Sequence record: MK562502
Reading direction: 5' to 3' (one strand)
Source: Shigella phage KPS64
Length of the DNA: 64,000 nt
Under the pieces are notes generated by a model. The model had not been told where the DNA came from. It ran no database searches and worked only from the letters and a program-made list of their open reading frames with translations. The translations under genes were made by a program, and so were the position numbers. Positions 1 to 64,000 of this stretch are shown here, piece after piece (within the stretch, counting starts at the first letter, position 1; each line of letters begins with the position of its first letter).

Positions 1-717
1 TACGTAGTTTACTCAGGTACTGATGCTCACACTCTGAACAGTATCTACTTCAGCCTTAATGATGAGCAAGATATCTTGACTTGTCGTGCTACTCAGGATG
101 AGAATCTTCTTCATGAGATTAGCAAGGGACGTAAGAAAGCTAAGAATGGTATCTATGCCCTGTTGTTCGGTGCAGGGGATGAGAAGTTTGCCAAGACAAT
201 TAAAGCAGCAACTACTCAGGAAGGTGCATTGACTAAGCAGACTTACTTTGTGCGTTTGCCGAAGATTAAGAAACTGTTAGACAACTTGGAAGCTGATTTC
301 AAAGCAACTAAGAAAGCACTTGAAGAGGTGTTTGGTAAAACTGCTGCAATCTCTAAAGGTGGTTTTGTGAAGGTTGCTGGGGCTTGGCTGTGGTGTAAGT
401 CTCCACACAAACTCTTGAACTATTTGCTGATGGGTTCAGAAGCACAAGTTCAGAATGAAGCAATCAACCTTGCATGTCGTAGAGCCTATGATGAAGGGTT
501 GATGAAGCTGAATGGACGTAAGCCAGCTATTGGAGCTAGACTTCTTCTGGCATACCACGATGAAAATAGTTGGGAATGTCCAGAAAGTATGACTCAAGAG
601 GTTAAAGCTATCACTGACTGGATGTACGGGCAGGCTTCTAAAAACCTTGGTCTAAGAAAAGAAACTATGGTTACAGGTACTGGTAAGGTTGGTAAGAGCT
701 GGTTGGAAGTGCATTGA
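1..717 (+). CDS. DNA polymerase, family A (T7-like), C-terminal fragment; 5' end lies outside the window
   Basis: Frame-1 reading frame is open from base 1 to the stop at 717; motifs LLFGAGDEKFAK, SPHKLLNYLLMGSEA and C-terminal GKVGKSWLEVH resemble the C-terminal region of T7 gp5-type polymerases (from memory, not searched). Confidence 0.55.
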   Translation, partial: YVVYSGTDAHTLNSIYFSLNDEQDILTCRATQDENLLHEISKGRKKAKNGIYALLFGAGDEKFAKTIKAATTQEGALTKQTYFVRLPKIKKLLDNLEADFKATKKALEEVFGKTAAISKGGFVKVAGAWLWCKSPHKLLNYLLMGSEAQVQNEAINLACRRAYDEGLMKLNGRKPAIGARLLLAYHDENSWECPESMTQEVKAITDWMYGQASKNLGLRKETMVTGTGKVGKSWLEVH

Positions 718-727
718 TGGTGTTGAA

Positions 728-1240
728 ATGATTACAGAAATTCGTTTAAAGGAGCTTTTAGAGTACGACCCCGATACAGGGGTCTTTACTTGGAAATTTA
801 GAGAAGGTAATGCAAACTTTAACTCTAGATTTGGAGGTAAGAGGGCTGGAAACTATAGAACAAACACTGATGGTCACAAGTCTGTCCAATTGCTGATTGA
901 TGGAAGGAGTTACCAAGCAAATCGTTTAGTTATCTTGTATATGGATGGATACCTACCTGATAAAACCTTACAGGTTGACCACAAGAATTGTGATGGTTGG
1001 GATAATAGATATTTGAATTTGAGGGTTTGTACGGCTTCACAAAACTCTTGCAATCGGTCTAGAAAGTCCATATCAGGTTTACCAAAAGGTGTACAGAAGA
1101 TAGGGAAAAGGTTTAGGGCAGTGATTCGTTTACAAGGTAATAATTACCATCTTGGGATGTATGACACACCTGAAGAAGCCCACGAAGCTTACTGTGAAGC
1201 TGCTATAAAACTCCACGGAGATTTTGCAAAACTTAGTTGA
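728..1240 (+). CDS. HNH homing endonuclease with C-terminal AP2-like DNA-binding domain
   Basis: HNH signature QVDHKNCDGWDNRYLNLRVCTASQN plus AP2-like tail GVQKIGKRFRAVIRLQGNNYHLGMYDTPEEAHEAY; start moved to internal ATG at 728. Confidence 0.6.
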   Translation: MITEIRLKELLEYDPDTGVFTWKFREGNANFNSRFGGKRAGNYRTNTDGHKSVQLLIDGRSYQANRLVILYMDGYLPDKTLQVDHKNCDGWDNRYLNLRVCTASQNSCNRSRKSISGLPKGVQKIGKRFRAVIRLQGNNYHLGMYDTPEEAHEAYCEAAIKLHGDFAKLS

Positions 1241-1292
1241 CAAGGTGCTCATGGAAGAGTACCTTATACTATATATTGTATAGGAGACTTGT

Positions 1293-1493
1293 ATGACTAT
1301 TTCAGAAATTGAAGTTCAACTGCAATGTGCTGGATATTCTCAAAGTGAGATTGAGGCTATGTGCATCATCATTTGCAGTAGCCATAAGCACCTCAAGCTT
1401 TCTAATGAAAATCTTCGCAAGGTTGATATTTTTATTGCTGGAGGTAAGATTATCAAGGATAAGACAGGCTACCTTAAAGGTGAACATCTATGA
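1293..1493 (+). CDS. hypothetical small protein (66 aa)
   Basis: ORF in a tightly packed plus-strand gene series; no recognisable motif. Confidence 0.3.
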   Translation: MTISEIEVQLQCAGYSQSEIEAMCIIICSSHKHLKLSNENLRKVDIFIAGGKIIKDKTGYLKGEHL

Positions 1494-1699
1494 GTCACCG
1501 TGGAAGAACTCATCTCGCCATGATGCAAGGTGCTTCAAAAGAGACTATCAAGAATCGGAAGAAAACTCTTTTTGACAGAATGAATAGACTCATTGATAAT
1601 GCAAGCCTACCTAACTCTGAAAAGGTTTTCTTGAAAGGAAATATAAAGAGTATTGCACAGGAACTTATTGACATTGAATTTTGGAGACACCAAAAATGA
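1490..1699 (+). CDS. hypothetical small protein (69 aa)
   Basis: ORF with start overlapping the upstream stop; no recognisable motif. Confidence 0.3.
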   Translation: MSHRGRTHLAMMQGASKETIKNRKKTLFDRMNRLIDNASLPNSEKVFLKGNIKSIAQELIDIEFWRHQK

Positions 1700-1887
1700 C
1701 ATACGAAGAAGCTCTTGAAGCTATGAAACAGGGCAAGAAAGTTCGAAATGAAAATTTCACATCTGATGAGTTCTTTGAAATGAAAGATGGAAAGGTTGTA
1801 TGTGAAATGGGTTACCCAATGGCTGCATGGTACAAGGGGGAACCTTGGCAGAAAACTGGATGGAGTATCTTTAATGAAACTCTATAG
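1696..1887 (+). CDS. small phage protein, DUF2829-like (MTYEEALEAMKQGKKVR motif)
   Basis: ATG at 1696 preceded by GGAGA; N-terminal motif typical of a widespread small phage protein family (recalled, not searched). Confidence 0.45.
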   Translation: MTYEEALEAMKQGKKVRNENFTSDEFFEMKDGKVVCEMGYPMAAWYKGEPWQKTGWSIFNETL

Positions 1888-2017
1888 CATTTGGGGAAGA
1901 GTTGGTGAAGGTTATGACTGGACTCTTCTTAAAACAAATGTTAAAAGTAACGAGATAGCTTACTACAAAGTCTATTACCATAAAACTTTTAGAGAGGTAG
2001 AGTATCGTGAGCAATAA
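1874..2017 (+). CDS. hypothetical small protein (47 aa)
   Basis: Internal ATG of track ORF 1787..2017, just upstream of the preceding stop; weak. Confidence 0.2.
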   Translation: MKLYSIWGRVGEGYDWTLLKTNVKSNEIAYYKVYYHKTFREVEYREQ

Positions 2018-2258
2018 AGAGCAAGAATCTTTATCAATTTTCAAGAATGAAGACAAATCAATAGCTTTTGTCTCAGAGGCTTGGTGCAGAGATTTGGGAT
2101 ATGATTGGTATCTTTTCTTATGCGCTAAGAAAGATGTTAAACCAGTTGATGAAACCCGATTCAAAGAACTGTATAATATCTGCCAAGAGGGTTATGAAGA
2201 ACATTACGAAGGTTCTTTGAATCCTGTAAATTCAAAAGCTTCAGACTTATTTTATTGA
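2007..2258 (+). CDS. hypothetical protein (83 aa)
   Basis: ORF, no motif. Confidence 0.35.
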   Translation: MSNKEQESLSIFKNEDKSIAFVSEAWCRDLGYDWYLFLCAKKDVKPVDETRFKELYNICQEGYEEHYEGSLNPVNSKASDLFY

Positions 2259-2268
2259 GAGGTTTAAA

Positions 2269-2514
2269 ATGTTAAAATTATTGATACCAGCTTTAGTAGT
2301 CTTACTGGTGGGGTGCAACCCTTCTTATGAGAATAAGGATGCCTCTTACAGACTTCCTCCAGAAATGCAAGACTGCAAGATTTATAAGCTTAATGGTGAT
2401 GCCATTAGCAGGGATGTTATTGTAGTTCGCTGCCCAAATTCTCAGACTACAACTTCTTACAAGTATGGGAAGAATAGTCAGTCACACACCACAGTTTTTG
2501 ATGGAGGATATTGA
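2269..2514 (+). CDS. putative lipoprotein (81 aa)
   Basis: N-terminal hydrophobic stretch ending in lipobox-like LLVGC. Confidence 0.4.
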   Translation: MLKLLIPALVVLLVGCNPSYENKDASYRLPPEMQDCKIYKLNGDAISRDVIVVRCPNSQTTTSYKYGKNSQSHTTVFDGGY

Positions 2515-2515
2515 T

Positions 2516-2722
2516 ATGCAGGTTCTGGTAAATTTTATCTATAAGTATGACGTTGTTCACTCAACTACAACTGTAGCACAACGTAACCCAATAGTGCCAC
2601 GAGAAGGTGAATGGGTAAGGATTGATGGTTGGACTTACACTGTAGAGAATATCATTCATAAGTTTGATGTTTGTGGAGACACACAAGTTATTGATGTAGA
2701 AATTGGTGGGAAACGTAAATGA
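2516..2722 (+). CDS. hypothetical small protein (68 aa)
   Basis: ATG at 2516 preceded by GGAGGA; track ORF 2465..2722 trimmed to remove overlap. Confidence 0.35.
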   Translation: MQVLVNFIYKYDVVHSTTTVAQRNPIVPREGEWVRIDGWTYTVENIIHKFDVCGDTQVIDVEIGGKRK

Positions 2723-3819
2723 CAATTCTGTACAAACAAAATAAAGATGGTTCTTTCAACGTCTGGTCATGTGTTGCTGTAGGTGATAAAGTCGTCACAA
2801 CTTATGGTAAAGAAAATGGCAAGATGATGTTTGAAGAGTACACAGCAGAACCTAAGAACATCGGTAAAAAGAATGAGCGTAATGCTGAACAGCAAGCTCT
2901 CTTTGAAGTTGCTGCTAAGTACAAGAGGCAGGTTGACCGTAAAGGATATGCTTACACAAAATCTGAAGCAGAGAATGTTGAGAAGGTTGGTGTACAGCTT
3001 GCTCAGGATGCTTCCAAGATAAGTCACAAGAAGTATCTGGTATTCCCTGCCGATGCTCAACCTAAACTTGATGGTGTTCGTTGCAGGATTTCAAGAGATG
3101 TTGACTCAGAAAGTTTTACGGCATATTCTCGTGAGAACACGGTATACAACATTCCTGTAGAGTTGATTCCTGATGTTCTTCTTATGCTGAAACTGCACAA
3201 AGATGTTGAGGATTTCGACGGGGAGATTTATGCTCATGGTTGGGACTTGGAAGATATTGTATCTATGATTAAGAATGCTGACAATCCAGACCGTCACCTT
3301 CTTAAATTCTACTGGTATGATATCTGTGACAAGACTAAATCTTGGCCTGAGCGTCGTGAAGTTATTGATAATTCACCAATCGTTGAACTCGGTGATGCTT
3401 GCAGGGTTGTACCTGTTCAGACAATCCGTGTTAACTCTTGGGAAGAATTTGATAATGCTCATGACAACTGGGTTAAACTCAAGTTTGAAGGGGCAATGTA
3501 TCGGTCAATCTCACCAGATTCGTTCTATGAGTGTGGTCATCGCTCTTACTTCCTGATTAAGCACAAGAAGATGCACACACAGGAATTTAAAGTAACTGGT
3601 GTAAAGACTGATAAACGTGGTCATGGTAAGTTCGTTGTAGAGACTCTTCCTAACGTCTTTGTAGATGTTTCATGGAAAACTACACACGAGAAGAAAAAGT
3701 ATCTTGCTGAACATCCTGAAGAGTTTATCGGGAAGCCTTTAACGGTTCAGTTCCAGAAGATGACTCGTAAGGGGTCTTTACAGTTCCCTGTTGGGCTTGT
3801 TATACGAGATTATGAATAG
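2719..3819 (+). CDS. ATP-dependent DNA ligase
   Basis: Adenylation motif around PKLDGVRC (KxDG active-site lysine) and typical 366-aa length. Confidence 0.7.
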   Translation: MTILYKQNKDGSFNVWSCVAVGDKVVTTYGKENGKMMFEEYTAEPKNIGKKNERNAEQQALFEVAAKYKRQVDRKGYAYTKSEAENVEKVGVQLAQDASKISHKKYLVFPADAQPKLDGVRCRISRDVDSESFTAYSRENTVYNIPVELIPDVLLMLKLHKDVEDFDGEIYAHGWDLEDIVSMIKNADNPDRHLLKFYWYDICDKTKSWPERREVIDNSPIVELGDACRVVPVQTIRVNSWEEFDNAHDNWVKLKFEGAMYRSISPDSFYECGHRSYFLIKHKKMHTQEFKVTGVKTDKRGHGKFVVETLPNVFVDVSWKTTHEKKKYLAEHPEEFIGKPLTVQFQKMTRKGSLQFPVGLVIRDYE

Positions 3820-3982
3820 AGGTTAGCATGTTTAGCGCAATTATCCTGTTTGTTTTTGTTGTTTTATCATTATCTTACTTCATAAGTAAACTGTTAAGCA
3901 TAACATACAAATCAGCCTTAGCCCTTACTCTGTTATCATTTGTAGTAAATGCAGTAGTCAGAGAATTTTTAATATAAAGTTG

Positions 3983-4010
3983 TTGACATAGAAAATTTGG
4001 TGAGTATACT
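3983..4010 (+). promoter_or_regulatory. sigma70-like promoter (TTGACA, 16-nt spacer, TATACT)
   Basis: Near-consensus -35 and -10 hexamers read directly at 3983-3988 and 4005-4010. Confidence 0.5.
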
Positions 4011-4040
4011 GAGCAGCATAAACCAACGGGTACTCACCAG

Positions 4041-4079
4041 CATCACTTAAGAGTCTTTTAAGAGGGTTTTTAAGTGATG
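4041..4079. repeat. 39-bp palindromic element CATCACTTAAGAGTCTTTTAAGAGGGTTTTTAAGTGATG (copy 1)
   Basis: 10-bp perfect inverted repeat arms; second copy at 5600-5640. Confidence 0.6.
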
Positions 4080-4082
4080 CTC

Positions 4083-4154
4083 GGTAAGGTTCGGTTGGGT
4101 GTGGTATGGTCTGGTATGGCTGGGTTGGGTCTGGTCCGGTTTGGTGAGGGTAGT
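4083..4154 (+). repeat. pentameric (GGTNN)n tract 1, about 14 units
   Basis: Splitting into 5-mers gives ggtaa ggttc ggttg ggtgt ggtat ggtct ggtat ggctg ggttg ggtct ggtcc ggttt ggtga gggta. Confidence 0.7.
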
Positions 4155-4156
4155 TA

Positions 4157-4182
4157 GTCTCAGCTACATTAAAATGAGACTC
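4157..4182 (+). other. hairpin with conserved loop GCTACATTAAAA (family member 1)
   Basis: Stem agtctca/tgagact; loop shared with hairpins at 4292, 5572, 5705. Confidence 0.5.
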
Positions 4183-4229
4183 ACCTTTTTAAAAGGTCTT
4201 TAAAAGGGTCTTTTAATGAGGTTTCGCTA

Positions 4230-4299
4230 GGTAGGGTAGTGTCCGGTTGGGTCTGGTAAGGTCAGGTTAGGTAAAGTGAGGTAAGGGTGGATGGTAGTA
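4230..4299 (+). repeat. pentameric (GGTNN)n tract 2
   Basis: ggtag ggtag tgtcc ggttg ggtct ggtaa ggtca ggtta ggtaa agtga ggtaa gggtg. Confidence 0.65.
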
Positions 4300-4319
4300 G
4301 CCACGTTAAAAATCTACCA
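4292..4319 (+). other. hairpin with conserved loop TAGCCACGTTAAAAAT (family member 2)
   Basis: Stem tggtag/ctacca; covaries with tggcag/ctgcca in copy at 5705. Confidence 0.5.
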
Positions 4320-4376
4320 AGTTTCTAAAGAGTCTTCTGTTGAGGGTTCTTTATAAACAACTTAACAATAAACTAA

Positions 4377-4982
<606 letters not shown>

Positions 4983-4984
4983 TT

Positions 4985-5425
4985 ATGAATACAAAAGCAT
5001 TAGCAGCAAAGTTTAGTTACGGTGATACTGTATCACACTCTGAGATGGACACCTTCTTAGGTATTGTGAAGCCGACTTATCAAGGTGACATTGTTAAGTA
5101 CGAAGATGAAATGAAGGCTTACGCACTTACACGCCTAAATCGACTTGAGAAGTTTATTGAGAAGCTTCTTAAAGAAGAGAAGATTTATCTGGTTACTTCA
5201 ATGGGTGTTGGTTATCGTGTGGTGGAACCTAAACATCAAGCAACTATTGCAAAACGTAAAATGTCTAGTAAGATTGGTCGTGCTTTAAAACAAGCCACTC
5301 AAGCGATTGAGAATGTGAACACTATGGCACTTAGTCATCAAGAACGTTCACGACTGATTGAACAGCAAAACCATTTAGCTGCTATGAAAGCTAACATTAA
5401 CAAGCAACGTAGAAAACCTTTCTAA
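4985..5425 (+). CDS. hypothetical protein (146 aa)
   Basis: ORF followed by an intrinsic terminator. Confidence 0.45.
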   Translation: MNTKALAAKFSYGDTVSHSEMDTFLGIVKPTYQGDIVKYEDEMKAYALTRLNRLEKFIEKLLKEEKIYLVTSMGVGYRVVEPKHQATIAKRKMSSKIGRALKQATQAIENVNTMALSHQERSRLIEQQNHLAAMKANINKQRRKPF

Positions 5426-5434
5426 GTTGACTAG

Positions 5435-5460
5435 GCAGCCTCTTCGGAGGCTCCTTTTTA
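5435..5460 (+). terminator. rho-independent terminator
   Basis: agcctc-ttcg-gaggct hairpin followed by a T-run. Confidence 0.6.
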
Positions 5461-5499
5461 AAAGGTCTTCAAAGAGGGTCTTTTAATGAGGTCTGTCAT

Positions 5500-5570
5500 G
5501 GTGATGTTTGGTAGGGTTTGGCAAGGTTCAGTCAGGTAAAGTGTGGTCTAGTAAGGTAGGGTGTGGGTAG
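5500..5570 (+). repeat. pentameric (GGTNN)n tract 3
   Basis: ggtga tgttt ggtag ggttt ggcaa ggttc agtca ggtaa agtgt ggtct agtaa ggtag ggtgt gggta. Confidence 0.65.
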
Positions 5571-5571
5571 T

Positions 5572-5599
5572 TAATCGGAGCTACATAAAAATTCGATTA
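5572..5599 (+). other. hairpin with conserved loop GAGCTACATAAAAAT (family member 3)
   Basis: Stem taatcg/cgatta. Confidence 0.5.
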
Positions 5600-5640
5600 C
5601 ATCACTTAAGAGTCTTCTAAGAGGGTTTTTAAGTGATGTT
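5600..5640. repeat. 39-bp palindromic element (copy 2)
   Basis: ACATCACTTAAGAGTCTTCTAAGAGGGTTTTTAAGTGATGT, near-identical to 4041-4079. Confidence 0.6.
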
Positions 5641-5641
5641 T

Positions 5642-5709
5642 GGTGGTGGTTTGGTAATGTGAGGTAAGATGTGGTATAGTAAGGCGGGGTTTGGTATGGA
5701 AGGATGGCA
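5642..5709 (+). repeat. pentameric (GGTNN)n tract 4
   Basis: G/T-rich tract with GGT-type triplets at roughly 5-nt period. Confidence 0.55.
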
Positions 5710-5732
5710 GTAGCCTTATAAAAAATCTGCCA
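5705..5732 (+). other. hairpin with conserved loop TAGCCTTATAAAAAAT (family member 4)
   Basis: Stem tggcag/ctgcca. Confidence 0.5.
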
Positions 5733-5750
5733 AATAAGCTATAAAATCTG

Positions 5751-5785
5751 TTGACAAGTCAGGTGTTATAGCTTATTTTTATACT
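5751..5785 (+). promoter_or_regulatory. candidate sigma70-like promoter
   Basis: TTGACA at 5751-5756 with TATTTT (17-nt spacer) and TATACT further downstream; exact -10 unclear. Confidence 0.35.
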
Positions 5786-5819
5786 CAAATATATACAAAA
5801 TTTTATATAGGAGATAGTT

Positions 5820-6200
5820 ATGAAAAAGTTACTTGTTGGTGTCCTTGCTATTGGTATGAGTTTTAGTGCAGCAGCTATGAAGATGCCTGAAGCAAACTTT
5901 AATGGTGTCGCTTTAGAATCTTGTAAGATTGTACAGAAAATCGCTTCAAATGCTGGAGAGTTGACTAAACCGTTGTCTGCTCAGACTGTTCAAGAAATGA
6001 CTGATAAGATGGTTGACTACAACTACCATTTTATGGGAGATTACTATGACAGATTAGCAGATGAGATGGTTACTCAGAACGTTGACCTTCTTGATAGTAA
6101 AGGTATCGAAACTGTAGAAGATGTGAAAGATAATTTTATGCGTGAGTCTTTCAAAGGTGTTCAATACTTTATTGAAAATCGTCACTGCACGGGTTTATAA
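5820..6200 (+). CDS. putative secreted protein (126 aa)
   Basis: N-terminal signal-peptide-like MKKLLVGVLAIGMSFSAAA. Confidence 0.45.
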   Translation: MKKLLVGVLAIGMSFSAAAMKMPEANFNGVALESCKIVQKIASNAGELTKPLSAQTVQEMTDKMVDYNYHFMGDYYDRLADEMVTQNVDLLDSKGIETVEDVKDNFMRESFKGVQYFIENRHCTGL

Positions 6201-6202
6201 TC

Positions 6203-6406
6203 ATGAAGAAGAACATCTGTAGAACAGACTATGGTGAAGTAGTCAATGATGACGGAGTAGTTATTTACAGAGTTTGGGCAAGTGATTACTCAACCGTTGT
6301 AGAGTCTTTAGATAACTACATCAATGGGACTCGTGAAAACGTCAGAGCAACTAATCTTGATTCGTTAATAGACACTTCTCGAAAACGGAGAAAGAAAGAT
6401 GAATGA
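6203..6406 (+). CDS. hypothetical small protein (67 aa)
   Basis: ORF, no motif. Confidence 0.35.
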   Translation: MKKNICRTDYGEVVNDDGVVIYRVWASDYSTVVESLDNYINGTRENVRATNLDSLIDTSRKRRKKDE

Positions 6407-6698
6407 AGTCTTTGACCCTTATGCACCTCAAGATTCTTGGGAGGCTGATAGAGAGGCTGAAATGGAGAGTTATATCTGTCCAATGGATATAGAAGAGATG
6501 AAAGATTTTGTATCTTTCAGATTCTCTAAAGAGATTGAGAAGCTAAAACTTTCTCAGGCTCAAGTAGCAACTGTTTGTGAAATCTCACAGAGTCGTGTGT
6601 CAAATATCATTAACGACCCTCAAAAGATTTCTTTAGAGTACATGCTTAATGCTTGTACAAAACTTGGTGTAAATTTTAACTTAAGGCTGGCAGATTAA
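6399..6698 (+). CDS. putative helix-turn-helix DNA-binding protein (99 aa)
   Basis: LSQAQVATVCEISQSRVSNIIN resembles an HTH motif. Confidence 0.4.
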   Translation: MNEVFDPYAPQDSWEADREAEMESYICPMDIEEMKDFVSFRFSKEIEKLKLSQAQVATVCEISQSRVSNIINDPQKISLEYMLNACTKLGVNFNLRLAD

Positions 6699-6699
6699 T

Positions 6700-7059
6700 A
6701 TGAAACGTGAAAATGCAATCTTTAACGATAACTTTGCAATTGGCTTCTATGGTAAACCAACTCCAGCAGAGAAACTTTATGGTAATGCAATTCTGGAGAC
6801 CTTGAAAGAGGTTTACACAACTGGTGGTATGAAGCATACTGAAGCAAACCGTGTAAGAGGTTATATGGCAATTGGCTCTGCAATCTCTAACATCAAACTT
6901 GAAACTACAAGTGCTAAAAAGGTACGAGACCACTTCATCAAAGAGTTGTCAGAGAACCTAGATGGTGTTGATGTTAAGGCTGTCTGGTTAGATGTTGATG
7001 GTCACAACTACACAACTTTTGTGTTTAAAAATGAGGATATCAAATGTCTCTTCCCTTAA
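6700..7059 (+). CDS. hypothetical protein (119 aa)
   Basis: ORF, no motif. Confidence 0.4.
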   Translation: MKRENAIFNDNFAIGFYGKPTPAEKLYGNAILETLKEVYTTGGMKHTEANRVRGYMAIGSAISNIKLETTSAKKVRDHFIKELSENLDGVDVKAVWLDVDGHNYTTFVFKNEDIKCLFP

Positions 7060-7547
7060 AACTCGATTTATACTTTGGGTACAGTGTATTGCAAGGCAGC
7101 ATACTGTCACTACCAAAGTCAGATTATCGTTGTGATTTAGGTTCTGTGAAACGTGCATCACACTTTAACAACAACATCTTAGGCTTGCAGACACTTCACA
7201 GGTGGCTTGAGGAAGATGGACGGTTGAATGAATATCTTCACCAACTAGAACTAGCCAAAGAAGAAGGGCATATGGGTTGGAATTTACTACCCCATCTGTA
7301 CAAACCTGCAAGTCCTATGGAGATACGCTATAACGAACAAGCAATTGATAGCTATAACAAATATAATATAACTATTGGCTCAAGACCTTGGAAGGAGTAT
7401 GGAAAGCTCCGTGAAATCATTATACAGACCATTGGAAAGCGTGTAGCAAAAGGTATTGCTTATGATGAAAAGGTTGACTGGAATACACAAAAGTGTATAA
7501 AATTCTTCAAGTACGATAATGACAAAGATACTTTTGTAGAGGTTTAA
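7044..7547 (+). CDS. hypothetical protein (167 aa)
   Basis: ORF, no motif. Confidence 0.4.
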   Translation: MSLPLKLDLYFGYSVLQGSILSLPKSDYRCDLGSVKRASHFNNNILGLQTLHRWLEEDGRLNEYLHQLELAKEEGHMGWNLLPHLYKPASPMEIRYNEQAIDSYNKYNITIGSRPWKEYGKLREIIIQTIGKRVAKGIAYDEKVDWNTQKCIKFFKYDNDKDTFVEV

Positions 7548-7548
7548 C

Positions 7549-8064
7549 ATGAAAATTGGAATTACCCTTTGCCAGCCTGAAGCAGAGTTCTTGAAATCAA
7601 TGTTGTCTGAGCATATGAAGTCCACAAATCATACTGAGAAGACATTCTTGATTGACACTAACTATGATGCAGGAACTATTGAGTTCATTGATGAAGACAC
7701 TGCTGACTCTCTGTGTGTTCTTCCTGCTCACTTATTTACTCCAGAGCTACGGGATAGTCGTTCTATTGAAGTTAATCTGGAGCCAAGTATCGAACTGTAC
7801 TCAGATACACAGTATCCAAGAAGCTTTAAAGCATTGCTAAACATCTTTATAGCTGATATTGTAGAGATTGTTAAGCAGACTGAAGGTGGTCATGTAGTAA
7901 CTGCTGAGTGTGAACAAGGCACTATCAAACTGACAGGTGACTTTGGTTCTATGAGTTTCTTAGACTTTGTTCCAAAACACTTTGAAGATTTCCTGTCAAG
8001 TGAAGTTGATGACCTTGATTTCATACTAAAATTTGAACGCACTTTTAAGGTAAACAAAAAATGA
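7549..8064 (+). CDS. hypothetical protein (171 aa)
   Basis: ORF, no motif. Confidence 0.4.
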   Translation: MKIGITLCQPEAEFLKSMLSEHMKSTNHTEKTFLIDTNYDAGTIEFIDEDTADSLCVLPAHLFTPELRDSRSIEVNLEPSIELYSDTQYPRSFKALLNIFIADIVEIVKQTEGGHVVTAECEQGTIKLTGDFGSMSFLDFVPKHFEDFLSSEVDDLDFILKFERTFKVNKK

Positions 8065-8333
8065 AAATCTTAAGCGGAGTATCACAGTGTTACATGAATA
8101 ATGGTGAGCCAGTTAAATGCTGCCATTGTGGAGGTGAGAACTTCCAAGGTGAAGTTTCAGAGATTGTCTCTGGCAATATCGCTGAAGAGTACACCCGTTG
8201 CTGTGGATGTGGAAAGATTTTATCTTTTTGGGCTTATGGAAGTTATGAACCACAACCTCACCTTATTTACCATCCAAACAGGATTGTGAAGCGTGTTCTG
8301 AACTGGTTCATTATCAAAGGATTTACAAAATGA
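8061..8333 (+). CDS. Cys-rich putative zinc-binding small protein (90 aa)
   Basis: CCHCGG ... CCGCGK cysteine clusters. Confidence 0.35.
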   Translation: MKILSGVSQCYMNNGEPVKCCHCGGENFQGEVSEIVSGNIAEEYTRCCGCGKILSFWAYGSYEPQPHLIYHPNRIVKRVLNWFIIKGFTK

Positions 8334-8875
8334 TTAAGTTAATTTTTGCAAGTGGTATTAACGGGGAGTTTGGCACAGCTACTGGAATGCCTTGGCCTCG
8401 TAATAAACAAGATATGGCAGAGTTTAAGAAGCAGACTGTTAACCAGTTAGTCTTGATGGGTAGCGAAACTTGGAAGACTCTTGGGAGCAAGCCTTTGCCA
8501 AACCGTGAGAACCTTGTCTTGACAAACTCTCTTGACTTTTATGGTCTGGATTTTAAAGATGACTCTTATTGTAAAGCAAGAGTTAAGCCTGAAGCTTTTG
8601 GGGCTTTCCTGAAGTATATTGATAGCTCTATTGATGAAGATGTTTTAGTAATCGGTGGAGCCAATATCTTAATCTCAGCTTTGCCGTATGCTGACGTAGT
8701 TTTCCACAGTGTTATTAAGGAAGTTACTGAAGAGGCTACTGTCAAGCTACCTTATGAGGGTTTCTTCCAGTACTTGTATGACACAGAATTATTTGCTAAA
8801 GTACAGTCCAAACCCTCAGAAGATAAGTCTGTGGTTTTTGATACCTATGTTCCACAAGTAAGAGGACGTTTCTAA
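8330..8875 (+). CDS. folA: dihydrofolate reductase
   Basis: N-terminal IFA...GMPW and LVLMGSETW motifs; sits immediately upstream of thymidylate synthase. Confidence 0.7.
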   Translation: MIKLIFASGINGEFGTATGMPWPRNKQDMAEFKKQTVNQLVLMGSETWKTLGSKPLPNRENLVLTNSLDFYGLDFKDDSYCKARVKPEAFGAFLKYIDSSIDEDVLVIGGANILISALPYADVVFHSVIKEVTEEATVKLPYEGFFQYLYDTELFAKVQSKPSEDKSVVFDTYVPQVRGRF

Positions 8876-8876
8876 T

Positions 8877-9776
8877 ATGTCACAAGCAGATGTAAGCTAC
8901 AAAGCTATTTTAAACCATGTTTTATCAGTTGGTGAGTTGCGTAAAACCAGAACTGGCTCAGTGATTTCGACCTTTGCTCCACCTGAGTTCCGTTTTGATA
9001 TGCGTAGTGGATTTCCATTAATCACCTCAAAACAAACATTTATGCGTCAAGTCCTCGGTGAAGCATTATGGTTCATGAACGGTGAAAACCAACTAGGCCA
9101 TTTGCGTTACAGAACTTGGGGAGAGAACGACGGAGAGCGTTGGACTATCTGGACAGATGATTTTAAACGTTGGTTGAAAACAACCTATGCTACAGAGAAT
9201 GATTGGCTGGAGGACGCTGGAGGAAGAATCTATGGAGTCCAATGGAGAGCCTACGAAGGTCATGGTGGCGTTGTTGTAGACCAGTTGAGTAATCTTGTAG
9301 AGAAGATGAGAAAGTCTCCTACAGACCGTTACATGCTCGTTAACGCATGGAATGCAGCAGATATCTCAAGTAACTCTATGGCATTAGCACCTTGTCATGT
9401 ACTTTTTCAGATTTATATCTCGAACACTAATGAGGTGGATTTGAAATGGTATCAGCGCTCTTGTGATACATTCTTAGGGTTACCATTTAACATTGCTTCC
9501 TATGCCTTTATCTTGGAGGTGTTGTGTAAACTGACGGGATATACACCGCGATATCTGGTAGGGACTTATGGTGATACTCAAATCTATCAGAACCATATGT
9601 CGCAGGTTTTTCAGCTTCTTGGCAATGAAGAGTTTCCAGCACCTAAGTTTGAAATTCATCAAGATTTAAAGTCTCTTGAAGATTTGAGACATATGACAGC
9701 AGATGACTTCCTAGGTGGGTTGAAAGGGTATAAACATGCTGGTAAGATTGAAGCACCTTTATCAGTAGGTAAGTAG
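8877..9776 (+). CDS. thyA: thymidylate synthase
   Basis: Active-site region ALAPCHVLFQIY and LPFNIASYAFILEV. Confidence 0.8.
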   Translation: MSQADVSYKAILNHVLSVGELRKTRTGSVISTFAPPEFRFDMRSGFPLITSKQTFMRQVLGEALWFMNGENQLGHLRYRTWGENDGERWTIWTDDFKRWLKTTYATENDWLEDAGGRIYGVQWRAYEGHGGVVVDQLSNLVEKMRKSPTDRYMLVNAWNAADISSNSMALAPCHVLFQIYISNTNEVDLKWYQRSCDTFLGLPFNIASYAFILEVLCKLTGYTPRYLVGTYGDTQIYQNHMSQVFQLLGNEEFPAPKFEIHQDLKSLEDLRHMTADDFLGGLKGYKHAGKIEAPLSVGK

Positions 9777-9782
9777 AAACAA

Positions 9783-9810
9783 AAAAGGCTCCCGTAAAAA
9801 GGAGCCTTAG
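9783..9810. terminator. bidirectional intrinsic terminator between convergent genes
   Basis: A-run, aggctcc-loop-ggagcct hairpin, T/A run on both strands. Confidence 0.55.
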
Positions 9811-9812
9811 AA

Positions 9813-10187
9813 TTATTTCTTTTTAGTGCTTTGGGTATTTTGTTCTGTAATTGCTTGCAAAGCTGATACAGATTGTGCTAAGTTGTTAACACTGTCAGAG
9901 AACTTATCAAGGGTCTTAGTCAACTTAGCGTTTTCTCCCTTAACATTCTCTAGCTGAACTTTCTGGTTCTCCATCCCTAATTGTAGGAGCTTCATATCAG
10001 ATTGTAAGTCACGAATAGCTGAATAGTTACCTTTTGAGTAACCATCCAACTGCTGTAACTTATTTGTGATAGACACTTCCTGTTTACCATCAGAGACCTG
10101 CATTGTAGTGTACATACCAATTACACTGAAAATACCTACAACGATTGCACCAATATTATTCTTAAAAGCATCTTCAAGCCACTTCAT
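9813..10187 (-). CDS. membrane-anchored coiled-coil protein (124 aa)
   Basis: N-terminal hydrophobic segment IGAIVVGIFSVIGMY followed by heptad-like Q/L-rich region. Confidence 0.4.
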   Translation of the reverse strand: MKWLEDAFKNNIGAIVVGIFSVIGMYTTMQVSDGKQEVSITNKLQQLDGYSKGNYSAIRDLQSDMKLLQLGMENQKVQLENVKGENAKLTKTLDKFSDSVNNLAQSVSALQAITEQNTQSTKKK

Positions 10188-10381
10188 TATTTCTCACCTT
10201 TAAAAGCCTTTTCCAAGGTATCTACAAATTCATCATCAATAGGTGTATCTGTTTTACTCGCAAGGTATCTTGCAAGCTTAAAGAACACTTTTTCAATCAT
10301 GTATTCACTGAGAAGAGAAAAAAGAAGCTTCCAAAAGAATGCCCCAAGGTTTTTCATGAGGATTGCTAGAATGGTTGGCAT
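10187..10381 (-). CDS. small hydrophobic protein (64 aa)
   Basis: Hydrophobic N-terminus; function unknown. Confidence 0.3.
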   Translation of the reverse strand: MPTILAILMKNLGAFFWKLLFSLLSEYMIEKVFFKLARYLASKTDTPIDDEFVDTLEKAFKGEK

Positions 10382-10467
10382 TTAATCACCTTACTTCTTG
10401 AGCCAAGATGGTGAGAATACCTACTAAGAAATATTAACACCATCTTGACAGTTAGTCAACAAGGTAA

Positions 10468-12846
10468 TTATGCAGTTCTTACCCAAGCCATTAATTTAAT
10501 GTAAGTGTTAAGAACACTGAATGCTGCACCAGAACCAGTTGCACCAGTGTTACCACTGAATGTGTGGTTGTGAGCACCAATACCTACACCGTGACCGTGA
10601 GCACCTACCCAACTTGTTCTCCCTGTCCAAGTTCTTGATGCGTAGAAGTTGACAGGTGTACCATAAGTGAATTGTGAACCAGTATAACCCCTAGAGGCTT
10701 GTGAACCTGAGATAGCGAATGCCCCACTTGCTGTATAAAAGCTATTTGAGTCACTTCTGAAGAAACCAAAGTCACCAGAGATTTCCATGTTACCTCTGTC
10801 ATGGTCGTGAGCACCTTGAGCGTCTGTGTACTTAGTACCATAATCAAAGGTAGTGGTTGTTCCAGAGAAGCTGTGAGTGTGCGCAGGGATATGACCAACA
10901 CTTAATGCAACTGTATCAGCACCACCAAGCCCTTTCACATCGGAACCATTTGCAGAACCGATTCTAATAGTTCTGTTTGCACCCTCTGTCAAGTAAGTCC
11001 AAGTAGTGCCTGGGAAAGCTGTATTTGGGTTGACATTAGAAGCAAAGAACGTCACAATACCAACTGGATACACTTTCTTAAGGTCTGTAGAATCAGTTAC
11101 AGCGGAAGCAATACGTTGGTCTACTTCAGCCTTGGTGTAAGCACCAAGTTCAGAGGGTGTAGGTTTGTCTTGGTCTGTGTAGATTTTAGCCCAAACCTCT
11201 TCAAAACCAAATCCATCCCTTGCTGTTCTATAATAGATTCCAGTATTCTTGTAGTTAAATTTAAACTGTGCAGTCGGTGTAGATGTACCAACTCCAAGGT
11301 GCATTTGGTAAACTAAGTGAGTAGACCCACCAGTTGAATTTGTAACACTGTACAAACCTGTTTTTGCATTCCAAGCAATACCTGTTGCATCACCGACTTC
11401 GGTTCCAGTTCCAGATACACCAGACAACATATATCTTGAGTTTGCAGCAGACTGTGTGTAGTATCTTGAGTCAAAGTTTGACCAATCTGTAGGCTGAACC
11501 TGACCAGTTACTGATACGCTTCTGTTGAACATGAAAGTGTCAGCAATTTCTAACTGTACACCACCACTTGAATAGTTGTACAGGAACAGAGAATTTGGCC
11601 TACTGCCTTCACCGTTACCAATATACCAACGTCTGTTGCCGTCTGCATTAGCGCCAACAATATACAGTGATGAATTAGCTGTCCCACTTTGCAATGTGAA
11701 AGCAGCATCTGTAGTAACAATAGTTTGTGGGTTAGTAAAAACGTTTGCAGCATTAGTTCTTGCAAGCACGTTCGTTAAAGAGCTTGGAACATATCTTGTA
11801 TCAAAGTTTGCGAAGTCACTTGGTTTTACCTGACCAGATACATTAATAGCTTTGTTAAATGAAAACTCTGTAGCAATTTTCAAGTTAACATTTGTCATCT
11901 GGTTTGCTAAAACAATCTCAGACTGCGTACCATCTGGTTGACCCACATACCAAGCACCTGTCCCAGCACTGTTGTAACCACGCATAAATAATGCAGCATT
12001 CTCTGAAGCCGCTCTTAAGTTAAGTGCATTACTATCTGCAATAACATAAGTCTTCCCGTTGAAGTTGTTAACCCCAACAAAGTTATTACTTGCATTAAGT
12101 CTTGCAAATCTCTGGTCAGCAGCAGTCTGTGTAAAGAATCTTGCATCAAGGTTATTCCAGTTATTAGGCTGAACCTGACCATTGATTTCAAAGTTCTTAT
12201 CAACACTAACAGAGTTTGTACCAAGAGTCAACGTAGCACCTTTGCTGTTAACTAATGTAACATCAGTACCAGAAGTCAAGTTACCAACTGTGAATCTCAA
12301 AGCATTATTTGAGTCTCTTGCTTCAATATATGCTCCACCATCTGGTAAGATACTTTTAAGTGTTAAACCAACACCGTTGATATTAATGATTTGTCTTGCC
12401 AAGAAAGTATTTTCAGTTTCCTTCATAGCATATCTTGCATCATTTTCAGTGTTAGTTCTCATACCTAATTCATTAGGAGATGGTTTATTAAGTGTGTGAT
12501 AAACTGTTGCAGACCTTGTGGCATCATTTACAGTTAATCTTAAAGCACTTGCATTAATTCTAAAGGTCTTGGCAGTGTCACCGAGAATAACTTCAGAAGA
12601 ACCTGTTGGGTCTAATAAGTCTTTTCCACCGTATCTTAATTTAACGATGCCAAGATTCCCTGTCATATCCCCACCAGTTAGTTGTAAGAATCTTTCTAGT
12701 TTGAAAGAGGCAAGGAAATTTGCATAGGTCATTTTACGGTCTTCATCACCTAGCATATCAGACCTTTTGATAATTCTTAGGTGAAGTAAATCTTCTGAGC
12801 GAACTGTATCAATACTGTTTAGCTCACTTAGCTTATATTCAGCCAT
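10468..12846 (-). CDS. tail fiber protein (792 aa) with C-terminal HxH repeats
   Basis: Repetitive N/T/S-rich fiber-like sequence; C-terminal HTHSFSG, GAHDHD, GAHGHGVGIGAHNHTFSG motifs as in metal-binding fiber tips. Confidence 0.65.
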   Translation of the reverse strand: MAEYKLSELNSIDTVRSEDLLHLRIIKRSDMLGDEDRKMTYANFLASFKLERFLQLTGGDMTGNLGIVKLRYGGKDLLDPTGSSEVILGDTAKTFRINASALRLTVNDATRSATVYHTLNKPSPNELGMRTNTENDARYAMKETENTFLARQIININGVGLTLKSILPDGGAYIEARDSNNALRFTVGNLTSGTDVTLVNSKGATLTLGTNSVSVDKNFEINGQVQPNNWNNLDARFFTQTAADQRFARLNASNNFVGVNNFNGKTYVIADSNALNLRAASENAALFMRGYNSAGTGAWYVGQPDGTQSEIVLANQMTNVNLKIATEFSFNKAINVSGQVKPSDFANFDTRYVPSSLTNVLARTNAANVFTNPQTIVTTDAAFTLQSGTANSSLYIVGANADGNRRWYIGNGEGSRPNSLFLYNYSSGGVQLEIADTFMFNRSVSVTGQVQPTDWSNFDSRYYTQSAANSRYMLSGVSGTGTEVGDATGIAWNAKTGLYSVTNSTGGSTHLVYQMHLGVGTSTPTAQFKFNYKNTGIYYRTARDGFGFEEVWAKIYTDQDKPTPSELGAYTKAEVDQRIASAVTDSTDLKKVYPVGIVTFFASNVNPNTAFPGTTWTYLTEGANRTIRIGSANGSDVKGLGGADTVALSVGHIPAHTHSFSGTTTTFDYGTKYTDAQGAHDHDRGNMEISGDFGFFRSDSNSFYTASGAFAISGSQASRGYTGSQFTYGTPVNFYASRTWTGRTSWVGAHGHGVGIGAHNHTFSGNTGATGSGAAFSVLNTYIKLMAWVRTA

Positions 12847-12891
12847 TTATAAATCCTCTTTCTAGGGGCTGTGTAGCCCCTTATAAAATAA

Positions 12892-14067
12892 TTACGCAGT
12901 TCTCTTCCAAACATATACAACATAAGAAGGTTGCTCAATATTAAATGCTTGTCCAGCACCAAATGCACCAGTTGTACCTGAGTGAGTGTGCTCAGAAGAT
13001 TGAACTGTCACAGTACCTGAGTGTCCATGTGAACCAATTGCAACGCTGTGTCCATGTGCTCCGATATACACACTGTGAGAGTGGTTACCACCAACTGAAG
13101 AGTTAACATTGAAGGTATGTGTGTGAACCCCATCAAAGTCTGTATATGACGCATTCCCAACACCTGCATCAGCCGTTGCCGTAATAGCATTCACACCACC
13201 CCTGTCAGAACCCCTCAATGGAATCCTGTGGCTGTGACTACCAGCACTGCTTACAGAACCATTAACGTTATGAGCGTGGCTTCCAGATTCGTTTGTGGCC
13301 TTAGAACCGTAATCAAAACTTGATGTGCTCTTAGTCCCATAGTCAAAGCTAGAAATTACTACTGTTGCATTATGGGAGTGTCCACCACCAGTTAACAATA
13401 CAGAGTGTGTGTGGCTTGGAATGTTATTTTGTGTAAGTGTTACAGTAGCAGAACCAAATACTGATTCTACAGGTCTTGTATCTGTGTCATAACCGACAAG
13501 AGACCTTCCTTTAGAAACTAACTCCCAAGTACCACCACAAAGTAAATATGTAGATGGGTTTGCAGGGTTAACTGACAAATGAATAGTACCAATCGGATAG
13601 CTATTCTGGATAGCCCTGTATAAAGCATTCACAGCTTTTGCAGTAGCATACTTATCAGCATCTTCAGAGTAAGAGTTTGAATATGTCCAGTTTTGAATAT
13701 TAGACAAACCTACTTGAATCTTGTTAGTGTTGTGAGGGTTATTCTTGTCATTAATGTGATTCTGGATAAGAGCATTAACTTCATCACTTGATAGAATATT
13801 AAGGTTCTGCCTAGCCTCTTCAACACTAACCACGTCTGACAAGTTATTAGCAGCCACTAATTGGAGTGCGTTAACAACATTACCAAGTTCTACGTGAACC
13901 TTTGTAACACCGTGTGGGTTATTTCTTAAAGATGCGTGTGGAGCAAGTAATTGCTCAAGTGTGCATCGTTTATCCTCAATACCTTGCTTAAGGTGAAAGA
14001 TATCACTTAAATCAATAGGCAACGAGGCTTGAGGTAATGCACTAATTTGAATTTCACCGACTGGCAT
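12892..14067 (-). CDS. tail fiber protein (391 aa) with HxH repeats
   Basis: Multiple HTHS, GHSHN, SHAHN, HTHTF, NHSHS, AHGHS, SHGHS motifs. Confidence 0.6.
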   Translation of the reverse strand: MPVGEIQISALPQASLPIDLSDIFHLKQGIEDKRCTLEQLLAPHASLRNNPHGVTKVHVELGNVVNALQLVAANNLSDVVSVEEARQNLNILSSDEVNALIQNHINDKNNPHNTNKIQVGLSNIQNWTYSNSYSEDADKYATAKAVNALYRAIQNSYPIGTIHLSVNPANPSTYLLCGGTWELVSKGRSLVGYDTDTRPVESVFGSATVTLTQNNIPSHTHSVLLTGGGHSHNATVVISSFDYGTKSTSSFDYGSKATNESGSHAHNVNGSVSSAGSHSHRIPLRGSDRGGVNAITATADAGVGNASYTDFDGVHTHTFNVNSSVGGNHSHSVYIGAHGHSVAIGSHGHSGTVTVQSSEHTHSGTTGAFGAGQAFNIEQPSYVVYVWKRTA

Positions 14068-14069
14068 TA

Positions 14070-14369
14070 TTAGCTCCCTTTATATTCGTATGTGTAAAGG
14101 TTAGTCGTGCTAGTGGGTGCAGTTCCTGTTACTGTGTCAATTAATTCCCAACCATTGGAAACTAAATCAGGTTGCTCCATAGCAAATGAACGAACCTCTC
14201 CAACCGTACCATTTACTTTGTTAAGCAAATAGTTGATAATATAGTTAAACCACTGACGACCCATAGGCTCACCCCTTAATAGGCCAGTGGCTTGAATTTC
14301 TGGAGGTGGTAAAACTTTAAGCTGGTTACCATCAGCATCAACTGTATCTGTAGACCATGAAAGAGACAT
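14070..14369 (-). CDS. tail/baseplate-associated small protein (99 aa)
   Basis: Position between fiber and baseplate genes only. Confidence 0.3.
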
Positions 14370-15265
14370 TATGAACTTCCTTCTTGTTGAGATTTATCTT
14401 TTCTGCCTTTGACGATTTGGGCGACTTCTGCCATAATCCCATAATCACCACCTGCTACTGTTTCTTTACCAGCAATGAAATAGTCGTTGCTATTGTTTGT
14501 TTTGCTGACTTTTAAATAATCTTTACTGGTACTTCCACCAGTTTTATCCACTCTTACATAACCATCTCTTACACCTGCATCTGCAAAACTACCTAATTTA
14601 TTTGCTTCTAGAGAGCCACCTGTGTTGTTCGTAATAAGACCCTTGTTAGTGTTTGTTACAAACCAGTTATTGTTCTCATCAGTAATTGCCAGAGATGAAT
14701 CGGCAACCTCTACAGGAGTCCAAGCAGTACCATTTAAGGTAACATCTCTAAGGATAACTGCTGAACCAATAGTTGTTGCAGCAATCTTAGAAAGTGTGTA
14801 TGCTGTATCTAACACGTTATTACGAGTGTTTACACGGATAACAATTCCACCAGTCATTGGCGTAATGTGCTCAAAAATCTGACTGAATGATGCGTTGTAA
14901 AGGGTCATAACAGCCCTTTGTAAGAAGCTTGGTGTGGTGTCAGAACGTCTTAAGAAAATTTGAATGTAGAGGATAGCTCTGTAAGTGTCATCATCAGCAC
15001 CAATAGGTCTAGGGACTTTAATCAAAGCCCCGATGTTATCAAGTTGTGTGCCAACACCTACACGAATATTTCTTTCAGTATATAACTGATTACTGATATC
15101 CTCTAATAATTGTAACTCATCTGTGATAGATTTCAATAGACTCGTGTAAATAAACTTATCTTTGAATTGAGTTACAGTTCTTTCGTCCAATGTTTTCTCA
15201 TAAAAGTTTTCAATCTTTTTAAACATTGTTACTCCTTGGTAATTGTATACTGTGAGCTTTCCCAA
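14369..15265 (-). CDS. baseplate or fiber-attachment protein (298 aa)
   Basis: Position in baseplate module; product inferred from synteny. Confidence 0.4.
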
Positions 15266-16698
15266 ACAGTGTACTGGTCACCATCAATAGTGATTCTTGA
15301 GGTTGTGTACTGCCCCTCAGCAGGTGGAATTGCTTGGTTATTTGAAAGTGCAACCTTAATCTCATTAATCTCGATACCTTGAATCACATCATAGATATGT
15401 CCATAGATTCTGTTAGGGATTACATCGTTACCAACTTTCAAAGTTCTACCGTAGGCATTAATACCTTGAACAATTCTGTCATGAATATCCTGTTCAGGGA
15501 TGTTAAGAGTTTCTTCATCATAAAGAGAGTAAGTAACCTTGACAAAAACGTATTTAGGCATTGGCCTACTAAAGTAAACGTCGTGAGGGAGAGAACCTAA
15601 GTCATATGCAGTCCCAAAGATTGAACCATATGGGCGAATACCAGCAGGTTTCGTGTCCCAGATTGCCTGTGCAATATTATCATTCTGACCACCAACTACA
15701 ACAATCTTAAAAGACTTCGGAGGAAGACCATCAGAGTTTGTTGTCTCAGTATCATTTTCTACACCAGAAGCATCAGACACACCTTGAACTCTCTTGACAG
15801 CAGCTACAATAGCATCTAGAGTACCTACACCAGTAACAGCCAGAGATTCTAAGTAACGTTGTCTCAGTTCTGTGTCAGTTTCCTCATCACGACCTGTTGT
15901 CAAGTCATATCTGTTGAAAACACTATCGAGACCATCTACAGTTGTTTCAATCTCAATCAAGGTTCCTGCCAGAGTCTGGATGGCTCCAGTTTCATCTGCT
16001 ACAACGTCACTAATTGAAGTAATCTTTGTAAATGTTAAGAATGTCGTTGCGGTAACAACCATAGGGTTAGTTCTGGCAATGATATCTCCAGTGTCTTTAT
16101 AGATTCTCAGAACTGAACCATCATTAGTAACTTCAGCCTTTGCAATAATACCACCATTAATAGCATCTGCAAGTTTCTGTAGCAATGTTGTAATGGTATC
16201 AGAACTAGTCGGCTGATATGAATACTCAATGTTGTCAATGATAATAACATAGTTTGCATCTGTTCGTAAAGAGTTAACTTCTAAGTTTGCCTCTACACAG
16301 TAAGATGGAGTCAGTGTGAAAGTTGACACAGGGTAAAAGATATTACCTGCTGTGCTTCTTAATCTTGTAGTGGCTGGTACAGGAGCACCAGAATTACCAG
16401 TGAACTCAGCTTGGCCTCTTGTAGCCTGTGCCACATATCTGTATACAGCATTCAAAGCTGTTACATCATCTAAACTGAATCCTTCAGCTTTGTCAATAGT
16501 ACCACCGTCATAGATTTCTGACAAGATTTCATGAACGTCTGCAAGACCTCGGCAAACAGAAGCTAAGAATAACCCAAGTTCGCTATCTTCAGAAACATCA
16601 AGGTTTGGTGAGATATCTCTATACAGACTTGCTTTAACATCATCCAAGATTTCTTGATATCTTTTTGTTTGTAAACCTGTAGTTGTTAATCCAGCCAT
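15229..16698 (-). CDS. baseplate J-like protein (489 aa)
   Basis: Size and position upstream of a W/gp25-like gene; synteny inference. Confidence 0.45.
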
Positions 16699-17113
16699 TA
16701 AATATTTACCTCTGTATTAATTTCAACATCGTCAGCAGTTGTCGTTGCATTAAATCTTACTGACACTTTTCTCATTGCATTATCCATTGTTGAAGAGTAG
16801 TTGTAGATGTTTGTTACATCTCTCGTTTCAACAAGGTAACCTTTCATATAATTATCAAAAATAGAGGTCTTCTGCTTGAACTTAGCAAGCTGTAAATAAG
16901 GGAATCCAGCAGATGTATTAAAGAATACCTCTCCAGCCCTTAGAAGACACCTAATATGTAATCTTTGAGCTACCTGAGTAGCTTTATCGTCTTCTGGGAT
17001 AATTCTAATCTGATTACCCGTAATTTTTAAATCTCCGTGAGCAACGTATACAGAATCATTTCCTAATTTAGCTACGTAGTCACCACCAAGATTGATTGCA
17101 AAATCTGTTTTCA

Positions 17114-17114
<1 letters not shown>
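16698..17114 (-). CDS. baseplate protein, W/gp25-like (138 aa)
   Basis: Size and order typical of the P2 W / T4 gp25 family. Confidence 0.45.
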
Positions 17115-19875
<2,761 letters not shown>

Positions 19876-19876
<1 letters not shown>

Positions 19877-22113
19877 TATTCATCCTCTGGGTAGCTAGAG
19901 TTTAACAGAATATCTTCCTGACTCTTATCAGTGATATCCACCATCTTAGTAGCAATCTGCTTACCATCCAGATTAAAGGAAACGTGAAGCGTCTGCTTAG
20001 TTTGCAATGGTAGTCCAGAAGGAGTCATCATCATAGGTGTCTGGTTAAACTTGTTTGCAAAGTTATTTAGAGACTCAGACAGATTGTTCATGATAATATC
20101 CCAATTTGACAAACCATTATCAACTCTCTGAATATTTCCAGAAGTGTCTGTGGTATATTGTGCAAACTGAAGTTGTCCATTCTGGTCAAAGAACATTGGA
20201 CGTTTTGGATTAGTGATTCCTGAGATAGCTTCATTGAAAGGATTAGGTGTGTTAACCTCGTTAAATCTCTTTCCAGCATTCTTGTCAACTGAACCAGATA
20301 ACATTAATGCAGAACCACCTACACCAAGAGCCATTCTGGTTGCTGATACACCAGCCGTTGTAGCTGCTGTTTCTGCTGCTGTAGTTAATCCAAACTTCTG
20401 TGCAATCTTAGCTAAGATACCTTCTTCAAAGATACTCTTGACAAATGCTACAGTACCACCAAAGATTTTAGCGACTTTTGTAATAGCTGCAATTGAGACA
20501 CCAATAGCGGTGAACGTAGCAACTAACTCAGCAGAATCCTTGATTAGTTTCTGTTGACTAGCATCTAATTCCTTGAAATAACCCATTGAGGTGTAGTACA
20601 ATGAAGAAATGCGGTACATGATATCTGTCACGAAGTCTAGGAGGTTACTAGCACCTTTTAAAAGGTAACCAATACCTGTACCAAGCGCTTCAGATGTACC
20701 AAGGGAACCTTGCAAGAACATTGCAACTGAGTTAGAGAGTTGTGAAATACCTTCGCTAGAGTTGTTGAAGAGTGCTACAAGGGTGTTATCCCACATTGCC
20801 TTTGCTTGACCCATAGAGGTAGCTGTCTGCTTAGAAACTGCATTCATACCACCTGCTGCTTCAACAAGCTCTCTCATTTTTTCTGAGACTTTTGGTAGAA
20901 CGTCTTTTGCAAGAAGTTTACCATCTTTCATCAGCTTATCAAGTTCTTGTGGGGTTTTACCAATAGCATCAGAGAATAACTGAACAGCACCTGCCAAACG
21001 GTCACCTAACTGACCACGAAGTTCTTCAGCCTGAATCTTACCTTTAGATGCCATTTGCTGGAAAGCAACCATGATACCTTTCAAGTCTTCATCAGAAGCA
21101 CCACGAATACGTGAGAACATAGCAGCATTCTTATAGAACTCCTGAGTACCTTGGAAACCTAACTCTGGTTGAGCACCAGCAGCGAAGTTTGAGTACTGCT
21201 TCATAGTGTCTGTGTAGTTCTGACCAATCTGGTGAGAGAACGTAGCAGCGAACATTCTAGCTTGCTGTGTATCCCCTCCAAAGATAGCTGTTGAGGCTAA
21301 CTGTGCAGACTGTCTCTTTACACCTGCATCAATAGTCTTCTGAGCTAATTCCAGCATAGCATACGCTGAAACAAAACCACCTACAAGCTGTCTTAGTGAA
21401 GAGTTTGCTCTGTCTTGTAACCAAGCTGACTCTCTGACTGCCTTAAGTCTAGCATTTTCTGCAATAACCCAACGTTTGGTAGTGTCAATGAGTTTCTTGA
21501 CTTCCATCTCATACTCACCAACTTTACCACTACCTTTGTACTTATTATAGATTCCTTGTAAGCTTCCTCTGAAGGAAGTAGCCATTTGGTTACCTTGTCC
21601 ACCAATTGTTTCAAGACGACGAGTCAAACCAGAATAGAAGTTGTTATTAAACATTCTTTCCATTTGTCTTTGAGCAATATCAGGTCTAACTCTAGGTGAA
21701 CCACCACCTCCAACCGGAGGGATAGTATTACCACGGCCTCTACCAACTCCACCACGAACATTGACTTTACCTTCAACATTCATAGCTTGTCTTAGAGCCT
21801 TATTAATTTCTTTGGCTGTTTTCTTACCCTGTGTTTCTAATCTACGAAGTGATTTTACACCTTGTGAATCTAAATTCATAGCATTGTTTAGGGATTTATT
21901 GATTCTGCCTGAAGCAGTCTGAGCGTTTTTTACAAGTCTGTTTAGAGCGTCTTGTGAACTTCTATTAGGCTTCACATCAAAGGCTTTATTGATATTGCGT
22001 TCGATACGTTGAGCAGACTGCATAGCCATTTTCTCAACTCTTTGCAAACCCTTAACAACCTTTTCACTGAATCCAAGTTCAACAATAAAACTATCAACTG
22101 TATATTGTGCCAT
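19876..22113 (-). CDS. tail tape measure protein (745 aa)
   Basis: Long, helical, A/Q/K-rich protein downstream of two small chaperone-like ORFs and tube/sheath genes. Confidence 0.55.
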
Positions 22114-22340
22114 TAAATTTTACCTGCTTTTCTGAGTTCGTTGTAAGCCATTTCTTCTTTATATGACTTCTGGATTTCTAAATACTGACGTAGAGATAAT
22201 AAATCAACGAAGGTCATATCAAAAAGTTGGTTGAGTGTTTCTTTACACCCATCCATACCATAAATAGCAAGCACAAATTTCATCTCATCTGCTTCATCAT
22301 AAGTTGCCTTTACAGCCCCGTCAGTCAGCGGGGTCTGCAT
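22113..22340 (-). CDS. tail assembly chaperone-like small protein (75 aa)
   Basis: Position immediately upstream of tape measure. Confidence 0.35.
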   Translation of the reverse strand: MQTPLTDGAVKATYDEADEMKFVLAIYGMDGCKETLNQLFDMTFVDLLSLRQYLEIQKSYKEEMAYNELRKAGKI

Positions 22341-22348
22341 AGAATAAC

Positions 22349-22750
22349 TTAAGCTTCCTGCTGAGAAGTTAGGCTTTTGAAAATGCTTGCCTCGAAAAAA
22401 CTTCCGAAGTTTGCCTCCAAAGCAAAAGCTAAGAAGTCAATAAATTCACCGTAGTTCGCTTGGAAGTAACTATCAATTTTCAGTGGGAAGTCATTAACTG
22501 TTGCCCCCTGAAATAGTGTCTCTGCCATTGCATCAATATCTAGTTCATCAACCTTTTCAAAGCAAGCTTCAACGAGTTCTTTAAATGGGATTTTAGCTTC
22601 CCCATCTTTAGAGGTTAAACCAGAGAACATCTGTGCAAATGCTGGTACAACTGCTTTACCAAGTTTCATAGAGATACGAATACCATCTCTTGCTCCAAGA
22701 AGAATAATAGTTACCTTCTTGCCGTTAATCATTTTAGTTTCAGTCTTCAT
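22349..22750 (-). CDS. tail assembly chaperone-like protein (133 aa)
   Basis: Position between tube and tape measure genes. Confidence 0.4.
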   Translation of the reverse strand: MKTETKMINGKKVTIILLGARDGIRISMKLGKAVVPAFAQMFSGLTSKDGEAKIPFKELVEACFEKVDELDIDAMAETLFQGATVNDFPLKIDSYFQANYGEFIDFLAFALEANFGSFFEASIFKSLTSQQEA

Positions 22751-22826
22751 TGTGATTCCTTAAAAGTTATGCTATAAAAACACAAAAGGGGAAGACCTTT
22801 TACAGTCTCCCCCTTATTAGGATTTG

Positions 22827-23273
22827 TTAAACGCTTGACGCAGGGATTGTTGAAGTGTAGTCTAACTTCTCACAACCGAAAATCCAAGTTTTCGAGTTCT
22901 GGTCACGACCTAATTCAATCTGTGGAAGCTCTTGCAACCAAGCATTAATACCTGTTGCCAGAACTGAACCAGATGGGTCGTAAATTACAAAGTTAGATGA
23001 GATATCTTCTTCAAGTTCCATGTCATCTTGTTTAGCTTGAATTGCAGAAAGCATCTGGTTTGATAGAGAAGTCTGCATTAGCTCAATCTCAATCGTACCT
23101 GTCTTGTCTGCATTTCTTGTCAGAGCCACTTGACCACCTGCACCTACAACTTGCGTAACAAGTGGAGAGTTTCTCTGAAGACGCAAGAATGAGTCTGGTG
23201 CAAAACCTTCAATGGCAATGCCATTCCAGCTACAAACTACATCTTTAGGGGAATATTGCTGATACATAGCCAT
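22827..23273 (-). CDS. tail tube protein (148 aa)
   Basis: Small protein directly downstream of sheath gene. Confidence 0.5.
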   Translation of the reverse strand: MAMYQQYSPKDVVCSWNGIAIEGFAPDSFLRLQRNSPLVTQVVGAGGQVALTRNADKTGTIEIELMQTSLSNQMLSAIQAKQDDMELEEDISSNFVIYDPSGSVLATGINAWLQELPQIELGRDQNSKTWIFGCEKLDYTSTIPASSV

Positions 23274-23287
23274 TCCTAATTACTCCT

Positions 23288-24640
23288 TTATTCGTAAGCC
23301 ACTGTGCCTTTCAAGTCAACATCCAAGATAGCCCCTGCAAGAATACCGTGGAAGGTAATGTCTTTCAGGATACGTGCTTTCTTATCTGCCAATGCAACTT
23401 GTGAGGCTTTAGGAACAGTAACGGTGTAAGTTGACAAAAAGTTTCTGTTAACTGCTCGCTGAAGAGATGTTTCAATGACCTGACGAATACGGGTAATACC
23501 AGTATCATCATAAGTAATCTTACCACCCTTCTGATTAATTAGCAAGTCTCTCAGAGATGTTTTCAAATCAGATTCAAGCCAATCAACACCACGTACAATA
23601 TCAATCCATTCACCACCAGAAGTGATACCTCTGCGCACTACAGGAACCCCACCATCGAGGTCAATGAAGTTACAGCTACGGGTATCCAAAGCTGACTTCT
23701 GAATGCTTGTCAGTGGTCTCTGGTTAGCAGGTTGTAGGGATGCTGCAACACCAGTTAACTGAGCGTTACCCCAAGCAATTGAACCTGCATCGTATGGAGC
23801 ACCATATGCAATGTAAGCCATTTCTGGGTAGTCAAACTCGGCTGTGTGATGCCACAAGCAAACTGTACGAGTGTACTTGCTCTTAGCTAACTGTGCTGGA
23901 ACATCTGTTGCAGAGGTCAAATCAGTGCCTTGCAGAGCCTTAACGTCAGCATTAGCTGTGAAGAAAATCTTCTTACGAGCCTGAATCTCTGAAGCCATTG
24001 CTAAGACAAACTGTTGAGTTCTGTCTTCTGCTGAGATGAAGTACCAATCTGTTGAATATGTCTCAATGGATGCCAGAGCAGCGGAAGCCGTGTCAGCAGT
24101 TGTTGCTGCAATAGACGTTGTAGGTGTAATAGATGTTACTTTTACGAAGTCATTATCACCAGCTTTAGTAATAATCATCGTCGCAGAAGCACCAGTACCT
24201 GTTACACTAGCATTAACACCATCTTTAATTGTTGGGCTTGCTTCAATCTGTGATTTAAACTCATTCAAGACAATAAGTGCTGTGTCGCTTTCTTTTGCAG
24301 TGTATTGGAATGGCTGAGAAACACCACCACCGATAGCAACTGTCAATGAATATTCACTTCCTTCAGCCACTGTGTCAGGAATAGAAACAGTATATTGCAT
24401 AGTTCTTCTACCAATATACAGTTGAGTTACTTTTGGAGTTTGGCTCCATAGCTGTTTTGCAGCTTTATACGCAGCAGTACTTTCATCAAAGTCTTCAGCT
24501 ACTTCTGTTAATGAAGTATAACCACGGATTCTTTCTTCAAAGTTATCTGTTGAAGCAAGGAATAATGGTAAACCAAAACCTTCTCTTGTAGTTCCTGCTG
24601 TGTTCAATGTAATATCTACATTAACAATTGGATTCCACAT
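23288..24640 (-). CDS. contractile tail sheath protein (450 aa)
   Basis: Size and position upstream of tube gene in a baseplate-containing module. Confidence 0.55.
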   Translation of the reverse strand: MWNPIVNVDITLNTAGTTREGFGLPLFLASTDNFEERIRGYTSLTEVAEDFDESTAAYKAAKQLWSQTPKVTQLYIGRRTMQYTVSIPDTVAEGSEYSLTVAIGGGVSQPFQYTAKESDTALIVLNEFKSQIEASPTIKDGVNASVTGTGASATMIITKAGDNDFVKVTSITPTTSIAATTADTASAALASIETYSTDWYFISAEDRTQQFVLAMASEIQARKKIFFTANADVKALQGTDLTSATDVPAQLAKSKYTRTVCLWHHTAEFDYPEMAYIAYGAPYDAGSIAWGNAQLTGVAASLQPANQRPLTSIQKSALDTRSCNFIDLDGGVPVVRRGITSGGEWIDIVRGVDWLESDLKTSLRDLLINQKGGKITYDDTGITRIRQVIETSLQRAVNRNFLSTYTVTVPKASQVALADKKARILKDITFHGILAGAILDVDLKGTVAYE

Positions 24641-25240
24641 TTATTTTACCCCTTTGGAGTCTACATCTAGATGGATAGTATATTCTGGTGGCTCCTGTCC
24701 TTCCTCGTAAACCAATTCACCATCCACAATGATACGCTCGATAATACTTCCACGCTCATCTTTTAATACTGAATTTTTTACAAGGGTTACAACAAGAGGT
24801 GCAGAATTTTCAAAATCTGTGTTGAGATAAGTATAATCATTTGGGATAGCCCCTGTATCAAGTACTGAAGCACCTGTCATGTCAGCTAGATAATCTCTTG
24901 TAGTACTCATCTCTAATCTTTGTTTTAGCTCAAGCATAATACTGTGAGCACCTTTACCATTTACAGTAATCAGTACAGGAATCTGGAAAGCAATTCTGTA
25001 ACAAACTACATCATCTTCCACGAACTTATCAAGAACCCAACCATAAGGTGTGGTAGCATCTTGACAGTATACTGTAATAAAAGGCTGGTCTGGTTTTAGA
25101 CCTTTATCATTGGAATTATCTGAAGGGTAAGCCCTAATAACATTTGGTCTGTTATTCTTGTCTCTCGCTAAACGGTGACCAATAACATCAACCAAAACTC
25201 GGACAATACCTTTCTCAAGTTCTGCTGTTTCTAACTGCAT
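24641..25240 (-). CDS. head-tail joining/tail completion protein (199 aa)
   Basis: Position between capsid and sheath genes. Confidence 0.35.
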   Translation of the reverse strand: MQLETAELEKGIVRVLVDVIGHRLARDKNNRPNVIRAYPSDNSNDKGLKPDQPFITVYCQDATTPYGWVLDKFVEDDVVCYRIAFQIPVLITVNGKGAHSIMLELKQRLEMSTTRDYLADMTGASVLDTGAIPNDYTYLNTDFENSAPLVVTLVKNSVLKDERGSIIERIIVDGELVYEEGQEPPEYTIHLDVDSKGVK

Positions 25241-25616
25241 TCATCTTATCCCTTCTAATAATGATATACTCATAATGGGATGTGTGAGCTAATTGTTCAG
25301 ACCAATCCATTGTCATAAAGACTTCGTATTCGTGTCCCTTAATCATAACAATATCAGCTTCAGTCCAATCAACATCATCAGATGTTCTTAACTCAGCTAC
25401 AGTGAAAAGGATTCTTGTATCTGTCAGTCTGATACCTTCAGGTAAAACAATCTGTGTACCATTCTTTACAGAACCCTTAATATAAGGTTGAATATTACCT
25501 TTGCAGTTAATTGATACAACATCCTGTGAAGCTACCCAATCACCATCTTCATTGTAATGACCATCTTCAGATACCTTTCTTTTAACTACAAAGCTGTGTC
25601 TATTTAAGAGTCTCAT
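25215..25616 (-). CDS. head-tail joining protein (133 aa)
   Basis: Synteny. Confidence 0.35.
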   Translation of the reverse strand: MRLLNRHSFVVKRKVSEDGHYNEDGDWVASQDVVSINCKGNIQPYIKGSVKNGTQIVLPEGIRLTDTRILFTVAELRTSDDVDWTEADIVMIKGHEYEVFMTMDWSEQLAHTSHYEYIIIRRDKMNAVRNSRT

Positions 25617-26095
25617 TTTTTAATACCTTTCTTAGTAGAAATTTTATAAGCAAGGTTATCTCGTAAATCTCCAGTTTCTACAAGAGGGGCATTGAAGCCT
25701 TTCTTTTTAACTGTAGATGGAGCGTTAGGAGGCAATATAGCCGTATTACCAAAACCTCTTTTAATTGCTTTCTGAGCACTCTTTGCAAATGCTTCTAAAG
25801 TATCTGAGGGGTCAGTATTAAGACTGTTTAATTGCTTATAGAGATTCTTCTTAGTCTGCTCTAACAAGGTCTGTCTGTGTAACATCATAGTAATTTCAAA
25901 CAACCTACGATATACTTTACCTGAAGCTGCTGGTACACCAATAACTTCATGCAAGTACATTAAAGCAGAGTAAGAAAAACCAGAGCTATGTTGACCTTGT
26001 TCCTGAAAATACCCAACTTGAGCATTAGCCGTATGCAAGTTCTTCATAGCCCCGACTAATTTAGCTCTAGCGGGGTGAATAACCCTTTTAACCAT
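25613..26095 (-). CDS. head completion/neck protein (160 aa)
   Basis: Synteny. Confidence 0.35.
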   Translation of the reverse strand: MVKRVIHPARAKLVGAMKNLHTANAQVGYFQEQGQHSSGFSYSALMYLHEVIGVPAASGKVYRRLFEITMMLHRQTLLEQTKKNLYKQLNSLNTDPSDTLEAFAKSAQKAIKRGFGNTAILPPNAPSTVKKKGFNAPLVETGDLRDNLAYKISTKKGIKK

Positions 26096-26544
26096 TATTC
26101 ATCTCGCTCGATAATAAATACACCATTGACACGTTCACAGTAATCTCTACCGTAGTACCTAACAGCATCGCCATATTCAGTATATTTCTTGACAGAGCAA
26201 GGATTTTGACGACGCATGTCAATATCACACTGGTTAATACCACCCGCATAAGGGAGGCCACTAACAGAGCTTTTAACTAGGTCGTCATAGACAGCTTTCA
26301 GAGATTTGAATCTGGAAGAGTTTCGTAAATAAACACCACCAACTTTCTCATCTCCCATCTTGGCTACTTGAAAGAGTAAATATTTAAGAGCTTTGATGGC
26401 TGCTTTCTTTTCATCCTTTCCAGATTCTTGGTAGAACCACTCTAGCACCGATTGGTCAATGAGGATTTCATTGTTGTCAGTATCGGTGCAGAGGATTCGA
26501 ACTCTATCAAGAGGGTTATTAGCGGGGTCGCCTGTATAACACAT
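26095..26544 (-). CDS. head-tail connector protein (149 aa)
   Basis: Synteny. Confidence 0.35.
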   Translation of the reverse strand: MCYTGDPANNPLDRVRILCTDTDNNEILIDQSVLEWFYQESGKDEKKAAIKALKYLLFQVAKMGDEKVGGVYLRNSSRFKSLKAVYDDLVKSSVSGLPYAGGINQCDIDMRRQNPCSVKKYTEYGDAVRYYGRDYCERVNGVFIIERDE

Positions 26545-26566
26545 TTATAACCCTCCTTTCAAGTTA

Positions 26567-27670
26567 TTACTCAGCGTCTGAACGAACGTCAACAAGCAGT
26601 TGAGGACGTGTGCAGTATGGCAGCATGTAAGAGTGGGCTTCGAAGTCAATACCTTCGTCACGGTCTTTCTCATATTCGAACACATACAGTTCCTGACCCA
26701 GAGTGTTTGCATAACCCATCTTAGGACATGGAGCGTAAGCAACTTCGAAGATGTTGTTAGCTTCACCCAACATTGCTACGTTAGGGAATGCGTGACCTAC
26801 ACCAACATTAGTATCAGATACACCGTCAATGCTAACCAGAGTATGAGTCTTACCACGCTTGTCTTTGAACTTACCGTTGTACTGTACGAATACAACACCA
26901 CCGTAGTAGAAGCGGTTCATGTGAGCCTGAACACCGTCAGTACCACCAGTTCTCAGAGAACCAGTAATCTGTTGCCAAGCCAGCGGAGTCTGCTGTGCAA
27001 GGTATGCGTCACGAATCTTAGGATGCTTGATAAGCTTGCTGAAGAAAGTTCTGTCAACAACGATGTGAATTTCTTCACCGTTGATTACAGTGCCTGTCTT
27101 AGCTTCATCTTCCATGTGCATACGCAGGTCTTCAATGTGCGCATCGATATCAGAGTTCGGGTTGTCCAAGTCGAAGTAGATAGTCTTCTTAGTTACATCG
27201 AACTGCTTGTACAGGTCTGCGTACAGAACACCGTTAGCGTCGATAACTTTACCCTTCAGAGCTTGCATAAACAAGAACTCACGAGTAATATCAAACTTGG
27301 TACGAATCTTCATCAGCTTCTTAGCACGTACAACTGCTTCAGTAGTCAGTTCATTTGCAGTGCCTGGCTGACGAACACCCTGAATCTCATCAGGAGTGAT
27401 GCTTTCAACTTCCTTGAAGTACATCATCGGGAAGCTAATCTGACGAACACGCTCAGGAGCGCTAGTCTCAGCTTTACGGCTGGTACGGTCTACCGCATCC
27501 AGTAAGCTGATATCCCAATCAGTCAAGTCCATCAGGAAAGTAGTCTGTGTTTGTGGAGCAGAACGGAACAGTCCCAGACCAGAGATATATCCGTAAGTAT
27601 TTGGAATAGACTGGACTTCACCAGTTAAGTCAGCAAGGAAAAATCTGCTTTTTTCAGAATTAGTCAACAT
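26567..27670 (-). CDS. major capsid protein (367 aa)
   Basis: Size, strong codon usage (high-expression-like), position after protease and decoration genes. Confidence 0.6.
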   Translation of the reverse strand: MLTNSEKSRFFLADLTGEVQSIPNTYGYISGLGLFRSAPQTQTTFLMDLTDWDISLLDAVDRTSRKAETSAPERVRQISFPMMYFKEVESITPDEIQGVRQPGTANELTTEAVVRAKKLMKIRTKFDITREFLFMQALKGKVIDANGVLYADLYKQFDVTKKTIYFDLDNPNSDIDAHIEDLRMHMEDEAKTGTVINGEEIHIVVDRTFFSKLIKHPKIRDAYLAQQTPLAWQQITGSLRTGGTDGVQAHMNRFYYGGVVFVQYNGKFKDKRGKTHTLVSIDGVSDTNVGVGHAFPNVAMLGEANNIFEVAYAPCPKMGYANTLGQELYVFEYEKDRDEGIDFEAHSYMLPYCTRPQLLVDVRSDAE

Positions 27671-27701
27671 TGTAAAATTCTCCAGAATGTCTTATTATTA
27701 A

Positions 27702-28079
27702 TTACAGGCCAGTTGGGACGAAATCAATACCTTTCGCCTTAAGAGCAGACTTGACAGCAGCAGCATCAACGCCACTCTCTAGCTTCAGCAAGTCTTTCAG
27801 TTCAGCGTCACGGTAGATACCAACGACTTTTAACTGACCATGATAAGACAGTTGCAGGTCTGCATAGAAATTAACGATACATACAGAATCTGCCTGAGCT
27901 TCTTGACCAGCAGCTACTTTAGAGCCGTCAGCCTTCAGAACTTCACCAACACGGTATTCTGTGCTTGCTACTGGAGCGTACTCTTTACGAGAGTGACCAG
28001 TTGGGGTAATCTGTTCCCAAAGGATAATATCGTTAAGAGGTTCTCTTTCACCTAATTTAGTAAAACCTTGATATGCCAT
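27702..28079 (-). CDS. head decoration/scaffold-associated protein (125 aa)
   Basis: Small gene between protease and capsid genes. Confidence 0.4.
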   Translation of the reverse strand: MAYQGFTKLGEREPLNDIILWEQITPTGHSRKEYAPVASTEYRVGEVLKADGSKVAAGQEAQADSVCIVNFYADLQLSYHGQLKVVGIYRDAELKDLLKLESGVDAAAVKSALKAKGIDFVPTGL

Positions 28080-28091
28080 TATTTGTGTTCC

Positions 28092-29438
28092 TTATTTGAT
28101 AAGAGTTTTCAAAGCATTCTGGAGAGCCAGTTTGCGTTGGTCAGCGTTAGCATTAGCATTTGCTTCTGGAGCGGTATCTTTACCGTCATCCACTTCTGCT
28201 TCGCCGTCATTGCCAAGTTCTTCCATAGCGTTTGAGTGTTCCAGAACAGCACCAGCAGTTTCTTTCAGCTTAGTGATTTCAGAATCCTTCTCAGACATGG
28301 CAGAAGCGTGGGACGCGATAGTTTCATTAAGTTTCTGGTTAGCACCTTCCATAGCATTCATAAACAGAACACTTAGAGGGTTGTCAAGACCAGCACCTAA
28401 AATAGCTGTTGCAGCTTCTTTTGCATCAAACCCAAAAGCTTCAGCAGATGCAGAAATCTTACCAGTTAAATCTGTAAGAACTGTTTCCTGTTCCTTAGCT
28501 TTCATTTGAGCAACCTGAAGACGCAGAGCTTCTAGTTCTTGCTTTTCTTGTTCAGTCATTTCTTCACCTGAATTGTTTGTGTTTAAACTTACAGGAGCTT
28601 CTTCAGAACCTTGTAAGTAATTTAAGAAATCATCTTGAGACATGATAGAGTTAATTAAACCAAGTTCAAGAGCTTCCTGAGCAGAATAAACATTCGCCTC
28701 AGTATTCTTTACAGCTTCTTCAGAGATATTACGTGAGTCTGCAACAAAACTAGTAAAAGTCTTGTAAGTGTCATCAATTCTCTTTTGAAGTCTATTCTTG
28801 CTTTCTTCTGATAATGCTTGGAATGGGGAACCCATACCTTTAAATTCACCAGCTTTAATAACGTTAATAGTTACGCCATTCTTTTCAAATGCTTTAGTTA
28901 ATTCTTGGTGAACCATAATCACACCAATTGAACCAACATCTGCATCTGGTGATGCAATAATTTCTTCAGCGGAAGATGCAAGAGCATATGCAGCAGAGCA
29001 AGCAAACTCATCTACATAAGCAATAATTTTCTTTTGGCCTCTTGAAGCCATGATGTGACGTGCCAACTCAAAACAACCTGACGCTTCACCACCACCTGAA
29101 TCAACGTGCAGCACGATAGTCTTAATAGACTCATCTGCTAGGGCTTCGTCAAAGCCTCTGCGTAAACCTTCATAAGAACTTAGTCCACCAGTACACATTG
29201 CATCCATGAAGGTCATACGATGTGTTAGGCCACCCATAATAGGGATGATAGCAATGTCTTCTTTAACTTTTAAAAGACTTCTTGCTTCACCTTTTGGCTT
29301 ATCGAAGTTTACTGCTGCTTGTACCTCACCTAACAAGCGGTTATTAACATAAGTCGCTGCTGAGTGGGCTAATGATTCTGTAGCTAGTAAAGGTTGGTTG
29401 AATAATCTGTCAGCAAGTCTGAAGATATTCGAACTCAT
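28092..29438 (-). CDS. prohead protease (S49/SppA-ClpP-like) with C-terminal scaffold-like tail (448 aa)
   Basis: IKTIVLHVDSGGGEASG ... IIAYVDEFACSAAYALAS ... GSIGVI motifs; acidic/coiled C-terminal half. Confidence 0.6.
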   Translation of the reverse strand: MSSNIFRLADRLFNQPLLATESLAHSAATYVNNRLLGEVQAAVNFDKPKGEARSLLKVKEDIAIIPIMGGLTHRMTFMDAMCTGGLSSYEGLRRGFDEALADESIKTIVLHVDSGGGEASGCFELARHIMASRGQKKIIAYVDEFACSAAYALASSAEEIIASPDADVGSIGVIMVHQELTKAFEKNGVTINVIKAGEFKGMGSPFQALSEESKNRLQKRIDDTYKTFTSFVADSRNISEEAVKNTEANVYSAQEALELGLINSIMSQDDFLNYLQGSEEAPVSLNTNNSGEEMTEQEKQELEALRLQVAQMKAKEQETVLTDLTGKISASAEAFGFDAKEAATAILGAGLDNPLSVLFMNAMEGANQKLNETIASHASAMSEKDSEITKLKETAGAVLEHSNAMEELGNDGEAEVDDGKDTAPEANANANADQRKLALQNALKTLIK

Positions 29439-29449
29439 TTTTACTCACC

Positions 29450-29782
29450 CTATTTATTTAAGTCAATGGATACTGAAGAGATAACATAAATTCCTTCTTC
29501 AGCAAAGAACTGAGGGCTACTTAGAGCACCTGTTGCCACGCACTTAGAGTTGTCATCCCATAAACTAAAATGAGAAACTGTAGCAGAAGCCGGAACAGTA
29601 ATATTAACTGTGTCTTCTGAGGCAATTAATCCATTATTAGGTTCTGAGAAGAAGATAGCCACTGGCTGAGTAACCTTGTTTGCTGTAGGGTCTGCCGTTG
29701 GGTCTACATTGTGTAATACAATAGTTGTCGGGGTTAGTGTGGCTAGGATTTTATTCTTACCATCAATCGTTAATGTTCCCAT
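29450..29782 (-). CDS. hypothetical virion-module protein (110 aa)
   Basis: ORF between portal and protease. Confidence 0.35.
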   Translation of the reverse strand: MGTLTIDGKNKILATLTPTTIVLHNVDPTADPTANKVTQPVAIFFSEPNNGLIASEDTVNITVPASATVSHFSLWDDNSKCVATGALSSPQFFAEEGIYVISSVSIDLNK

Positions 29783-30282
29783 TAATTAAACCTTACTTTT
29801 TGTTTAAGGATTGTTGAATGGTTACCAGATTCATCTACCACATTTACAATCATATCATAAACTTTACCTTTGACAAGTACTTTGTAATCATTTTGTGAAA
29901 AAATGTACTCAAGTCTGTTAGACTCTTTATTTACTGTCATTGGAGATTGAAATGCTGTATCAATGGTAATGAATGCAGCTTCAACACTATTAACGTTAAC
30001 ACGTTTATTCTCACAGTTATATAACTTTACACCCAAAAGGCATGAACTGTCAAATGGAATTTTAACAATTTCGTTACAATTGTTTGAAATAAACTGTTTT
30101 CCGCTCATTGGAGCATCAAGTAACCTGCAAATAGTGAAAACGTCAGAGGTTCCACCATCACTAACATACCCTGAAAGGCTGACCCTTGAGCCAGCCTCTA
30201 CAGTTAATTCATCAGTGATAATTAAGACACCTCTATAAGAATGCACTCGCGTAGCATTGGAAATAGAGATAACTTCTGCCAT
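29782..30282 (-). CDS. hypothetical virion-module protein (166 aa)
   Basis: ORF between portal and protease. Confidence 0.35.
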   Translation of the reverse strand: MAEVISISNATRVHSYRGVLIITDELTVEAGSRVSLSGYVSDGGTSDVFTICRLLDAPMSGKQFISNNCNEIVKIPFDSSCLLGVKLYNCENKRVNVNSVEAAFITIDTAFQSPMTVNKESNRLEYIFSQNDYKVLVKGKVYDMIVNVVDESGNHSTILKQKVRFN

Positions 30283-31748
30283 TATTTGTTTGCCTTATTA
30301 GCTGTGCTTGGGTCTCTAGCTGAAGGAGTATTAGCAGTCCCTTCTCCAGCAGTTTGATAACCATCACCAGAACGACTTTGAGTGTTTGGAGATAGTTTCT
30401 CAGATACTGGTTTAGACTCATCAGCAGGTTCAAGGTCAAGATATTCTCTAAGCTTGTCAGACAATGGCTTATCAACTTCCAGAGCACCAACTGCAACTGT
30501 CTTCTGAATGAATGATGCAATAGCTTCAAGGTCTGGTGTCTCAATATCATCATACACAATTTCTACGTGTTCTTCATCATCCCACATATTTAGTGCATAA
30601 GTCTGAGCAACCAAATCACGGTTAATTACATTCTTCACTTGCTTCAGAAGAATATCAACTGACATTGCCAGTAAGCTTGTCTTAGAATCTGCCAGAGAGA
30701 ATGAGCCATACTTTGACTGTCCCATAGCAAGAACATCAGACATAAACGCCATCATAATTTGCTTAGAGTATCTATCAATGATAGAACCTGTATCATAAGC
30801 TTTAGCACCCTGTCGAGAAACTAATGAGAACTCAAAGATATCTTCTTTAGTTTCTGGGTCGATAAATCTAGGCCAAATTAAACCTGCTCTGTCATTAGCA
30901 ATTAAATCATTTACTACTTCTTGGCAGTATTTAACAAAAGCTTTCTTTTCAGGTTCTGCATCTTCACCTAAGTAATCAGGTGGAAGACCAATCTTTGGCA
31001 TACCTACTAAGTCTCTGGAAACACCAACTGCTTCAAACTCTTCAATTTGAACTTTGTATTTCCAAGGAACATAAGCATTAAGTAATGGTGAACGTCCCTC
31101 TGGGTTACCGTATTCATCGTCATACTTGAACAATAAGAATTTACTTCTAGGAAGCTTTCTTGTCAATGGTTGTTCACCAAGATTAATTGCTCCTGCAATA
31201 TGGGAAACATTACGCAGGTTCTGTCTAACACCAATAACTTTTCTATAGTCAGAGTCAAAGTACCATTTATCTAATGTAGTCTGATTACGGATTGGTAATT
31301 TAGCCCAACCAATTAAACCATCATTATATTTTGAAGGGTACTTACCTTTCTTACCTTGACGTTTCTTATAAACTTTCTCGTTTACACAGAAACCGTAAGT
31401 ACAGAATGACATTACAGAGTTAATAAAGTCAGCCCAATCGTGCTCCATGTCATTCATTAGTGAGTTAAAGAAATTAGCCCTTTCAATCATTTTGGCATCT
31501 TTCTCTTTTCCCTTCGGTGGTACGAATCTCCAGTTAACCTTTCTGACAAACATCTTAATAATATTTACAGAGGCTGCTACTGAAGGGTCTCTCATCATAA
31601 GTTGGAAAGTCTTAATACTTTCTGGGAATCTTAAAGCCTGTCTAGGTTCTTCATAGATTCTTCCTGAGCGAACTTTAAGGCCAAGACTCCCAACCTCACC
31701 CATCCTGAATGGAGGAAGGCTTTCTTGTGTTTCTGTGATATCTGCCAT
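30282..31748 (-). CDS. portal protein (488 aa)
   Basis: Size and position directly downstream of large terminase. Confidence 0.55.
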   Translation of the reverse strand: MADITETQESLPPFRMGEVGSLGLKVRSGRIYEEPRQALRFPESIKTFQLMMRDPSVAASVNIIKMFVRKVNWRFVPPKGKEKDAKMIERANFFNSLMNDMEHDWADFINSVMSFCTYGFCVNEKVYKKRQGKKGKYPSKYNDGLIGWAKLPIRNQTTLDKWYFDSDYRKVIGVRQNLRNVSHIAGAINLGEQPLTRKLPRSKFLLFKYDDEYGNPEGRSPLLNAYVPWKYKVQIEEFEAVGVSRDLVGMPKIGLPPDYLGEDAEPEKKAFVKYCQEVVNDLIANDRAGLIWPRFIDPETKEDIFEFSLVSRQGAKAYDTGSIIDRYSKQIMMAFMSDVLAMGQSKYGSFSLADSKTSLLAMSVDILLKQVKNVINRDLVAQTYALNMWDDEEHVEIVYDDIETPDLEAIASFIQKTVAVGALEVDKPLSDKLREYLDLEPADESKPVSEKLSPNTQSRSGDGYQTAGEGTANTPSARDPSTANKANK

Positions 31749-31760
31749 TCTTTCTACCTA

Positions 31761-33377
31761 TTAGCGTCTTAGCCCCTGATATGGATTACTCTTCATAATA
31801 TCTGTATGAGCACCCATTGAAGGTGGCTTGAATAGTTTAACTTCGTTTAGACTGTTGAAAGCATCACTGGTAGCATCCACTTGGTCATCCTTAGTACGAC
31901 CATCACCACAAAAACCTTCTAGTTCTTGGAAATATGCTTCATTCCAAGAGCCTCTAACAATTTTGACAAGTCCTGCCTCAGAAGCAGCAGAGAAACCCGC
32001 AAAACGGGTGACTTTATCTTTATTTGTTGGTTTAGCTCTTGCTCGGAAACCTTTCTCAGCAAGTTTTCTAATAAGGGAGGTTGCGTAGGATTTACCAGCA
32101 GCGCCGGGGTCTTGAGGGATAAAAATACCTGTGCGCTTACCATCACCTTCAGCAGTTTGGTTAATTTGTGTTTCAACTCCAGAAGGTCTATCTCTAAATC
32201 TTACTACGTTAATCACATAATAGCAACCATCTTTTTTAGATTTACCCATTTTAACACCTGCTGTCCAGTCAGGGTTAGGGTTAACCTCAGAAGGTAATGT
32301 TGCTGCTAAGTCCCATGCTCTTACGTCAAATACATCTGCTGGAACACTATCAACAATTTCACACCATTGTCTTTGCCAGTAGTTTGAACCTTCAGCACGA
32401 GCTTTCCAGTTACCAAAACGTAAACGTGCAACGTTAACTGGTGTGTTGTTTTCTAATTTACCACGATACTTAGGTTCAAGGAAGTCTAGAATAGGGTTGT
32501 CATCAATTGTACCGGAAATAAAAGTATATGTTTGAGGAATCTCAAGAGGGAACATTTCAAGAATTTTATCTCTATCCCAATCAGAAACCATGACACCATC
32601 ATTCATAACATACCAACGAATCCTACCGCACTTCTCTGGGTCTGGATATCCAGCATCATCTAGGAAAGGTTCTACCCAATCATAAATAAAGTGGTCTCTA
32701 TCTGGGTTCATTGAGATTTTCATATATGAGTCACCTTCAGCACCAGAACGTAAACGTGTCTGAAGATATGAAATCTGTGAAGCCGAGAAGTGTGTACCTT
32801 CGTCGAAATAAATAGCTGAGTATTCGATACCTTGGTGACCTTCTGAGTGTTTCTCAAGTTCCAAATAAGTAAACTTGATAGTTGCTCCAGAAGGGAAAGT
32901 AATAGTCATTTTCTGTTCATGTGGAACTCCACCAAACTTACCAAATAACTTCTTAGCCGCAGGCCACAGACCACCTTGTAACTGTGTTGTATTTCGACGG
33001 AAATAAACAGCGTTATAGTTTGGGTCTTCAATAAACCTTAGTGAGTCCATTAAAAGGGCAGCAGTCTTACCAGCACCAGCAGCACCACCATATAGTACCA
33101 AGTCAGCATTAGTGTTCAAGAATACCTCTTGAGAGCCAGGCTGTGGAGCTACATAGTTCTTGTCAGTCATCAATTTAAAGATGAGTCTTACTTGGTCTGG
33201 GGTGTATCTTAATAAAGTCAGAATTTGAGTTGGAAGGAATTTAGAGGGGTCTTTACCAAAGGATTTGATAATATCTTTTACTTCTTCAGAAAGCCCCAAC
33301 TCACCTGCTAGGACTTTCCTTACATCTTCCACTCGCTTCTGCTTAATAACATTTAAGTCCATTAAGCACCTCTGCAA
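31761..33377 (-). CDS. terminase large subunit (538 aa)
   Basis: Walker A LYGGAAGAGKTAAL near N-terminus; nuclease-like C-terminal half. Confidence 0.7.
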   Translation of the reverse strand: MQRCLMDLNVIKQKRVEDVRKVLAGELGLSEEVKDIIKSFGKDPSKFLPTQILTLLRYTPDQVRLIFKLMTDKNYVAPQPGSQEVFLNTNADLVLYGGAAGAGKTAALLMDSLRFIEDPNYNAVYFRRNTTQLQGGLWPAAKKLFGKFGGVPHEQKMTITFPSGATIKFTYLELEKHSEGHQGIEYSAIYFDEGTHFSASQISYLQTRLRSGAEGDSYMKISMNPDRDHFIYDWVEPFLDDAGYPDPEKCGRIRWYVMNDGVMVSDWDRDKILEMFPLEIPQTYTFISGTIDDNPILDFLEPKYRGKLENNTPVNVARLRFGNWKARAEGSNYWQRQWCEIVDSVPADVFDVRAWDLAATLPSEVNPNPDWTAGVKMGKSKKDGCYYVINVVRFRDRPSGVETQINQTAEGDGKRTGIFIPQDPGAAGKSYATSLIRKLAEKGFRARAKPTNKDKVTRFAGFSAASEAGLVKIVRGSWNEAYFQELEGFCGDGRTKDDQVDATSDAFNSLNEVKLFKPPSMGAHTDIMKSNPYQGLRR

Positions 33378-33383
33378 ATAGAA

Positions 33384-33590
33384 TTATTCAGAAACTTCTT
33401 CAGATTCCTGTTTAGGTTCTACACCAAACTTTTCATCTACTAAATTAAGAAGTTTATCCATCGTTGCTTCTTGTGGGTTAATACCAGTTGCAACAATTAA
33501 ACGTTCAGCCACAGCCATTACAGTTGCCTGAAGCATCTGAGCCTGTTTCTGAGTTTCATATAGTTCTTTGTAAACATTAGTCTCGTTCAT
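33384..33590 (-). CDS. hypothetical small protein (68 aa)
   Basis: Immediately upstream of large terminase; small terminase not excluded. Confidence 0.3.
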   Translation of the reverse strand: MNETNVYKELYETQKQAQMLQATVMAVAERLIVATGINPQEATMDKLLNLVDEKFGVEPKQESEEVSE

Positions 33591-33808
33591 TGTATTTCTC
33601 CAAAATTAAAGTTATAGTGATTCTCCTGAAAAAAGACGGTGCAGAGACCGTCAAGGAGAAACCACAATGTATGCCAGAGACATACTGTATAGGTCTTCCT
33701 ATAAAGTATAACTCTATAAAAAAGCCCTGTCTAAAAATACTCTCCGGTAGCGAAAGGGAGAATACTCATAGCAGGGCATAATAACTTTGAGAGAGATATT
33801 AATATAAA

Positions 33809-33884
33809 TTGGAGTATCGGAAGGGACTCGAACCCTCATAAGCCTGTTTTGCAGACAGGAACATAACCATTTCTGACACCGACA
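33809..33884 (-). tRNA. tRNA-Cys (anticodon GCA)
   Basis: T-arm aaggg-ACTCGAA-ccctc, 7-bp acceptor, anticodon loop CTGCAAA, encoded CCA. Confidence 0.7.
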
Positions 33885-33890
33885 CATAAT

Positions 33891-33983
33891 TTGGAGGAAG
33901 ATACCAGACTTGAACTGGTACGCCGATTTCTCGGTTACTGGCAGTTTAGCAAACTGCTCCCTTACCTTTTAGGGTTAATCTTC
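33891..33983 (-). tRNA. tRNA-Ser (anticodon GCT), long variable arm
   Basis: Perfect acceptor ggaagat/atcttcc, T-arm accag/ctggt, anticodon loop TTGCTAA. Confidence 0.7.
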
Positions 33984-33985
33984 CA

Positions 33986-34783
33986 TTATTTGTTCAGAGC
34001 TTCTTTCATCTCTGGAGTTGCGATAGTATCAATCACACCAGTTTTACATGAATCATCAAACCAGCTTGGTAGAACATTCGCAAGGAAACCATTAATATTT
34101 GTTTTCAGGTATTCTGCAATCAGTGCTGCTTCATCTGCAATCATCTGAGTTACTTCATTAGCATATGCAGTAATCTTTGCAATACCATCATTAATCGCTG
34201 TAACGGCCTGTGTAGCGAGTTCAGAGATTGTATCTAGTCCTTGGTCGATTGCATCTTGCAAATCGCTTAGAACGCTATTTACAGCGTCTATGGAGGTATT
34301 AATCAAATCCATCGCTTTGTTACCGTACTCGGTAGCTACGCCCATGATACCACTAAACGGTGTACATCCAACCTGTTCACCTGCTGCTCCCATAACGTTA
34401 GAGTAACCTTTAGCTACTTGCATACGTTGTGAAAACTCATCTACAGACTTTTGTCCATACTCAGTAAGTGTACTTGTCGTTGAAGTTGTACTTCCAAGGC
34501 TTGTTGTGAAGCTTCCTAATAAGGCTGTTGTCAGTCCAGCAGCAACTAAAATCTGTTGTGTAGCTGGGTCTGTTACAGAACTAATCGAGTTAACTAATGA
34601 TTGAGAGGCAGCTACAGTACCACCAAGAACTGCTGCACCAGTAATAAGAGGGTTTGAGAAACCATTACCAGTTTTAAGGAGATTAAAAATCTCTTTACTT
34701 TGTTCTGTCATCTCTTTCATTATGCACCTATAAAGTTGGTAGCCCATCGGGATTTGAACCCTGTTCTCATGTTTTTCAGACAC
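33986..34783 (-). CDS. hypothetical A/T/S-rich protein (265 aa) embedded in the tRNA array
   Basis: ORF flanked on both sides by tRNA genes. Confidence 0.45.
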   Translation of the reverse strand: MSEKHENRVQIPMGYQLYRCIMKEMTEQSKEIFNLLKTGNGFSNPLITGAAVLGGTVAASQSLVNSISSVTDPATQQILVAAGLTTALLGSFTTSLGSTTSTTSTLTEYGQKSVDEFSQRMQVAKGYSNVMGAAGEQVGCTPFSGIMGVATEYGNKAMDLINTSIDAVNSVLSDLQDAIDQGLDTISELATQAVTAINDGIAKITAYANEVTQMIADEAALIAEYLKTNINGFLANVLPSWFDDSCKTGVIDTIATPEMKEALNK

Positions 34784-34813
34784 GCGCTTTAACCATATAA
34801 GCTAATTGAGCTA
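34737..34813 (-). tRNA. tRNA-like gene, probable tRNA-Phe (anticodon GAA), weak T-stem
   Basis: Anticodon arm cgtgt-CTGAAAA-acatg and CCA end are clean, but the T-stem has only 3 GC pairs and the D-arm is irregular. Confidence 0.4.
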
Positions 34814-34819
34814 TTAAAT

Positions 34820-34895
34820 TGGGGTGACCTACGGGAATCGAACCCGTATAGACCATGTTCACAGCATGGGTCATTATCCATTTATGATAAGGCCA
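34820..34895 (-). tRNA. tRNA-His (anticodon GTG)
   Basis: Acceptor, D-stem tcat/atga, anticodon stem ccatg/catgg, loop CTGTGAA, T-arm acggg/cccgt. Confidence 0.7.
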
Positions 34896-34927
34896 CATTT
34901 AAGGACTCTCGTAAGAACCCTTAGAAG

Positions 34928-35003
34928 TGGCAGCAGTATAAGGATTTGAACCTTAATCTTTCAGCTTCAGAGGCTGGAGCATTGCCAGTTATGCTATACT
35001 GCT
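34928..35003 (-). tRNA. tRNA-Gln (anticodon CTG)
   Basis: Perfect acceptor, D-stem gcat/atgc, loop CTCTGAA. Confidence 0.6.
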
Positions 35004-35009
35004 AATATT

Positions 35010-35088
35010 TGGTACTCCATATCGGATTCGAACCGATACATAACACAGATTTTAAATCTGGCCTCTCTGCCAATTGGAGTAATGGAGC
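35010..35088 (-). tRNA. tRNA, anticodon reads TAA (Leu?) but short variable arm
   Basis: Clean T-arm atcgg-ATTCGAA-ccgat and acceptor; anticodon register uncertain. Confidence 0.45.
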
Positions 35089-35090
35089 AT

Positions 35091-35166
35091 TGGCGGGGGA
35101 TGATGGAGTTGAACCATCTTCTTCGATTTCAAAGACCGAGGTTTTAACCGTGTAAACTAATCCCCT
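35091..35166 (-). tRNA. tRNA-Gln (anticodon TTG)
   Basis: T-arm gatgg/ccatc, D-stem gttt/aaac, loop CTTTGAA. Confidence 0.6.
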
Positions 35167-35392
35167 AACGAACTCTTGAAAGAATATATGCGTTATTACA
35201 TGTATCCTTGTTTTCTGGTAACATTGTTTCAAAGATAACTTGCTTTAGTTCTAATCCAGCAAAATTGTAGACAACTTTTCTGACTTCTAGAGGGTCAGCT
35301 TTCCAACCAACTCTGATAAAGAAAGTATCTCCAAATCTCCCTGTTTCAAGTTTGTCATCTTCTGGGTGTTTTTCAACTATAAGTCTAAACAT
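35165..35392 (-). CDS. hypothetical small protein (75 aa) within tRNA array
   Basis: ORF between tRNA genes. Confidence 0.35.
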   Translation of the reverse strand: MFRLIVEKHPEDDKLETGRFGDTFFIRVGWKADPLEVRKVVYNFAGLELKQVIFETMLPENKDTCNNAYILSRVR

Positions 35393-35410
35393 AACTCACC
35401 CCTTTAAATT

Positions 35411-35487
35411 TGGTGCAGAATAGAGGATTCGAACCCCTAACTAACAACTTCGTAGGTTGCTGCTCTGTCCATTTGAACTAATTCTGC
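35411..35487 (-). tRNA. tRNA-Arg (anticodon ACG)
   Basis: Perfect acceptor gcagaat/attctgc, loop CTACGAA. Confidence 0.65.
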
Positions 35488-35649
35488 AATATCCTTTTGA
35501 GATTCCTGTCTAGCTCTCTTCTTATCTCTTCTGAGAAAGCGTTTACGATGGTCTGTACGCCATTTGTAATAATCTTCTTCACCATCATGTGCTGCACAGC
35601 AGCCACAACTTGCAATTTCAACTTTACCATGTCTACCATAAGGCTTCAT
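35437..35649 (-). CDS. hypothetical basic Cys-rich small protein (70 aa)
   Basis: ORF whose 3' end overlaps tRNA-Arg; real start/stop uncertain. Confidence 0.25.
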   Translation of the reverse strand: MKPYGRHGKVEIASCGCCAAHDGEEDYYKWRTDHRKRFLRRDKKRARQESQKDIAELVQMDRAATYEVVS

Positions 35650-35665
35650 AGGAATCTCCTAAAAT

Positions 35666-35743
35666 TGGTGTTCCAAGACGGATTCGAACCGTCACTAATA
35701 CAAGGTTTGAGCTTGCATCCTCTGCCAATTGGGATACTGGAAC
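35666..35743 (-). tRNA. tRNA, anticodon reads CAA (Leu?) but short variable arm
   Basis: T-arm gacgg/ccgtc and acceptor clean; D-arm paralogous to the tRNA at 35010. Confidence 0.45.
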
Positions 35744-35744
35744 T

Positions 35745-35819
35745 TGGTACTCGCTGAAGGACTTGAACCTTCTTCACCAACTTGTAAGGATGGGGCTTTA
35801 CCATATAAACTAAGCGAGC
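35745..35819 (-). tRNA. tRNA-Val (anticodon TAC)
   Basis: T-arm gaagg/ccttc, loop CTTACAA. Confidence 0.6.
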
Positions 35820-35914
35820 TTTGAAGAGGTCTGAAGCTGTGCCGCTAACTCAACTCCGTGGAATTTGTTACGGTCTTCAGTTGACTCAAGCGGTCTTTCA
35901 CTTGACCTCAAAAT

Positions 35915-35991
35915 TGGTGCTGCTCACAGGACTCGAACCTGCATCTCCATCCTTACAAGGGATGTGCAATAGCCAATTATACGAAAGCAGC
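35915..35991 (-). tRNA. tRNA-Thr (anticodon TGT)
   Basis: Anticodon stem catcc/ggatg, loop CTTGTAA. Confidence 0.6.
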
Positions 35992-35997
35992 ATTATT

Positions 35998-36072
35998 TGG
36001 AGCATCCAGAGGGAATCGAACCCTCAACCTCAGTTTGGAAGACTGTAATTTTCCCATTTAAACTATGGATGC
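35998..36072 (-). tRNA. tRNA-Gly (anticodon TCC)
   Basis: Perfect acceptor gcatcca/tggatgc, loop CTTCCAA. Confidence 0.65.
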
Positions 36073-36078
36073 ACTAAT

Positions 36079-36154
36079 TGGTGGAGAAGCAGGGAATTGA
36101 ACCCTGTACTTAAGTTTGCAAAACTTACGTTTTAACCATGTAAACTACATCCCC
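36079..36154 (-). tRNA. tRNA-Ala (anticodon TGC)
   Basis: D-stem gttt/aaac, anticodon stem taagt/actta, loop TTTGCAA. Confidence 0.65.
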
Positions 36155-36160
36155 ATTGTT

Positions 36161-36236
36161 TGGTACAGGTGGAGGGAATTGAACCCATCGTCTTACTGAT
36201 TAAGAGTCAGCCGCATAACCATTTTGCTACACCTGC
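36161..36236 (-). tRNA. tRNA-Lys (anticodon CTT), weak T-stem
   Basis: Loop CTCTTAA; T-arm gggTTCAATTccc with 3 GC pairs, paralogous to the tRNA at 37640. Confidence 0.5.
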
Positions 36237-36243
36237 ATTAATT

Positions 36244-36321
36244 TGGTAGGAGACAAGGGATTCGAACCCTCAAACACCAACTTCTAAGGATGGTAGGTTT
36301 ACCAATTACCGTCAATCTCCC
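36244..36321 (-). tRNA. tRNA, anticodon reads TAG (Leu?) but short variable arm
   Basis: T-arm and CCA end clear; anticodon register uncertain. Confidence 0.4.
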
Positions 36322-36576
36322 ATTAAATCTTTGTAGAGAACTGCTAAGACGCCAAAGCAACAATGGTATCAAATGCCTTAACAATTCTCTAAAAAGACCT
36401 ATTGGCCTCTGCATAGTCTTGCTTAATCCGGTGACTAGAACCTTTGGAGAGCTTGATACTATCTCTTCTCCGTGACACCTACTAGGTGCTTTACCAGTGC
36501 CGTGTACGCCAATACACGAAGAGGAAACCTGAAACACTTGCTCGAACAAATAGTCTCAGCTTTAAATCTTATTAGG

Positions 36577-36664
36577 CGGTAGATAAAGGAGTCGAACCCT
36601 CACCGTATCTCTACAATGGCAATAGTTTTCAAGACTATTTGGCTTCCATTAGCCGCTACCTACC
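36577..36664 (-). tRNA. tRNA-Ser (anticodon TGA), long variable arm
   Basis: Acceptor ggtaggt/atctacc, anticodon stem atagt/actat, loop CTTGAAA, about 20-nt variable arm. Confidence 0.6.
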
Positions 36665-36677
36665 CCTAATAAGACTT

Positions 36678-36760
36678 TGGCATGGGACGGAGGATTCGAA
36701 CCCCTTTGAGTAAGTTTTGGAGGCTTACGCACATGCCTTAGTGTCTTAACATCGTCCCAT
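36678..36760 (-). tRNA. tRNA, possibly Trp (anticodon CCA); about 4 nt longer than standard
   Basis: Perfect acceptor atgggac/gtcccat; loop CTCCAAA candidate; extra length unexplained. Confidence 0.45.
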
Positions 36761-36925
36761 ACTATATTTCGAAGCTTACCCTGTTATCTCAACACTGTCA
36801 AGCTTCTTCTCAGATTATTTACATGTTCTGGAAAACATGAGATACAGACCACCTCCTTATGAGATTGACTCTTTCAAGTCAATGCGGAGACCCATAAAGG
36901 TCGTCATAGTAATCTGCTAACTAAT

Positions 36926-37045
36926 TGGCAGTCAAGGTAGGAGTCGAACCTACTTACTCTTGAGGGAGCTACCCTCGGCAACTTTCCGACTTTCGTTTAT
37001 CTCTTAACGCGTATCTAAGATAACTTACTCGTGTTGTCTTGACCA
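36926..37045 (-). ncRNA. 120-nt tRNA-like RNA (117 nt without CCA): terminal stem plus canonical T-arm, extra internal hairpins
   Basis: CCA end, T-arm gtagg-AGTCGAA-cctac and 7-bp terminal stem agtcaag/cttgacc are present, but about 40 nt too long for a tRNA. Confidence 0.4.
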
Positions 37046-37052
37046 TTAAAAT

Positions 37053-37128
37053 TGGCACTCCGTATAGGACTCGAACCTATATATGAACTGTTTAGAAGAC
37101 AGTTGCCTATCCTTTAGACTAACGGAGC
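37053..37128 (-). tRNA. tRNA-Arg (anticodon TCT)
   Basis: Anticodon stem actgt/acagt, loop CTTCTAA. Confidence 0.65.
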
Positions 37129-37404
37129 ATTAATATTTTAAAGAGCACTCATTGCATTTAAGCCAAGCCCCTTAAGGGATGCTCTTTAGAATATTGCCCA
37201 CTTTATTAATCATACCGTGGGCTAGTACGCCAAATTCTTTAACAGGGGGTTGGAAGACCCTGCTGGTGTTTAGCCTATTAAGCTACTGCCAGAAAAACAT
37301 TATCGTTTGCATTTATTTTTAAGTTTTTAAAATAGACGCTACGCTAACGAAAACTAAGGTTATCTTAAAGTGGTCACATCTGAATGTCAACAACTTTATG
37401 AAAT

Positions 37405-37479
37405 TGGTTGTAGGTGAGGGTATCGAACCCTCTTCTAACGGTTATCAGCCGTTTGCATTACCATTTATGCTAACCCACA
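37405..37479 (-). tRNA. tRNA-Ile (anticodon GAT)
   Basis: D-stem gcat/atgc, anticodon stem aacgg/ccgtt, loop CTGATAA. Confidence 0.7.
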
Positions 37480-37481
37480 AT

Positions 37482-37558
37482 TGGAGGTTCAGATGGGAAT
37501 CGAACCCACATTCATAGGGCTTATGAAACCCTTGCATTACCTTATCTGCGACTGAACC
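37482..37558 (-). tRNA. tRNA-Met (anticodon CAT)
   Basis: Perfect acceptor ggttcag/ctgaacc, loop TTCATAA. Confidence 0.6.
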
Positions 37559-37639
37559 ATTATAAGTTGCCCCTTTGTAGAGAACTGATTGAGTGGGTGT
37601 TTCCAGCCGCGCATGTGTTCTTCAGTTAAGGGGCGAATT

Positions 37640-37715
37640 TGGTAGAAGTGGAGGGATTCGAACCCGTCGCCTGTCAGATTAAAAGTCTGCCGCATCACCA
37701 TTCTGCTACACTTCC
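37640..37715 (-). tRNA. tRNA-Lys (anticodon TTT), weak T-stem
   Basis: Loop CTTTTAA; T-arm gggTTCGAATccc. Confidence 0.5.
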
Positions 37716-37909
37716 ATTAAATCATCTTTGCAGTAACCTACGCAAACCTTGCTAAAGGGTTTGTAGAGTCATCTCTTATAAGCTAATCTAGAATCATGCT
37801 CAAGAGACTCTTCGGCACTCATGGGACGACTGGTTAGCTCCATAAGTCACTGCAAAGAGGATTACCAGACCGTATTTATCTTAAGTGCTCCCATTACACC
37901 AACACGCCG

Positions 37910-37990
37910 TAACGTGTGAAGGAATCGAACCTTCGCCTTTTCTTTACCAGAGAAATAGATTGTTTATTGTTTGCTGTAAACGGTCTTCTG
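37910..37990 (-). pseudogene. tRNA-like remnant: T-arm and anticodon-arm (loop CTGGTAA, anticodon GGT) without a pairing acceptor stem
   Basis: T-arm gaagg-AATCGAA-ccttc and stem tttct/agaaa found; no 5' acceptor partner. Confidence 0.3.
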
Positions 37991-38139
37991 TAAAATTGTT
38001 GGAACCAGACCAAGTTTTAAATTTTTCAAATTAAATTGGCTTGAAATATTAAAATTGCTTGCTGTATTTGGTCTTCTGCTCCTTTAAAGAATACTCGTAA
38101 GAACTCTTTAAGGGAGGGGCTAAAAAGCCCTCTCAAATT

Positions 38140-38216
38140 TGGCGGTTACGAAGGGATTCGAACCCTCATCATCCTCCGTGACAGGGAGGTATTTTGACCA
38201 GTTAAACTACATAACC
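38140..38216 (-). tRNA. tRNA-Asp (anticodon GTC)
   Basis: Anticodon stem cctcc/ggagg, loop CTGTCAC. Confidence 0.65.
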
Positions 38217-38222
38217 TTTATT

Positions 38223-38307
38223 TGGTGCGCCCATCTGGACTCGAACCAGAAACCTCGAAAGGGACAGTTTTACAGACTGCTGCATTGACCATCTCTGCCA
38301 TGAACGC
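38223..38307 (-). tRNA. tRNA-Tyr (anticodon GTA), long variable arm
   Basis: 85 nt; loop CTGTAAA; variable hairpin. Confidence 0.6.
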
Positions 38308-38316
38308 ATTTAAAAT

Positions 38317-38393
38317 TGGCGGTTAGTCAGGGATTCGAACCCTGTACCATTCGGTTAACAGCCGACCGCACATGCCTTATGTGCTTCCTAACC
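38317..38393 (-). tRNA. tRNA-Asn (anticodon GTT)
   Basis: T-arm caggg/ccctg, loop CTGTTAA. Confidence 0.6.
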
Positions 38394-38476
38394 ATATTAG
38401 TATTACCAGACCGTATCTTTTCATTTTTTCCTATAAAAAATTTTAAGTGTTTGCTGTAAACGGTCTTCTGTAAATT

Positions 38477-38553
38477 TGGAGGCGGGTGTAGGAGTCGAAC
38501 CTACCGATAACATGCTAATGAGACATGTGAGACACCCTTTCTCTATACCCGCA
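38477..38553 (-). tRNA. tRNA with anticodon CAT (Met, fMet or lysidine-Ile)
   Basis: D-stem gaga/tctc, anticodon stem catgt/gcatg, loop CTCATTA. Confidence 0.55.
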
Positions 38554-38640
38554 ATTCTTAATGACCAGACCAAATCTTTTTTGGATTTCTATGCGCGAAA
38601 TTGAAAAGTTTGTTTGCTGTAATTGGTCTTCTGTCAAAAC

Positions 38641-38718
38641 TGGCATTCCCGAAGGGACTTGAACCCTCAAACCACACCTTGAAAGGGTGTTGACTTTACC
38701 TAATTTGTCTACGGGAAT
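38641..38718 (-). tRNA. tRNA-Glu (anticodon TTC)
   Basis: Perfect acceptor attcccg/cgggaat, anticodon stem acacc/ggtgt, loop CTTTCAA. Confidence 0.65.
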
Positions 38719-38724
38719 ATAATT

Positions 38725-38801
38725 TGGTCTCCATTGAAGGACTTGAACCTTCGGCCTTACCGCCCCAAACGGAACGCTCTACCAAGCTGAGCTAAATGGA
38801 G
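38725..38801 (-). tRNA. tRNA-Pro (anticodon TGG)
   Basis: Perfect acceptor, D-stem gctc/gagc, loop TTTGGGG. Confidence 0.65.
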
Positions 38802-38966
38802 ATAATCTTTTTAACAACCTATGTAACAACTATAACACTATTTTTTAGTGTCTGTCAAGAGGTTTTTTAAAATAATTTGATTTATTTCAGAAAACTTCTT
38901 TTTCGTTTCTATGTAGAACATATTAAAGGGTATTAAACACTTTGTCAATACCCTTTTTAAAACTTT

Positions 38967-40382
38967 TTACCAATCGTAGCGTTCAACCATTACTGCTTTG
39001 AGCATTACGCTGATAGGGTCAAACTTCTCACCACCAAGCAAAGCTTTTAAAGTGGCTGGAGAGAAACCAGATACCATCGCTACACCGTTATCCTTTACAG
39101 ACACTTCGCAAGTACCGTTACGGTTTGCTAAGTACCAGAATACCAGTTGTGGCATCTCATATCCAGCTTTCTTGTACTTTTCTTGAATTGCTTCAAAGTT
39201 AGTACGACCATCTGCTCCATCAACCTGATTAAACTGCATATCAGAGAAGATGATAAGCTTACTAGGCATCTCTTTCTGAGTCAAGTTGTTTTTAACACCA
39301 ATCTCAAGGATTCTTGCAAAAGCAGCTTGTAGGTCAGTTGAACCATACTCTACATGACTCTTCACTTGACGTAAGCGAGTCTGCAAATCACCACTCAATG
39401 TGATGAAGTGAGGTCTGCTAGAGTAAACCATCAATTCATCTTTAAAGCAACCTGTGTTACGTTCTGAAACGTACAGGGCTAAAGATACACCAATGTCTAG
39501 CGCTGTAACAGAACCATGTCGCTCCCAAGTCATAGAGGAAGATACATCTGCCATGCACAGAATGTTTTCACCATCTTTCATCCAGTTTGGTAAAGCTTTC
39601 CACTGTTCATTTGCAACGGTTGCATTACCGTAACCAACTGACTTTGTAATGTCATAAGGGTAGACTGCACCAGCATTAATCTTTGTCTCACCTTTAGTCA
39701 GTGCTGCAACGTATGCTGCATAACGCTCACCATCTTTACGACTGAAGAGTTTTTGATAACGTGCAGCAGCCAGTGAAGGAAGCTTGCTGTAATCAATCTC
39801 TCCAAACTCGTTTGCTGAAATCTTTTGTTCAACAGTGTCGGACAGTGCTGACAGAAGAACTCGATACTGCTTCTCTGAAAGATTTGCAAACTTACAGAAA
39901 CGACGAACAAAACGCATATGTCGTGATTTTACTCGTGGTAACCACTTTGCTGCCAGAGCCGATGTTGCAGGGTCTAACAGTGCCGATTCTAAATGCTTGA
40001 AAGCATCTGTTTCATAACGTGTACCAACAAAGATTTTAAAGTCATCATAACGACCTAAATCAGAAATCTTGTCCATGATACGTAACACTTGGAACTCATC
40101 AAGAATCCCGTCAGAGATTGCTTTAGTAAGAGTATAACGGAACGCTTTACGCTCACCCATACCTTCTCGTGCATCTCGCATATGTAACAGGATTCGAACT
40201 GCTACATCAATATCTTCTCGCATTGCCTTGTAAAACAAGTTTGGAAGAACTTCTACATTTGTTCTGCTTGAACCAGCAGCTTTGTAGAAATCTACCAGTG
40301 CAGACATTGAAGAGGTGTGGTTAACAGCACCGTTTTCAGTTAAACCTGCATGTAAATGCGAGTGCTTAAATAATTCGCTCAT
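38967..40382 (-). CDS. vWA-domain protein with MIDAS motif; possibly TROVE/Ro60-like (471 aa)
   Basis: CMADVSSSMTW matches a DxSxS MIDAS motif at about residue 280; helical N-terminal half; adjacent to tRNA array. Confidence 0.45.
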   Translation of the reverse strand: MSELFKHSHLHAGLTENGAVNHTSSMSALVDFYKAAGSSRTNVEVLPNLFYKAMREDIDVAVRILLHMRDAREGMGERKAFRYTLTKAISDGILDEFQVLRIMDKISDLGRYDDFKIFVGTRYETDAFKHLESALLDPATSALAAKWLPRVKSRHMRFVRRFCKFANLSEKQYRVLLSALSDTVEQKISANEFGEIDYSKLPSLAAARYQKLFSRKDGERYAAYVAALTKGETKINAGAVYPYDITKSVGYGNATVANEQWKALPNWMKDGENILCMADVSSSMTWERHGSVTALDIGVSLALYVSERNTGCFKDELMVYSSRPHFITLSGDLQTRLRQVKSHVEYGSTDLQAAFARILEIGVKNNLTQKEMPSKLIIFSDMQFNQVDGADGRTNFEAIQEKYKKAGYEMPQLVFWYLANRNGTCEVSVKDNGVAMVSGFSPATLKALLGGEKFDPISVMLKAVMVERYDW

Positions 40383-40458
40383 ATTAATTCTCTCTCGTTA
40401 GAATGTTTTGGTGAGACAGACTCTAACGTTTGATTTAGAACCTGTCAACACCTTTTTA

Positions 40459-40830
40459 TTATTTTTTCAGAGTTGCTACAGCAGAGAACGTTGGTTTGTT
40501 CTCCTGTGCTCCCTGTCCTCCATTTTCAGAAGGTTTTTTACTATCTGCTGCAATTGCTTTCATCTCACCTGCTGAGTGAGTCATGATGGTTTTACCAGCT
40601 TCCATCATTGACTTCAGGTTTACGTTATCAACCGTCAAACCAAACTCTGCAAGTTTTACAGGGTCTCTGGTAACAACTGCCTCAAACAGCTTTGCAGCAT
40701 ACTCTGCTGAGTTATCAATAGTCAACTGTGCCTTGACCAGTGAACTCTTGTTACGTGAGCCTTTAGGTCTACCTGATGGGTTACCAGATTGACCTTTCTT
40801 GAATTGGCCTTTGTTTGTTCGTTTCGTCAT
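40459..40830 (-). CDS. hypothetical protein with KKGQSGNPSGRPKGS motif (123 aa)
   Basis: Basic GNPSGRPKG motif common in small phage DNA-binding proteins (recalled). Confidence 0.4.
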   Translation of the reverse strand: MTKRTNKGQFKKGQSGNPSGRPKGSRNKSSLVKAQLTIDNSAEYAAKLFEAVVTRDPVKLAEFGLTVDNVNLKSMMEAGKTIMTHSAGEMKAIAADSKKPSENGGQGAQENKPTFSAVATLKK

Positions 40831-41220
40831 TCTTCACCTCTTTTAAGACCTCTTAAAAGGCTTTTAAGATAAGAGATAGATATCCAGAAAGATATCTGTT
40901 TAAATAGCCTTTTTAGAAGAGTCTTTTAAGTAATCTTCTAAGTATTTATTAGGCTACACGTTGTCAAGAGGAATGTCAAGTAAATTTTTTAGTTGCAATA
41001 CTTCTTGACTTGTTGTATGGATTACTGTACCATCTTACTAAAGCTGTAGGTCTGCCTTTATCTACAAAGGAGACTTAATGAGAAACAATTCAAAATTGAA
41101 GACAGGTAATAATACCAATCACTGTAAGGAATCAAAGCGGGTAGAATTACTCTATTACAAATCCTCTGAAATTGGTTTGTACCTATACTTTCAAAATTAT
41201 AGACGACAAGAGGATTATTT

Positions 41221-41454
41221 ATGTGTAGCTCCCAACTAGAAATCACAGATATTATTGATTTATACCAAACTGCAAAGAGTCATGGGTATATCACTTCAAT
41301 TGGAAAGAATAAGCACTATGATGCACTAACTGGTATGTATTTCAGAGCAATAGCTCAATCTAGTGAACAGGTTCTAATGGTTTCTTCCAGTGAATTTGCT
41401 TCATTTCTCTATTGCAGCAAGATTATCAATCGTAGGAGAACTGATAAATGTTAA
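41221..41454 (+). CDS. hypothetical small protein (77 aa)
   Basis: ORF, no motif. Confidence 0.3.
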   Translation: MCSSQLEITDIIDLYQTAKSHGYITSIGKNKHYDALTGMYFRAIAQSSEQVLMVSSSEFASFLYCSKIINRRRTDKC

Positions 41455-42038
41455 ACGTGAGTTTTAATTATAATGGTGATGGGTCTGTATCAATCACTTC
41501 ACCATATTCTGATGACCTTCTTAAAGAGTTGGTTAATCAATGTGAAAGAGGTATGCACTATGTACCTAATTCATTTAAACAGAAAACAATTGCAAATAAC
41601 TTGATGCGTGTTACTGTTCAGTCCATGAACCCAGATTATAGCATTGATGGTGAAAGTCCATATTCACTCATGGCTCTAGGTGCTAATAGTGAATTTAAAC
41701 TGGTATGTCATGATTCAGAAACATTCTTCAAAGTATTCTCAAATCTTATCCACAATGCTAAATACAGTTATGTGGCTGGTTCAACATCGTTCTCTCCAGC
41801 AAACTACACATGTGTTGTGATTGATAACCTCAGAGAGTCTGAAGAGGCATCCACAGAGATTTCTTTCGATGTGAACACCTCTCCAGAGTCCACTCCAAGT
41901 AATGACTTTGACATGAACTATGCGTTATCTCTGAGTAAGAAATCTGATTTCATTGAATACGTCAATGGATTTGGATTTAAGTTGGATGAGACAATGAATC
42001 TCAAAAAACTTAAAAACATGCTTAAGACTATGGCTTAA
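41448..42038 (+). CDS. hypothetical protein (196 aa)
   Basis: ORF followed by terminator. Confidence 0.4.
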   Translation: MLNVSFNYNGDGSVSITSPYSDDLLKELVNQCERGMHYVPNSFKQKTIANNLMRVTVQSMNPDYSIDGESPYSLMALGANSEFKLVCHDSETFFKVFSNLIHNAKYSYVAGSTSFSPANYTCVVIDNLRESEEASTEISFDVNTSPESTPSNDFDMNYALSLSKKSDFIEYVNGFGFKLDETMNLKKLKNMLKTMA

Positions 42039-42044
42039 GTTTTA

Positions 42045-42070
42045 TGGGGCGAAAGCCCCTTTTATTTGTT
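42045..42070 (+). terminator. rho-independent terminator
   Basis: ggggc-gaaa-gcccc hairpin then TTTTATTTG. Confidence 0.6.
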
Positions 42071-42081
42071 AAGGATAGATA

Positions 42082-42450
42082 ATGAAGGCAAAGAGTGGAA
42101 AAGACTTTTATTGCTTCCTACAATCTTATGTCCAAAGTGTTCAAGAAGGTGACAGGTATAATCTTGATGATGTACTTCCGACACCCTTAACATGGCGTGA
42201 TAGTAAATGGCCTGAAAAGGATATCAACCCTACCGAAACATACTTCGAATACACACCTAAAATTCCTCTACCCGATACTGAAGAACTTCTTTACCCGATG
42301 TTTCATATCGTCGGTCTTGGTACATTTTTGATGGATATTCAATATGTGATGGGTAAAGGCTATAAGATTGACGGAGTTGTTGTAGGTGACGTTTCACCGC
42401 AACACAAAGGTTATTTTAGACTAAACGCAAGATTAGAGGCTAAGAAATGA
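42082..42450 (+). CDS. hypothetical protein (122 aa), paralog of N-terminal domain of next gene
   Basis: Shares KxYxDFxxFVxxxVxxGKRYD ... FxMDLQY motifs with 42447..43331. Confidence 0.4.
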   Translation: MKAKSGKDFYCFLQSYVQSVQEGDRYNLDDVLPTPLTWRDSKWPEKDINPTETYFEYTPKIPLPDTEELLYPMFHIVGLGTFLMDIQYVMGKGYKIDGVVVGDVSPQHKGYFRLNARLEAKK

Positions 42451-43331
42451 TTAAAGCAAAGACATATCCAGATTTTAAAGAGTTCGTTAAAGACTTTGTA
42501 GCGAATGTTAAAGCTGGCAAAAGATACGACTTCAGAAAGTATCAAGAGGCCGTTCTGCCTCTGACATATAGCTCACCGTGGCCTGAGTCTGATATTCCAG
42601 AAGTTACTGACTTCAATTACACACCAGACTACACAGTTCCATTTAGTGAAGAACTTTTATATTCAGTTGGTGCTCAGATGAGGACTGCTGATTTCTTCAT
42701 GGACTTGCAGTATGCAATCATCAATGGAAAGGATGTTGACACAGTTTATTGTGAATGGTTGGCAAGGGTTAAACCTTTCTCCATGCTTAATGCAAAGTTG
42801 AAGGATGCAATCACACCTCCAGTTATTACACAGCAGCCAACTGACCAAACTGTTAACGAGGGTGGAACACTTACACTTTCAGTTGTTGCTACTGGTGCAA
42901 CTGGTTATCAGTGGAAGAAAGGTGCATCAAACATCTCTGGAGCAACCTCTGCAACATATACTAAGAATGGCGTAGTACCTACTGATGCTGGCGCATACAC
43001 CTGTGTAGTTTCTGGTGAAGGTGGCTCAAGTGTTAATTCCAACGCTGCCACAGTAACTGTGAATGCACTGCCTGTGATTACACAGCAACCTACTAACCAA
43101 GAGATTACAGAGGGAGATACACTCACCCTTAGCATCGTAGCCACTGGTGCAACTGGTTATCAGTGGAAGAAAGATGATGTAGATATCCCTTCAGCAACAT
43201 CTGCAACATATGAAAAGACACCGACTTCTAAAGCTGATGATGAAGGTACTTACTCTTGTGTTGTAACTGGTGTAGGTGGCTCAATCACATCCCAATCTGC
43301 CAAGGTGGTTATTAACGCAGTAGGAGGTTGA
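42447..43331 (+). CDS. protein with two tandem Ig-like repeats (294 aa)
   Basis: Two about 80-aa repeats PVITQQPT(D/N)Q...TLTLS(V/I)VATGATGYQWKK...TSATY...Y(T/S)CVV(S/T)G(E/V)GGS. Confidence 0.5.
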   Translation: MIKAKTYPDFKEFVKDFVANVKAGKRYDFRKYQEAVLPLTYSSPWPESDIPEVTDFNYTPDYTVPFSEELLYSVGAQMRTADFFMDLQYAIINGKDVDTVYCEWLARVKPFSMLNAKLKDAITPPVITQQPTDQTVNEGGTLTLSVVATGATGYQWKKGASNISGATSATYTKNGVVPTDAGAYTCVVSGEGGSSVNSNAATVTVNALPVITQQPTNQEITEGDTLTLSIVATGATGYQWKKDDVDIPSATSATYEKTPTSKADDEGTYSCVVTGVGGSITSQSAKVVINAVGG

Positions 43332-43798
43332 TAATGCAACTCTCAAGTAAAGGCTTAGAAGCCATTAAGTTCTTTGAAGGGCTTCGTTTAGAAGCCTATA
43401 AAGACTCTGCTGGAATCCCTACAATTGGTTATGGAACAATCCGTATCAACGGAAGACCTGTTACGATGGGGATGAAGATTACTGCCGAGCAAGCTGAACA
43501 ATATCTCCTTGCAGATGTTGAGAACTATGTAGGTGCAGTAAACAAAGCAATCAAGGTTCCAACTACTCAGAATGAGTTTGATGCACTTGTTGTAGAGACT
43601 TACAACATTGGTATCAATGCTATGCAGGATTCAACTTTTATCAAGCGTCACAATGCTGGTAACAAAGCTGGTTGTGCAGAAGCTATGCAGTGGTGGAACA
43701 AGATTACAGTGAATGGTCAAAAAGTAACTTCCAAGGGTCTACAAAATAGACGTAGTTTGGAAGCCAAGATTTACCTTGACGCTGTTTATCCAAAATAG
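43328..43798 (+). CDS. endolysin, T4-type lysozyme (glycoside hydrolase family 24)
   Basis: LEAIKFFEGLRLEAYKDSAGIPTIGYG catalytic-region motif. Confidence 0.75.
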   Translation: MIMQLSSKGLEAIKFFEGLRLEAYKDSAGIPTIGYGTIRINGRPVTMGMKITAEQAEQYLLADVENYVGAVNKAIKVPTTQNEFDALVVETYNIGINAMQDSTFIKRHNAGNKAGCAEAMQWWNKITVNGQKVTSKGLQNRRSLEAKIYLDAVYPK

Positions 43799-43807
43799 TA
43801 GATTAAG

Positions 43808-43836
43808 AGGCTCCTTCGGGAGCCTTTTTTATTTCT
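43808..43836 (+). terminator. rho-independent terminator
   Basis: aggctcc-ttcg-ggagcct hairpin then TTTTTTATTT. Confidence 0.6.
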
Positions 43837-44247
43837 ATGGAGAAAACTATGAAGCTTTGGGCAGATGATAATGGTACTTTCAAGTACACAAGAAGTGGTA
43901 TGAAGGTTCGTATTGCAGGAACCAAGTTGATAACGATGGGTGACAAGGTGTTCACAAAGTTTGTTATTGAGGTCATTGAACGTTCACCTATCACAATGGC
44001 TAACAAAGGTTTCTTTGCTGGTGAACTGTACAACGTTGATGACAATGGCATGTTCTCACCTTTAGGTGAAAGTTCTCTTGATATTATTTCAGAGCACCCC
44101 TTGACAAGAGAGCAGTTATCAGGTTACTATAAATTTCTACTTGAGCAGAAGAAGAAGTTACACCAGAGTGAGGCTACATACCATAACAATGAGTGTATTA
44201 AACTTCTGGATAAAATTGAGAAAGCTGAGAGAGGTTATTATGAATAA
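43837..44247 (+). CDS. hypothetical protein (136 aa)
   Basis: ORF, no motif. Confidence 0.4.
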   Translation: MEKTMKLWADDNGTFKYTRSGMKVRIAGTKLITMGDKVFTKFVIEVIERSPITMANKGFFAGELYNVDDNGMFSPLGESSLDIISEHPLTREQLSGYYKFLLEQKKKLHQSEATYHNNECIKLLDKIEKAERGYYE

Positions 44248-44620
44248 GATTGATGTATTGGTTGACACTTCAGGTCACGATGATAACGATTGCCGCGATT
44301 TTGCAAAAGCAATTATTTTCCAAGACAATGGGAAACTGAAGTTACAGTTTGAATCAGGTAGCACATTAGACCACCGAGGGGATGATGCAGATGGTTGTCC
44401 AATTTTTGGATGGTTTGACCTGAACTTTAACAAATATGCCTACCACTACCCAGATGGTCAGGAAGATTGGACTACACAGGCTATCTTTGATGAACTGAAT
44501 GGTGTACCTCTGGAAGATGAGGTTTCAGAACCAACCCTTCTAACTTTCACCTTCATCAAAGAAGAAAAAGTAGGTGATATCTCCATAACAGAAGCATTGC
44601 AAGTTACACAGGTAGTTTGA
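44240..44620 (+). CDS. hypothetical protein (126 aa)
   Basis: ATG at 44240 overlapping upstream stop (ATGAATAA). Confidence 0.35.
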   Translation: MNKIDVLVDTSGHDDNDCRDFAKAIIFQDNGKLKLQFESGSTLDHRGDDADGCPIFGWFDLNFNKYAYHYPDGQEDWTTQAIFDELNGVPLEDEVSEPTLLTFTFIKEEKVGDISITEALQVTQVV

Positions 44621-44621
44621 T

Positions 44622-44915
44622 ATGAGTAAAGTACAGGTTATCTTTCCAATTAATGACTTCAGCTATGAAGCCGAGTTTGACCTGTACGAAGAACTCACTG
44701 ATGATGTTATCTGGAGCGTGGTATCAAAGGCCATTAAGAAACTTTATGGTGGCCTTTTAAACCCTAATAACCCAAAAGTGTCAACAAAGCAAGTTTCCGA
44801 GCCATACACTAGCTATGATGCTGAAAAGAGTAAGTTCGAAATTACTTGCTATGACCTTCTGGTATCTGATAACAAAATCAACTACTTCTTCGTCAGAGAA
44901 TATGCAGATGCTTAA
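44622..44915 (+). CDS. hypothetical protein (97 aa)
   Basis: ORF, no motif. Confidence 0.4.
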   Translation: MSKVQVIFPINDFSYEAEFDLYEELTDDVIWSVVSKAIKKLYGGLLNPNNPKVSTKQVSEPYTSYDAEKSKFEITCYDLLVSDNKINYFFVREYADA

Positions 44916-45252
44916 GCTCCACATCGTTGTTTATAAGAATTTCGCAGATATACAAGAAGCCCTGTCATCAAGGCTGGACAAATGTCAGCAAAGACTATTT
45001 CTGATGTTTGATATGCTTGACTATAAACAACCTGATAAGCTTGTGTATAAGGATGGTACAGTAATCTTTAAAAGGGAAGATTCAGTGACCATTTTTGTTA
45101 AGCATGATATGCCAGCTAAAAATATAGGGATGCTTGAGTTCTACATCTACCAATCCACAGGTATGCGTGGTGAGGGCATCAAAATAGATTCGATTGAGGT
45201 CTTTGAAAAACCGAAGACACCACTTAAAAAGTATTTAGTGAGGAAGTTATAG
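44902..45252 (+). CDS. hypothetical protein (116 aa)
   Basis: Internal ATG at 44902 overlapping upstream stop. Confidence 0.35.
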   Translation: MQMLKLHIVVYKNFADIQEALSSRLDKCQQRLFLMFDMLDYKQPDKLVYKDGTVIFKREDSVTIFVKHDMPAKNIGMLEFYIYQSTGMRGEGIKIDSIEVFEKPKTPLKKYLVRKL

Positions 45253-45253
45253 T

Positions 45254-45847
45254 ATGAGTGTACACATTAAAGAAAAGGGTGGAGTTGATTCTCCACAAGT
45301 TGCATTAGTCCAACACTACGGTAATGTTCAGGGTGTGCTTGCTGCGTTCCAGCCAAACATTAACTCACCAGCAAAAGTTGCCAAATTGACTATGGATGTG
45401 AACAATATCTCTGCATGTGTCATTGAAGATGTGCAGTACTTTAAGTTCTCATCTAAAGAAGTTGATGAAGCACTTCTGAAGTATCGTTTAGACCTTGAGA
45501 AAGACATTAACCACCAAGAGGTTGTGAAACTGTTTGGTGACCTACATGATATGCTTGATAAAGTCCACAAGCGTACATATTACATGAATGGTGGTTCAGT
45601 TATCACTACGTACACTTCCCCATTCACTAAAGAGGTCATCTTAACCGATGATGAGCAGTTCTTTGTTATGACTGCTTCAAGCTCAGATTGGTGGATGAAG
45701 AACACAGGAATGAAGACGATTATTGAAGCTATTCGTCAGCATATCCCAAACTTCAGCCCTTGGAAGGGTGCTTCTGATGACTTCATAGCTATCCTTGAAG
45801 ATGTTCGAAGCAGAAAAAGTAAATTACTGCCTAGAAAATATACTTGA
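45254..45847 (+). CDS. hypothetical protein (197 aa)
   Basis: ORF, no motif. Confidence 0.4.
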   Translation: MSVHIKEKGGVDSPQVALVQHYGNVQGVLAAFQPNINSPAKVAKLTMDVNNISACVIEDVQYFKFSSKEVDEALLKYRLDLEKDINHQEVVKLFGDLHDMLDKVHKRTYYMNGGSVITTYTSPFTKEVILTDDEQFFVMTASSSDWWMKNTGMKTIIEAIRQHIPNFSPWKGASDDFIAILEDVRSRKSKLLPRKYT

Positions 45848-45873
45848 CAGTAATATCTAGAATTTTGTATGAT
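45844..45873 (+). promoter_or_regulatory. candidate sigma70-like promoter (TTGACA, about 18 nt, TATGAT)
   Basis: Hexamers read directly upstream of gene at 45918. Confidence 0.4.
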
Positions 45874-45917
45874 GGGAGCTATCGAAAGGTGGTTCCCTTT
45901 TTTATTGGAGAGATAAA

Positions 45918-46658
45918 ATGGTTAAAGTTAAAGAGACAGACACAATTTACATTTATGTAAAGGCTTCACCAGCCCAAAGAACTAAGGCATTTGTTACGTA
46001 TGTGTCTGATAGCGGGGTTGTGTACTTCCGACCTATGAAGACATTACATTTCAAGATTTATCCAGCAACATCACTTGGTCCAGAAGCACACTTATGGGCT
46101 GGTAAAGTCTATTCGACCACTGATATTGAAAACTTAACCTTTACAGGAAGCTTCAGAAAGCTTCTGGGTATTTCTTTACAAGATACTGTGGTAGGGGATG
46201 AAGAAGAAACTGAAAAGGCAACTTTTGAGGCAACTCCGACTCTGAAGAAAGAGGCAACTCCAAAGGTTAGAACGATTGATGTTACTATAGAGGCTCCTAC
46301 ACACAGACTCACAGATGTACCTGAGCAAGAGTCTCGATACCAAACTAAAGAAGATGGTCATCAAACTCTGGTTGTAGATAACGTCAGAGATTACTTCAAG
46401 TATTTCTGTGATGCAAATCCACATAGTCATGCTTGGACTACACCACAAAAGAAATTTAACTCCATGTTGACCAGCGCTTGTGAAGATGCTAAAAAGAATG
46501 TGGAAGAGTTAAAAGAAGCAATCAGTGTCACAGACCATGTGGTTAATAAGAATGACATTGAGTACACAGTAAGAATGATGTTAAAAGCTGGTTTCACACC
46601 TTATCAGATTGCTGAAGAGATTCAAAGGCAATTCTACAACGCAATGGTGAAAGAATGA
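45918..46658 (+). CDS. hypothetical protein (246 aa)
   Basis: ORF, no motif. Confidence 0.4.
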   Translation: MVKVKETDTIYIYVKASPAQRTKAFVTYVSDSGVVYFRPMKTLHFKIYPATSLGPEAHLWAGKVYSTTDIENLTFTGSFRKLLGISLQDTVVGDEEETEKATFEATPTLKKEATPKVRTIDVTIEAPTHRLTDVPEQESRYQTKEDGHQTLVVDNVRDYFKYFCDANPHSHAWTTPQKKFNSMLTSACEDAKKNVEELKEAISVTDHVVNKNDIEYTVRMMLKAGFTPYQIAEEIQRQFYNAMVKE

Positions 46659-46873
46659 AAAAGTTTACAACTTTAGGTGAATACTGGAAGCTCTCTGTTT
46701 CTGAGCAGTACAGACGAGCTAAGAAGACTAAACAGTGTTATGGCAAAATTGCCAGAGGTGATATCTTAGTATGTACTGAAGAATCACTTAAGAACGTTAC
46801 TCCCAGAGGTAAGACATTCCAGAGAATGATTGACAGAGAGTGGAATGCACGATTAAAGAGGATTGAACAATGA
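46655..46873 (+). CDS. hypothetical small protein (72 aa)
   Basis: ORF, no motif. Confidence 0.35.
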   Translation: MKKFTTLGEYWKLSVSEQYRRAKKTKQCYGKIARGDILVCTEESLKNVTPRGKTFQRMIDREWNARLKRIEQ

Positions 46874-47376
46874 TTTACGAAGATTCAAGAGACCAGATTT
46901 CTTATGAGCAATCTAAGCACCATGTATCTTTCAAGATTGTGAAAGCAAACGGTGACGCAGGAACTATTTCACACTTCGGAGGTGAAAATTGGTTTGGTAC
47001 AGGATGCTTTGAAGGTTACAGCAGAGAGTACTTGAAAGCTTTCTACAGAGACTTCTCAGCAGACTACAACGAACTTATCAATCTGGAAAATAAGCGTAGA
47101 AATGCTGAGTATAACACCAGAGGATGGGCAGGGATAGCAATTATGTTATCTGTAGTTCTTGCTATGATTTGTATCATCTCTTTTGGAAGTGTGTACATGC
47201 AAGACTTAACGTTTAACCAAGCTGAGAAGAAAATTTCTGAGATTTGGTTCTTGTATGTGATTCCAATAGTTGGTATCATCCTATCATGTTTGAGAATGAC
47301 GACTTACAAGAAGAAGATTGTAGAGTTTGAGAGTAAGTTTGAAGAGGTAAGTAAAGAATGCAACCTAAAATTTTAG
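46870..47376 (+). CDS. membrane protein, two predicted TM helices (168 aa)
   Basis: Hydrophobic segments WAGIAIMLSVVLAMICIISFGSVYM and IWFLYVIPIVGIILSCL. Confidence 0.4.
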   Translation: MIYEDSRDQISYEQSKHHVSFKIVKANGDAGTISHFGGENWFGTGCFEGYSREYLKAFYRDFSADYNELINLENKRRNAEYNTRGWAGIAIMLSVVLAMICIISFGSVYMQDLTFNQAEKKISEIWFLYVIPIVGIILSCLRMTTYKKKIVEFESKFEEVSKECNLKF

Positions 47377-47446
47377 TAATTTGTATCCGCTATGCTATTG
47401 CGGAAATGATTAACCAGAAAATCTTAAAAGATATCTCGGAGGGTAA

Positions 47447-47656
47447 ATGATTAGAACACCTGTCAAGCCTTTTGGCTTTAACACTCTGGAAGAGTTCAAA
47501 GAGTACCTTGAGAAAGGTTTCTACAACGAACAACCAGTAACAGTGATTAAGTCTGACTTAGCACAGCTTGTTGACATTGCTATTGCAGCAACTGAGCCTA
47601 AGAAGAAAGAGAAAAAGGCTTCTTCAAAGAAAGATAAAGAATCTGTTGAAGAGTAA
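47447..47656 (+). CDS. hypothetical small protein (69 aa)
   Basis: ORF, lysine-rich tail. Confidence 0.35.
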   Translation: MIRTPVKPFGFNTLEEFKEYLEKGFYNEQPVTVIKSDLAQLVDIAIAATEPKKKEKKASSKKDKESVEE

Positions 47657-47697
47657 TCTGTCAAGGGGTGTAAAAGCCCCTGTTTAGAGGAAAATCT

Positions 47698-47994
47698 ATG
47701 ACTCCACAATCCAGAGGTGTTAAAGGTATCCATCCTCCAAAGGGTGGTTGGAAAGATAACACTTTCTACATCGTTGAAGTTGCTTACAAGCCACTTAACA
47801 TGATTCATAAAGCAATGTTCTACACAGGGTTCTGCGATGATAATGGTGTACCTGCTGGTTACAACTGGCTTATGAATGGTGGTTATGAAGAACTTTGCAA
47901 TATTCAAGAAGCTTATTACTTGAAAGCTATTGCAGAGTTACCTGACGAGTTTCAAATTGAGAGAGATGAGGATTGGAAAGATGAAGAATGTTAA
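47698..47994 (+). CDS. hypothetical protein (98 aa)
   Basis: ORF, no motif. Confidence 0.4.
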   Translation: MTPQSRGVKGIHPPKGGWKDNTFYIVEVAYKPLNMIHKAMFYTGFCDDNGVPAGYNWLMNGGYEELCNIQEAYYLKAIAELPDEFQIERDEDWKDEEC

Positions 47995-48415
47995 AGATAT
48001 AGTGCGTAAAGCTTTGCTTAACAACGGAACTAAAGATGATATGTACAAAGATATCGTTGCAGAATTTGGTTGTTCAAGACATGCTGCAAAGGTTCTTCTT
48101 CATAGCTTTATCTGGGAGTGTTCAGAAGCTTACATGCAATCTGTAATAACTGAAGGGCTTGATATGTCTCTACCTGAACGCTTCAAAGAAGAGACTAAGG
48201 CTAGTTCCATAAAGCTAAACACACTCTATATTGTAGAAACCGTTGATACAGGTGAACCAGTAGGCACAATACATATTGAAAGTATGTGTGATGGTAAGTT
48301 CCTTGGTTATGGTGAAGCAAACGCATATAGTGCATTCTCAACCGCACACTGGATAGTTGAAAATGATGGGTATATTCAGGTCAATGGTAAAAACACTTTC
48401 AAACTTAAGATGTGA
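47981..48415 (+). CDS. hypothetical protein (144 aa)
   Basis: ATG at 47981 overlapping upstream stop. Confidence 0.35.
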   Translation: MKNVKDIVRKALLNNGTKDDMYKDIVAEFGCSRHAAKVLLHSFIWECSEAYMQSVITEGLDMSLPERFKEETKASSIKLNTLYIVETVDTGEPVGTIHIESMCDGKFLGYGEANAYSAFSTAHWIVENDGYIQVNGKNTFKLKM

Positions 48416-49083
48416 TTATGGGACACCTTCTGAAGAAGAGTTGGAAGAACTTAATAGATATGGTTCCCCATCTGAAGAGGAAGAGAAAGAACTCCGAGGA
48501 ATGGGAAGCAATTACTAAGAAATGTTTTAAGGATTTGATAGAGATGAAAAAGTTTGAACTTGAAAGAAAGTATCTGGTACTTAGCCTAGATGATATCAAC
48601 ACACATCTTGACGAAAGTGAGAAGTGGTCTTTAGACTTACTTGTTAATCGACTTAAGATGGAACGAGAAGATTCAGGTAAAGAGCCACTTGAAGGTGTCT
48701 TTGTCAAGAAGTCTTATCCGTTCTTTGAAGATACTTTGAAGAAACTTGAGATGTATGTTAAGCAGCAGAACCGTAAAGAGTTCTCTATGATTTCTCTTGG
48801 TGGACAACAAATGCTGGTTATGGAAGATATAAACCCTAAGAGAACCAACAAAGGTGTTTGTATCAAGGTCACAGGTAAAGAAGAATTTATTGATATTGGA
48901 CATTTTAAACATGTCAGTGAAGGTGGCTCCATTTCACTCAATGGCAACCATTATTACATACGAACATACCCGATTAAGGGTTCACAGATTATGATTACAG
49001 TCATGGATGATAGTACTGGATTCACACACTTCTTCCAAACTACAAAGCAAGCTATACAAGCAATCATTGAAGAATTGTGTTGA
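48412..49083 (+). CDS. hypothetical protein (223 aa; start may be the ATG at 48544)
   Basis: Last plus-strand ORF before terminator. Confidence 0.35.
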   Translation: MIMGHLLKKSWKNLIDMVPHLKRKRKNSEEWEAITKKCFKDLIEMKKFELERKYLVLSLDDINTHLDESEKWSLDLLVNRLKMEREDSGKEPLEGVFVKKSYPFFEDTLKKLEMYVKQQNRKEFSMISLGGQQMLVMEDINPKRTNKGVCIKVTGKEEFIDIGHFKHVSEGGSISLNGNHYYIRTYPIKGSQIMITVMDDSTGFTHFFQTTKQAIQAIIEELC

Positions 49084-49090
49084 TTAATAT

Positions 49091-49142
49091 TTAGCCCCTT
49101 AAAATGGATTCGATAGAATCTATCTCATAGGGGCTTTTTATT
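49091..49142 (+). terminator. rho-independent terminator with palindromic element in its loop
   Basis: agcccct ... aggggct stem enclosing GATAGAATCTATC, followed by TTTTTATT. Confidence 0.5.
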
Positions 49143-50719
49143 GAGTAAAATTTACGAAATTTATAATTTTTATAAAATTTGGGACTCACTCCGTTCATCT
49201 TGGGTCACCATGATATGTGATAAAATATCTATACCCTTCTAAACACCCTCTCTAAGCATCATCTCTATATAGTATTATATAGTATCTATATAGCCTCTTA
49301 GTCCCTAAATAGTGCTCTCTATATAGCCCTCTATAAAGCCTTCTAAGCCTACCATTAATCAACCCTATACAATCACCTTCCTAACCTCTTCCTAGCCCCT
49401 TAGAAGCCCCTATACTCATCTTAATCTCTAGGTTATCTGTGTTACTTAACAGTAACCCATTAGGTAAACGATAGTACCCTATATAGCAGAATCACTAGGT
49501 ATTACTAAGCCTCTATATAGACTGTTATATAACACTAAACAGGTATTCCCTGTAAAGGCTTATCCTACAAGGTCTAACACGGTACTAACAAGGTATCTTA
49601 TAAGCCTGTTAATTCCTGTTTTATATAAGATAGTGTATAGATAGTTATTCAGTTCTATAAAATTTTTATAAAATAGACTAGGTAGTGTTTGTTTAGGAGT
49701 CTTTGGAGAATCTGAAAAATATCTACAGAGGGTGTATATCTGCTTGGTAGCCCTTAACAGCCCTGTAACATCCCCTTTGCAAAATCTTAAAATATCATTA
49801 ACAATCTCTTAACAACTCTATCAAGCTCTTAACATCTCTTCAAAGTTCTTAACAGTCTCTTAACAGAACTAACAAGAGCTTAACAAGTCTGTAACATTAC
49901 TAACAAGAGTCTAACAAGTTGCTTATAAGTTGCTAAATAGTTAAATCTTAAGAGTTATTTTGTTAAGATAATTAACAAGGTGCTAACAAGTTCTAAACCT
50001 TTTTAACAAGCTATTAACATGGTCACTATCTCTTGGTCTATAGTTCCCTTCCCTTCTTAGTGATTCTCTTAAAAGCCCTCTTAAAAGCTCTCTATAGCTC
50101 TGTATAGCCTCTTCTAAGCTTCTCCCTAGTAACTACACCCCAACTACCTGTATAGCTCTTTGTAGGGCTTTCTAGGGGCTTATACAGGGACTTCAAAGTG
50201 TCTAACAAGCTCTTAACATACATCTAACAAGGATTTAACAAGGGGCTAACAAGTCTCTAATAAGCATAACTATGTTGCATTTGTTAAGATTTTGTTAAGA
50301 GAATGTAAAGGGGGCTAACTTTTACGTTACTTTTAAGCATCTTTTACGTTACTTTGAAGACTCCATAGCATACTTTAAAGTAACTAACAAGCCCCTGTTT
50401 AACTATTCACAAGATTCTATCCAGCTTATAAGCTTATACCCTTATAAGATTCTTTTAAGGCTCTAGAAAGCTCTATAAAGGGCTTTTAAGAAGTGGTTAA
50501 TATGATTGCTTAAGATGAGATGATAAGCCCGTATAGAGCGTTATAGAGCGTTTTAGGGATTGCCCTTCCCTTTCGGGTTATGGGCTTATATTTAAGTTGA
50601 TTTGATAAGAGGATATAGAGTAAGCTATAGAGTTATTGCTCTGAAGGTATGAGATAGATTCTATTGAATCAATGATATGAATCTTTATATAGGATTCGAT
50701 AGAGGACTATCTCATAGAC
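49143..50719. other. 1.6-kb gene-free, pyrimidine-skewed, repeat-dense region
   Basis: No ORF of 60 aa or more in any frame; clusters of CTATATAG palindromes, CT(T)AACA(A/G) heptamers and CTCTTAAAAG repeats. Confidence 0.6.
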
Positions 50720-50745
50720 GTAAAAAAGCCCCATCTAAGGGGCTG
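50720..50745 (-). terminator. rho-independent terminator ending the minus-strand small-gene array
   Basis: On minus strand agcccc-ttagat-ggggct hairpin followed by TTTTTT. Confidence 0.55.
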
Positions 50746-50785
50746 TAAAGGTGTCTGGGGCTATTTGCCCCGTTGCGGCGACTTG

Positions 50786-51037
50786 TTAGTTAATCACACC
50801 GAATTTTTGGTAGTAAAGCGTGATAAGAGAATCACCCCAATAGTAATAAGATACACCATCCTTTAAGACTTCCTGTTTAGTTTCTTTCCAGAATGTTTCC
50901 GATGGGTTATAGTCCTGAATAGTTGCTTTCAGACACATTTCAACCATACCGAAAGCATCACCAGTTCCAACCATATCAAATTTAACATCTAATACGTGGA
51001 AGCCAAAATTGTTAACAGTTGCGCGGATAGTAGCCAT
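50786..51037 (-). CDS. small protein (83 aa) of cassette-punctuated array
   Basis: ORF preceded by conserved hairpin plus CCTAAACTGGAGAATCT cassette. Confidence 0.45.
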   Translation of the reverse strand: MATIRATVNNFGFHVLDVKFDMVGTGDAFGMVEMCLKATIQDYNPSETFWKETKQEVLKDGVSYYYWGDSLITLYYQKFGVIN

Positions 51038-51103
51038 TTTCAGATTCTCCAGTTTAGGAATTTTGTTTTAGTGGGGAAGTCTCCCTCCCCGTTGAAAGTA
51101 ATA

Positions 51104-51367
51104 TTAATTCATTGCTGCATAAGTTGCAAGTCTTTTTTCATTGTATTTTGTAAGAATCTCACAAGATAAAACGTCATACTTTGCAACGGCTTCAGATTTA
51201 GTTAAACCAAAATGGCTTACAATTTCACCATTCATGAATCCGACTACTTCATAAGATTCTGCGATGATTTCACCGTTGAACCAATCACTTTCAATACGTT
51301 TGCAAAGTTGGATATCTTCTTTGTCAGTACCGATTTGTAACAGGATAGTGATTTCTTGATTATTCAT
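51104..51367 (-). CDS. small protein (87 aa) of array
   Basis: ORF preceded by cassette. Confidence 0.45.
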   Translation of the reverse strand: MNNQEITILLQIGTDKEDIQLCKRIESDWFNGEIIAESYEVVGFMNGEIVSHFGLTKSEAVAKYDVLSCEILTKYNEKRLATYAAMN

Positions 51368-51427
51368 TTTCTAGTCTCCAGTTTAGGATTGTTGGGGAAG
51401 GTCATTCCCTTCCCGTTGATAAGTACT

Positions 51428-51955
51428 TTACAGATTTATGATGATTTCGTCAAGGGAATTTTCTAAGTTTTTTAAAGATTGTTCGTAAAGCCTAATTCCC
51501 CTACTTAATGCTTCCCCTAACGTAATTTTAAAACTAGTTGTTGGGTAGTCACTTGTAAAGATGTTTTCCACTTCATAGAGTGGGTATTGTTGGTTACCCG
51601 TTCCCATAGCATACATGCCTGTATAGTGGATTGCAATAAAAAGATTATGGGACTTAATAGAGCGCTCATAAGCCATTTTAAAGCGGTTTAACTCGTTTTT
51701 AGTTGCCTTAATAGCCATTTCGTGAATTTCTGCGACTATAGCCATATAATCATTCAGAATAAGAGAAATAGCCCCCATAAAGTTGTTGGCTGTTACCGCT
51801 TTTACATTTGGTCGGTGTACATAAAACTTCTTATCTTCCCCTTTTGTGATAACCGCAAAAACTTTGCTCTTTAAGGTAAATTCCCAAGTATCTTTACAAG
51901 GCTTGCTCATCACTTCACGGCTACGGATTGCATTAACAGCATTAAACTTATTCAT
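51428..51955 (-). CDS. protein (175 aa) of array
   Basis: ORF preceded by cassette. Confidence 0.45.
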   Translation of the reverse strand: MNKFNAVNAIRSREVMSKPCKDTWEFTLKSKVFAVITKGEDKKFYVHRPNVKAVTANNFMGAISLILNDYMAIVAEIHEMAIKATKNELNRFKMAYERSIKSHNLFIAIHYTGMYAMGTGNQQYPLYEVENIFTSDYPTTSFKITLGEALSRGIRLYEQSLKNLENSLDEIIINL

Positions 51956-51958
51956 TCT

Positions 51959-52212
51959 AGATTCTCCAGTTTAGGAATTTTGTTTTAGTGGGGAAGTCTC
52001 CCTCCCCGTTGATGAATACTTTACTTGTTTTGATTCTGTATTGCAAGTAGTTTTTTATCAAAAAGTTTATCTGAGATTTCACCAAAGATTCTCCAGTTTA
52101 GGAATTTTGTTTTAGTGGGGAAGTCTCCCTCCCCGTTGATGAATACTTTACTTGTTTTGATTCTGTATTGCAAGTAGTTTTTTATCAAAAAGTTTATCTG
52201 AGATTTCACCAA
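51959..52212. repeat. 127-bp perfect tandem duplication (2 copies)
   Basis: 51959-52085 and 52086-52212 are identical: cassette plus 3' end of a small membrane-protein gene. Confidence 0.7.
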
Positions 52213-52280
52213 TGATGAGCATTGCTAATGGCAACACAACAGAAACAATCATACCGCAAAGGATAGGGTTTTTAATGATA
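52148..52280 (-). CDS. small membrane protein (46 aa), C-terminus ...LLAIQNQNK
   Basis: ATG at 52280 nine nt after GGAG; below the 60-aa track cutoff; paralogous C-terminus to gene 55326..55673. Confidence 0.35.
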
Positions 52281-52484
52281 TCTAACATTTAGTGATTCTC
52301 CAGTTTAGGAAGTTGCCTTTTGAAGATACTATATAGATATGATTAAACCTTTGCAAGTACTTTTTACGCTTATCTATAAAGAATCTATAAAGTTAATCCC
52401 TTTTAGATAAACCCCCTCGAACAAAGTTACACTTGTCAAGGGGCATTGTCAATAGTTTTTCAAAAGATTTTTATAAGTTGTTGA

Positions 52485-52826
52485 TTAGCTTATAAAGATT
52501 TTTTCTGGCTTAACATAGGTTAATGACTGTTTTTTAAGCAAATCAGACCAAATGAGCGCGGCAATGTGACTATATCCCTTTTCTCTTAACTCCTGCATAG
52601 CTGATTTGCGAGTTTCAAAACGTGTAGCATAGTATTCAGTGTTAAGGGTAGTTTTATTCCCTTCATTGTCAACATGTACAATCTGCATCACTTGAAAGGG
52701 GCTTACATCTTCTCCCCTGTTCCATTGCTCAAAGTACTTGAGACACTGCATAGGTTTCATTTTGTCGTTAACTTGGGTAGACCATGACGAATTTTCTTTA
52801 TCGGTGATAATTGTTACATAGGCCAT
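52485..52826 (-). CDS. protein (113 aa) of array
   Basis: ORF preceded by cassette. Confidence 0.45.
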   Translation of the reverse strand: MAYVTIITDKENSSWSTQVNDKMKPMQCLKYFEQWNRGEDVSPFQVMQIVHVDNEGNKTTLNTEYYATRFETRKSAMQELREKGYSHIAALIWSDLLKKQSLTYVKPEKIFIS

Positions 52827-52918
52827 TTTTAGATTCTCCAGTTTAGGATTGTTGGTAAAGCTCTTTATCTGGGGCTTATCTTATCTAATTATAAACCCCA
52901 TGTAAAGCACTTTATTAG

Positions 52919-53140
52919 TTATTTGTAGTAATAATATGTAAACTCATTTATCAGGCTTCCATCCTCATTATTATACTGCTTATGACTAGCCAGATAACCG
53001 CCATTAGCTAGAATTTCATCAATCAACTTTTTAGCGTCATCGTTGGGAATCCTAACAGGGTTATTAAATGGTTGTAAATAGGTACGACGAACATTTGAGA
53101 ATTTAAAATCAATGGTTTTTACGTTAAGAACTTGCAACAT
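52919..53140 (-). CDS. small protein (73 aa) of array
   Basis: ORF preceded by cassette. Confidence 0.4.
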   Translation of the reverse strand: MLQVLNVKTIDFKFSNVRRTYLQPFNNPVRIPNDDAKKLIDEILANGGYLASHKQYNNEDGSLINEFTYYYYK

Positions 53141-53225
53141 TTTTTGAATCTCCAGTTTAGGATTGTTGGGGCTTCTAACTTGCCCCGTTGATGAGTACTC
53201 TACTGGTTTGCGTTTTCAGTGTCAA

Positions 53226-53456
53226 CTACTTTTCTATAAGAATTTCATAATCACCATTCACACTATCAAAATAAATCCCGTATTCATCTTCTGATTTATA
53301 GTAACATTGGATATCATCTGATGCAGGGTAATCTTGTCTTGCTATCTGACAGGCAACAATAGCATTATTTTCGCTACCTGTAAACTCTTCTAAACCTTTA
53401 AAGTCACATTGTGAACCATTGCAGATAGATAGAATAAGATAGATTGTTGTAAGCAT
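53226..53456 (-). CDS. small Cys-containing protein (76 aa), putative signal peptide
   Basis: ORF; upstream has hairpin but no cassette. Confidence 0.4.
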   Translation of the reverse strand: MLTTIYLILSICNGSQCDFKGLEEFTGSENNAIVACQIARQDYPASDDIQCYYKSEDEYGIYFDSVNGDYEILIEK

Positions 53457-53519
53457 CTTTTAAGCCTCTTGTAAGCCCCTATGCGGGGCTTTTCTAGTGA
53501 ACTGGTATGATTCTATCGT

Positions 53520-54077
53520 TTATGCTGTCAAGTCGTTTATAGCCGTTTCTGTTACGTTACATTGCATTGTGTCAAAGATATCACAATATACATTGCTCAT
53601 CTCATCACTACGTTGGACTATTGCCGCAATGTTGCGTAATTCATCCGGTATATAACCCAAGTTCCTATTATTCAGGTTAGGGACAAAGAAAGGCGCATAC
53701 ATAGCATTAAATTCAGTTGTGTAAACCTTTTTAATCCATTCTTTATCGAAATACTCTGTAAAGCTTGCTACGTCGCTCATGTTCTCACAGCTCCAGTCAT
53801 CTTGTAATTCATCTTCTGGAATATCAAGTTCCAAGATAACAAGTTTTTGTGACTTCATTTGATAGGCTGCTGTAATGCTTGCACTGTCAAGCGCGTTTTT
53901 AATACCTTCATCTATGATTTGTTCGTCATCCAGATTTTCTACATCATAGAACTTGCTAACAGGGTAGACATAAAAACATCCATCCATATCAGAGCAATTC
54001 CAGACTCCTGATGGTTTATCACCGCCATTCATAAGGTTTACAAAGTTTTCTTGTGTAGTACCATGAAAGCATTTCAT
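53520..54077 (-). CDS. protein (185 aa) of array
   Basis: ORF preceded by cassette. Confidence 0.45.
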   Translation of the reverse strand: MKCFHGTTQENFVNLMNGGDKPSGVWNCSDMDGCFYVYPVSKFYDVENLDDEQIIDEGIKNALDSASITAAYQMKSQKLVILELDIPEDELQDDWSCENMSDVASFTEYFDKEWIKKVYTTEFNAMYAPFFVPNLNNRNLGYIPDELRNIAAIVQRSDEMSNVYCDIFDTMQCNVTETAINDLTA

Positions 54078-54161
54078 TTTAGATTCTCCAGTTTAGGATT
54101 GTTGGTAAAGCTCTTTATCTGGGGCTTATCTTATCTAATTATAAACCCCATGTAAAGCACT

Positions 54162-54410
54162 TTATTTAGTTTTCTTTGTAAAGATTAGTTTAACGGCAAC
54201 AGTTGGTAACTCTTCAATACTTGTGAACAAAGTCACTTTTTGAGTCTTGACATTATAGCCATACTTTGAACCATAAGCCGTAAAACGGTTTACAATGTAA
54301 CTGTAAGTTTTTGCAGTGTTATCTGGCATATGATATAAAAACGGCTTGCCAAGGTTATCAAGTTGTGTTAATAGTCGGCAGGTATCAGGGATATTCAACA
54401 TATTAAACAT
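54162..54410 (-). CDS. small protein (82 aa) of array
   Basis: ORF preceded by cassette. Confidence 0.45.
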   Translation of the reverse strand: MFNMLNIPDTCRLLTQLDNLGKPFLYHMPDNTAKTYSYIVNRFTAYGSKYGYNVKTQKVTLFTSIEELPTVAVKLIFTKKTK

Positions 54411-54495
54411 TTTCAGATTCTCCAGTTTAGGATTTTTGGGGCTTCTAACTTGCCCCGTTGGTGAGTACTCTACTACTATGCTTTTGCAATGTCAA

Positions 54496-54903
54496 TCAAA
54501 TCTCTGAATAAATCGCATCGCAGATTTCACGGAAAACTTCAACCGGTAAGTTACGCTGTAACCATGTTGCAAAGAAATCAGCAATTGCAAAGTTTGCATC
54601 AAAATCAACACATAGCCACACTTTAACAGCAAATCTAAACATTTTCAAGTCAAGTTCTTTATTCATTACTTTTGACTTTGACAGCATTTCCTTCATCTCA
54701 TATTGAGCACCGTCAATTATAGCCCCTGCTGCTACATCTTGCAATGATTCTTTAAGCTGTTTTGTGTCTACTACTACGCCCTGAATTTTACCGATGATAT
54801 TATGCAGTGTTTCGTCTGGCGCTGCTGATGTTACAATGTTGATGCGGTTAATGGTCAAACGTGCTTTCAAAATTGCAACTTCTTTGTGATTAACATTAGT
54901 CAT
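54496..54903 (-). CDS. protein (135 aa) of array
   Basis: ORF preceded by variant cassette. Confidence 0.45.
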   Translation of the reverse strand: MTNVNHKEVAILKARLTINRINIVTSAAPDETLHNIIGKIQGVVVDTKQLKESLQDVAAGAIIDGAQYEMKEMLSKSKVMNKELDLKMFRFAVKVWLCVDFDANFAIADFFATWLQRNLPVEVFREICDAIYSEI

Positions 54904-54993
54904 TTTTGATACTCCAGTTTAGGTTAGTTTTAGATAAATCTCTTTATCTGGGGCTTATCTTATCTAACTATAAACCCCATGTAAAGCAATTTA

Positions 54994-55266
54994 TTAGACT
55001 AAATACAATTTTTTACCGCTAACAATAATATAACTTACACCGCTATTACTATAAACATCTTGATAAATTCTGCGTAACTTTCCAAGGTATCGAACTTTCC
55101 AAGATGTAGGAATTTTCTTTCCATATCCTGTGGCGGTTTTTTGTAAACCTGCTACTTGCCAATCTAATAGGTGCTGTTCTGCTCTTAACTCTTCAAAGTT
55201 TAATACACCGTCTATATAGTGTTTTAAAGTTACGTTCAAAGTTCGACCGTCATTAGTAGTATACAT
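54994..55266 (-). CDS. small protein (90 aa) of array
   Basis: ORF preceded by cassette. Confidence 0.45.
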   Translation of the reverse strand: MYTTNDGRTLNVTLKHYIDGVLNFEELRAEQHLLDWQVAGLQKTATGYGKKIPTSWKVRYLGKLRRIYQDVYSNSGVSYIIVSGKKLYLV

Positions 55267-55325
55267 TTTCAGATTCTCCAGTTTAGGATTGTTGGGGCTT
55301 CTATCTTGCCCCGTTGATGAATACT

Positions 55326-55673
55326 TTACTTGTTTTGATTCTGCATTGCAAGCTCTTTTTTATTAATTTCTTGCGCTATCAAGATATAATAATCTTTCAG
55401 GTTTATATCTTGAATTGACTCAAGAAGTATGTCATAATCACTGATTAATTTAAAATCACCGTCTAGGATGTTATCAATCCGGTATGTTTCTGCTTTGAAT
55501 CGAAAGCTCATCTCTAAGCGTTTCAATTGTTCTAAGCTCAAACGCTCTAAAAAGCCCCGTACAAGATTTATTTTTAAATCCCTTGTAAGTGCCTTATTAG
55601 CTATACTGTGCGCTTGTAAGGCTTTATAGAGCGCCACAATAGAGATAAAAATTGCAACGTATGTGATTAACAT
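55326..55673 (-). CDS. small membrane protein (115 aa), C-terminus ...ELAMQNQNK
   Basis: N-terminal TM helix; start overlaps upstream stop (ATGTTAA). Confidence 0.45.
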   Translation of the reverse strand: MLITYVAIFISIVALYKALQAHSIANKALTRDLKINLVRGFLERLSLEQLKRLEMSFRFKAETYRIDNILDGDFKLISDYDILLESIQDINLKDYYILIAQEINKKELAMQNQNK

Positions 55674-55963
55674 TTGTTTTTACCTTTGTGGAATAGTTTA
55701 CCAGTGTGACTAATTTCATATGAATCAACCATATCTCTAGTGGTCTTAATCGATGACTTATTAGTGTTATCATAGATATCAACCTGAAGCAATGGTTTTT
55801 TGTATTCTTTACAAAAGTTCCATACACAAATTATTACTTCCTTTTTGTTAATCTTTCCATGATACCACTCTACGGCTTCAGATGTACGGCGCATAGATTC
55901 AATGAATTGAATATTACTTAATAGCTGGCTTAATTTAGTTCTAACGTTTGCGGCAATAAACAT
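55667..55963 (-). CDS. small protein (98 aa) of array
   Basis: ORF preceded by cassette. Confidence 0.45.
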   Translation of the reverse strand: MFIAANVRTKLSQLLSNIQFIESMRRTSEAVEWYHGKINKKEVIICVWNFCKEYKKPLLQVDIYDNTNKSSIKTTRDMVDSYEISHTGKLFHKGKNKC

Positions 55964-56047
55964 TTTAGATTCTCCAGTTTAGGATTGTTGGTAAAGCTCT
56001 TTATCTGGGGCTATCTTATCAACTTGATAACCCCATGTAAAGCACTT

Positions 56048-56560
56048 TTAGATATTAAAGATATTCATAACAGAATCTTTCAAGGCTTCTAAACGTTCCA
56101 TTACTTCAGATTCTCCATCGGAGTTCGACACTTCCTCTTCTAATCGTGAATCTAAATCTTCCCCGTCAAGATAACACCAATCGAAACCATAAGCAAGTGA
56201 AAAGCTATTTAATACCGTATTACCTTCTTTATCTTCTACCTTTGCAAATAGCACATAGCTGTTAGCTTCTAAATCTCTTTGTAATTCATCTTGTAAGCTC
56301 TTGTAAGCCTCTATAGATGGATTTTCGCGGCCTTGTTTAGCATAATCACTCATCAATTGTGAAAGGCTGTAATGCTGTGGAATTGCATATTTGTACCCGT
56401 TACGCTCTGGATTTTTAAGTTTGATTGTAACCCCGCCTTTGTGCTCATCTGTAAACTTCCAATTTTCCACACAATGGGATGCTTCACAAATATTAACAGC
56501 TTCATAGATGATAGTGAATTTTTCTTTTTGAACTTCAAAGGTAGCTTCAACGTATGACAT
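56048..56560 (-). CDS. protein (170 aa) of array
   Basis: ORF preceded by cassette. Confidence 0.45.
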   Translation of the reverse strand: MSYVEATFEVQKEKFTIIYEAVNICEASHCVENWKFTDEHKGGVTIKLKNPERNGYKYAIPQHYSLSQLMSDYAKQGRENPSIEAYKSLQDELQRDLEANSYVLFAKVEDKEGNTVLNSFSLAYGFDWCYLDGEDLDSRLEEEVSNSDGESEVMERLEALKDSVMNIFNI

Positions 56561-56652
56561 ATTAAGATTCTCCAGTTTAGGACTATTGGTTAGTAAAGCT
56601 CTTTATCTGGGGCTTATACTAGCAACTTATAAACCCCATGTAAAGCACTTTA

Positions 56653-56910
56653 TCAGATTAAATTGTCAGTTAATGATAAGTGCATTTTATAACCTTTCTT
56701 CGTGTAGACGTTAGTTCTACCGATTGCTTTTACACCTTTGAAAAGGTCATAGGAACTACGTTTTAAAGTAATTTCCTTATCACATTTTACGCCCCATCTT
56801 ACAGCAGATTCTTTTCCGTTGTCAACCACTTTACCATTTAATTTTTTAGCAGTTGCGCGAGCGTCATCACGAGACTTTGCAGATACAATGATGTTTTTGA
56901 TAGTAGCCAT
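56653..56910 (-). CDS. small basic protein (85 aa) of array
   Basis: ORF preceded by variant cassette. Confidence 0.45.
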   Translation of the reverse strand: MATIKNIIVSAKSRDDARATAKKLNGKVVDNGKESAVRWGVKCDKEITLKRSSYDLFKGVKAIGRTNVYTKKGYKMHLSLTDNLI

Positions 56911-57002
56911 TTTTGATACTCCAGTTTAGGTTATTGGTTTGGTAAAGCTCTTTATCTGGGGCTTATCTTATCTAATTATAAACCCCATGTAAAGGACTTT
57001 AT

Positions 57003-57383
57003 TTAGTTAATTTTGAAAACTGTAACGTAGCCGTCACTACCAATAGTTTGAGATACTCCAGCTTTCTCTACATCATACCCCATTTTATCAAGATGGTACA
57101 TTGCATCTTCATACCCATATTTACCGCCTTGATAGCGTCTTTTTTCGCATCGTATCACAGTTTTACCACGTCCTGCAATAGCATTTATGATAGCTTTTTC
57201 ACCGGATAATGTACCGTCAAGCATAGTAGCTTTGTAGTGGTTAATACGGTTACCATTAACATCATACTTAAAATTGTAAGCGTGAACAACAATTATTTTT
57301 CCTTTGAAGTTTTCTTTCATAGTTTCCTCTAAGATACTACGAAAGTTTTCTTTGTTGATAAATTTAGGCGCACGATATTTCAT
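57003..57383 (-). CDS. protein (126 aa) of array
   Basis: ORF preceded by cassette. Confidence 0.45.
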   Translation of the reverse strand: MKYRAPKFINKENFRSILEETMKENFKGKIIVVHAYNFKYDVNGNRINHYKATMLDGTLSGEKAIINAIAGRGKTVIRCEKRRYQGGKYGYEDAMYHLDKMGYDVEKAGVSQTIGSDGYVTVFKIN

Positions 57384-57467
57384 TTTAGATTCTCCAGTTT
57401 AGGATTGTTGGTAAAGCTCTTTATCTGGGGCTTAATATACTAGCTTTTAAACCCCATGTAAAGCACT

Positions 57468-57674
57468 TTAAACGTTATAATAATAAATTGCTGTATGCCT
57501 TGTAAACTGTCTTGTATGATTTGTCAAGTAACAATCTGACCTGATTGACGTATTAACATATTTATCAAAATCTTTTTCTGAGATACGTTGCCAAACATCA
57601 CAAATTAGCATATAGAAACGACGTTTATTTGTTTTGTTGTTGTCAACAATCATTAACTCACGTTGATATAACAT
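57468..57674 (-). CDS. small protein (68 aa), first gene of array
   Basis: ORF preceded by cassette and upstream promoter. Confidence 0.4.
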   Translation of the reverse strand: MLYQRELMIVDNNKTNKRRFYMLICDVWQRISEKDFDKYVNTSIRSDCYLTNHTRQFTRHTAIYYYNV

Positions 57675-57723
57675 TTTCAGATTCTCCAGTTTAGGATTGT
57701 TGGGATGTTTCCCGTTGATGCAA

Positions 57724-57752
57724 ATACTATAAGACTGGATTTATGAAGTCAA
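57724..57752 (-). promoter_or_regulatory. sigma70-like promoter for the small-gene array (TTGACT, 16-17 nt, TATAGT)
   Basis: Read on minus strand: attttgTTGACTtcataaatccagtctTATAGTat. Confidence 0.45.
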
Positions 57753-57925
57753 CAAAATTTTTAAAAATATTTTTGATGTTTCGTGAATAGAACGCACGTA
57801 TGCGGATACACTAAAACAGGAATCTAGTCAAGAATTATTTTTGAGTTCTCTACAAATTTTTATCTTGACTTTTGGGAGGAAGGGGAGTAAGAGGGGATGG
57901 TGGGGCTGGTTTCCTACAGCTACCT

Positions 57926-58118
57926 ACCTGCACAAACTGAAAATGAATTTTCCCTTTGGAGTCCAACTGCATCTGCACAGATTGAAAATGAAAAACCCCT
58001 TTGGAGTCTAAACCTGCACGTTTTGAAAATGAATTTTCCCTTTGGAGTCCAGCTAAAGAAATCTGTCCAGAGTTCTATGCAACTATACCTGCACAAATTT
58101 GAAATGAAAAAGCCCTCC
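57926..58118. repeat. about four tandem copies of a 40-42-bp unit (CCTGCACA..TGAAAATGAA..CCCTTTGGAGTC)
   Basis: Direct repeats read at 57926, 57968, 58012, 58087. Confidence 0.6.
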
Positions 58119-58178
58119 TTACCTGAGATTTAAAACTCAAACTTTGGAGGGCTTGTCTATGTCTATCTAGGTGACTTA

Positions 58179-58973
58179 TTAGTTACGTGCTTCAACATAG
58201 TTTACGTTTTCATGTGTGATATAATCTTCTGCAAACTCTTCTGTAGTCGCATTTATATATACACTTGCATCATCGCCAAACGTTACCGCTCTGTGGTGGT
58301 GGCCTTGTAACGGGTGGGTAACTTGAGCGTTACTTCGATTGTACTTCTCAACCGGAGGGTAACTGGTGTGTACCTTGCCATTACGCTTCACCTTGAGGGT
58401 AACTTTATCCTTGCCTACCACAGCAACACCATCAAAGTATTGAGGCTCACTGAAGTTCTCCCAACCAGTAACAGGGCTAGTCAACTGACTGTACATCTTA
58501 TCTTCATAGACATACATATATACGTCAACATCTTTCATGGTCTGGTTAATAATGGACAGCACAGCCATGCTATCAAGACCACCAATCCCTGCACCAATCA
58601 TCGGAAGTCCAACCTTCTTAAGTTGGTTAACTTTACAGTAGTTGTTAAGACGCTGTAAAGCTGCTTCTAAGGCGTTGTATCGTGCATCTTTGCCAGTGAT
58701 AACCTGAGTGTAAAGGTTAGCAATTCGACCCTGCTTCAAACGTGCTACAGAGATGTTACCAAGCATTAGATGCTTAGGGTTATGGTTTTCACCACCTACT
58801 GTAGCATAAACTTCAGCGTCAGTTTCATAAGCTTTTGGGTAGCGTTTAGCAATTGTTGCTGCGATACCTGCACCCATCAAGTTCATGCAGTTACAACCGT
58901 GACCAATGATATCAAACTTCTTACCATCAAAGTCTTTAAAGATATCACCTTTAATAATTTTTACGATACCCAT
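58179..58973 (-). CDS. macro-domain protein (ADP-ribose binding/processing) with C-terminal extension (264 aa)
   Basis: IIKGDIFKDFDG...IIGHGCNCMNLMGAGIAATIAKRYP and VGLPMIGAGIGGLD macro-domain motifs; start set to ATG at 58973 after GGGAG. Confidence 0.55.
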   Translation of the reverse strand: MGIVKIIKGDIFKDFDGKKFDIIGHGCNCMNLMGAGIAATIAKRYPKAYETDAEVYATVGGENHNPKHLMLGNISVARLKQGRIANLYTQVITGKDARYNALEAALQRLNNYCKVNQLKKVGLPMIGAGIGGLDSMAVLSIINQTMKDVDVYMYVYEDKMYSQLTSPVTGWENFSEPQYFDGVAVVGKDKVTLKVKRNGKVHTSYPPVEKYNRSNAQVTHPLQGHHHRAVTFGDDASVYINATTEEFAEDYITHENVNYVEARN

Positions 58974-58974
58974 A

Positions 58975-59175
58975 TTAGTAATGCTCCCAACGTTCGTTAT
59001 CTTCAGATGGTTTAACTCGGTTACCTTCATGGTCTACCCATAAAGCACCGCAACCTTCACAGATTACTGGCATTGCTGAACCAGCTTCAAATTCTGCCTT
59101 TGTAAAGAGACCTTTTAAGTCTCCTGTATCTTTTCCAAACATCTCAACAGAACACTTAGTGCAGAAATCAGCCAT
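58975..59175 (-). CDS. small zinc-ribbon protein (66 aa)
   Basis: CTKCS ... CEGCG cysteine pairs; stop 1 nt before macro-domain start. Confidence 0.4.
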   Translation of the reverse strand: MADFCTKCSVEMFGKDTGDLKGLFTKAEFEAGSAMPVICEGCGALWVDHEGNRVKPSEDNERWEHY

Positions 59176-59404
59176 TTGATATTACCTCTTGGAAGTATGT
59201 ATCACCTTCATAAGAGTAATTACACTTAAACTCTTCTAAGCTTAATCTTGTAAGCAGAGGATTCAGGTAGTGTTTAAAATCCCCTATCTTGAAGTTGTAG
59301 TGAATCAAGGGGTTCATGAATGGTATTACCTCATCCCGTCCAACAAATATAGCCCCTACTAACACTTGACGTGTAACTTTACTTCTTACCAGAATTGCTT
59401 TCAT
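59168..59404 (-). CDS. hypothetical small protein (78 aa)
   Basis: ORF, no motif. Confidence 0.35.
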   Translation of the reverse strand: MKAILVRSKVTRQVLVGAIFVGRDEVIPFMNPLIHYNFKIGDFKHYLNPLLTRLSLEEFKCNYSYEGDTYFQEVISNG

Positions 59405-59708
59405 ACATCACCTTTTCAGTTAGCTCAAACAGGTCAACATGTTCGATGCTTTCAATATGGATACCAACTTTTGCATAGCGTTCTTTAACATTCTCTGCAT
59501 TAAGCCATATCAGACACCAATGATTCTCTATGGATTCTTCAAGCTTGTCAACACAATCTTTAAAAGATTTCATATCTCCACGAGTACCAATGAATGCAAC
59601 AACCCCATAGAGAAACTCTTTACCACTGTGACAGACTTGTGCTGTACCAATTTCTTTCTCACCGTCTGAAAAGACGGCTACATAATTCTTACCATCTAGT
59701 TGCATCAC
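59379..59708 (-). CDS. hypothetical protein (109 aa)
   Basis: ORF, no motif. Confidence 0.35.
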   Translation of the reverse strand: MMQLDGKNYVAVFSDGEKEIGTAQVCHSGKEFLYGVVAFIGTRGDMKSFKDCVDKLEESIENHWCLIWLNAENVKERYAKVGIHIESIEHVDLFELTEKVMYESNSGKK

Positions 59709-59714
59709 TAAACC

Positions 59715-60167
59715 TCACTGGATAACTTCTTTGATTTGTTGGAGTAAGGCTATTGAGGCTTCTTCCCAGAGTGTTAAACCCTCTACAGAACCTACACAAC
59801 TTTCTCCAGCTTCATTGTAACGAGAATCACCATACTCTTCAATCAGTTTAAGCAATTCTTGCTTTTTATCAGTATGTGTTTCTGGTGAAATTTCACAGTT
59901 AGGTAACTCACCATGTTCTGCGAAGTATTGAAGGTAAGGTAGTAGCTCTTTTACCTGAGCTTGGTTCAGGTTCATACGTTGATTACCTACAAAATCCTTA
60001 CCTGTCAATGCGGGTATATCCAGTTCTTTCCAACCATTGCTCAGATACTTTACTGAGACTTCTTTTGCACCAAGCCAAATACGAGGCTCAAATGATGAGC
60101 TTCTTTGTAATGTGCAGATTTCACCTTTAGAATCTTTAAACTCAGTATAATATGGTTGAACTTTCAT
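59715..60167 (-). CDS. hypothetical protein (150 aa)
   Basis: ORF, no motif. Confidence 0.4.
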   Translation of the reverse strand: MKVQPYYTEFKDSKGEICTLQRSSSFEPRIWLGAKEVSVKYLSNGWKELDIPALTGKDFVGNQRMNLNQAQVKELLPYLQYFAEHGELPNCEISPETHTDKKQELLKLIEEYGDSRYNEAGESCVGSVEGLTLWEEASIALLQQIKEVIQ

Positions 60168-60170
60168 ACT

Positions 60171-60440
60171 TTATTTCCTCGTTTTAAGGACTGCATAGAT
60201 TTCTTTAGAATCTTCCCCGAACCATGTGTAGTGATTCTCGTTGATTTCAGGATGGTTGTCAACACGTATTTTGCAATCTCTTCCAACATGCTTAAGTTGT
60301 GCAGAAACACCCTGCATAAAGATGTGACAAGTTACATCATCCATAACCGTTGGCATAATGTCAAATCTCATGTAAGTGTTACTTGGTCTTGGTAACAGAA
60401 GATAACCTTCCACAAAAAATGTTTCATTCTTCTCTGTCAT
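60171..60440 (-). CDS. hypothetical small protein (89 aa)
   Basis: ORF, no motif. Confidence 0.35.
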   Translation of the reverse strand: MTEKNETFFVEGYLLLPRPSNTYMRFDIMPTVMDDVTCHIFMQGVSAQLKHVGRDCKIRVDNHPEINENHYTWFGEDSKEIYAVLKTRK

Positions 60441-60706
60441 TGCTGCTTATTCCCTAACAAAATCATATCAATTAAATTGTTTGCCTTAATAGTACATTCA
60501 TAGTAACCATCACGATAAAACTCAAGAGCACTTGCAAGGTCTTCACCTTTAGTGCCTTTAACCTCATATCGTGCTTCTTCTTGAGTGTACTTGTCACTCT
60601 CACTTACTTGGGAGTTTTTGAAGGTACTGTTCACTTTGTTCGTTGAACACCCTGACATAAGGCTCAGTAGCACAATCATTAATAAAGACTGTCTTAGTTT
60701 TTTCAT
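60437..60706 (-). CDS. lipoprotein, o-spanin-like (89 aa)
   Basis: Signal peptide with lipobox LMSGC; start lies inside the 3' end of the upstream TM-protein gene in another frame. Confidence 0.4.
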   Translation of the reverse strand: MKKLRQSLLMIVLLSLMSGCSTNKVNSTFKNSQVSESDKYTQEEARYEVKGTKGEDLASALEFYRDGYYECTIKANNLIDMILLGNKQQ

Positions 60707-60947
60707 AGTTCAATACCTCTTTGGTGTGTTTGTTTTTAGCAAGCACATCTTTCAAATCATTTTTGTAATTGGAGCTAAGATTTGATAAACCTTCTTGATA
60801 AGCATCTTTAGCAACACTTACAAGTCTCTGGTTAGTTAACTCCTTTTCATTAACTTGACTGGTCTTGTAAGTGTAACCTCCCCAAGCACCAACACCTATT
60901 AAGAAAATGATTACAAAAGCTGCTTGACAAAATTCTTTAAACGTCAT
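60600..60947 (-). CDS. N-terminal TM protein, i-spanin-like (115 aa)
   Basis: TM helix FVIIFLIGVGAWGGY then charged periplasmic-type region; overlaps lipoprotein gene. Confidence 0.35.
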   Translation of the reverse strand: MTFKEFCQAAFVIIFLIGVGAWGGYTYKTSQVNEKELTNQRLVSVAKDAYQEGLSNLSSNYKNDLKDVLAKNKHTKEVLNYEKTKTVFINDCATEPYVRVFNEQSEQYLQKLPSK

Positions 60948-60963
60948 TTAACTTCTCCTAGAA

Positions 60964-60990
60964 ATGAAAAAGGCTCCCGAAGGAGCCTCT
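60964..60990 (-). terminator. rho-independent terminator (minus strand)
   Basis: aggctcc-ttcg-ggagcct hairpin followed by TTTTT on minus strand. Confidence 0.55.
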
Positions 60991-60999
60991 ATAATAACT

Positions 61000-61464
61000 T
61001 TAACCAAGAACTTTCGCAAGGACATTTGCTGCCATTGTTGAGGCTTTTGAAGCAGCAGCTACGCCAGCCTTAATGGTATTGTCCTTAATCGCAGAAACCG
61101 TTGCAGTATCTGTGAAGAGGTAAGTGGTAGTTTGAGAACCACTTGTAAAGGAAAGCATAAGAGCAGTTTCCAGATTGAAAGAACGGTAAGGAGCACCGGA
61201 TTGTACAATCCCTTTTGCACCTAACTCTGAAGCCATACCCATATCATAGATAGTCATCAGATTTTCTTTATGAGCAGTAGTTGAACCAACACCCTTAACG
61301 TGTTTTGTGACATTCAACATTGCACGATACTCACGAATGTTACCATCAGCTTTCACGTTTACTGCACGAAAGATTTTACCATCGAAATTACTTTTGATAA
61401 TCTCACGAACTACCTGTGATTTGTTACCGGAAGCATCGATAGCTACTGTAATAATGTTTTGCAT
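61000..61464 (-). CDS. hypothetical protein (154 aa)
   Basis: ORF, no motif. Confidence 0.4.
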   Translation of the reverse strand: MQNIITVAIDASGNKSQVVREIIKSNFDGKIFRAVNVKADGNIREYRAMLNVTKHVKGVGSTTAHKENLMTIYDMGMASELGAKGIVQSGAPYRSFNLETALMLSFTSGSQTTTYLFTDTATVSAIKDNTIKAGVAAASKASTMAANVLAKVLG

Positions 61465-61475
61465 GGTTTACTCTC

Positions 61476-62171
61476 TCAGTTTTTAACAAGCATTGTTTTG
61501 ATGTGTGGTAAGATTCTTTCAACCTTTGCCACGTTCTTCACTGTATCTTCTATAAAGCATACTACATCATAGTAAGGTAGAATGCAAGACTGAAGCATAC
61601 GAACTTTCAAACTTTCTGCACTAATCTCATTGTCACCAAATCCACGCATAAACAGTAGGAAATCACTGTCTACATTCTCATTCAGGAAAAGATGTGTGAC
61701 AACTCTTTGTGATTCACCACGAGCAGTTAAGAATCCTATATCAGCATTTCTTGATATACCACACAGGATGTTAAAAACATATGTTGGCTTAGCTCTGCGA
61801 GAGTCTACCAAGTTAGTATACTGTGAGTAAGTACCGTCATCTAACAGAGTTGCATTAAGTTTCTTGTCAAAGCTTGTAAGAACACCATCAATGTCTGCTA
61901 AGACCATTTTACGTTTTTCTTCCAAGTTCTTTGCAACCAAGATAAGGCTGTTACGACCAACATATACAGTTTTACCTGTTAGCAAATCCTGACAAGGAAT
62001 CTGTGTCTTTGTTGAGTGGAAGTCTTCAAAGCTACACACAACATTTCTTGCTGTATCTGCAAAGTCAGCTTTAGCAATATCTGACCAACTTGCAGAACTG
62101 ATATCTAAATCAAGTGGCTTGATATCATAAGCATGACACAGAACCATGTCAAATTGTTTTGATTCGCTCAT
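61476..62171 (-). CDS. HAD-superfamily phosphatase/nucleotidase-like protein (231 aa)
   Basis: Motif I-like VLADIDGVLTSF (DxDGxL). Confidence 0.45.
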   Translation of the reverse strand: MSESKQFDMVLCHAYDIKPLDLDISSASWSDIAKADFADTARNVVCSFEDFHSTKTQIPCQDLLTGKTVYVGRNSLILVAKNLEEKRKMVLADIDGVLTSFDKKLNATLLDDGTYSQYTNLVDSRRAKPTYVFNILCGISRNADIGFLTARGESQRVVTHLFLNENVDSDFLLFMRGFGDNEISAESLKVRMLQSCILPYYDVVCFIEDTVKNVAKVERILPHIKTMLVKN

Positions 62172-62697
62172 ATTTTACCTTTTTAATGTTTGTTGCAAAC
62201 TCACATTGAGCCAGCAGTTTCATGTTATTGTACACATCTTGAGAGTATTGTCTAGCCTTTGGAATCTTGTATTTGTAACCAGCATTATAAGAAGCTAGGA
62301 CACGCTTCATAGAGTACTTTCCATCTGGGTTACCATGAACCTTAGTCCAGAATAATAGCTCCTTATGAGCCTCTTTCGCTGAATAATGGAAGTCACTTAC
62401 TAGCTTCTTCTTAGCAACCTTTGGAGATACCTTGTTACGCTTTACAACAGTCTTCAAGTGATTCTGGAAAACACCATAATCATGAGTCTTTTTATTTTCT
62501 AACATGACACCTAATTGTGACTCTTGTAAGGCTATAGCTGCTAAAGGGATTCCCCAACCTTTTCCCATCTGCCCTTCGCCATAGTTATATGCTTTTAACA
62601 TATTAACTTTCTGGCTGATTGTAAGCTCTGGACAGTCAGATGCTGTAGCTAAATGTGCTGTAAAGAATAAGCACAAACCTAAAACAAATTTCTTCAT
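62149..62697 (-). CDS. secreted lytic transglycosylase-like protein (about 182 aa)
   Basis: Signal peptide MKKFVLGLCLFFTAHLATA; AIALQESQLG ... YGVFQ resembles SLT-domain ES...GxxQ motif; start set to internal ATG at 62697. Confidence 0.4.
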   Translation of the reverse strand: MKKFVLGLCLFFTAHLATASDCPELTISQKVNMLKAYNYGEGQMGKGWGIPLAAIALQESQLGVMLENKKTHDYGVFQNHLKTVVKRNKVSPKVAKKKLVSDFHYSAKEAHKELLFWTKVHGNPDGKYSMKRVLASYNAGYKYKIPKARQYSQDVYNNMKLLAQCEFATNIKKVKYERIKTI

Positions 62698-62755
62698 TTG
62701 CACTCCTATTTTGTTAAACATGCAGACAATTATACACTAACCTGCACATTTTTCA

Positions 62756-62782
62756 AATAAAAAAGGCTGCCGAAGCAGCCCC
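62756..62782 (-). terminator. rho-independent terminator (minus strand)
   Basis: ggctgc-ttcg-gcagcc hairpin followed by TTTTTTATT on minus strand. Confidence 0.55.
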
Positions 62783-62798
62783 TTTAGGAATTTACTTA

Positions 62799-63920
62799 TT
62801 AAACTTCACGTTTACGCTGAGAAATCAGTTCACCAGCAGTGCCCACAACTACGTGAAGTGCTTCTGAACCATCCCACTCTTTGATGATTTCACGGCGACT
62901 ATTTACAATCGCTGCAACTTCATAACGGGAAGCTCGCATTTTCATGTCGTTGTAGTCAGTTGGTACTGAAACAACATCACGAGGATGAACACGAACTTTC
63001 AGGATAGTGTCACCAGAGAAGCTAGTTACATAATCCCAAGCACCAACGTGCAGACCCTGAGAGCAGGTTACATGACGGTTATTATCAACCATCCAACGTG
63101 GCATCTCTACAATGTTACCCAAATCATTTGGAACTTTGCAGGTGCGAGAGTCAAACAGTTTACCACCACGAGTTGTGACTTTCTTCCAGCCGATGATATA
63201 ACCTTCTTCATCAATTTCAACATCGAGGTGTGATACGAAGCCCCAAAGTTGTTCTACAGAGTCTTTTGATGGGTTTTCCATCAGTTTTTCAAAGAATGCA
63301 ATCAGTCGAACAAAACCATTATCACCTTTCTTCATCATATCCAGAATACGGTCTACCAGAGTTGAGCGCATCTGAACAGCACCGTAATACAGGTTGTCAC
63401 CTTTGATGGTTACAGCACCTTGAGTGAAGTTCTCAATAGACTTGCGAATGTTCATCAGTTCAAAAGCTTTCTTGTACTCACCTGAAACAACAGCCATTAC
63501 AATATCAGTGTAGTTAGGGTGAGTTGACTCAACAATCTCAGACTCTGCACCGAAAGTCATGATAACAGAATCACCAGTAATCATGTATTCAATCTGGCTG
63601 TTATTCTGCATTGCTTCATGCAGAGCATTTACAGGTTCTGCTTTGACTGCTTCTTTAACAGCTTTTGCAACAGGTTTCTGCTTAGATACCTTCTTGGTCG
63701 CTTTAACTTTCTTAGCACTCTTTGCAATATCTTTCAGAGTCTTTGCAGGTTTTGCTTTGGTTTTCCCTGACAGCAGCGTTGCTTCATGGCGCTCTACAGC
63801 ACGACCTACCGAACGGGTTGAAGTGTTATACTTCAGAGCGATTGCAGTTTTGGTCAGTTTACCTTCTTTAACCAGTGCATAGATTTCTGCGTCGATTTGT
63901 GCTTTAGTCTTAGTAGTCAT
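62799..63920 (-). CDS. hypothetical protein with N-terminal HTH-like region and lysine-rich linker (373 aa)
   Basis: KYNTSTRSVGRAVERH HTH-like segment; K/A-rich segment; conserved-looking C-terminal domain. Confidence 0.4.
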   Translation of the reverse strand: MTTKTKAQIDAEIYALVKEGKLTKTAIALKYNTSTRSVGRAVERHEATLLSGKTKAKPAKTLKDIAKSAKKVKATKKVSKQKPVAKAVKEAVKAEPVNALHEAMQNNSQIEYMITGDSVIMTFGAESEIVESTHPNYTDIVMAVVSGEYKKAFELMNIRKSIENFTQGAVTIKGDNLYYGAVQMRSTLVDRILDMMKKGDNGFVRLIAFFEKLMENPSKDSVEQLWGFVSHLDVEIDEEGYIIGWKKVTTRGGKLFDSRTCKVPNDLGNIVEMPRWMVDNNRHVTCSQGLHVGAWDYVTSFSGDTILKVRVHPRDVVSVPTDYNDMKMRASRYEVAAIVNSRREIIKEWDGSEALHVVVGTAGELISQRKREV

Positions 63921-64000
63921 TTCAATATCTCTCTTTGTTGTTTAAAGTTACTTAGTGGTTCGTATTCTAAGGGGCTTTTCAGCCCCTGTCAAACTATTTT

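What the first reader, a model, noticed from the sequence alone, without database searches (positions are those of the whole stretch)
38967..40382. vWA-domain protein with MIDAS motif next to the tRNA array
MADVSSSM fits the DxSxS metal-binding motif of von Willebrand A domains, preceded by a helical domain of about 270 aa. This resembles Ro60 (TROVE plus vWA), an RNA-quality-control protein that binds misfolded small RNAs and Y RNAs. Its position beside a large tRNA/ncRNA array fits an RNA-handling role, though a TROVE assignment is not established.
Basis: partly seen in the sequence, partly recalled or inferred. Interest (0 to 1): 0.6.

Follow-up and report, generated by a model that had tools for sequence, protein, structure and literature searches.

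The report
Phage Ro60-like protein with partner RNAs
The gene encodes a phage version of the ring-shaped RNA-binding protein Ro60, and next to it, here and in unrelated phages, sit unannotated small RNAs with a shared stem-plus-ACAGCAA signature that are probably its RNA partners.

Summary

What I could not find in Rfam 15 or the searched papers is a candidate RNA partner. Four copies of a stem-bulge-stem followed by UUACAGCAAAC lie in the first 1 kb of the tRNA array (37862-38636, - strand). One copy encloses a circularly permuted tRNA, as in bacterial YrlA Y RNAs.

The same element flanks DUF2828 genes in phages of Listeria, Staphylococcus, Bacillus, Mycobacterium, Campylobacter and others. 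A covariance model trained on those gave 51 hits in 75 independent loci, 50 on the gene strand.

The element's layout resembles Dictyostelium Class I RNAs. Protein-RNA binding is inferred, not shown.

The parts
38967..40382 (-). Gene for a 471-aa Ro60-like protein (Pfam DUF2828 + DUF7788; PHROG 850; ortholog of Bas63 gp130 and Sf17 YP_009618699.1)
   Evidence: ORF; family hits; 98% DNA identity to Shigella phage Sf17, where it is annotated 'RNA-binding protein'; 83% protein identity to Bas63 gp130; Ro60 is the top structural match.
39573..40382 (-). N-terminal all-helical half (residues 1 to about 270), TROVE/HEAT-like part of the ring. Invariant basic and aromatic motifs: R69-D-x-R-x-G-x-G-E-R78, G110-R-x-D-D114, K146-W-x-P-R150.
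   Evidence: DSSP on the model; invariant columns; 395 residues align to Ro60 1yvp_A, far more than a vWA domain alone, where other hits align <=188.
39018..39569 (-). C-terminal vWA domain (residues about 272-455; Pfam DUF7788)
39534..39548 (-). MIDAS DxSxS (D279-V-S-S-S283); the remaining MIDAS residues are T349 and D381
   Evidence: Translation; all five residues invariant in 40 homologs.
40420..40448 (-). Sigma-70-like promoter match just upstream of the gene (TTGACA-17-TAGAGT)
   Evidence: Consensus scan, 10 of 12. This is a pattern match only.
40459..40830 (-). Upstream 123-aa DUF5681 gene, syntenic partner in Ounavirinae-like phages
   Evidence: Pfam PF18932 E 8e-13. The same DUF5681-DUF2828 order occurs in contigs whose protein is 62%, 54% and 51% identical.
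38829..38948 (-). Two sigma-70-like promoter matches between the gene's stop codon and tRNA-Pro (38948-38920 and 38858-38829)
   Evidence: Consensus scan, 10/12 and 11/12 with TG. These are pattern matches only.
38562..38636 (-). Element E1, short type. It fills the spacer between tRNA-Glu and tRNA-Met. Layout: outer helix UGAC/GUCA, internal loop AGA/G, helix AGACCAA/UUGGUCU, then single-stranded UUACAGCAAAC.
   Evidence: Model R1 gives 38 bits, E 8e-7, but E1 was in the training set.
38403..38473 (-). Element E2, short type. It fills the spacer between tRNA-Met and tRNA-Asn. Outer helix UUAC/GUAA, helix AGACCGU/ACGGUCU.
   Evidence: R1 gives 49.2 bits (in the training set). Rfam Dicty_Class_I_RNA gives 25.7 bits, E 0.23, below its gathering score of 41.5.
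38001..38082 (-). Element E3, short type. Outer helix GGAGC/GUUCC.
   Evidence: R1 gives 25.5 bits (in the training set).
37862..37993 (-). Element E4, long tRNA-like type. It has the same closing stem and UUACAGCAAAC as E2. It encloses, in order, an anticodon-like arm, a T arm (GAAGGUUCGAUUCCUUC), a closed acceptor-like hairpin (ACACGU..GCGUGU) and a D-arm-like hairpin. That order is a circularly permuted tRNA, as in YrlA.
   Evidence: Rfam tRNA 28.8 bits over the anticodon and T arms. R1 hits its 5' part at 22 bits; E4 was not in the training set. It is conserved full-length in 245 of 247 matching Ounavirinae records and is almost never annotated. T-arm covariation holds across 9 phages.
33810..38801 (-). 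Array of 26 tRNA genes downstream on the same strand. Processing of this array would release E1-E4.
   Evidence: ARAGORN and Rfam. Release by tRNA processing is an inference.

Best explanation
The gene encodes a sequence-divergent member of the Ro60 structural class. A helical TROVE-like horseshoe (residues 1 to about 270) is closed into a ring by a vWA domain with an intact metal-binding MIDAS site.

I propose that it works as a ribonucleoprotein with small RNAs encoded beside it. The array downstream appears to be transcribed from two promoter-like sites just after the gene. Processing of the flanking tRNAs would release E1-E4. Each element presents a stem-bulge-stem closed by its 5' and 3' ends, with a single-stranded UUACAGCAAAC next to the 5' arm, and this module would be the protein's binding site. 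E4 additionally displays a permuted tRNA body, like bacterial YrlA. That body could tether the ring to a tRNA-recognising or RNA-degrading host factor, or act as a decoy for one.

The net effect would be to protect the phage against host defence. The one experimental clue is that the Bas63 ortholog is needed to overcome the Ppl system.

Shown here: the fold class, the MIDAS site, family membership, and the statistical association of the RNA element with the gene. Inferred: protein-RNA binding, processing of the elements, the effector, and the biological role.
For: Fold:
- The AlphaFold model has pLDDT 89.6.
- The MIDAS residues are invariant.

Elements in the window:
- AGAAGACCNNNTACAGCAA occurs 4 times exactly, all on the gene strand within 37971-38632.
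- Counting one 3-mismatch match elsewhere gives 5 matches; 0 of 100 shuffles reached 5.

Diverged relatives:
- Contigs with 62%, 54% and 51% protein identity and Klebsiella phage FBKp34 (50%) keep the ACAGCAA motif.
- Their stems differ, for example AGUAUC/GAUACU, GGACUG/CAGUCC and GAAGAU/AUCUUC.

Unrelated phages:
- Phages of Campylobacter, Mycobacterium, Listeria, Staphylococcus, Enterococcus, Bacillus and Aeromonas have 2-4 tandem elements abutting their DUF2828 gene on its strand.

Independent test on 75 IMG/VR loci not used for discovery:
- ACAGCAA is the most enriched non-low-complexity 7-mer in the 800-nt flanks on the gene strand: 59 observed against 8.5 expected, in 34 loci.
- 32 of 59 flank copies have a closing stem of at least 7 bp, against 6 of 57 in within-gene and opposite-strand controls.
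- Covariance model R1, trained only on the discovery set, gives 51 hits at E<=1. Fifty are on the gene strand and most abut the gene. By my tally of the table, 23 loci have a hit at E<=0.01.
- Five of the loci with elements have no Rfam tRNA hit at or above the gathering score (L042, L056, L064, L070, L071). The link is therefore to the gene, not to tRNA arrays.

Kinship with YrlA:
- Rfam YrlA hits the long elements next to the gene in three phages: L010 at 37.9 bits (E 9.5e-5), L037 at 39.2 bits (E 3.9e-5), L085 at 32.9 bits.
- The hits run through the T arm, closed acceptor and D arm.

Precedent:
- Ro60 proteins with a recognisable TROVE domain have Y RNAs encoded within 4 kb on the same strand, in bacteria and in 22 phages (PMC4201824).
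- Thermus phage Ro60 binds two phage-encoded Y-like RNAs and host PNPase (PMC12135203).

Function:
- Deleting Bas63 g130 shrinks plaques on a Ppl host, and complementation reverses this (PMC11482910).
- Bas63 gp130 is 83% identical to this protein and syntenic with it.
Against: - No binding, expression or RNA-end data exist for this protein or these elements.
- Thermodynamic stability of E1-E4 is unremarkable (z -0.7 to -2.0). The case rests on comparative evidence.
- Discovery-set elements were picked with a motif-plus-stem filter, so the 100% pairing is partly by construction.
- By my tally, only 23 to 37 of 75 independent loci have an R1 hit. Either the partnership is not universal or the model is insensitive. 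It does not cover the long type, and default filters were used.
- Sequence methods do not link the protein to TROVE.
- Rfam YrlA does not hit E4 in the window at E<=10. All YrlA and Class I matches are below Rfam gathering scores.
- The Ppl result comes from a preprint. Its authors propose that Ppl degrades DNA, which does not obviously call for an RNA-binding antagonist.
Confidence: 0.6

Rival explanations
1. The protein is a Ro60-like ring that acts on host RNAs or on misfolded or damaged phage tRNAs, for example as a quality-control or repair platform alongside RNA ligases and kinases. It has no dedicated partner RNA. The stem-ACAGCAA elements would then be something else that travels with the gene, such as processing signals, regulatory leaders or trailers, or RNAs bound by another factor.
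For: Ro60 binds misfolded RNAs through its central hole (PDB 2i91 and 9nfa are top fold matches). RNA-repair genes lie near the gene in some phages: RtcB-type tRNA splicing ligase, RNA ligase, HD and NADAR proteins in Listeria phage WIL-1; RNA ligase 2 in Aeromonas LAh_9; tRNA nucleotidyltransferase in Cronobacter S13; polynucleotide kinase in Bas63. Comparative genomics of jumbo phages places ROT/TROVE proteins with RNA-repair systems (PMC7824862). Only about a third to a half of independent loci have a detectable element.
Against: The elements sit on the gene strand in 50 of 51 hits. They abut the gene upstream or downstream in phages of at least seven bacterial groups, including loci without tRNAs. 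The long type has the YrlA architecture, and YrlA is a Ro60 ligand. Repair genes are absent from the window's neighbourhood.
Confidence: 0.2
2. The protein is mainly a vWA/MIDAS protein-protein adaptor that binds and blocks a host protein, such as the Ppl defence enzyme, through its metal site. The helical half serves as a scaffold and RNA plays no part.
For: The MIDAS residues are invariant. MIDAS domains of midasin and the vWA domain of Ku80 bind peptide ligands, and both appear as fold matches. The only phenotype known is a defence counter.
Against: Lone vWA domains align over at most 188 residues, against 395 for Ro60. The strictly conserved Arg/Lys/Trp motifs lie in the helical half. The gene-linked RNA elements would be left unexplained. 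No MoxR-type AAA+ partner gene is nearby.
Confidence: 0.08
3. The match to Dictyostelium Class I RNA and the recurrence of ACAGCAA reflect compositional bias or convergent short motifs in AT-rich intergenic DNA, not a real RNA family.
For: Intergenic flanks are A-rich; A-rich 7-mers top the enrichment list. Individual Rfam hits are below gathering scores. Folding z-scores are weak.
Against: ACAGCAA is not low-complexity and is about 7-fold enriched on one strand only. The closing stems differ in sequence but keep pairing at a fixed distance of 9 nt from the first pair to the motif. A model trained on one set finds elements in another with a 50:1 strand bias. E4 is conserved in 247 genomes.
Confidence: 0.05

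Closest known systems
Ro60 / Rsr with Y RNAs (Xenopus Ro60-Y3, Deinococcus Rsr-Yrn1, Salmonella Rsr-YrlA/YrlB)
   Different: No detectable TROVE sequence signature. At 471 aa it is shorter than Ro60 chains of about 500-530 aa. The presumed binding module (stem plus single-stranded UUACAGCAA) differs in sequence from the YrlA closing stem in the Rfam consensus. RNA binding and PNPase tethering are untested.
Thermus phage phiLo Ro60 with Yrl1/Yrl2 (PDB 9l5y, 9kop; PMC12135203)
   Different: phiLo Ro60 is a recognisable TROVE-domain protein and this one is not. 16% identity in the structural alignment. The phiLo RNAs were not compared here.
Bas63 gp130 (Escherichia phage JohannRWettstein; PhageMaP preprint PMC11482910)
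   Same: Ortholog: 83% identity over 471 aa, same position between the DUF5681 gene and tRNA-Pro. Already described as structurally similar to Ro60 and as a counter of the Ppl defence.
   Different: That work guessed that some annotated tRNA genes might be Y RNAs. The candidates found here are unannotated spacer elements, not the annotated tRNAs. In Bas63 the copy corresponding to E4 lies under two small annotated CDS on the opposite strand (bas63_0137 and 0138).
Dictyostelium Class I RNAs (Rfam RF01414; PMC7919456)
   Same: Short stem joining the 5' and 3' ends, a conserved single-stranded motif right after the 5' arm (CCUUACAGCAA against phage UUACAGCAA), a variable interior, and a 3' tail after the stem (CUGU; Gram-positive phage copies end CUGU or UUGU). 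Length is about 50-70 nt, with clustered multi-copy genes. RF01414 hits phage elements full-length at the same coordinates as model R1 in 5 of 7 independent loci (23-31 bits) and in the window.
   Different: All hits are below the gathering score of 41.5. Class I RNAs were reported as restricted to dictyostelids and bind the RRM protein Rnp1A. No link to a Ro-like protein is known. Whether dictyostelids have a DUF2828 protein was not testable here. Homology or convergence is open.
Mycobacteriophage 'Ro-like RNA binding protein' (e.g. Kingsolomon gp54)
   Same: Same DUF2828 family (34% identity, full length). Three tandem elements lie directly downstream, the middle one scoring as YrlA-like.
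   Different: Distinct from the TROVE-type Ro60 of the mycobacteriophages (e.g. ET08) studied with YrlA in PMC4201824.

Membership tests
Pfam DUF2828 (PF11443) + DUF7788 (PF25043); PHROG 850 | Profile match above the curated cut-off | tested here: met
   DUF7788 150.4 bits (cut-off 27.1); DUF2828 94.4 bits (cut-off 29); PHROG 850 E 7e-178 over the full length.
Ro60 / TROVE family | Sequence match to the TROVE domain (Pfam PF05731) | tested here: not met
   No TROVE hit at E<=1. phmmer against PDB gives nothing. A family profile reaches TROVE chains 9l5y and 9kop only at E 1.6.
Ro60 / TROVE family | Helical-repeat domain plus C-terminal vWA domain in the Ro60 arrangement | tested here: met
Ro60 / TROVE family | MIDAS motif in the vWA domain | tested here: met
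   D279, S281, S283, T349 and D381 are invariant in 40 sequences.
Ro60 / TROVE family | Y RNA encoded nearby on the same strand | tested here: inconclusive
   Rfam YrlA and Y_RNA are not found in the window at gathering score, nor YrlA over E4 at E<=10. However, E4 has the permuted-tRNA layout of YrlA. YrlA also hits the equivalent element in three other DUF2828 phages at E 4e-5 to 3e-3, below the gathering score of 69.
Ro60 / TROVE family | Binds Y RNA on the outer surface and single-stranded ends in the central hole; tethers an exoribonuclease | not testable with these tools
   Needs biochemistry or a complex structure.
vWA domain superfamily | Alpha/beta fold with a DxSxS...T...D metal site | tested here: met
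YrlA (Rfam RF02553), for element E4 | Score at or above the gathering threshold (69 bits) | tested here: not met
   No YrlA hit on E4 at E<=10. The tRNA-like module is shared, but the closing module differs.
Dictyostelium Class I RNA (Rfam RF01414), for E1-E4 | Score at or above the gathering threshold (41.5 bits); DUSE promoter about 60 nt upstream | tested here: not met
   E2 scores 25.7 bits and E4 17.5 bits; the best phage element scores 30.7 bits. DUSE is a eukaryotic promoter element and is not expected here. The stem, motif and tail layout is shared.

The most novel reading that the evidence does not exclude
DUF2828 proteins are a second, sequence-divergent branch of the Ro60 class with their own ligand family: small RNAs defined by a terminal stem plus single-stranded UUACAGCAA, some carrying a permuted tRNA. 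The dictyostelid Class I RNAs have the same stem, CCUUACAGCAA motif and CUGU tail, and their function has been unclear since 2004. On this reading they are the eukaryotic members of that ligand family. Class I RNAs would then be Y-RNA analogues whose missing protein partner is a DUF2828-type ring, possibly acquired from viruses. DUF2828 paralogs were described as mimiviral-like in 10.1101/033464.
Probability: 0.2. Interest if true: 0.9.

Novelty: new variant of a known kind. Interest (0 to 1): 0.7.

Why it matters
Ro60-Y RNA particles are conserved from bacteria to humans, but their roles remain only partly understood, and in phages they are barely studied. This gene family is common: 709 of 50,697 phage records carry it, and there are thousands of metagenomic homologs. 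It has one reported phenotype, countering the Ppl defence.

A specific, conserved, sequence-defined RNA partner candidate makes the system directly testable. EMSA, RIP, motif mutants and joint deletions are all now possible. It also explains unannotated, conserved spacers in phage tRNA arrays. Finally, it offers a concrete and cheap hypothesis for the protein partner and origin of Dictyostelium Class I RNAs.

Tried and rejected
- Sequence-only links to solved structures gave nothing significant. NCBIfam gave nothing.
- The AlphaFold-database fold library was not available. I therefore could not list eukaryotic DUF2828 proteins or check Dictyostelium.
- Avesson et al. 2011, which identified the proteins pulled down with a Class I RNA, is not held.
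- Canonical Y RNA or YrlA in the window: only a 21.6-bit YrlA hit lying over tRNA-Phe and tRNA-His, rejected as a tRNA artefact.
- MAFFT could not align the full-length elements at their 3' ends or the long type beyond the T arm. I therefore built model R1 from sequences whose variable loops were shortened to 24 nt. R1 does not model the long type.
- The R1 hit at window 12647-12697 (20.1 bits, E 0.04) lies inside a 792-aa ORF and lacks ACAGCAA. I rejected it as chance.
- A 6-bp stem filter is too permissive: shuffled loci average 1-4.5 matches each. I used stems of at least 7 bp, strand and zone controls, and the covariance model instead.
- A relaxed motif ([AT]CAGCA[ACT]) raised coverage to 45 of 75 loci, but 28 loci also matched on the control strand, so it was not used for claims.
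- Folding energies are not significant on their own.
- A literature search for ACAGCAA together with Ro60 found only primer and probe coincidences.
Full report
**1. The observation**

Window 38967..40382 (- strand) is one ATG-to-stop ORF of 471 aa. Its peptide DVSSS (residues 279-283, nt 39534-39548) is the DxSxS of a MIDAS site. In an alignment of 40 homologs with members down to 41% identity, D279, S281, S283, T349 and D381, the full MIDAS set, are invariant. So are several Arg/Lys/Trp-rich motifs in the N-terminal half: R69-D-x-R-x-G-x-G-E-R78, G110-R-x-D-D114 and K146-W-x-P-R150. ARAGORN finds 26 tRNA genes at 33810-38801, all on the same strand and immediately downstream.

**2. Source and family**

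The region is 98% identical to Shigella phage Sf17 (Mooglevirus, Ounavirinae). 254 phage records match at DNA level. RefSeq calls the gene product 'RNA-binding protein' with a DUF2828 note.

- Pfam: DUF7788 over residues 275-455 (E 6e-44) and DUF2828 over residues 171-269 (E 9e-27). There is no TROVE hit at E<=1.
- PHROG 850 'RNA-binding protein': E 7e-178.
- NCBIfam: nothing.
- tblastn finds full-length homologs in 709 phage records. Hosts include Escherichia, Salmonella, Vibrio, Aeromonas, Campylobacter, Mycobacterium, Listeria, Staphylococcus, Enterococcus, Bacillus and cyanobacteria. Some mycobacteriophage copies are annotated 'Ro-like RNA binding protein'.

**3. Fold**

An AlphaFold2 model built on the 40-sequence alignment is confident (pLDDT 89.6, pTM 0.89). 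Residues 1 to about 270 are helical, and the rest alternates strands and helices.

| Method | Target | Score |
|---|---|---|
| Foldseek | the same Ro60 entries first | E about 1e-8, probability 1.0 |

**4. What was already known**

The Bas63 (Felixounavirus) gene bas63_0130 is 83% identical over all 471 residues. It sits in the same place, between a DUF5681 gene and tRNA-Pro. The PhageMaP preprint reports several things about gp130 (PMC11482910):

- It has high structural similarity to Ro60.
- It lies upstream of the tRNAs.
- It is a counter of the Ppl defence: deletion gives small plaques and complementation rescues them.
- The authors speculate that some annotated tRNAs may be Y RNAs.

Ro60 proteins with a recognisable TROVE domain have YrlA-type Y RNAs within 4 kb on the same strand, in bacteria and in 22 phages (PMC4201824). 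A Thermus phage Ro60 binds two phage Y-like RNAs and host PNPase (PMC12135203).

**5. Candidate partner RNAs in the window**

Reading the spacers of the tRNA array on the - strand shows four copies of one element. Each has an outer helix, an asymmetric internal loop (AGA on the 5' side, G on the 3' side), a 7-bp helix (AGACCrwu / awyGGUCU), and then single-stranded UUACAGCAA(A/G)C next to the 5' arm. A variable interior follows.

- The pattern AGAAGACCNNNTACAGCAA occurs exactly four times, all on the gene strand between 37971 and 38632. Counting one 3-mismatch match elsewhere gives 5 matches; the shuffle mean is 0.82 and 0 of 100 shuffles reached 5.
- The outer helices differ and still pair: UGAC/GUCA, UUAC/GUAA, GGAGC/GUUCC.
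- E1 (38562-38636) and E2 (38403-38473) fill whole tRNA-tRNA spacers. Ordinary tRNA 5' and 3' processing would therefore release them. This is an inference.
- E3 is at 38001-38082.
- E4 (37862-37993) has the same closing module. It encloses, in order, an anticodon-like arm, a T arm (GAAGGUUCGAUUCCUUC), a closed acceptor-like hairpin and a D-arm-like hairpin. That is a circularly permuted tRNA, the design of bacterial YrlA (PMC4201824).
- E4 is conserved full-length in 245 of 247 matching Ounavirinae records and is almost never annotated.
- Promoter-like sites lie before the gene (40448-40420) and between the gene and tRNA-Pro (38948-38920 and 38858-38829). These are consensus matches only.

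**6. The element follows the gene, not the lineage**

Contigs whose protein is 62%, 54% and 51% identical keep the DUF5681-DUF2828 synteny. They also keep the motif, with different, compensating stems: AAGUAUC..GAUACUGG, AAGACUA..UAGUCUGG, AAGUGUC..GACACUGG and AGGACUG..CAGUCCAG. Klebsiella phage FBKp34 (50%) has four tandem copies right after its gene.

In annotated genomes of unrelated phages, 2-4 tandem copies abut the DUF2828 gene on its strand:

| Phage | Position relative to the gene |
|---|---|
| Campylobacter F358 | upstream |
| Mycobacterium Kingsolomon | downstream |
| Listeria WIL-1 | upstream |
| Staphylococcus SEP9 | downstream |
| Enterococcus EF5 | upstream |
| Bacillus Tsamsa | upstream |
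| Aeromonas LAh_9 | upstream |

Most of these phages also have one long copy with the T arm, closed acceptor and D arm in that order. The T arm shows compensatory changes in 4 of 5 pairs across nine phages.

The first stem pair lies 9 nt before ACAGCAA in nearly every copy. After the 3' arm comes G, or UGU. Rfam at gathering thresholds reports only tRNAs in these loci. The element is therefore not a described Rfam 15 family.

**7. Independent test**

Because the discovery set was chosen with a motif-plus-stem filter, I fetched 75 further DUF2828 loci from IMG/VR with 38-46% protein identity.

- (a) Without any stem criterion, ACAGCAA occurs at 0.45-0.57 per kb on the gene strand within 800 nt of the gene. 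Elsewhere and on the other strand the rate is 0.06-0.14 per kb. In an unbiased 7-mer comparison it is the top enriched word that is not A-rich low complexity: 59 observed against 8.5 expected, in 34 loci.
- (b) Of the flank copies, 32 of 59 have a closing stem of at least 7 bp. In the within-gene and opposite-strand controls the figure is 6 of 57.
- (c) Covariance model R1 was trained only on 21 short elements of the discovery set, with loops shortened so that MAFFT aligned them without gaps. It gives 51 hits at E<=1 in the 634 kb of independent loci. Fifty are on the gene strand and nearly all lie next to the gene. By my tally of the hit table, 23 loci have a hit at E<=0.01 and 37 at E<=1.
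- (d) Five loci with elements have no Rfam tRNA hit at or above the gathering score (L042, L056, L064, L070, L071). The association is therefore with the gene, not with tRNA arrays. Overall 24 of 75 loci have tRNAs within 4 kb, and all 166 tRNAs are on the gene strand.
- (e) Rfam YrlA hits long elements beside the gene in three phages at E 4e-5 to 3e-3, through the tRNA-like module.

In the window, R1 with filters off ranks E2, E1, E3 and the 5' part of E4 first. E1-E3 were in the training set. The next hit lies inside a coding region, lacks the motif and is chance.

**8. Mechanism proposed, and its limits**

The best reading is a Ro60-Y RNA-type ribonucleoprotein. The ring would bind the stem-bulge-stem plus the single-stranded UUACAGCAA module. 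The permuted tRNA of E4 would serve as a handle or decoy for a tRNA-recognising or RNA-degrading host factor. The vWA MIDAS site would be available for a protein ligand. The outcome would be counter-defence, with Ppl in Bas63 as the one experimental clue.

Shown: fold class, MIDAS conservation, family membership, and a statistically robust gene-RNA association on one strand.

Not shown: binding, expression, RNA ends, effector and role.

Against:
- Folding energies are unremarkable.
- Only a third to a half of independent loci have detectable elements.
- Canonical TROVE and YrlA signatures are missing.
- The Ppl evidence is a preprint whose authors propose DNA degradation.

**9. An unexpected resemblance**

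Of 4227 Rfam families, only the Dictyostelium Class I RNA model (RF01414) aligns end to end to the short-type elements. It hits E2 at 25.7 bits and E4 at 17.5 bits. In the independent loci it gives 23-31 bits in 5 of 7 loci, full-length, at the same coordinates as the R1 hits. All scores are below the gathering score of 41.5.

Class I RNAs are defined by a short stem joining the 5' and 3' ends, an 11-nt motif (CCUUACAGCAA in the Rfam consensus) next to the 5' arm, a variable interior and a CUGU tail. They are reported to be unique to dictyostelids (PMC7919456). The phage elements share this layout and nine motif bases. Gram-positive phage copies even end CUGU or UUGU.

I could not check whether dictyostelids encode a DUF2828 protein, because the AlphaFold-database library and the key 2011 paper were unavailable. 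DUF2828 paralogs were described as mimiviral-like (10.1101/033464). Homology or convergence is open. I rate shared ancestry or function at about 0.2.

**10. Verdict**

The finding is real and the Ro60 interpretation is right at the level of fold and genomic logic, but it is already in the literature for the ortholog. The added value is the gene-linked, widely conserved stem-ACAGCAA RNA family, which includes a permuted-tRNA member. It turns an annotation into a testable ribonucleoprotein hypothesis and suggests a new variant of the Ro60-Y RNA system.

Noticed in passing
L006 8003-8113; L008 3334-3450; L016 7848-7957; L017 7895-8015 and 8025-8137: 'Long tRNAs' of 110-121 nt lie near the DUF2828 gene in Klebsiella FBKp34, Aeromonas LAh_9, Synechococcus B3 and Cronobacter S13. 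Rfam tRNA matches them end to end, but ARAGORN does not call them. Some have an encoded CCA. Their anticodon-arm region is replaced by a hairpin followed by UUACAGCA or UUCAGCA. This looks like a third context for the same motif.
   Followed up: partly
L011 4423-4974 (Listeria phage WIL-1): ROOL RNA match (87 bits, E 4e-16, just under the gathering score of 99.1) inside the tRNA region, about 1 kb upstream of the DUF2828 gene.
   Followed up: no
L064 5928-5982 and L056 5924-5978: Near-threshold matches to the cyanobacterial sRNA NsiR1 (38.6 and 37.7 bits; gathering score 39) immediately after the stem-ACAGCAA elements downstream of the DUF2828 gene in two IMG/VR contigs.
   Followed up: no
window 36665-37052 (- strand): This 388-nt gap in the tRNA array contains T-arm-like sequences (GGUUCGACUCC and GGGGUUCGAAUCCUCC followed by ...CCCAUGCCA) that neither ARAGORN nor Rfam calls as a tRNA. 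It may be a degenerate or unusual tRNA-like RNA.
   Followed up: no
window 37129-37404 (- strand): A 276-nt gap next to tRNA-Ile gives weak matches to permuted tmRNA (34.7 bits, 37278-37465) and alpha-tmRNA (20.8 bits). Both are below threshold and are probably driven by the adjacent tRNA.
   Followed up: no
window 40459-40830 (- strand): The upstream 123-aa DUF5681 protein, with a Lys/Arg/Gly-rich N-terminus, keeps its position before the DUF2828 gene in contigs whose Ro-like protein has diverged to 51-62% identity. It may be a functional partner.
   Followed up: partly
L005 22749-23023 (Bas63); L011 1-5900 (Listeria WIL-1); L008 5866 (LAh_9): Likely annotation artefacts. Small CDS bas63_0137 and 0138 lie on the opposite strand over the E4-type RNA. 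Dozens of tiny CDS in WIL-1 overlie tRNAs found by Rfam. The annotated start of the LAh_9 gene lies 135 nt upstream of the homology and overlaps two RNA elements.
   Followed up: no
window 42447-43331 (+ strand): A 294-aa protein with two near-identical Ig-like repeats (VITQQPT.Q...GATGYQWKK), annotated as a tail protein in Sf17. Its N-terminal 120 aa are paralogous to the preceding 122-aa ORF.
   Followed up: no

What the first reader, a model, noticed from the sequence alone, without database searches (positions are those of the whole stretch)
49084..50785. 1.7-kb gene-free, strand-skewed, repeat-dense region between convergent terminators
No ORF of 60 aa or more exists in any frame across 1.7 kb of an otherwise tightly packed genome. 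The plus strand is pyrimidine-rich and carries successive arrays of short motifs: six CTATATAG palindromes (49270-49530), about 15 CT(T)AACA(A/G) heptamers spaced about 10-11 bp apart (49790-49990 and 50190-50260), and CTCTTAAAAG/CTCTATAG repeats (50040-50130). Helical-phase spacing suggests cooperative protein binding or bent DNA. Candidates are a replication origin, a packaging site or terminal-repeat junction, or a cluster of noncoding RNAs.
Basis: seen in the sequence. Interest (0 to 1): 0.8.

Follow-up and report, generated by a model that had tools for sequence, protein, structure and literature searches.

The report
Terminal-repeat junction of Felix-O1-like phage
This gene-free, repeat-packed stretch is where the two ends of a Felix O1-like phage chromosome meet: a 570-bp direct terminal repeat with conserved flanks, which has already been mapped experimentally in close relatives, so it is real and functional but not new.

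Summary
No ORF longer than 43 aa lies between two convergent terminators. There are 21 TAACA motifs against 1.2 expected, mostly exactly 11 bp apart, and 5 CTATATAG against 0.02 expected.

The window is a Felix O1-like myovirus (Ounavirinae, nearest Mooglevirus). The 608-bp direct terminal repeat (DTR) of relative UAB_Phi87, determined by Bal31 digestion and run-off sequencing, aligns end to end with window 49744-50306. Exact end-duplications in GenBank records of HP1 (570 bp) and CRP22 (579 bp) both map to 49746-50315. An Erwinia phage from another genus has a 438-bp DTR with homologous boundaries.

So the finding is the concatemer junction: right-end flank, one DTR copy, left-end flank, insulated by terminators. 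The junction is more conserved than the neighbouring genes, and conservation peaks at the left cut site.

By inference, terminase nicks opposite strands at the two invariant boundaries, and the repeat is duplicated by strand-displacement synthesis, as in T7. The phased iterons are probably protein-binding arrays for packaging; the protein is unknown.

I found no support for a DnaA-type origin, ncRNAs or small genes. The DTR is already known for this family; only its internal iteron architecture appears undescribed.

The parts
49093..49140 (+). Rho-independent terminator ending the + strand gene block (stop codon at 49081-49083). Its loop carries a ~24-nt hairpin mini-insertion (49104-49128).
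   Evidence: Fold -21.4 kcal/mol, z -3.95. Annotated as a terminator in Moogle and Michonne. The loop insertion is present or absent among relatives.
49141..49745 (.). Unique non-coding flank next to the left DTR boundary. In the packaged DNA it lies immediately before the second (right-end) DTR copy, reading the window + strand.
   Evidence: No conserved ORF. 67-92% nucleotide identity to 11 relatives, equal to or above the neighbouring gene in each of them.
49263..49522 (.). Cluster of palindromic CTATATAG motifs and their variants (CTCTATATAGCC, CTCTATAAAGCC).
   Evidence: 5 exact copies against 0.02 expected. The core copies are invariant in the 12-genome alignment.
49167..49178 (.). Invariant palindromic box TTTTTATAAAAT, copy 1.
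   Evidence: Only two copies in the window at <=1 mismatch. Invariant in 12 genomes even where the upstream -35-like sequence is deleted.
49663..49674 (.). Invariant palindromic box TTTTTATAAAAT, copy 2, about 70 bp outside the left DTR boundary.
49733..49759 (+). Left DTR boundary / inferred terminase cut site: TGTATATCTGCTT^GGTAGCCCTTAACA, with the cut between 49745 and 49746.
   Evidence: Invariant apart from one substitution (SUSP1) in 12 genomes. It sits in the most conserved 50-nt block of the region (0.95). It is the only part detectably conserved with Erwinia phages by blastn. The motif is single-copy in each of 30 IMG/VR genomes and in the window.
49746..50315 (.). Direct terminal repeat (DTR), 570 bp. 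One copy is present here, as expected for a collapsed or concatemer-form assembly.
   Evidence: The published UAB_Phi87 DTR aligns to 49744-50306. Exact end-duplications of HP1 (570 bp, annotated repeat_region) and CRP22 (579 bp) both map to 49746-50315. The Erwinia phage PM_21 438-bp DTR has homologous boundaries.
49755..50019 (+). Left iteron array: 16 forward YTAACA(A/G) units on an 11-bp lattice, plus one inverted copy at 49961.
   Evidence: 18-23 forward copies are kept in 25 enterobacterial genomes, and 14 in the Erwinia-type genome.
50020..50200 (+). Iteron-free, pyrimidine-rich DTR core with CTCTTAAAAGCC / CTCTATAGC / CTGTATAGC units. Segment 50067-50098 is an inverted copy of the right-flank block 50460-50491.
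   Evidence: TRF. Inverted repeat I2, 32 nt, 81% complementary. 35-41% purine.
50203..50254 (+). Right iteron array: 5 forward YTAACAAG units spaced exactly 11 bp apart.
50279..50319 (-). Right DTR boundary / inferred cut site: two inverted iterons (50282, 50293), a degenerate third, then ...GAATGTAAAGGGGGC^TAAC, with the cut between 50315 and 50316. Read inward on the - strand the end is GCCCCCTTTACA-N5-TTAACA-N5-TTAACA, mirroring the left end.
   Evidence: Conserved in 12 genomes and in 26 IMG/VR genomes. The HP1, CRP22 and SPJ41 records end exactly here.
50319..50359 (+). Tandem 22-nt unit CTTTTACGTTACTTT(T/G)AAG, two copies, immediately outside the right boundary. Copy number varies among relatives.
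   Evidence: Direct repeat D12, 95% identity. Alignment.
50434..50637 (.). Highly conserved right-flank blocks. Motifs here are in reverse-complement orientation (TATAGAG, TTAAGA). Includes the small hairpin 50562-50585.
   Evidence: Conservation 0.90-0.93 at 50434-50483 and 50534-50633. k-mer polarity flips here. One compensatory stem change in REP12 and CRP22. The hairpin's energy is not better than shuffles.
50648..50716 (.). Long imperfect hairpin built from an inverted pair of the GAGATAGATTCTATYGAATC mini-element. It is variable among relatives.
   Evidence: Fold -29.7 kcal/mol, z -5.5. Presence and absence in the alignment. Copies occur only inside the junction.
50721..50744 (-). Rho-independent terminator ending the - strand gene block (gene 50786-51037).
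   Evidence: Annotated as a terminator in Moogle and Michonne.

Best explanation
The region is the concatemer junction, that is, the physical genome ends, of a Felix O1-like (Ounavirinae) myovirus that packages a non-permuted genome with short exact direct terminal repeats.

Layout:
- Window 49746-50315 is the 570-bp DTR.
- 49141-49745 and 50316-50720 are the unique non-coding DNA that adjoins it at the two genome ends.
- Convergent terminators (49093-49140 on +, 50744-50721 on -) keep transcription out of the junction.

Shown:
- Homology to mapped DTRs of relatives.
- Identical boundaries across genera.
- Strong purifying selection on the junction.
- Significant, phased iteron arrays.

Inferred mechanism:
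1. Replication and recombination give concatemers with one DTR per junction.
2. Terminase (TerL at 31761-33377) recognises the junction.
3. It nicks the + strand at 49745/49746 and the - strand at 50316/50315. Each nick lies 5' of the same GCC(N)C-TTWACA-N5/6-(T)TAACA element, which is present in inverted orientation at the two boundaries.
4. Strand-displacement synthesis from the two 3'-OH ends duplicates the 570 bp, so each packaged genome carries a copy at both ends (Watson/T7-type model).
5. The 21 forward and 3 inverted YTAACA(A/G) iterons on an 11-bp lattice, and the CTCTATA-type motifs whose polarity flips near the right boundary, are arrays of binding sites. The binding protein is unidentified. 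It could be a small terminase subunit or an accessory or end-binding protein that marks and shapes the DNA for cleavage and packaging.

The confidence of 0.8 applies to the identification as the DTR-containing genome-end junction. The nicking model and the packaging role of the iterons are each about 0.4-0.5.
For: - Taxon: 254 Ounavirinae records carry the region; the nearest are Shigella Sf13-19 and Citrobacter Mooglevirus at 90-97% identity.
- Experimental anchor: the UAB_Phi87 DTR, determined by Bal31 digestion plus run-off sequencing (PMC4837284) and printed in Fig S1, aligns end to end to window 49744-50306.
- Independent records: exact end-duplications in HP1 (570 bp, annotated repeat_region; its paper states direct repeats at both termini) and CRP22 (579 bp) both map to 49746-50315. 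Other records begin or end at the same point.
- Another genus: the Erwinia phage PM_21 438-bp DTR has homologous boundaries and the same iterons.
- Length agreement: boundary-to-boundary distance in the UAB_Phi87 genome is 614 bp against the published 608 bp. Lengths of 567-658 bp in 25 other genomes fit the PhageTerm value of 613 bp for Ro111lw.
- Conservation: the junction is more conserved than the flanking genes, with peaks at the boundaries.
- Iterons: statistics and lattice spacing; retained copy number.
- Terminase: TerL is 95% identical to that of E9, a phage with a PhageTerm-assigned DTR. TerLs of this group cluster as a DTR-type clade.
- General model: one DTR per concatemer junction with the second copy synthesised (PMC10438801).
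Against: - No read-end or coverage data exist for this particular phage, so its termini are inferred by homology.
- The two published or deposited boundary sets differ by 2 nt on the left and about 9 nt on the right.
- The nick positions relative to the shared end motif differ by 2-4 nt between the two ends, so the single-specificity nicking model is only suggestive.
- No small terminase subunit or other iteron-binding protein is recognisable. The 68-aa ORF upstream of TerL has no known family.
- The T7 DTR, the paradigm, does not to my knowledge contain such a dense iteron array, so the arrays may serve another purpose, such as an origin, end protection or recombination.
Confidence: 0.8

Rival explanations
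1. Iteron-type replication origin. The phased TAACA repeats bind a phage initiator, adjacent AT-rich DNA melts, and replication starts inside or next to the terminal repeat. This could be instead of, or in addition to, a packaging role.
For: Many short direct repeats in helical phase. AT-rich segments of 25-28% GC at 49100-49199, 49600-49699 and 49900-49999. Strong conservation. Insulation from transcription by terminators.
Against: The repeats lie precisely inside a mapped DTR whose boundaries they mirror. There are no DnaA boxes in the junction. The flanking genes are unknown-function PHROGs rather than an initiator, helicase or primase. GC skew tracks gene orientation only. The cores are 5-8 bp, far shorter than the classical 17-22-bp iterons (established knowledge). 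No literature support was found.
Confidence: 0.15
2. A cluster of non-coding RNAs, or one long structured transcript, encoded between the terminators.
For: Several stable hairpins: 50648-50716 at z -5.5, and 50562-50585 with one compensatory change. Conserved TTTTTATAAAAT boxes resemble extended -10 elements.
Against: No Rfam match even at E<=1. Sigma-70-like sites are no more frequent than in shuffles, 10 against 10.0. The -35-like part upstream of the first box is deleted in several relatives. The most stable hairpin is the least conserved segment. Short phased repeats point to a DNA-level rather than an RNA-level function.
Confidence: 0.05
3. The region is filled with small protein-coding genes under 60 aa that were missed by the ORF cut-off.
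For: Several GenBank records annotate 30-66-aa 'hypothetical proteins' here. One 26-codon frame (49732-49812) stays open in 10 of 11 relatives and in an Erwinia phage.
Against: The annotated ORFs differ in position and strand between records. Only that one frame is conserved. It straddles the DTR cut site, ends at an iteron-supplied TAA, and shows no third-position bias in the Erwinia comparison. An 11-bp TAACA lattice puts TAA in every frame within three repeats.
Confidence: 0.03
4. Chance low-complexity DNA or decaying remnants with no function.
For: None beyond the absence of genes.
Against: Motif enrichments at P 1e-11 to 1e-19 and an exact 11-bp lattice. Conservation is higher than in the flanking genes across three or more genera.
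Confidence: 0.01

Closest known systems
Direct terminal repeat of Salmonella phage UAB_Phi87 (Felixounavirus), Bardina et al. 2016, PMC4837284. Also the annotated DTRs of Citrobacter phage vB_CbrM_HP1 (OK539913) and Escherichia phage CRP22 (OQ708377).
   Same: Orthologous sequence. The same two boundary sequences, the same iteron arrays, the same position between the same convergent gene blocks, and TerL of the same clade.
   Different: Length: 570 bp here against 579-614 bp in Felixounavirus, owing to small indels. 80-95% identity. Termini have not been measured for this phage. The published work reports the repeat sequence but does not analyse its iterons, its end symmetry or its flanks.
T7/T3 concatemer junction (short exact DTR, pac sites, duplication of the repeat during packaging).
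   Same: A non-permuted genome with a short exact DTR. One repeat per concatemer junction, so the second copy must be synthesised (PMC10438801). Non-coding DNA with repeated short motifs adjoins the repeat (T7 part from my own knowledge of Dunn & Studier 1983).
   Different: The T7 DTR is 160 bp and is not an iteron array. T7 uses its own RNA polymerase pausing at the junction, plus gp18/gp19 (described in PMC3276506). No phage RNA-polymerase involvement and no small terminase subunit is recognisable in this myovirus. There is no sequence similarity.
P1 pac site and SPP1 pacL/pacR (terminase recognition sites built from several short repeated boxes flanking the cut).
   Same: Clusters of 6-7-bp repeats about one helical turn apart on both sides of a terminase cleavage site (my own knowledge, not tested here).
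   Different: Those phages package by headful and have permuted genomes. They have far fewer repeats (about 7 in P1), different motifs, and no DTR duplication.
Long terminal repeats of Twort-like / SPO1-like myoviruses, bracketed by short inverted repeats.
   Same: Repeat boundaries are marked by the same short sequence in inverted orientation, suggesting one nuclease specificity acting at both borders (recalled from Lobocka et al. 2012; a lead, not tested).
   Different: Those repeats are kilobases long and contain genes. They are unrelated in sequence.
Iteron-type replication origins (lambda ori, plasmid oriV).
   Same: Multiple direct repeats in helical phase next to AT-rich DNA.
   Different: The cores here are 5-8 bp rather than 17-22 bp. 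There are 24 copies rather than 3-7. There is no adjacent initiator gene and no DnaA boxes. The array coincides exactly with a terminal repeat.

Membership tests
Ounavirinae short exact DTR / concatemer junction (UAB_Phi87 type) | Sequence homologous over its full length to an experimentally determined DTR of the family | tested here: met
   The printed UAB_Phi87 DTR aligns end to end to 49744-50306.
Ounavirinae short exact DTR / concatemer junction (UAB_Phi87 type) | Both conserved boundary sequences present, single-copy, at DTR-length distance | tested here: met
   TGTATATCTGCTT^GGTAGCCC at 49733 and ATGTAAAGGGGGC^TAAC at 50303-50319, 570 bp apart. The left motif is single-copy in the window. 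Exact end-duplications in HP1 and CRP22 have the same boundaries.
Ounavirinae short exact DTR / concatemer junction (UAB_Phi87 type) | Large terminase of the Felix O1-like DTR clade | tested here: met
   TerL at 31761-33377 matches PF03237 and PF17289 and phrog_979. It is 95% identical to TerL of E9, which has a PhageTerm-assigned DTR. Clade assignment follows PMC4837284.
Ounavirinae short exact DTR / concatemer junction (UAB_Phi87 type) | Physical termini of this phage's virion DNA at these positions, with the repeat present at both ends | not testable with these tools
   This needs sequencing reads or virion DNA. The window holds one collapsed copy.
T7-type DTR packaging system (Autographiviridae) | Short exact non-permuted DTR regenerated at a concatemer junction | tested here: inconclusive
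   The DTR is inferred by homology. The duplication mechanism itself has not been tested in any Ounavirinae that I could find.
T7-type DTR packaging system (Autographiviridae) | Small plus large terminase pair (gp18/gp19) and phage RNA-polymerase promoter or pause site at the junction | tested here: not met
   No small subunit is recognisable. The ORF upstream of TerL is phrog_4397 of unknown function with no Pfam match. None is annotated in the portion examined (1-45,000, which includes TerL and its neighbours) of the Pharokka-annotated relative E9. There is no sequence similarity. It works like T7 but is not a member of that family.
Iteron-type replication origin | DnaA boxes and/or an adjacent initiator gene | tested here: not met
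   None of the 5 TTWTNCACA matches in the window lies in the junction. The neighbouring genes are unknown-function PHROGs.
Iteron-type replication origin | Direct repeats plus an AT-rich unwinding element that supports autonomous replication | tested here: inconclusive
   Repeats and segments of 25-28% GC exist, but origin activity is not testable here.
Described non-coding RNA families (Rfam 15) | Covariance-model match | tested here: not met
   No match at gathering score or at E<=1 in 49000-50850.

The most novel reading that the evidence does not exclude
The terminal repeat is more than a passive redundancy. It would be a telomere-like nucleoprotein platform, with about 24 phased YTAACA sites that read identically inward from both DNA ends. 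An as-yet unidentified phage protein would coat it. That protein could be an unconventional small terminase or an end-protection or initiator protein, coupling end recognition, DTR duplication and possibly replication initiation or RecBCD protection. It would be conserved from Escherichia to Erwinia phages. This would be a new recognition logic for DTR packaging in myoviruses that lack a recognisable TerS.
Probability: 0.2. Interest if true: 0.55.

Novelty: already known. Interest (0 to 1): 0.25.

Why it matters
The practical consequences come first. Records of this phage group, including this window, are deposited in arbitrary permutations with the repeat collapsed. The DTR is often unannotated or peppered with spurious 'hypothetical proteins'. 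The two invariant boundary sequences allow the true ends to be placed in any Ounavirinae genome without read data. That matters for Felix O1-type phages used in Salmonella and E. coli biocontrol, typing and engineering.

There is also a biological question. Nobody has shown how a myovirus with a T4-type large terminase and no recognisable small subunit finds and duplicates a short DTR. The conserved cut-site contexts and the iteron lattice give defined DNA substrates for testing this.

Tried and rejected
- **UAB_Phi87 GenBank record as a guide to the ends.** The version held (87,603 bp) starts in the tRNA cluster, not at the termini. I used the sequence printed in the paper's supplement instead.
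- **KMM2 end overlap.** Its 64 bp falls inside the DTR with different boundaries, so it is probably an assembly overlap rather than a true DTR.
- **Rfam.** No match at gathering score or at permissive thresholds.
- **Sigma-70 promoter scan.** 10 sites found against 10.0 expected, so not informative.
- **DnaA boxes.** None in the junction.
- **Small-ORF hypothesis.** Only one 26-codon frame is conserved. It is explained by nucleotide conservation and iteron-supplied stop codons.
- **Small terminase candidate.** The 68-aa ORF upstream of TerL has no informative family.
- **Hairpin 50562-50585.** Its energy is no better than shuffles.
- **Literature.** Searches for a T7 pacB description (one search was swamped by 'PacBio') and for any description of iterons or an origin in Felix O1-like phages found nothing relevant.
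- **GC-skew origin inference.** Skew follows transcription direction.
Full report

Yes. Between the stop codon of the + strand gene 48412-49083 and the - strand gene 50786-51037, the longest ORFs are 43, 36, 35 and 33 aa.

Both flanking terminators exist:
- On the + strand, a stem-loop at 49093-49135 is followed by a U-run (-21.4 kcal/mol, z -3.95). The simple scan missed it because its loop carries a 24-nt insertion.
- On the - strand, a stem at 50744-50727 is followed by a T-run.
- Both are annotated as terminators at the equivalent places in phages Moogle and Michonne.

The motif claims are statistically solid:
- TAACA occurs 21 times between 49755 and 50247. The rest of the window predicts 1.16 (P 1.5e-19), and dinucleotide shuffles of the segment give 1.4 +/- 1.2.
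- 12 of the 20 successive spacings are exactly 11 bp, which never occurred in 200,000 random placements.
- CTATATAG occurs 5 times in 49265-49513 against 2 in the other 62 kb (P 2e-11).
- TRF confirms the CTCTTAAAAGCC and CTCTATAG units at 50066-50112.
- No other TAACA cluster exists in the 64 kb.
- The pyrimidine skew is patchy: 35-41% purine at 49200-49400 and 50000-50200, and G-rich at 50500-50700.

**2. What genome is this?**

The region matches 254 phage records, all Ounavirinae (Felix O1-like myoviruses). The best matches are Shigella phages Sf13-Sf19 and Citrobacter Mooglevirus at 90-97% identity. In most records nothing is annotated under the match.

The window also carries a block of 24 tRNAs, plus TerL (31761-33377), portal and the other genes typical of this group.

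**3. What is the region?**

Bardina et al. 2016 (PMC4837284) determined the ends of the Felix O1-like phage UAB_Phi87. They used Bal31 digestion and run-off sequencing, and reported a 608-bp direct terminal repeat. Its sequence is printed in their Fig S1. The reverse complement of that sequence aligns end to end with window 49744-50306.

Three independent GenBank records carry exact duplications at their two ends:
- Citrobacter phage vB_CbrM_HP1 (Mooglevirus): 570 bp, annotated as repeat_region. Its paper states direct repeats at both termini.
- Escherichia phage CRP22 (Felixounavirus): 579 bp.
- Erwinia phage vEam_PM_21 (Kolesnikvirus): 438 bp.

The HP1 and CRP22 repeats both map to exactly 49746-50315. 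The Erwinia repeat has recognisably homologous boundaries. Several further records begin or end at the same point. A counter-example is KMM2, whose 64-bp overlap has unrelated boundaries and is probably an assembly artefact.

I used the two boundary sequences as anchors in 26 IMG/VR Ounavirinae genomes:
- The boundary-to-boundary distance is 438 bp in the Erwinia type and 567-658 bp elsewhere.
- It is 614 bp in the UAB_Phi87 genome, against the published 608 bp. This fits their ends lying 2 nt further out on one side and about 9 nt further in on the other.
- The range is compatible with the PhageTerm value of 613 bp for Ro111lw.

The finding is therefore the concatemer junction. It contains one collapsed copy of the DTR (49746-50315) with the non-coding DNA that adjoins it at each genome end. 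Read on the window's + strand, the packaged molecule would start at 49746, run once around the genome, and end at 50315.

**4. Is it functional?**

In a 12-genome alignment the junction is more conserved at nucleotide level than the protein-coding genes on either side:
- DTR: 0.76-0.94 identity.
- Flanks: 0.67-0.92.
- Left gene: 0.54-0.80.

Conservation peaks at 0.95 at the left boundary, with 0.89-0.93 at the right boundary and in two right-flank blocks. The left boundary and the first ~110 bp of the repeat are the only part of the 1.7 kb still detectable by blastn in Erwinia phages.

The boundary contexts are TGTATATCTGCTT^GGTAGCCCTTAACA and ATGT(A/T)AAGG(G/T)GGC^TA(A/G)C. They are near-invariant in the enterobacterial phages (one or two substitutions at scattered positions) and recognisable in the Erwinia phages.

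**5. Anatomy.**

The DTR holds 16 forward YTAACA(A/G) units (49755-50019). Next comes a 180-bp iteron-free, pyrimidine-rich core (50020-50200) with CTCTTAAAAGCC and CTCTATAGC units. Five more forward units follow at exactly 11 bp (50203-50254). Two to three inverted units sit at the right edge (50282, 50293, and a degenerate one at 50304).

Across 26 genomes, 52% of successive spacings are exactly 11 bp. Copy number stays at 18-23 forward and 2-7 inverted, despite length changes.

Because of the inverted units, both virion ends read alike when read 5' to 3' inward:
- GGTA-GCCC-TTAACA-N6-TAACA at one end.
- GCCCCC-TT(T/A)ACA-N5-TTAACA at the other.

In the Erwinia repeat the inverted units occupy the whole right part.

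Outside the repeat:
- The left flank carries the CTATATAG cluster and two invariant palindromic TTTTTATAAAAT boxes.
- The right flank carries a variable 22-nt tandem unit and conserved blocks whose motifs (TATAGAG, TTAAGA) are the reverse complements of those to the left.
- Motif polarity therefore flips near the right boundary.
- The DTR core 50067-50098 is an 81% inverted copy of the invariant block 50460-50491.

**6. Most likely mechanism.**

The identity of the region as the DTR junction is shown. Its conservation and the non-random phased arrays are also shown.

The rest is inferred from the general model for short-DTR phages, in which there is one repeat per concatemer junction and the second copy is synthesised (PMC10438801; classical Watson/T7 model, my own knowledge).
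1. Terminase nicks the + strand at 49745/49746 and the - strand at 50316/50315.
2. The 3'-OH ends are extended with strand displacement, so both daughter genomes receive a full repeat.
3. The shared GCC..TTWACA..TAACA element, just 3' of each nick on the nicked strand, would let one specificity serve both cuts.
4. The iteron lattice probably binds an oligomeric or filament-forming protein. No small terminase is recognisable: the 68-aa ORF upstream of TerL is of unknown family, and none is annotated in the portion examined (1-45,000, which includes TerL and its neighbours) of a Pharokka-annotated relative.
5. The convergent terminators plausibly shield this nucleoprotein site from read-through.

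The weak points are the 2-4-nt difference in nick offset between the two ends, the 2-9-nt disagreement between boundary determinations, and the complete lack of data on the binding protein.

**7. Rivals.**

- A replication origin is not excluded as an additional role, but has no positive evidence. There are no DnaA boxes and no initiator next door. Skew is explained by gene orientation. The cores are much shorter than classical iterons.
- An ncRNA cluster is unsupported. There are no Rfam hits, promoter-like sites are at chance level, and the most stable hairpin is the least conserved part.
- Small genes are unsupported. Annotated mini-ORFs in GenBank records are inconsistent between records. 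The single conserved 26-codon frame (49732-49812) straddles the cut site and ends at an iteron TAA.

**8. Comparison and novelty.**

This is the orthologue of a published, experimentally mapped DTR (UAB_Phi87) and of annotated DTRs (HP1).

It works like the T7 junction but is not a member of that system. It has a different terminase organisation, no sign of phage RNA polymerase involvement, and no sequence similarity.

I could not find several things described in the searchable literature:
- the internal architecture: the 11-bp iteron lattice and the inward-reading symmetry of the two ends;
- the polarity flip near the right boundary;
- conservation of the cut-site contexts into the Erwinia phages.

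These are modest additions that make the packaging signal experimentally tractable.

**9. Verdict.**

The feature is real, functional and well explained, and it is not new. Interest is 0.25. The most novel reading still open is a telomere-like protein-coated repeat with combined packaging, replication or protection roles, bound by an unconventional factor. I put its probability at about 0.2, and it would merit about 0.55 if true.

Noticed in passing
window 49104-49128, 50648-50670, 50692-50716; also L016 (Moogle) 907, L006 (CRP22) 1453/1529, L025, L026, L034, L039: A ~20-24-nt hairpin mini-element, GAGATAGATTCTATCGAATC, occurs only inside the junction. Its variant GAGGTAGATTCTACCGAATC carries a compensatory stem change. 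It sits at different places in different relatives: inside either terminator loop, or a few nt outside the left DTR boundary. It is absent from the remaining 62 kb of the window and from 45 kb of phage E9. It may be a tiny mobile or recombinogenic hairpin, or a packaging accessory site.
   Followed up: partly
window 49732-49812 (+): A 26-codon frame (GTG/ATG start, peptide xYICLVALNSPVTSPLQNLKISLTIS) straddles the left DTR cut site. It stays open with the same length in 10 of 11 relatives and in an Erwinia phage. It is probably a by-product of nucleotide conservation, but this was not formally tested for coding signal.
   Followed up: partly
window 49167-49178 and 49663-49674: Two invariant copies of the palindromic box TTTTTATAAAAT lie in the left flank, and they are the only two in 64 kb at <=1 mismatch. 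The -35-like sequence upstream of the first copy is deleted in several relatives, so they are unlikely to be plain sigma-70 promoters. Their function is unknown.
   Followed up: partly
window 49430-49461; L018 (phiSUSP1) insertion near window-equivalent 49659: Other short (29-32 nt) hairpin-forming insertions are present in only some relatives. An example is TAGGTTATCTGTGTTACTTAACAGTAACCCAT, found in the window, L27 and CRP22 only.
   Followed up: no
window 33384-33590 (-): A 68-aa acidic ORF lies immediately upstream of the large terminase gene (phrog_4397, unknown function, no Pfam match). It is the positional candidate for a missing small terminase or packaging accessory protein.
   Followed up: partly
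L018 (phiSUSP1, Suspvirus) against the window: Mosaicism: the phiSUSP1 DTR and right-hand gene are 93-94% identical to the window, but the left flank is 78% and the left gene 63%. This suggests recombinational exchange of the DTR module between genera.
   Followed up: no
GenBank records P219, L27, ESh19-22, Michonne, E9: Automated annotation places mutually inconsistent 30-66-aa 'hypothetical proteins' inside the DTR and its flanks. Most records deposit the genome in arbitrary permutation with the DTR collapsed and unannotated.
   Followed up: partly
window 33813-38801 (-): A cluster of 24 tRNA genes lies between the terminase gene and the upstream gene block, which is typical of Felix O1-like phages.
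   Followed up: no
phage collection: One record whose organism name begins 'Staphylococcus' carries this Ounavirinae junction. This is probably a naming or host-assignment oddity and was not inspected.
   Followed up: no

Follow-up and report, generated by a model that had tools for sequence, protein, structure and literature searches.

Tagged hairpins in the gene-free terminal region of Felix O1-like phages and in an Escherichia coli island: a possible family of REP/REPIN-like cassettes

What are the short palindromic sequences that stand on both sides of the gene-free region of Shigella phage KPS64, and why do they gather there? This question was raised by a stretch of 64,000 nucleotides from this phage (sequence record MK562502), hereafter called the window. 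KPS64 is a Felix O1-like phage belonging to the Ounavirinae, its closest records being those of Mooglevirus and of the Shigella Sf13-19 phages, and relatives of Felix O1 are well-used phages in typing, biocontrol and therapy. Between positions 49084 and 50785 the sole open reading frame of at least 40 amino acids encodes 43 residues and none reaches 60, and the operons on both sides converge on this region. By homology to CRP22 and UAB_Phi87, the region holds the direct terminal repeat (DTR) and hence the physical ends of the genome (Table 1). In the CRP22 record, an identical sequence of 579 bp is present at the two ends and corresponds to positions 49746-50315 of the window. The DTR of UAB_Phi87, which was sequenced experimentally, is 608 bp long (PMC4837284, Fig. 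S1) and maps to positions ~49744-50307, and a repeat of 581 bp was obtained with PhageTerm for the Felixounavirus Pr103Blw (PMC8303462). The inferred DTR of KPS64 is filled with phased YTAACA repeats and is bordered, between the convergent operons, by unique non-coding DNA of ~615 bp on the left and ~400 bp on the right.

Table 1. Hairpin elements, insertion sites, terminators and terminal repeat of the KPS64 window (positions in the 64,000-nt stretch).
Feature	Position	Strand	Description	Basis
Left intrinsic terminator	49093-49139	+	Terminator of the + strand operon; AGCCCCT…AGGGGCT-T5; copy 1 in loop	RNA fold
Site A, copy 1	49106-49130	+	GATTC-GATAG-aat-CTATC-TCATA = GGATTCGATAGAATCTATCTCATAG; in left terminator loop	Exact match
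Site B	49724-49733		Empty; 12-14 nt outside left DTR boundary	
Direct terminal repeat (DTR), inferred; physical genome ends	49744-50315	.	~570 bp	Homology to CRP22 and UAB_Phi87
Site C	50390-50393		Empty; ~85 nt right of DTR	
Site D, copy 2	50647-50671	−	GATTC-AATAG-aat-CTATC-TCATA	22/25 matches to copy 1
Inverted doublet	50647-50717	.	Copies 2 and 3; ~23-nt arms, 20-nt spacer; REPIN-like	Inverted repeat
Site E, copy 3	50692-50717	+	GATTC-GATAG-agga-CTATC-TCATA = GGATTCGATAGAGGACTATCTCATAG	Inverted relative to copy 2
Right intrinsic terminator	50722-50744	−	Terminator of the − strand operon; AGCCCC-TTAGAT-GGGGCT + T5; loop is empty site F	
Site F	within 50722-50744		Empty; right terminator loop	

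The first-pass annotation had described a repeat with a palindromic core, present in three copies in or beside the two convergent terminators, and these observations hold. When the 25-mer was searched with up to three mismatches, none of 100 shuffles of the window gave two or more matches. Copy 2 carries one A·C mismatch in its stem, which is a G·T pair on the opposite strand, while copy 3 differs from copy 1 by two substitutions and by a loop longer by 1 nt, so that a gapped pattern is needed to recover it. A structure-aware scan of the 64 kb (GATTC, stem of 5-7 bp, loop of 2-6 nt, TCATA, at most one deviation) returned exactly three copies against 0.08 expected. With a covariance model whose training alignment included these same copies, they scored 36.6-41 bits and the next best match in the window 14.5 bits (E = 1.4). 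Regarding their setting, copy 1 occupies the loop of the left terminator (RNA fold of −21.4 kcal/mol, z = −4.85), at a spot where a 41-nt terminator is annotated in Michonne and Moogle, and 4 nt separate the end of copy 3 from the right terminator's T-run. In the RNA fold of the − strand, copies 2 and 3 pair together into a long hairpin directly behind this terminator. The element itself does not have the features of an intrinsic terminator: its 5-bp stem is rich in A/T and no T-run follows copies 2 and 3, the G+C-rich stem and the T-run belonging to the two host hairpins. No sigma-70 promoter is predicted within the element, and their number in the region is not above shuffle expectation.

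Copies collected from relatives and metagenomes reveal a family of tagged hairpins. Its core, 23-30 nt long, reads 5'-GATTC, a stem of 5-7 bp, a loop of 2-6 nt, the complementary stem and TCATA(G)-3'; GATTC and TCAT(A), which form the 5' and 3' feet respectively, are invariant, and the loop varies and is chiefly A-rich. About ten stems occur, all of them complementary (GATAG, GGTAG, GGATAG, GGATAA, GATTAG, GGATG, GGTTG, GGTTTAT, AGGTAA and TCTAAC). Among 22 distinct variants aligned, the five outer stem pairs are 98% paired, a figure that is partly circular because some variants came from scans requiring complementarity; most were retrieved by a fuzzy sequence search in which pairing was not demanded. 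Double, compensatory changes are present in all five pairs, and stem covariation reaches 0.79 against 0.25 in shuffles (0/500) and 0.07-0.12 when the partner strand is slid. The stems contain four A·C and two G·T mismatches, counts too small to point to the strand on which the hairpin would act. The helix GATTC/GAATC, which forms the minimum-free-energy fold of copy 1, was rejected as an alternative, because it lacks covariation and disappears in variants. Since the flanks are fixed and the stem needs only to pair, the object recognised would be a hairpin with two short single-stranded tags. This would mean that the element is read as single-stranded DNA, as a cruciform or as RNA, and not as a double-stranded dyad operator. 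Resemblances to DnaA boxes, IHF sites, ops and hix/res sites were dropped, as they are not matched by the positions that are conserved. A search of Rfam with the region and three island loci (see below) gave no match at E ≤ 1 beyond two at chance level, and neither the Felix O1 genome paper nor the Ounavirinae papers searched describe the element or a satellite of Felix O1 type. The GATTC–stem-loop–TCATA family is thus apparently undescribed.

Comparison of the terminal regions of Ounavirinae uncovers at least seven insertion sites, each of them filled or empty, including further sites in Moogle, phiSUSP1 and L034. Site A is empty in Sf17 and CRP22 (…CCCCTTAATTGGGGC…). Sites that are empty in the window are filled elsewhere: site B in Moogle, BPS15Q2, L015 and L094, with the stem GGTAG/CTACC; site C in UAB_Phi87, L034, L059 and L121, with a 4-nt loop; and site F in CRP22, BPS15Q2, SUSP2, pinkbiff and L017. 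The site-D copy is intact in CRP22, BPS15Q2 and EP1 and decayed in its 5' half in Moogle, Sf13, SUSP2 and L017, and phiSUSP1 has an orthologue of the site-E copy with the loop agtt. Against Sf17, which is 92% identical across the region, each of the three copies of the window is a precise indel, clean and of 23 nt at site D and ~27 nt at site E. The insertion sites lie preferentially within the loops of other hairpins, namely both flanking terminators, a TTGAC/GTCAA hairpin whose loop holds some copies, and another copy of the element, as in Moogle, where a complete copy is nested within the loop of the phage's own site-D copy. L054, considered as a recombinant between the left and right terminators, proved to be a site A with its copy, set in a flank of the Sf17 type. 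ATAG-like direct repeats stand beside 14 of 48 distinct contexts, and comparisons of empty with filled sites revealed no constant target duplication of fixed length. Orientation with respect to transcription is mixed, copies being sense at sites A, B, D and F and antisense at sites C and E and for most island copies.

Two further properties of the family bear on its function. First, even with two deviations allowed, no copy is present in 8 of ~25 terminal regions (allfine, Sf17, Sf13, REP7, KhF2, bumzen and two IMG/VR contigs), and it follows from these relatives that the element is dispensable; the more distant Erwinia phage phiEa104 is also copy-free. Second, intact orthologous copies are much better conserved than their surroundings, those of site A being 100% identical in nine genomes against 74% for their flanks, and those of site F 100% identical in five genomes against 79%. 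In Felix O1-like phages the cassettes are found only in the gene-free region around the DTR. The genome-wide search proposed by the first-pass annotation, for which a random scatter of the motif would have been adverse, bears this out: all three copies of the window, and all four good copies of the complete Moogle genome, lie in the terminal non-coding region.

Outside the phages, the family leads to a chromosomal island. A first pattern scan of IMG/VR, with 16 specified bases, gave mostly chance matches, the real ones coming only from Ounavirinae and island contigs. Most metagenome matches are not from Ounavirinae and belong to an E. coli island of ~11 kb integrated in yecE, in which two to five hairpins are spread over the intergenic regions. 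The island encodes a large serine recombinase, a Hin-like invertase, a Dam-like methylase, a replication-initiator-like protein and several small unknown proteins, and the island loci contain no tRNA genes. Its kinship with the phage is apparent in proteins and in cis-elements. The island tape-measure protein is 27% identical to that of the window, with conserved termini, and the protein that follows it is 62% identical to its window counterpart. Island and phage share ~150 nt around the left boundary of the DTR, where the site-B hairpin is identical base for base within flanks that are 76-80% identical, and they have in common a terminator module and a palindrome-bearing promoter region (window 40856-40916). 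An inverted doublet with an 18-nt spacer (L084, 1018-1085) is equivalent to that of the window, and the succession of a terminator and an inverted element or doublet is found in the island as on the right side of the gene-free region. An apparent Shine-Dalgarno sequence after island copies was rejected, as it proved to belong to a terminator of the opposite strand, of which it forms the A-run and the stem. A 246-bp island probe matches 381 of 5,426 complete E. coli genomes, and O111:H8 99.1145 is one strain that bears the island. Among 185,579 species-representative genomes the motif was matched only once, so that it is not a general host repeat. This island, with its cis-elements and tail genes shared with Felix O1-like phages, could be a satellite of these phages or an element that interferes with their tails, and is a lead deserving pursuit in its own right.

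The hairpin family is therefore real, structured, polymorphic as indels, dispensable and shared with a phage-related island. To account for it, we tentatively favour, with a confidence somewhat short of even, REP/REPIN-like hairpin cassettes that would be recognised by a trans-acting factor and that here extend terminator hairpins, the mechanism being inferred. The cassettes would be non-autonomous repeats, and a trans-acting or recombinational process would place copies of them at A/T-rich, ATAG-like sites and where insertion is tolerated, above all in the loops of other hairpins; they would persist where a self-pairing insert is harmless. They would also probably be exchanged between the phage and the related ~11-kb island. 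As for their effects in KPS64, the left terminator would gain an apical stem from copy 1, and copies 2 and 3 would make an inverted repeat of ~23 bp just behind the right one, so that both edges of the terminal region would carry additional RNA or DNA structure. The main weakness of this reading is that no mobilising enzyme was found: the annotation of Moogle offers nothing beyond HNH endonucleases, a Pfam scan of 17 distinct island proteins gave no Y1 or HUH match, and no HUH motif is present in the small proteins of the island. Moreover, that orthologous copies stay identical while their flanks diverge, as at site B in phage and island, is accounted for just as well by purifying selection on some function that benefits the carrier as by mobility.

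REP and REPIN (BIME) elements and their RAYT transposases have been described in bacterial chromosomes (PMC3733652, PMC3337134, PMC8266576). Several features are shared with them: the family consists of imperfect palindromes within the 20-40 nt of REP sequences, in which a variable hairpin stands on a short tag that does not vary; it is extragenic, often behind genes or terminators, and polymorphic in presence and absence; and it forms inverted doublets with a short spacer, both in the window and in the island, many copies being single however. Other features differ. REP sequences are defined by a GTAG or CGTC tetranucleotide conserved at one end (PMC3733652), whereas the phage family carries GATTC together with a 3' tag, TCATA, and has A/T-rich hairpins. 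Instead of tens to hundreds of copies dispersed in a chromosome, there are zero to four copies per phage, in one region, and two to five per island; they are carried by a virulent phage and by an island related to phages, and not by a bacterial chromosome, and no RAYT-like gene was found in the scanned island proteins or in the Moogle annotation. Lacking the GTAG/CGTC tag, the chromosomal copy number and a RAYT, the cassettes would thus be REP-like in their working and stand outside the REP family. If this reading is true, small REP-like hairpin repeats are not confined to bacterial chromosomes, and phages too gain and lose them around their genome ends. In practice, the terminal region is a hot spot of small indels and hairpins, located exactly where assemblies open and termini are called.

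A bolder proposal, to which we give a limited chance, is that the family represents a new class of viral non-autonomous mobile DNA, which would be mobilised in trans, by way of single-stranded DNA, to enter hairpin loops and sites resembling ATAG, and would shuttle between virulent Felix O1-like phages and the satellite-like island in yecE. The latter may then be a previously unrecognised satellite-like element with its own tape-measure and distal-tail genes and a copy of the phage terminal-repeat boundary. Elements of the IS200/IS605 family and their miniature derivatives, with their subterminal hairpins (PMC6006769), offer a parallel. As in these, a hairpin and an adjacent short single-stranded sequence would be recognised, single-stranded or structured DNA would be preferred, and insertion would occur beside a short specific sequence with no duplication of fixed length. 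Unlike them, the phage family has one hairpin with no separate left and right ends, no transposase was found among the island proteins scanned or in the Moogle annotation, and the ATAG flank is only a tendency. Regarding MITEs, which are recognised by terminal inverted repeats and target duplication of fixed length, the family shows these ATAG-like repeats beside some of its contexts and no constant duplication.

A terminus-related role deserves to be weighed, as it would also predict the strict terminal confinement of the phage copies. The hairpins would here be cis-acting sites for a phage (helper) protein acting on the genome ends, copied by the satellite-like island to exploit this machinery, with terminase action or end-processing, duplication of the terminal repeat, or the start of replication as possible roles. 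Chung, Nardone and Hinkle are said to have proposed, in a work of 1990 cited by PMC4925675, a hairpin intermediate in the processing of T7 concatemers, which would lend this idea a precedent, and T7 likewise has short exact terminal repeats with a palindromic sequence beside the repeat. In T7, however, the palindrome is a fixed part of the processing signal, whereas the hairpins of Felix O1-like phages are optional and variable in place and number. That every phage copy lies within ~640 bp of the DTR, and that copies face the DTR from both sides in most phages, is in keeping with such sites, yet the eight copy-free regions belong to viable phages whose relatives have DTRs, and UAB_Phi87, with its experimentally determined DTR, possesses the site-C copy only. 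Similarly, the elements are far better conserved than their flanks, and the copy nearest to the DTR boundary recurs in the island together with the boundary sequence itself, but position and number vary among close relatives, some copies are decaying, and island copies are scattered over intergenic regions and not gathered at one site. An essential terminus signal would have a fixed position in all members, which is not the pattern observed. We hence consider this role unlikely.

Alternatively, the hairpins might act at the RNA level only, as accessory stem-loops that strengthen or insulate the convergent terminators, or stabilise or process mRNA 3' ends, the terminal repeat being shielded from transcription. 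This would agree with most contexts, in phage and island, lying in or beside terminators, with copy 1 and the site-F copies of relatives being sense and closing loops inside terminator hairpins, and with the long hairpin formed by copies 2 and 3 behind the right terminator. A purely structural role nevertheless leaves the invariant single-stranded tags GATTC and TCATA unexplained and is at odds with the mixed orientation of the copies; the hairpins are short and A/T-rich, copies 2 and 3 are not followed by a U-tract, and the terminators of insert-free relatives work as plain short hairpins. Such a role alone appears equally unlikely.

The weakest reading, in which the elements are operators for a dimeric HTH protein or att-like border repeats of an inserted module, can draw on the palindromic core and on copies on both sides of a gene-free segment, and is very improbable, as the dyad arms covary freely around a spacer of varying length, no promoter of an adjacent gene is close by because the genes converge on the region, and the bracketed segment, which is the genome terminus, is present in copy-free relatives. 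These uses had been put forward by the first-pass annotation, and they fared unequally. An operator is disfavoured by the ~10 different stems, by loops of 2-6 nt and by the location of the copies downstream of convergent genes and not at promoters. The idea that the copies bound an inserted module is contradicted: the bracketed 1.6 kb is kept across the Ounavirinae, with 293 matching records of which 202 cover at least 80%, and in the copy-free Sf17, allfine, KhF2, REP7 and bumzen, so that the segment is not itself an indel. As it holds the DTR and the unique non-coding DNA flanking it, no inserted module is left to be delimited. Recombination sites, the third use proposed, come nearest to the data, inasmuch as the ~25-nt units are themselves indels, but the segment between them is not. 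The elements are not supported as operators, as edges of an inserted module or as requirements for making the genome ends.

Two other phage systems invite comparison with the REP/REPIN-like cassettes that we favour. The PeSL of T4-type phages, attributed to Arbiol et al. in 2010, are reportedly promoter-stem-loop cassettes proposed to act by recombining homologously between copies. Like these, the hairpins are short repeated non-coding cassettes, common to related phages, associated with terminator-type stem-loops and with mosaic junctions of the phage genome; PeSL, however, contain an early promoter and are spread over hyperplastic gene regions, whereas the present element is promoter-free, terminal only, and itself the indel. 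The lambda-type nut site combines a linear box with the boxB hairpin, the conserved loop of which is read by the N protein. The tagged hairpins similarly place a conserved linear motif beside a small hairpin on both sides of a control region, but in them it is the flanks that are fixed, with a free loop in between, and the sites stand at the ends of operons and not at their starts.

Among close relatives of the phage, for instance between the window and the related phage Sf17, the last gene of the + strand (window 48412-49083) diverges sharply at its 3' end, and in many relatives homology restarts at window 49130, which is the end of the hairpin repeat held in the loop of the left terminator (copy 1). 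Taken together, this divergence and this restart mark, on sequence comparison, the left terminator as a mosaic junction. The block listed in the table is almost unchanged across relatives despite differing adjacent DNA; it contains a promoter-like sequence, TTTACG-16-TAAAAT, directed into the non-coding region, and its motif TTTTTATAAAAT occurs again at 49664-49675. The second promoter-like sequence is likewise kept in relatives.

Coordinates of the features discussed in the text
Feature	Sequence or locus	Coordinates	Remarks
Conserved block	TTTTTATTGAGTAAAATTTACGAAATTTATAATTTTTATAAAATTT	window 49135-49183	immediately past left terminator
Promoter-like sequence	GTAACA-17-TAAAAT	window 49765-49793	just within left edge of the direct terminal repeat (DTR)
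19-nt direct-repeat unit	CTTTTACGTTACTTT(T/G)AAG	window 50319-50359	two copies, 22-nt spacing
Palindrome	AGATATC-CAGAAA-GATATCT	window 40878-40897	within divergent promoter region
Complete hairpin family member	GATTC-AGGTAA-tgag-TTACCT-TCATA	L010 4392-4417 (Moogle record 76572-76597)	
Island in yecE, ~11 kb	L137	13590-24850	E. coli O111:H8 99.1145, NZ_CP077481
Further yecE-island loci	L129, L108, L103, L110, L122, L132, L135		

Within the inferred DTR (window 49744-50315), the + strand carries 19 copies of YTAACA, a density of 33 per kb vs 1.1 per kb elsewhere. As these copies follow one another at intervals of 9, 11 or 20 bp, the array is helically phased, and it could serve as a binding array for a terminase, a replication initiator or a DNA-bending protein. 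Repeats of CTTAACAG, which resemble this array, are present in the long non-coding stretch of an island-type contig (L086). The 19-nt direct repeat begins 4 nt right of the inferred DTR boundary, with a third, weaker copy at window 50441-50459; at the matching position, the related phage CRP22 has the equivalent sequence TTTACGTAACTTT.

The island inserted in yecE has genes for a serine integrase, an invertase, a methylase and a replication initiator and for Ounavirinae-like tail proteins (tape-measure and post-tape-measure, Dit-like), and non-coding modules of the Ounavirinae are also present in it. Upstream of its invertase gene lies GTGACC-17-TAAAAT, the counterpart of the promoter-like sequence at the left DTR edge. 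Upstream of its methylase gene the palindrome of the divergent promoter region recurs as GATATCC-CAGAAA-GGATATC, with a longer, compensated stem; the palindrome may be a regulatory site common to phage and island. An island probe had matches in 381 of the 5,426 complete E. coli genomes, and no description of the island was found in the literature searched. The island appears to be a satellite or a tail-interference element, or else a defective relative of the Felix O1-like phages.

Finally, in the related phage Moogle, the hairpin copy with the AGGTAA stem sits within the loop of the copy at site D (the position of copy 2), and another copy, with the stem TCTAAC, is found ~20 nt from it.
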